A stretch of 10,685 bases of DNA, taken from contig JAKPTO010000039.1 of assembly GCA_029555085.1 (NCBI GenBank), positions 1 to 10,685 of the forward strand, given 5' to 3'. The notes below the pieces were generated by a model. The model saw nothing but the letters and a program-made list of their open reading frames with translations. It was not told where the DNA came from and made no database searches. Position numbers and translations under genes: made by a program. Source of the DNA: a bacterium. Its GTDB lineage: Bacteria; Patescibacteriota; Patescibacteriia; UBA1558; S5-K13. This document shows positions 1 through 10,685 of the stretch, in pieces (position 1 is the first letter of the stretch; every line of letters starts with the position of its first letter).

Positions 1-126
1 GAAAGAAGAAAAGCTATCGGCAATGGATGGACAATTCCCGTAATACAACATATTTTTGAATGTCTGAAAAAAGAAATTGAAACCAAACAAGGGATTTTAC
101 TTAATAATGTTCAGACTAGGTTATAA
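1..126 (+). CDS. DNA (cytosine-5)-methyltransferase, C-terminal fragment (5'-truncated by window edge)
   Basis: Frame 1 reads ERRKAIGNGWTIPVIQHIFECLKKEIETKQGILLNNVQTRL* (TAA 124-126). RxKAIGNGWTxxVIxHIF matches motif X at the C-terminus of phage-type C5 MTases. Not in the ORF track. Confidence 0.8.
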   Translation, partial: ERRKAIGNGWTIPVIQHIFECLKKEIETKQGILLNNVQTRL

Positions 127-179
127 CCAAATATTTTTAACTGTAAGTAATATATAAAATAATCTTAAAAATTTATAAA

Positions 180-290
180 ATGATGTTAACAACAAATCCA
201 TTTTTAGTTATTTTATCAGCAATTGTTGTATTACTGATTGTAATTGGATTTAATGTTTTAATAAATTGTTGGATGGAAAAAAAAAGATAA
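180..290 (+). CDS. Small single-pass membrane protein (36 aa)
   Basis: ATG 180 to TAA 290 gives MMLTTNPFLVILSAIVVLLIVIGFNVLINCWMEKKR: one hydrophobic stretch of ~22 aa and a basic tail, with an A-rich leader. Below the ORF track cutoff. Confidence 0.55.
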   Translation: MMLTTNPFLVILSAIVVLLIVIGFNVLINCWMEKKR

Positions 291-354
291 GTCATACATT
301 CGTCTGATTGTGAATGGGGTGATGGAGAAATCTATCCCCCATTCTTCGTATGAC
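291..354 (+). other. Nested stem-loop with GAAA tetraloop (candidate structured RNA or processing element)
   Basis: GAATGGGG(312-319)/CCCCATTC(337-344) and GATGGA(321-326)/TCTATC(331-336) close a GAAA loop (327-330). Outer stem GTCATAC(291-297)/GTATGAC(348-354). Confidence 0.45.
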
Positions 355-436
355 ACCAAATATAAAGATAAAAATATGATATAAAAGATACAAAATAATA
401 AAAAAGTAACCCCGTGAATAAAAAGCATCTACAGCG

Positions 437-452
437 ACAACTCAAGTGGCAA
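437..452. repeat. 16-bp inverted repeat, left copy (partner at 1200-1215)
   Basis: ACAACTCAAGTGGCAA is the exact reverse complement of TTGCCACTTGAGTTGT at 1200-1215. Confidence 0.85.
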
Positions 453-473
453 ACAACATTTTCTGGTCTTTTA

Positions 474-499
474 TTTGATAATGAAGATATTTATATTGC
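474..499 (+). promoter_or_regulatory. Possible promoter upstream of the 518 ORF
   Basis: TTTG (474-477) followed by TATATTGC (492-499), similar to the Bacteroidetes -33 TTTG / -7 TAnnTTTG layout but with a short spacer and an imperfect -7 element. Confidence 0.3.
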
Positions 500-517
500 A
501 AAACAATCTAACACATT

Positions 518-751
518 ATGGATAAAGAATTGGTCTATTTATTCCTTTACAACTCGATGATATACCAAAATGGTTGGACTACACAGAGCGTACACAAAAC
601 AAGAAAAAGTGCCGAGAAAGCAATGGAAGAACATAAGTCCGAGGCAAAACTTAAATGGGAACATGACTTCATTACTAATGAAGAAAGAATACAACACCCA
701 TTCGGAAAATATGAAGACTGGCGAATTAGCGCAATGGTACTAGAACCATAG
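518..751 (+). CDS. Hypothetical protein (77 aa)
   Basis: Clean ATG-TAG ORF with A-rich leader. The SVHKTRKSAEKAM segment is typical of small phage proteins; no family recognised. Confidence 0.7.
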   Translation: MDKELVYLFLYNSMIYQNGWTTQSVHKTRKSAEKAMEEHKSEAKLKWEHDFITNEERIQHPFGKYEDWRISAMVLEP

Positions 752-838
752 TCTGAAATTATTTTCGAAAAAAAGTAACCAAAAATTTGGTATTCTGATC
801 TTTTTTATATATATTTTATTTTGACAATAAAATATATC

Positions 839-1087
839 ATGAAATCTTTATCTTCTCGTATGACAAAAAAAACCAAACCGGAGAGCGGAAAAAAAAGAGC
901 TCCGGCTAATCGGGCTCCTAGGAGAATGTTTGCCCTGTCATATATCCCTATTGCCCACCATGTGTATTACACTGGGTACTCTTTCCGCACCCGTGTCGCC
1001 ATAGATGGTAAAACACATTCGTGGAATACGTCAGACAAAAAGAAAGCAATAGAGTACAGGGACTTCCTCCTACTAACAAGAGAATGA
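839..1087 (+). CDS. Small basic DNA-binding protein, AP2 / integrase arm-binding-like domain
   Basis: The track start at 821 is TTG; ATG 839 or 860 is more likely. Basic N-terminal tail, then HVYYTGYSFRTRVAIDGKTHSWNTSDKKKAIEYRD, the three-strand-plus-helix pattern of AP2/arm-type domains. Confidence 0.55.
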   Translation: MKSLSSRMTKKTKPESGKKRAPANRAPRRMFALSYIPIAHHVYYTGYSFRTRVAIDGKTHSWNTSDKKKAIEYRDFLLLTRE

Positions 1088-1114
1088 GTACTTATCTTGT
1101 TTGAGCCCCCTGGG

Positions 1115-1145
1115 AAGGGACCGGTAATACGGTCCCTTTTTTTTT
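1115..1145 (+). terminator. Rho-independent terminator
   Basis: AAGGGACCG(1115-1123)-GTAATA-CGGTCCCTT(1130-1138) perfect stem, with a T run to 1145, just downstream of the 1087 stop. Confidence 0.85.
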
Positions 1146-1152
1146 GCCCGAT

Positions 1153-1221
1153 TTGCCACTTGACTTTTCGTATGACACCAGATTAGCTTCGTATGACAAT
1201 TGCCACTTGAGTTGTATGACA
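1153..1221 (+). repeat. Cluster of interleaved direct repeats (TTGCCACTTGA x2; TCGTATGACA x2 plus TTGTATGACA)
   Basis: TTGCCACTTGA at 1153-1163 and 1200-1210. TCGTATGACA at 1168-1177 and 1189-1198, TTGTATGACA at 1212-1221. Further copies at 346-355 and 856-865. Confidence 0.85.
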
Positions 1222-1303
1222 ATGAGGGGGTTAGGTAATAATAGTCGTATTATTCTGGCCGGGCTGGTCTGGGGTTATAACATATTGATTATCAGTGTTG
1301 TTA

Positions 1304-1331
1304 TTTTCCTATAATAGGTGTTATGTTAAGT
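1304..1331 (+). other. dif-like XerC/XerD site-specific recombination site
   Basis: TTTTCCTATAA-TAGGTG-TTATGTTAAGT has the 11+6+11 architecture. The right arm is 10/11 identical to the canonical XerD arm TTATGTTAAAT and the left arm ends in ATAA like XerC arms. It lies where + and - strand genes converge. Confidence 0.8.
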
Positions 1332-1540
1332 AAAAGACCGTAACTCATGTGACTTATATCATCTTCTAAAAATCTAAAACGTATTTTCCTAAAATCTAAA
1401 AAAATGAGGGGACTTCACACAGGGGACAATCCCAGACAGGACCCCCGCCAGAGGGCCAAAAATATATTGTCCTGATAACCATAGATTTTAAATGTCTGGT
1501 GATTAAATCCTTATAGAGATTTGATTCACGACAACTTATA

Positions 1541-1575
1541 GTGGTGTTAAGTGGGTGAAAGTGGTGTAATGTGGG
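1541..1575 (+). repeat. Four GTGG boxes at exact 10-bp period (MraZ-box-like phased repeat)
   Basis: GTGGTGTTAA GTGGGTGAAA GTGGTGTAAT GTGGG, with boxes starting at 1541, 1551, 1561 and 1571. Confidence 0.7.
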
Positions 1576-1783
1576 TTTATTATGCAATGACGAGAATATA
1601 GTCCATTGATGACCACCCGCCACGGGCTCGGGCTTCAATAAAGATTCTGTCCATTAATTCTTCGGGTAAATCAGATATTAGTTTATCTTTGTTATATTCG
1701 CAATTAGGTTGGTCTGGGAGTGGGTCATTTCCACGGCATATTTGGCTGTGCAATCGCCGAATGTTTCTGAAATTTGTATTAAT

Positions 1784-2425
1784 TTAATTATGATGATAAA
1801 TTTGTTTTATAATATTAATTTTTTTTTTTAAGAAATTAGCGGTGTTATTTTGTATTTGTTTTTGCATAGAAGATTTTGCTATAAAATTCGGGTCTGGTAT
1901 TCCTTTTAGATTGATATGAACTGGTCCCTCGTAATTAATATAAGTTAGATCCCGATAACAATGATGAATTTTCTTATCATTACATCGAACAAACCCAATA
2001 AGAAGATTATTTTCAAATTTGACTGCGGTATAAGTGTATTTGTTTTGTATGGAGTTTAAATATGCGTTCATATATATTTTATGTGGCATATTATCAACTT
2101 TTTCAAAATCTAAAGGAATAAGATCACTAGTTGAGACGTTACCATTAAAATCAATAAAAATTATATTATCCCAAGTCATTGCGAGGGTGGAAATAGGTGA
2201 GATAAGGCCAAAATTCATAATTGACAAAAATTTATATTTATTATCAGTAATAACATTATAAGTTTTTGCTCTTGTTTTGGGATCGACAACATGTAATAAT
2301 TGATGTATATCATTTTCAGTTATCAAATCATTATAATATTTAAATAAAATTGGAAGAGGTATATTTCTATTATCTTTTTCTTTTAAAAATTTAAAAAAGT
2401 TATTTATATGTTGTTTTCTATTCAT
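1784..2425 (-). CDS. Array paralog 10 (213 aa), repeat-module protein of unknown function
   Basis: QHINNFFKFLKEKDNRNIP N-cap, FGLISP..FIDFNGN, AYLNSIQ, INLKGIPDPNF, NNTANFL C-cap. 8-nt overlap (ATGAATAG) with the upstream gene. Confidence 0.9.
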   Translation of the reverse strand: MNRKQHINNFFKFLKEKDNRNIPLPILFKYYNDLITENDIHQLLHVVDPKTRAKTYNVITDNKYKFLSIMNFGLISPISTLAMTWDNIIFIDFNGNVSTSDLIPLDFEKVDNMPHKIYMNAYLNSIQNKYTYTAVKFENNLLIGFVRCNDKKIHHCYRDLTYINYEGPVHINLKGIPDPNFIAKSSMQKQIQNNTANFLKKKINIIKQIYHHN

Positions 2426-3002
2426 AATTTTTTATATCATTTAAAAATTCGATAGTATTCATCAATACACGTTCTTGAAATTTATCCAATGGATTAAATC
2501 CGGGGTCGGGATATCCAAATTTATTAACATTAATTGGTTTATGACATGTTAATAATTGTTTTTTGCTGGCGTATGATATAAAGAGATTGGAAAAGAAATA
2601 AATTGTATAATATATAAAATCATTTTGTATTGAGTTCATATATGGGGCGATATATCTATCATATTGAAAATCAATTAATTTTTGTAAATCGGTGCCAGTT
2701 GTAGATTTTTTTCCATTAATATCGATGAATATTGGTCCGTTCACGGTAGTATTGGCAAATGCGATATAATCTGAAATGGTACCGAAATTATAAACCGATA
2801 TAAAGTGTGGTTTATTATTTACCATTTTATTAAAAATTTTTGTTCTTGTTGTTACATCCACATAATATTTTATCACATTGAGTTCGGTTTTGGTTAATTT
2901 ATCGGGGAACAAGATAAATTTTACGGCCGATGGTAAATTTCTATTATCTATTTCTTTTAAATGTAGGAAAAAGTTTTTTATATGTTGGTTATTCATTATC
3001 AT
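2418..3002 (-). CDS. Array paralog 9 (~194 aa)
   Basis: Track start 3026; ATG 3002 or 2996 aligns better with the paralogs. QHIKNFFLHLKE, FIDINGKKS, YMNSIQ, GYPDPGF, NTIEFL. Confidence 0.9.
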   Translation of the reverse strand: MIMNNQHIKNFFLHLKEIDNRNLPSAVKFILFPDKLTKTELNVIKYYVDVTTRTKIFNKMVNNKPHFISVYNFGTISDYIAFANTTVNGPIFIDINGKKSTTGTDLQKLIDFQYDRYIAPYMNSIQNDFIYYTIYFFSNLFISYASKKQLLTCHKPINVNKFGYPDPGFNPLDKFQERVLMNTIEFLNDIKNYE

Positions 3003-3627
3003 TTTGTTTCGATAAAAAAGTTTCAATTTTAGATAAAAATTCGGTTGTATTATTTTTTAAAGCTTGTTCAAATCCGGTTTTTGGTTTAAAGATTATTCGT
3101 AAGTTTCCATTTAAATCGACGCATATTGGATTACAATATTCTATTACTTTTTTTTCATTTTTATTATTGGTAAATATATAAGTGGTTATATGTGAAAAAA
3201 GGTTATTATTAGAATCATATAAGACATTATTAAACATAAAATTATTCTGTATAGTATTAAGATATGCGGCAGTAGGTTTATCTGTTATGCTTTTTCTTTC
3301 ACTGGTTAAAATATTAAAATTGTCAATACATTTTTCTCCGTTTACATTGATAAAGACTTGTCCCAGATTACTATAAGCGAGAGCGATATTTGGTGAATAA
3401 TCGCCGAATTTTCCAACTATATGAAATTTAAAAGGATGGTTTGTTATATGATTTAATATATTTGCTCTTTCAACTATATTAATATTATATTTAAAATTTT
3501 CAATATCCATATTTGTCATATAATCCGGAAAATAGATAAATTTTATTGAAACGGGTATTTCTTTATTATCTTTTTCTTTTAAATGTAGAAAAAAGTTTTT
3601 TATATATTGATCATCGTTTTTCAGCAT
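2989..3627 (-). CDS. Array paralog 8 (~212 aa)
   Basis: Likely start ATG 3627 (track 3645). QYIKNFFLHLKEKD, FGDYSPNIALA, FINVNGEK, AYLNTIQ, NNTTEFL. Confidence 0.9.
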   Translation of the reverse strand: MLKNDDQYIKNFFLHLKEKDNKEIPVSIKFIYFPDYMTNMDIENFKYNINIVERANILNHITNHPFKFHIVGKFGDYSPNIALAYSNLGQVFINVNGEKCIDNFNILTSERKSITDKPTAAYLNTIQNNFMFNNVLYDSNNNLFSHITTYIFTNNKNEKKVIEYCNPICVDLNGNLRIIFKPKTGFEQALKNNTTEFLSKIETFLSKQNDNE

Positions 3628-4279
3628 TTTTCTTTTTATCTTCAATTTTATTTAAATAATCAATTGTATAATTCAGTATTCTTTCTTGTTCTTCATTTTT
3701 TGGTACAAAATAAGGATTAGGATATCCTATTTCATTAACACATATGGGTAAATAAAAGGTTAATCCCCTTGGGTTATTATCAATTTCACATTTAGTTTTG
3801 TTGGAGATAATGAGATCATCAACGATATCAATATCAAAATAAGTATATTCACATTGTATTGTATTAAAATACGGTATTAATGTTTCCTCATATGGTGTAA
3901 CTTTATTCATAAATGACATTTTGGTAAGATTAAGTAAATCTGAAAAATTTGCATTTTTGATGCTTTTATTTCCATCAATATCAATAAACACACTATAATA
4001 ACCCGCGCCATTTTTATTTAAAACATATGCAACAGCAAGAGATGGTACAATCGTATCAAATTCTTGAACCATAAAGAATAAATCATTTTCTTTGATTAGA
4101 GCATTAAACATATTGGCTCTACGTATGGAATTAATTTCGTATTTTATAAATTTAAGATCCTCATTGGTTAATTTATCGGGAAACAAGATGAATTTTATGG
4201 TTGCCGATAAATCTCTTTTTTCTTTTTCTTTTAAAAATAAGAAGAAATTTTTTATATATTGATTATTATTTATCATCAT
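3611..4279 (-). CDS. Array paralog 7 (~222 aa)
   Basis: Likely start ATG 4279 or 4276 (track 4297). QYIKNFFLFLKEKE, VFIDIDGNKS, YFNTIQ, GYPNPYF. Closest relative of paralog 6. Confidence 0.9.
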   Translation of the reverse strand: MMINNNQYIKNFFLFLKEKEKRDLSATIKFILFPDKLTNEDLKFIKYEINSIRRANMFNALIKENDLFFMVQEFDTIVPSLAVAYVLNKNGAGYYSVFIDIDGNKSIKNANFSDLLNLTKMSFMNKVTPYEETLIPYFNTIQCEYTYFDIDIVDDLIISNKTKCEIDNNPRGLTFYLPICVNEIGYPNPYFVPKNEEQERILNYTIDYLNKIEDKKKNAEKR

Positions 4280-4940
4280 CTGCGGCTTTAATTTCATTTA
4301 GATAAAAAATTGTGTAATCCTTTATTAATTCTTCTTGTTCATCTTTTGGTTCGAAATAAGGATCGGGGTATCCCATTTCATTAACACATATAGGGTTATG
4401 GCTGGTTATAACCTTTTGATTCTTATCAATTTCATATTCAGTCTTATTGGAAACAATGAGGTTATCATCGATATCAAGGTCAAAATGAATATATTTAAAT
4501 TGTATTGAATTAAGATAAGCCATTATTGTTTCCTCATATGTTGTAAATGTTTTCAGAAATGTCTGTTTGAAAAAATTAAATCGCAAATTCGAAAAATTTG
4601 CACCTTTGACACTTTTATTTCCATCAATATCAATAAAGACGGTATAATAACCATACCCGTATTTGCTATGTGCATATGCAACAGCGAGAGATGGTACAAC
4701 TGAGTCAAATTCTTTAACCAGATAGTATTTTTCATTTTCTTTGATTAGTGTATTAAACACATTGGATCTATGTATGGGATTAATTTTGTATTTTATAAAT
4801 TTAAAATCATTATCGGTCATTTTATCGGGAAACAAAATGAATTTTATGGTTGTCGGCAAATTTCTTTTATCTTTTTCTTTTAGATGTAAGAAAAAGTTTT
4901 TTATGTGTTGGTTATTATCTTGTTTAAGAAAACATTTCAT
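4266..4940 (-). CDS. Array paralog 6 (224 aa)
   Basis: QHIKNFFLHLKEKD, VFIDIDGNKS, AYLNSIQ, GYPDPYF, YTIFYLNEI. Confidence 0.9.
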   Translation of the reverse strand: MKCFLKQDNNQHIKNFFLHLKEKDKRNLPTTIKFILFPDKMTDNDFKFIKYKINPIHRSNVFNTLIKENEKYYLVKEFDSVVPSLAVAYAHSKYGYGYYTVFIDIDGNKSVKGANFSNLRFNFFKQTFLKTFTTYEETIMAYLNSIQFKYIHFDLDIDDNLIVSNKTEYEIDKNQKVITSHNPICVNEMGYPDPYFEPKDEQEELIKDYTIFYLNEIKAADDDK

Positions 4941-4956
4941 ATTTTGTTGTTGGGTT

Positions 4957-5583
4957 TTATATTTGTTGAAGGTTTTTTTTGTTTTTCATGGCTTCTAATA
5001 AAAAAGAAGTGTTTTCATATATAAATTTTTCCGAATCAATTCTTGGTATGAAGTTTAAATCTGGATAGCCATTTAAATTGATATTTATTACTTTAAAATA
5101 CGTAATAGATCTATTTTGGTTGGTAGCATTTATCACAGTTTCGGGTGTGAGAAAAAGTCCATCCATATTATAAAGGTATTTGTAAGAGAAAACGGTTTGT
5201 ATAGTATTGATATATGCTGTTAATTCTTGAAGTTGTGAGATGCAGCCACTTTTGTTTAATTTTGTGTAGTCAATTCCATCGATGCTTTTATTACCATTAA
5301 TATCAATAAACATAGGCCCATTATAAAATGTTTGTGCAAGGGCGACTGTTGGGGAATATTCACCAAATTTGAAAACATTTCGGAAGAAAATATTTTTAAT
5401 TTTTTTATTAAATATATTTGCTCTTTCACTGGGACTAATAGTATATTTAAATAAATTGAAATCTTTATTTGTCATTTCATCATCAAACATAACACATTTT
5501 ACTATAAGAGGTATTTTTTTATTCTCTTTGTTTTCCATGAATTTAAAAAAGTTTTTGATGTGTTGGTTATTATTTATTATCAT
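4957..5583 (-). CDS. Array paralog 5 (~208 aa)
   Basis: Start ATG 5583 or 5592. QHIKNFFKFMENKE, FGEYSPTVALA, MFIDINGNKS, AYINTIQ, NLNGYPD, NTSFLL. Confidence 0.9.
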   Translation of the reverse strand: MIINNNQHIKNFFKFMENKENKKIPLIVKCVMFDDEMTNKDFNLFKYTISPSERANIFNKKIKNIFFRNVFKFGEYSPTVALAQTFYNGPMFIDINGNKSIDGIDYTKLNKSGCISQLQELTAYINTIQTVFSYKYLYNMDGLFLTPETVINATNQNRSITYFKVININLNGYPDLNFIPRIDSEKFIYENTSFLLEAMKNKKNLQQI

Positions 5584-6184
5584 AACATCCATATTTGTTT
5601 ACTTCGTTCAAAAATTCGACAGTATTTTTTTGTATATTTTTTTCTATAACATTTTTCGGTTTAAAGTCTGGTTCTGGTTGTCCATTTAAATTGACATTTA
5701 TCAATTTAGGGTAAGTAAACACTCTTTTATAATAGTTAAAAGGTGATACTATAAGATCATCAACAAAATGAATATCATTATATGAAAAAATTTTTTGTAT
5801 CGAATTTAAATAAGTGTTCAAAGCTTTAAGATAACAACCATTTGTAGTTTTTTTAAAAACGGAAAAATCAATATCTTTGACGCTTATATTTCCCTCAATA
5901 TCAATGAATATCCAACCTATATATTTAGAATAAGCAAGGGCTAATGATGGTGAGACCATACCAAATGTTTGAACAACAATAAAACGTTCTTCACGTTTTT
6001 TTATTCTATTAAAAATATTTGCTCTTATGAATGGATCGAAATCATATTTTAATATTTCCACATCCTTATTTGTTATCATATGGGGAAATGTGGTAAATTT
6101 CACCTCAAACGGTATGTTTTTGTCATCTTTTTCTTTTAAAAAATTAAAAAAATTTTTTATATGTTGGTTATTATTATTTTGCAT
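5570..6184 (-). CDS. Array paralog 4 (204 aa)
   Basis: QHIKNFFNFLKEKD, FGMVSPSLALA, FIDIEGN, YLNSIQ, NLNGQPEPDF, NTVEFL. Confidence 0.9.
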   Translation of the reverse strand: MQNNNNQHIKNFFNFLKEKDDKNIPFEVKFTTFPHMITNKDVEILKYDFDPFIRANIFNRIKKREERFIVVQTFGMVSPSLALAYSKYIGWIFIDIEGNISVKDIDFSVFKKTTNGCYLKALNTYLNSIQKIFSYNDIHFVDDLIVSPFNYYKRVFTYPKLINVNLNGQPEPDFKPKNVIEKNIQKNTVEFLNEVNKYGCYDNK

Positions 6185-6238
6185 AAAAAATACCTTATAT
6201 CAACCGCAAATATAATATGTTTTAGTTGATAAAGGTAT
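6185..6238 (-). terminator. Hairpin plus U-tract (terminator/attenuator-like) immediately before the paralog 4 start codon
   Basis: On the - strand ATACCTTTATCAAC(6238-6225) pairs with GTTGATATAAGGTAT(6204-6190, one bulge), followed by a T run and then ATG 6184. The 20-nt loop is long for a terminator and contains TATATTTG. Confidence 0.5.
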
Positions 6239-6269
6239 GTATTTATTTTCTTTTTTCCAAATAAAAATG

Positions 6270-6899
6270 TTATTTTCCGGCTAATTTATTTCTTAATTGT
6301 ATTTCATATAAAAAAGCAACAGTATTATGATGTACAATTTTTTGAAAGTCAGTTTCGATATTAAAATCCGGATCGGGATAACCGTTTTTATTAATATTTA
6401 TTCTCCGGTGAAAAATCATGTCGGCCGTGTGATGAATTCGATCATGTCCTTTAAATAGTGTAATATTTGCAATAAGAAGGTTACCATGTGTTTCAAGGCC
6501 ATGATAGGAGAAAGTATCTTGTATTGAATTAATATATGCGTTATATTCATGCAGATCTGATATATTTCCGGTCTTTTTTATTTTTGATAAATCAATTCCT
6601 TCGACAGTTTTATTACCATTAATGTCAATAAACATTGGACCCTCACGACTGTATGCTAGTGTAACTGATGGTGAATAACGGCTAAAATCCATAACAGCAT
6701 TAAAAAAATATTTTTTCTTAATTTTTTTGTTAAATAAATCTGCTCTTGTTTGTGAATCAAGTCCATATTTAAAGATTCCGATTTCTTGTTTTGTCAATTC
6801 ATCATCAAATAAGGTGAATTTTATTGAGAAAGGAATATTTCTTTTTTCTTTTTTTTCTATGAATTTAAAAAAGCTTTTTATATGTTGTTCATTTTTCAT
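6270..6899 (-). CDS. Array paralog 3 (~209 aa)
   Basis: Likely start ATG 6899 (track 6905). QHIKSFFKFIEKKE, FSRYSPSVTLA, MFIDINGNK, AYINSIQ, NKNGYPDPDF, NTVAFL. Confidence 0.9.
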   Translation of the reverse strand: MKNEQHIKSFFKFIEKKEKRNIPFSIKFTLFDDELTKQEIGIFKYGLDSQTRADLFNKKIKKKYFFNAVMDFSRYSPSVTLAYSREGPMFIDINGNKTVEGIDLSKIKKTGNISDLHEYNAYINSIQDTFSYHGLETHGNLLIANITLFKGHDRIHHTADMIFHRRININKNGYPDPDFNIETDFQKIVHHNTVAFLYEIQLRNKLAGK

Positions 6900-7938
6900 T
6901 ATCAATCAATTCTTTGGTGTTTGAAATGTCTACCTCATATTTATTTTTAATATTATCTGGAATCAAGTCAATACCATTTAAACTTGGAAGTCCTTTTTCA
7001 TTAATAAATATCGGTTGATGTTCGCCGGGATAGCATTTATATACTCGGAATAAATTGGTTGGAAGTCCTATCATATCTGGACGATCAATGTATTCATATT
7101 CGTATTTATTTTGTATTGTGTTAAAATAACTTAATAAATAATTAAGACTGAGTTGGCGATTATAGACTTTTCTATAAATGTCGGTTTTAAAATTAATACC
7201 AGTAAGATCTGGCTCACCATTGAGATTAATAAATCTTAATATTGGTCTCTCACTATATAGCGCTAATGCGATATTTTTAGCTACAACACCATAGTTTGAA
7301 ATATTGTAAAATAAGGGTTTTTTTATAAAAATATTAAGGAAAGTTGCTCTTTTTTGTGGTGTAGTATCTGGATTAAGTAAAATTTTTTTTAGTTTATTAG
7401 GATCGAGATCAATGTCTGTTATTGTACCGTTTTTATCAACAAACGTCAATTTCATATTTTCTAAATTTGGCGTTTTTTCCAAATCAATGATAATTGTTTC
7501 TGCTAGATTGGGAAATATGACTCCAAATGAATCTGTATTATAAAACACTTCTTTTTTCTTCAAAGAATTGAGATATGCGTCTCTATCTTTTCTATTTATA
7601 AGTTTGTTAATATCTATATTCCCAACATCAAATTCACCTTTTTTATTAATAAAATATGATATATGAAATTGGTTTTTTGACAAAATTGCAAATGCAATAT
7701 TTTTATCGTATTTACCAAATTGGTTAACGTGATAAAAATTGTTGCTCGTTATATTGTTAAAATATTTTGTTCTGATAACACTATAGTATGGGTTAGAATT
7801 ATAAAAAAGTTCATCAAAATCTTCTTTTGTTAATATATTAGGAAAAAATAAGACTTTATATAAAATTGGGATTTCTCGATTTTCACGTTTATTCAAGTAT
7901 TGAAAGAAATTTTTTATGTGTTGATTAATATTATTCAT
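6889..7938 (-). CDS. Array paralog 2 (349 aa, four internal repeat units)
   Basis: QHIKNFFQYLNKRE N-cap, repeats FINKKGE / FVDKNGT / FINLNGE / FINEKGL, C-cap NTKELI. 8-nt overlap ATGAATAA. Confidence 0.9.
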   Translation of the reverse strand: MNNINQHIKNFFQYLNKRENREIPILYKVLFFPNILTKEDFDELFYNSNPYYSVIRTKYFNNITSNNFYHVNQFGKYDKNIAFAILSKNQFHISYFINKKGEFDVGNIDINKLINRKDRDAYLNSLKKKEVFYNTDSFGVIFPNLAETIIIDLEKTPNLENMKLTFVDKNGTITDIDLDPNKLKKILLNPDTTPQKRATFLNIFIKKPLFYNISNYGVVAKNIALALYSERPILRFINLNGEPDLTGINFKTDIYRKVYNRQLSLNYLLSYFNTIQNKYEYEYIDRPDMIGLPTNLFRVYKCYPGEHQPIFINEKGLPSLNGIDLIPDNIKNKYEVDISNTKELIDNEK

Positions 7939-8572
7939 TTTTTTTAATTGGTAAATTATGTGGATTATATTTTTTTATTTCATTTAAAAAAGTATTGGTG
8001 TATTTTTGTATCATTTTCTGTTTTTCATTTTTTGGAACAAAATTTGGATCTGGCCAGCCCTTTGTGTTTACATTAATTGGTTGTAAGGAAAGAAAGGAAC
8101 GGTGGCCATCCTTTCTTTTAAAAGATGAATTATTATTTGTGTTAGTTGAAATAATAAGCCCATCTCTATATTCCAATAATTGATACGTAAAATCATCTTG
8201 GATTGAATTATAATATGCGGTCAAAAATCTAAGATTACCTTGTTTGTTGTTTATTTTTGAAAAATCAATACCCTCAACACTTTTTTCCACATTAAAATTA
8301 ATAAAAATATAACTCCAAGGAGTTACCGCAAAAGCAACCGATGGTGAAACAATACCAAATTCTTTAACTGTCCAGAATAAATTATCATGAATTTTTTTAT
8401 TAAATAATTTAGCTCTTGCTGACGCATGCATATCATATTTAATCATATTAATTTCATCTTCTGTTAATTCATTATTAAACAGAGAAAATTTCATTGAAAG
8501 AGGTATTTTTCGCCCGTCTTTTTCTTCTATGAAATTAAAAAAGTTTTTTATATGTTGTTTATTGTTGCCCAT
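7931..8572 (-). CDS. Array paralog 1 (213 aa)
   Basis: QHIKNFFNFIEEKD, FGIVSPSVAFA, AYYNSIQ, NTKGWPDPNF, YTNTFLNEI. 14-nt overlap with the 558-aa gene. Confidence 0.9.
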   Translation of the reverse strand: MGNNKQHIKNFFNFIEEKDGRKIPLSMKFSLFNNELTEDEINMIKYDMHASARAKLFNKKIHDNLFWTVKEFGIVSPSVAFAVTPWSYIFINFNVEKSVEGIDFSKINNKQGNLRFLTAYYNSIQDDFTYQLLEYRDGLIISTNTNNNSSFKRKDGHRSFLSLQPINVNTKGWPDPNFVPKNEKQKMIQKYTNTFLNEIKKYNPHNLPIKKNE

Positions 8573-10235
8573 GATTTTTATTTTGAATAAAATCTACGGT
8601 GTTATCATAAACATTTTGATAAAAATCATCGAGAGATTCTCTATCAAGTCCGGATACATCATATTGACCATGTATATTTATAAAAACCGGTGTATCAAAT
8701 GATATATTTGGTTTTGCAACAAATTTGTTTATATGTTTATCAAATGAATAAACAAGTTTAAAAACATCATCATGAAGTAAAATATTAAAATATTCCGTGT
8801 GGTGTGACATTAGTTTTCTTGGATCCAGACCAGAAACATCTTCTTCACCTTTTAAATTTAAAATGACATTTTTATAATTGGAACTTCGTCCCACATCATC
8901 TTCTATACTTGCAACTGCAATATAAAATGGATTTGTTTGTATTATTTGAGTTAGACGTGGATGATCAATATATTTTTGACTATTAGTTAGACTGTTCATA
9001 CAGGCAATTAATAGTGTATGATTCATATTTAGTGTTGGCTGCATTTTGACAACATTTCCATTTATATCAATGATTGTTGGTATACTCAAACCATCACTCG
9101 TTTTACTTCCAATATAAAGTTCTGATGTTTCGGGCAATCTGAAATACTCATCTATTTTAGAAACATAGTCATATTTAAAATTTTTTGTTTTGGTATTAAT
9201 ATATGCGGCTTTTTCTTTATTATTTAAATTATCAATATTTAGATTTTTTATACTTAAATCACCTTTATTATTAATAAAGAAACATGTAAATGGTTTGTCA
9301 TCAAAGGAAACGAGTATTGGAAAATCATTTTTTAATTTACTTTGAAGTTGTTTTGTATCATAATAAATTCTAACTTTTTTTCCGAATTTTTCATATAAAA
9401 ATTTTAAAAAATTTGATCGTTTGGTTTGAAAATCATATGTTGTTTTTTCAAAAGAAATTGGCCTATCTTGTCTTTCGGCATAAGAATCAATGATAACAAC
9501 ATTATCTGTTATAGATTTAAATTTGAACAATACGCCCTGACAAGTTTCTGATGAATGTATAAAACCGCCACAAATATCGTCAACAAACCCATTAATCCCT
9601 ATTTTTCTACATAAAATGTTAAAAAATGTAAGTGGAAACGTGAAATATTGTTTTTTATTTATACTTAAAAGATTTGCCAATTCAAAAATAAAAATCCACA
9701 ATAAATTAACCACGTTATTTACATTAACACGATAATCTCGATTATGCGGTTCTGTGATTGATGGGTCTTTTTTTAAGTATTTCTCATATAGCTTGGTTAC
9801 TTTTGGATTATTTTTATACATGTCGTATAATTTTTTAGCATACATATGACATTTTTCCTCATCTGACGATGATGTGTATAAAATACCATCTTTATCTTTA
9901 ATGGTAAACAATGTCACATATGGTCTATCATAACCAAAGGGAAAATGACGAATGAAACTTGTCCAACTATTGAGATTTAATTCGTCTTTAAATGATTTAA
10001 GTGGATAAAAATAATAACCGGTCGGTGTATTAAATTGATTTCTTTTGTTTATATCACTTGTGTGGATACTATCTCTGAATGATATACATACATTATCAAT
10101 ACCATGCTGTTCAATATAATCTTTTAATACATCCAGTGCCGGTCTACCCTGATAGTTTTTACTACGGAGCTCCTTTAATTCTGCCTCTTTAAGTATTGAA
10201 AATTGTTGTTCCGTTATTAGGATTTTCATTCTCAT
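8559..10235 (-). CDS. 558-aa multidomain protein: leader + putative ADP-ribosyltransferase-like domain + C-terminal repeat module homologous to the downstream array
   Basis: The ORF is secure (ATGA overlap with the upstream gene). The N-half has TPTGYYFYP (aa 70-78) and LCRKIGINGFVD..GFIHSSETCQGVLF (E230), resembling the G-x-Y-F / L..GYDG / E-x-V-x-F pattern of ART-fold domains. The C-half has SNFLKFLYEK, four IxxxG repeats and an NTVDFI cap. The ART call is tentative. Confidence 0.7.
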   Translation of the reverse strand: MRMKILITEQQFSILKEAELKELRSKNYQGRPALDVLKDYIEQHGIDNVCISFRDSIHTSDINKRNQFNTPTGYYFYPLKSFKDELNLNSWTSFIRHFPFGYDRPYVTLFTIKDKDGILYTSSSDEEKCHMYAKKLYDMYKNNPKVTKLYEKYLKKDPSITEPHNRDYRVNVNNVVNLLWIFIFELANLLSINKKQYFTFPLTFFNILCRKIGINGFVDDICGGFIHSSETCQGVLFKFKSITDNVVIIDSYAERQDRPISFEKTTYDFQTKRSNFLKFLYEKFGKKVRIYYDTKQLQSKLKNDFPILVSFDDKPFTCFFINNKGDLSIKNLNIDNLNNKEKAAYINTKTKNFKYDYVSKIDEYFRLPETSELYIGSKTSDGLSIPTIIDINGNVVKMQPTLNMNHTLLIACMNSLTNSQKYIDHPRLTQIIQTNPFYIAVASIEDDVGRSSNYKNVILNLKGEEDVSGLDPRKLMSHHTEYFNILLHDDVFKLVYSFDKHINKFVAKPNISFDTPVFINIHGQYDVSGLDRESLDDFYQNVYDNTVDFIQNKNHGQQ

Positions 10236-10684
10236 TCCACACCATATATTTTTTTCAATTGGTTTATTTGTTTTGGATAAAAATACATATTAATAACATA
10301 ATTATCCCAGTTTTTGATATAATATTCAATAAATTCACTGTAGTCGTAATCTCTTTCGCTAAGGTAGTTTTTAAATTTGATAATATCAAAATTATCATCG
10401 GGCATGAATATTTTATTTTGTCTTTTAAATAACTCCTCATCATTTTTGAAGTATTCTTCATTATAATATTTCTTGAGGAATTCTTTTCTTGACAATCTTA
10501 TCCATTCACCACCGGTGCGTCGATCAGTAATAAGTCTTTCATTTACCCAGAAAGCTCTTATCATATTTGGATTAAGATTTCCGATGAATAATGCCTGTGC
10601 TTCGGGTCCCTCATATAATGCCCATGCGAGTTCAGGTCTATCGGATTGATTTATTGCAGGATATTGGCTGGTTTTATGTTTTTC
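10232..10684 (-). CDS. Hypothetical protein, 5'-truncated by window edge (possible ART-like C-terminal motif)
   Basis: The frame of the track ORF 10232..10564 stays open to the window end: EKHKTSQYPAINQSDRPELAWALYEGPEAQALFIGNLNPN-MIRAFW..., so ATG 10564 is probably internal. Confidence 0.75.
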   Translation of the reverse strand, partial: EKHKTSQYPAINQSDRPELAWALYEGPEAQALFIGNLNPNMIRAFWVNERLITDRRTGGEWIRLSRKEFLKKYYNEEYFKNDEELFKRQNKIFMPDDNFDIIKFKNYLSERDYDYSEFIEYYIKNWDNYVINMYFYPKQINQLKKIYGVE

Positions 10685-10685
10685 T

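What the first reader, a model, noticed from the sequence alone, without database searches (positions are those of the whole stretch)
1784..10235. One enzyme-fused gene followed by ten stand-alone diverged paralogs of its C-terminal module
Seen: ten consecutive intact genes share the N-cap QHIKNFFxFLKEKxxRxIP, the core FG..SP..A.A..FIDxNG..AYLNSIQ and the cap G.PDP.F..NT..FL. The same module appears as the C-half of the 558-aa protein heading the array (SNFLKFLYEK ... AAYINT ... NTVDFI). No frameshifts are visible despite strong divergence, which suggests selection on each copy. Inference: a diversified binder repertoire tied to a modifying enzyme. The paralogs could be (a) swappable targeting adaptors, (b) donor cassettes recombined onto the enzyme, or (c) decoys or inhibitors of host defence proteins expanded as a gene accordion. 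I do not recognise this as a described system.
Basis: partly seen in the sequence, partly recalled or inferred. Interest (0 to 1): 0.85.

Follow-up and report, generated by a model that had tools for sequence, protein, structure and literature searches.

The report
Phage gene array of repeat proteins
A phage-like stretch of DNA binned with a tiny Patescibacteria genome carries one enzyme-like gene followed by ten diverged short copies of its repeat module, most likely a varied set of host-interaction proteins of a kind already known from large phages.

Summary
On the minus strand, a 558-aa gene (g0, 8559-10235) is followed by ten intact paralogs (g1-g10, 1784-8572).

- **Shared repeat:** g0's C-half and all ten paralogs carry a ~62-aa repeat that has no Pfam family. 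A profile built only from foreign proteins hits exactly these genes and three more paralogs on contig C4. That is 14 of 1277 ORFs in the genome.
- **g0 N-domain:** it belongs to an unnamed family of 1241 relatives. Its predicted fold and language-model features resemble phage ART-PolyVal ADP-ribosyltransferases. It has no Pfam hit and catalysis is unproven.
- **Context:** the neighbourhood is phage-like. It holds GP88, a Dcm methylase and PHROG hits. A CRISPR array and a Cas12f-like gene lie upstream. A T4-type head module sits on another contig of the same bin. Neither family was found in 40 related genomes.
- **Strain variation:** a related strain has g6 and g7 fused, g9 disrupted and g10 frameshifted.

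Best reading: a phage multigene family of binder-like proteins alongside an ART-like effector. They may be capsid-packaged, like the T4 Alt and internal-protein genes or the head paralog families of giant phages. Function is inferred, not shown. This is a new variant of a known kind.

The parts
10232..10684 (-). C-terminal 150 aa of a 295-aa upstream ORF, cut by the contig end. It overlaps the g0 start by 4 bases.
   Evidence: One search shows the open-ended ORF. The full 295-aa form is seen in related-strain locus L107 at 5066-5953. It has no Pfam, PHROG or PADLOC hit.
9396..10235 (-). g0 N-domain (aa 1-280): an ART-superfamily-like fold with a helical insert. It is preceded by a leader ending L20-K21-E22.
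   Evidence: AF2 model pLDDT 83.8, pTM 0.79. BFVD hits ART-PolyVal-like proteins at E 2.8e-4 and 1.2e-3. VIA gives Z 7.4 to 9k3a_B and Z 4.2-4.6 to ART toxins and PARPs. ESM Atlas scores ART-PolyVal clusters at 0.91. There are 1241 relatives. No Pfam hit.
8559..9425 (-). g0 C-half (aa 271-558): a linker with an N-cap-like SNFLKFLYEK, then about four degenerate 62-aa repeats. FIN..G-type hairpins lie at aa 320, 388, 458 and 518.
7931..8572 (-). g1, 213-aa paralog
   Evidence: 46.4 bits to the foreign unit HMM.
6889..7938 (-). g2, 349-aa paralog with a doubled module (four units)
   Evidence: two HMM domains; four unit matches, 99.4 bits.
6270..6905 (-). g3, 211-aa paralog
5570..6184 (-). g4, 204-aa paralog, the one modelled. 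It has N-terminal helices of low confidence, a beta-sheet at 68-94, a helix at 116-129, beta strands at 133-164 and a C-terminal helix at 179-202.
   Evidence: pLDDT 78.8, pTM 0.70. No convincing solved-structure match.
4957..5592 (-). g5, 211-aa paralog
4266..4940 (-). g6, 224-aa paralog. It is fused with g7 in a related strain.
   Evidence: g6-g7 59% identity, the closest pair.
3611..4297 (-). g7, 228-aa paralog
2989..3645 (-). g8, 218-aa paralog
2418..3026 (-). g9, 202-aa paralog. In the related strain it is disrupted by a roughly 140-nt deletion.
1784..2425 (-). g10, 213-aa paralog, the last and most diverged. It is frameshifted near the C-terminus in the related strain.
   Evidence: 13.8 bits.

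Best explanation
What it is. The array is a multigene family carried by a phage or a phage-derived element. The element is binned with a roughly 1-Mb Patescibacteria (Parcubacteria-like) genome from sludge and digester communities.

- g0 is an effector-type protein. It has a short N-terminal leader, an ART-superfamily (ART-PolyVal-like) domain, and about four degenerate copies of a 62-aa helix-plus-beta-hairpin repeat.
- g1-g10, and three further genes on contig C4, are stand-alone short forms of the repeat module. Each has a highly conserved N-cap, one canonical repeat, one degenerate repeat and a C-terminal helix. g2 is doubled.
- The family arose by duplication of the repeat module, followed by tandem amplification. 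It is still being remodelled by unequal recombination and decay.

Proposed mechanism (inferred). The repeats form a conserved scaffold with variable loops that binds proteins. The paralogs are a diversified set of host-takeover or counter-defence binders, made alongside the ART-like enzyme. They may be loaded into the capsid through the conserved N-terminal segment, trimmed by a T4-type prohead protease and injected with the DNA. This would parallel T4 Alt plus the T4 internal-protein locus, and the tandem head-paralog families of giant phages.

Shown: homology, architecture, phage-like context, restriction to this lineage, and strain-to-strain copy variation.
Inferred: binding, packaging, injection, enzymatic activity and targets.
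For: Shared repeat.
- The foreign 62-aa unit HMM hits only g0-g10 and three C4 genes, 14 of 1277 ORFs.
- The paralog HMM finds 4-13 tandem units in 10 of the 147 N-domain relatives that are stored, at full-sequence E <= 1.5e-9. So 'N-domain plus these repeats' is a recurrent architecture.

N-domain.
- 1241 relatives at E <= 1e-3.
- Fold hits to ART-PolyVal-like phage proteins.
- Z 7.4 to an ejection-protein chain of the cyanophage A4 pre-ejectosome, and Z 4.2-4.6 to ExoA, MbcT, cholix, ParT and PARPs across the whole domain.
- ESM features score 0.91 with ART-PolyVal clusters that are 94-100% viral.
- Homologs lie in a 735-kb uncultured phage and in two viral contigs.
- One of those two viral records also carries Peptidase_S77.

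Context.
- Neighbouring genes include GP88, Dcm, PHROG families and a metalloprotease.
- The same bin has a T4-type protease, major head protein, portal and large terminase on contig C35.
- Paralogs were found in 0 of 40 relatives, and the N-domain in 0 of 40.

Leader.
- In 81 N-domain relatives, the residue two before the conserved Glu is L or I in 59 and LIVMF in 75.
- The Glu sits at a median position of 15.
- This matches the gp21 motif L/I-X-E and the 10-19-residue capsid-targeting propeptides described in PMC9026906 (passages).

N-cap.
- The paralog N-cap is the most conserved segment, at 61% mean pairwise identity against 17-49% elsewhere.
- It is modelled with low confidence.
- This echoes 'only a conserved CTS' in the T4 internal proteins (PMC3012670).

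Dynamics and precedent.
- g6 and g7 are fused in a form seen on 14 contigs. g9 and g10 are broken in a related strain.
- SPN3US paralog family B has 20 head proteins, against two in phiKZ (PMC5694885).
Against: - No direct evidence shows that any of these proteins is in a virion, is cleaved or binds anything.
- The contig with the head module (C35) is not physically linked to C14 or C4. Binning could have joined a phage of another low-GC host to this genome.
- A leader HMM from the N-domain family does not score the paralog N-caps significantly. The best is E 4.4, and g0 itself reaches only E 7.2. Four of 14 family members fall in the top 30 of 1277 ORFs.
- An L/I-x-E at the N-cap is present in only 7 of 10 window paralogs.
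- Pfam's ART-PolyVal model does not hit g0.
- The H-Y-D triad reported for that family (PMC5512222) is not evident. The strand-1 Arg of g0 is Thr in many relatives.
- Fold scores against solved ARTs are modest (Z under 5).
- The paralog model has no solved-structure match, so 'binder' rests on repeat architecture and the variability pattern only.
- dN/dS of 0.3-1.1 is compatible with relaxed constraint.
- A CRISPR array and a Cas12f-like gene lie next door, which could equally mark a cellular defence island.
Confidence: 0.45

Rival explanations
1. Trans-acting adaptors. Each stand-alone paralog docks onto the g0 ART-like domain, or replaces g0's own repeat module, and redirects the enzyme to a different substrate.
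For: - The paralogs are homologous to the module that is fused to the enzyme.
- The genes are tightly packed and co-oriented, often overlapping, directly downstream of g0.
- In relatives, the N-domain is joined to varied C-terminal repeat regions, including WG repeats in P0031. This fits a constant enzyme with variable targeting parts.
Against: - A three-gene paralog array on C4 sits behind an unrelated 237-aa ORF with no enzyme-fused member beside it.
- g0 keeps its own repeat module.
- No stand-alone paralogs were found next to N-domain genes elsewhere.
- There are no binding data.
Confidence: 0.12
2. Structural or scaffolding head components. The paralogs would be inner-body, core or decoration proteins, like SPN3US paralog family B. 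They would be needed for capsid assembly or DNA packing rather than acting as effectors against the host.
For: - Giant phages carry tandem families of up to 20 head paralogs of unknown role (PMC5694885).
- Eight of the ten paralogs are basic, with pI 8.8-9.5. T4 internal proteins contact DNA through lysines (PMC3012670).
- A T4-type head module is present in the bin.
Against: - Copies are lost or broken in a related strain without loss of the locus. This argues against essential structural roles.
- The genes sit beside methylase and early-type genes, not in the head module.
- Repeat scaffolds with variable loops are more typical of binders.
Confidence: 0.13
3. Cellular genes of the Patescibacteria bacterium. 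The locus would be a strain-specific island, either a defence island beside CRISPR-Cas or effectors aimed at the bacterium's own host cell. The ART-like protein would be the toxin or effector and the paralogs would be sensors or immunity-like partners.
For: - The locus is binned with a 99.4%-complete genome of matching GC: 27.7% for the contig, 26-33% for the genome's contigs.
- It lies directly downstream of a 15-repeat CRISPR array and about 5 kb from a Cas12f-like gene.
- ART-fold toxins with partner proteins are common in cellular conflict systems (ParT and MbcT appear among the fold hits).
Against: - 0 of 40 related genomes, including 3 of the same genus, have either family.
- All identifiable neighbours are phage-type.
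- N-domain relatives sit in viral contigs and a megaphage.
- There are no PADLOC hits for g0, g2, g4 or their neighbours.
- The proteins have no signal peptides or membrane segments, judged by eye.
Confidence: 0.15
4. Silent donor cassettes that recombine onto g0 to swap its C-terminal module, as in antigenic-variation or orphan-toxin cassette systems.
For: - One long gene is followed by an array of copies of its C-terminal module.
- A motif at the g0 domain junction resembles the paralog N-cap.
- Recombination between paralogs does occur, as the g6/g7 chimera shows.
Against: - g0's C-half and the paralogs share only profile-level similarity.
- blastn finds no g0-paralog DNA match (it compared C14 only with other contigs).
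- Each paralog has its own start codon and a full ORF.
- Synonymous-codon identity at the N-cap is 0.73, no higher than at the AYLNSIQ motif at 0.72.
- g0 is identical in the related strain while the paralogs vary.
Confidence: 0.03

Closest known systems
Phage T4 Alt plus the internal-protein (IPI/IPII/IPIII) locus with capsid-targeting sequences
   Same: - An ADP-ribosyltransferase-type protein and a set of small, mutually diverged proteins whose best-conserved part is a short N-terminal segment.
- A T4-type prohead protease (Peptidase_S77) is in the same bin.
- The N-domain family shows an L/I-x-E junction 9-53 residues from the start. This matches the gp21 motif and the 10-19-residue propeptides (PMC9026906).
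- T-even internal proteins are described as diverse anti-defence proteins sharing only the CTS (PMC3012670).
   Different: - There is no sequence relation to Alt or the IPs.
- Alt is an R-S-E enzyme of another ART clade (PMC5512222).
- The paralogs here are homologous to one another and built of a repeat, unlike the unrelated T4 IPs.
- Cleavage and packaging are not shown. The L/I-x-E is imperfectly conserved in the paralogs.
ART-PolyVal domains of polyvalent proteins (Pfam PF18760; Iyer et al. 2017, PMC5512222)
   Same: - Phage-borne ART-fold domains fused to varied other modules, predicted to be delivered with the DNA.
- The best fold and feature matches of the g0 N-domain are to this family.
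- A separate 146-aa gene about 2 kb upstream in the related strain gives a sub-threshold PF18760 hit: 23.1 bits against a cut-off of 31.2.
   Different: - g0 does not match the Pfam model.
- The published H-Y-D active-site pattern is not apparent. The family's invariant residues are T70, P71, G73, Y75, I226 and E230.
- g0 has two parts, not the 2-15 disparate domains of a polyvalent protein.
Tandem head-paralog families of giant phages (SPN3US paralog family B, 20 members; phiKZ inner-body paralogs)
   Same: Long runs of diverged paralogs in a phage with a gp21-like protease. Member numbers vary widely between related phages (PMC5694885).
   Different: Sequences were not compared here. Virion location is proven for SPN3US and unknown here. 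The present family derives from the repeat module of an enzyme-fused gene.
WG-containing beta repeats (Pfam PF14903)
   Same: Recalled consensus only, from no call: a hydrophobic-x-x-G-x-A strand followed by a hydrophobic-(I/F)-(D/N)-x-x-G hairpin. One N-domain relative, P0031, carries a genuine WG_beta_rep at 29.9 bits, cut-off 25.6.
   Different: No paralog, nor g0, matches PF14903. Repeat-rich relatives give at best E 0.51. The unit here is 62 aa and includes a helix, against 35 aa for the WG repeat.

Membership tests
ART-PolyVal (PF18760) | Match to the Pfam model at or above the gathering score | tested here: not met
   g0 has no Pfam family at E <= 1. Ten N-domain relatives also have none at E <= 0.01.
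ART-PolyVal (PF18760) | ART-superfamily fold | tested here: met
   - Foldseek on BFVD hits ART-PolyVal-like proteins at E 2.8e-4 and 1.2e-3, probability 1.0, TM 0.34-0.37.
- VIA gives Z 4.2-4.6 to ExoA, MbcT, cholix, ParT and PARPs across residues ~26-261.
- ESM Atlas scores 0.91 with 173 shared features.
- This is moderate strength, and all of it rests on predicted models.
ART-PolyVal (PF18760) | H (strand 1), Y (strand 2), D (strand 5) active site (PMC5512222) | tested here: inconclusive
   - Strand 1 of the family reads SF[R/T], with no His.
- Y75 is invariant.
- An invariant E230 precedes the later strand.
- Residues were placed by motif order only. No structure superposition was available.
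Alt/VIP2-type R-S-E ADP-ribosyltransferases | Arg on strand 1, an S-T-S-like motif on strand 2, and a catalytic Glu before strand 5 | tested here: inconclusive
   g0 has R54, T70-P-T72 and E230 in that order. However, R54 is Thr in many relatives, and there is no sequence match to any solved ART.
T4-type capsid-targeted internal proteins | A T4-type prohead protease encoded by the same phage | tested here: inconclusive
   Peptidase_S77 scores 75.4 bits on contig C35 of the same bin, and 0 of 14 control genomes ring. Head, portal and terminase genes lie beside it. No physical link between C35 and C14 or C4 was found.
T4-type capsid-targeted internal proteins | A short N-terminal propeptide ending in L/I-x-E | tested here: inconclusive
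   - N-domain family: L or I at the third residue before the cut in 59 of 81, with the Glu at a median position of 15.
- g0 has L20-K21-E22.
- Paralogs: L/I-x-E at the N-cap in 7 of 10 window copies.
- The leader HMM is not significant on the paralogs.
T4-type capsid-targeted internal proteins | Presence in virions and ejection into the host | not testable with these tools
   This needs particle proteomics.
WG_beta_rep (PF14903) | Match to the Pfam repeat model | tested here: not met
   None of the 9 window paralogs scanned (g9 was not scanned) nor g0 matches at E <= 1. Six repeat-rich relatives reach at best E 0.51.
Orphan-cassette or antigenic-variation arrays | DNA-level homology between the expressed gene and the cassettes, with cassettes lacking their own starts | tested here: not met
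   There is only profile-level protein similarity. Every paralog is a complete ORF with a start codon. The N-cap shows no excess synonymous conservation.
Known anti-phage defence systems (PADLOC-DB) | Match to a defence-protein model | tested here: not met
   g0, g2, g4, the 295-aa ORF and the 146-aa ORF have 0 families. Only the C4 475-aa protein matches, to Cas12f/Cas12u3 at 1e-84.

The most novel reading that the evidence does not exclude
A phage of an ultra-small Patescibacteria bacterium uses a previously undescribed 62-aa repeat scaffold as a programmable binder. The scaffold is fused once to an injected ART-like enzyme and is expanded into 13 free-standing, capsid-delivered variants. 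Each variant neutralises or retargets a different host (or host's-host) protein. This would be a modular 'enzyme plus swappable binder' counter-defence repertoire that expands and contracts between strains.
Probability: 0.12. Interest if true: 0.8.

Novelty: new variant of a known kind. Interest (0 to 1): 0.55.

Why it matters
Three things stand out.

- **An unnamed protein family.** The search exposes a large family with 1241 relatives. It has an ART-like fold and a conserved cleavable-looking leader. It looks like a widespread class of phage-delivered proteins.
- **An undescribed repeat.** The 62-aa repeat recurs behind that domain as 4-13 tandem copies.
- **A rare look at phage biology in Patescibacteria.** Very little is known about phages associated with this group. 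This one carries a T4-type head module, a CRISPR array with a Cas12f-like gene, and a strain-variable 13-member gene family.

If the paralogs prove to be injected binders, they would be a natural library of small binding scaffolds. They would also give a handle on which host proteins matter during infection of these uncultured bacteria.

Tried and rejected
**Family and homolog searches that found nothing**
- Pfam, PHROG and PADLOC scans of g0 and the paralogs gave nothing usable.
- Rfam and tRNA scans of the window gave nothing.
- The ESM Atlas search for paralog g4 gave only sub-0.9 leads with no common family.
- Foldseek on PDB with the paralog model gave a best E of 0.32, to beta-propeller fragments.
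- VIA-wide with the paralog model gave a best Z of 4.4, over 60 residues only. So no fold assignment was made.
- A profile search of PDB sequences with the N-domain gave only spurious low-complexity helical matches.
- The paralog profile found no relatives in viral contigs, none in genome contigs and none among longer proteins (weak evidence).
- In 5.8 billion proteins it found only this species' own copies.

**Other tests with no useful result**
- The promoter and terminator scan showed no excess over shuffles: 75 against 82 promoter-like sites, and 2 against 3.4 terminator-like sites.
- Contig-end overlap and blastn did not link C14 to other contigs.
- Spacers of the neighbouring CRISPR array have no protospacer in the genome or in the fetched loci.
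- The leader-HMM test of the N-cap lacked power, since g0 itself scored only E 7.2.
- Complex prediction of the g0 N-domain with paralog g4 returned no verdict: score 0.00, mark 0.32, controls not run. It is not used as evidence either way.

**Sequencing runs**
- The look-up of sequencing runs listed 14 runs holding at least half of the sampled words, from activated-sludge, digester and other metagenomes.
- It also listed six RNA-labelled runs, with shares of 0.91 (RNA status only a guess), 0.26, 0.22, 0.21, 0.21 and 0.19, and a seventh at 0.16.
- None of these runs could be laid, so I draw no conclusion about expression or about which genes they cover.

**Papers**
The supplementary domain alignments of PMC5512222 might already contain this N-domain family, and I could not check.
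- I found no description of the 62-aa repeat or of this array in searches. These were word searches, so they cannot find a sequence family that has no name.

Full report
**Observation**

The window is a whole contig, C14 (10,685 bases). It belongs to a 1.02-Mb, 53-contig genome rated 99.4% complete. Its minus strand carries eleven consecutive intact ORFs:
- g0 is 558 aa (8559-10235).
- g1-g10 are 202-349 aa and run from 8572 down to 1784. Most overlap by a few bases or are tightly spaced.

An HMM of the nine scores each member at 256-285 bits. It hits g2 twice, so g2 is a doubled module. All ten carry Q[HY]I[KN][NS]FF near the start. In 26%-GC DNA, ten open frames of about 200 codons are far beyond chance.

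**Is g0's C-half the same module?**

Direct comparison is weak:
- The paralog HMM gives 20.8 bits in two stretches.
- Profile-profile comparison of the paralogs with the C-halves of g0 and its 50%-identical ortholog P0007 scores 35-40, probability 46-71%, P 3.6e-5.
- It aligns in several registers, as expected of repeats. The best of 21 reversed or shuffled controls reaches 17.1.

The decisive test came from elsewhere. The paralog HMM, positions ~51-114, matches 4-13 tandem copies of a ~62-aa unit. These lie in the C-terminal regions of ten other proteins that share g0's N-domain, with full-sequence E from 5.8e-45 to 1.5e-9. The ten were among 147 stored hits.

I built an HMM from 32 such units of seven foreign proteins. 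Its consensus is SSLRAAYFNQKLGTNKFEEVEEFGKYGDDIALATLKDGEKVFINREGEPDIEGVDVNKINDS. That HMM hits exactly 14 of the genome's 1277 ORFs of at least 80 aa at E <= 0.01:
- g0, at 46.7 bits;
- g1-g10;
- three further paralogs on contig C4.

g0's C-half holds about four degenerate units (hairpins at aa 320, 388, 458 and 518). Each simple paralog has an N-cap, one canonical unit, one degenerate unit and a C-terminal helix.

**The paralog protein**
- An AlphaFold model of g4 built on an 11-row alignment has pLDDT 78.8 and pTM 0.70. The first ~50 residues are of low confidence. The model shows a three-stranded sheet at 68-94, a helix at 116-129, further strands at 133-164 and a long C-terminal helix.
- Neither Foldseek (best E 0.32) nor the Foldseek-independent aligner (best Z 4.4 over 60 residues) finds a convincing solved relative.
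- Pfam has no model for the repeat. WG_beta_rep appears only in one N-domain relative, P0031, and as a trace at E 0.51 in another.
- Conservation is uneven. The N-cap (residues 8-22) is the most conserved stretch, at 61% mean pairwise identity. Residues ~38-52, 106-110 and 126-166 are the most variable, at 17-26%, and contain indels.
- Eight of the ten paralogs are basic, with pI 8.8-9.5.

**The g0 N-domain**
- A profile of g0, P0007 and P0008 finds 1241 proteins at E <= 1e-3, 280 of them at <= 1e-10, among 1.84 billion representatives. Nearly all of the best 150 match profile positions ~40-270.
- Ten of these hits have no Pfam family, and the ones looked up are unnamed.
- A model of residues 1-280 built on a 40-row alignment has pLDDT 83.8 and pTM 0.79.
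- Its best matches among viral models include ART-PolyVal-like proteins (E 2.8e-4 and 1.2e-3, probability 1.0) and a 'large polyvalent protein associated domain' protein.
- In the PDB, the top match is chain B of the cyanophage A4 pre-ejectosome (Foldseek E 4e-3; Z 7.4 over 167 residues).
- It is followed by ART toxins and PARPs that span the whole domain at Z 4.2-4.6.
- Language-model features point the same way. ART-PolyVal clusters score 0.91 with 173 shared features, in 17 of 30 hits, and AcrIF11-type ARTs score 0.86.

It is not supported at family level:
- PF18760 does not hit g0.
- The H-Y-D site described for ART-PolyVal (PMC5512222, passages) is not visible.
- The family's invariant residues are T70, P71, G73, Y75, I226 and E230.
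- g0's R54 is Thr in many relatives.
- Catalysis is an open question.

**Context**

RpoB places the genome in Patescibacteria. It is 95% identical to one MAG and 75% identical to a Parcubacteria-group MAG.

Two related-strain metagenome contigs extend the window on both sides. L107 is 99.2% identical to the window. L106 is 94.5-96.5% identical within g4-g10 and 99.2% identical in the flank.

Upstream of g0 lie, in order going outward:
- the complete 295-aa ORF, of which the window holds the last 150 aa;
- a CRISPR array of 15 repeats with period 66 and 14 spacers;
- a 146-aa gene with a sub-threshold ART-PolyVal hit of 23.1 bits;
- ORFs identical to the right end of contig C4.

So C4 joins C14 across the array. 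C4 carries a 475-aa Cas12f/V-U3-like protein (E 1e-84), a lone repeat and the three extra paralogs.

Downstream lie a Dcm methylase, GP88 (PF17338), DUF6927 and several PHROG families.

Another contig of the bin, C35, has a T4-type head module:
- Peptidase_S77 at 75.4 bits, with 0 of 14 control genomes ringing;
- a major head protein;
- a portal;
- a large terminase.

Neither the paralogs nor the N-domain were found in 40 related genomes, including 3 of the same genus. N-domain homologs occur in a 735-kb uncultured phage and in two viral contigs. In one of these, the homolog is 1187 aa and sits beside baseplate-like genes (my reading, not tested). That record also has Peptidase_S77.

The simplest reading is a phage, or a large phage-derived element. 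I found no physical link between C14/C4 and C35, and mis-binning cannot be excluded.

**A leader shared by the N-domain family**

In 81 relatives where a Glu-[A/K]-[R/K] junction could be located, three things hold:
- The residue two before the Glu is L or I in 59 and LIVMF in 75.
- The next residue is A or K in 66.
- The Glu lies at a median position of 15, range 9-53.

This is the pattern of T4 head proteins. The gp21 protease cuts after L/I-X-E, and internal proteins carry 10-19-residue capsid-targeting propeptides (PMC9026906, passages). g0 has L20-K21-E22 at the aligned site.

For the paralogs the idea is only suggestive:
- Their N-cap, the most conserved segment, contains L/I-x-E in 7 of 10 window copies.
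- A leader HMM does not score them significantly. It has little power, since g0 itself scores only E 7.2.
- Four of 14 family members fall within the top 30 of 1277 ORFs.

The resemblance of the N-cap to the T4 IPIII leader is a recollection of mine, not a tool result.

**Dynamics and selection**
- P0002 is a 226-aa protein seen on 14 contigs in four public sources. It is the N-terminal third of g6 joined to the rest of g7, and L106 carries it in place of both genes.
- In L106, g9 lacks about 140 nt and g10 is frameshifted near its end.
- g0-g3 are identical in L107.
- g4, g5, g8 and g9 differ by 5-12 substitutions, with dN/dS of 0.33-1.13.
- Among paralogs, dN/dS is 0.28-0.9 and dS is 0.45-1.6.
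- The family is therefore old. It is under moderate or mixed constraint and is still gaining and losing members.
- Synonymous-codon identity at the N-cap (0.73) is no higher than at another conserved motif (0.72). So the N-cap is conserved as protein, not as a DNA recombination site.

**Interpretation**

Best reading (confidence 0.45): this is a phage multigene family built on a conserved repeat scaffold with variable loops. It is expressed alongside an ART-like effector that carries the same scaffold. Its likely role is host takeover or counter-defence, and it may be delivered through the capsid.

The closest described systems are:
- the ART-bearing polyvalent proteins (PMC5512222);
- the tandem head-paralog families of giant phages, such as the 20-member family B of SPN3US (PMC5694885).

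Rivals are trans-acting adaptors for g0 (0.12), structural head components (0.13), a cellular island beside CRISPR-Cas (0.15) and recombination cassettes (0.03).

**Novelty**

Both protein families are unnamed in the libraries searched. The stand-alone expansion was found only in this lineage, and the host group is poorly explored. The kind of system, however, is known: an injected ART plus diversified paralogous phage proteins. I rate it a new variant of a known kind, with interest 0.55.

**Limits**
- All structural evidence rests on predicted models.
- Function, packaging and binding are inferred.
- Paper supplements could not be read.

Noticed in passing
L107:3987-4946 (related strain); lies in the gap between G000 contigs C4 and C14: A bona fide CRISPR array lies directly upstream of the 295-aa ORF and g0. 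It has 13 perfect and 2 degenerate 36-nt repeats with period 66, and 14 spacers of 29-31 nt. Spacers 2 and 3 are identical. The degenerate repeats are at the g0-proximal end. No spacer matches the genome or the fetched loci.
   Followed up: partly
L022 (G000 C4):12209-13636 and 13867-13902: A 475-aa Cas12f / type V-U3-like (TnpB-like) protein scores PADLOC E 1e-84. A single exact copy of the CRISPR repeat follows 230 bases downstream. Several unrelated ORFs separate it from the main array.
   Followed up: partly
G000 C35:17153-27614 (L113): A T4-type head module sits in a Patescibacteria bin. It holds a major head protein (phrog_138), a prohead protease (Peptidase_S77, 75 bits), a portal (phrog_213) and a 1044-aa large terminase. 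Nearby ORFs start with the same 'M..I.LTE.(Q/E)L' leader as g0. The same contig also has Hsp20-like and ClpB/C-like ORFs; that is my reading of the N-termini and is untested.
   Followed up: partly
L107:3240-3680: A 146-aa stand-alone gene gives a sub-threshold ART-PolyVal hit: PF18760, 23.1 bits, cut-off 31.2. It would be a second ART-like gene on the same element.
   Followed up: no
window:10232-10684 and L107:5066-5953: The 295-aa ORF just upstream of g0 starts with the same kind of leader (MKIIITENQ...) and contains a VYHGFSS stretch. By eye that resembles the H-G-[ST] start of H-Y-type ARTs. Pfam, PHROG and PADLOC find nothing. No fold prediction was made.
   Followed up: partly
window:1088-1580: This stretch has higher GC (36-38%, against about 26% in the array). 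It has no ORF conserved between strains, no Rfam hit and no tRNA. It lies where the array and the oppositely oriented methylase-side genes converge.
   Followed up: no
window:1580-1753 (-) and L106:4203-4499: A 98-aa ORF that is intact in the related strain survives only as a 57-aa C-terminal remnant in the window. So the boundary just past g10 also differs between strains.
   Followed up: partly
window:1-126 (+) and L106:5953-6945: The window's left end is the C-terminus of a 330-aa C-5 cytosine DNA methyltransferase (PF00145, phrog_116). GP88 (PF17338), DUF6927 and other PHROG families lie beyond it.
   Followed up: yes
L104:6787-15649 (85-kb viral contig, estimated 33% complete): The 1187-aa N-domain homolog has a different C-terminal repeat, with W-containing motifs. 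At least four adjacent genes begin with similar short leaders (F..L..E-type). This suggests a block of proteins that share an N-terminal targeting signal.
   Followed up: no
L022 (G000 C4):5607-8444: A second array holds three paralogs of 251, 204 and 248 aa. It follows a 237-aa ORF that matches neither the N-domain nor the repeat. So arrays of this family can exist without an adjacent enzyme-fused member.
   Followed up: partly
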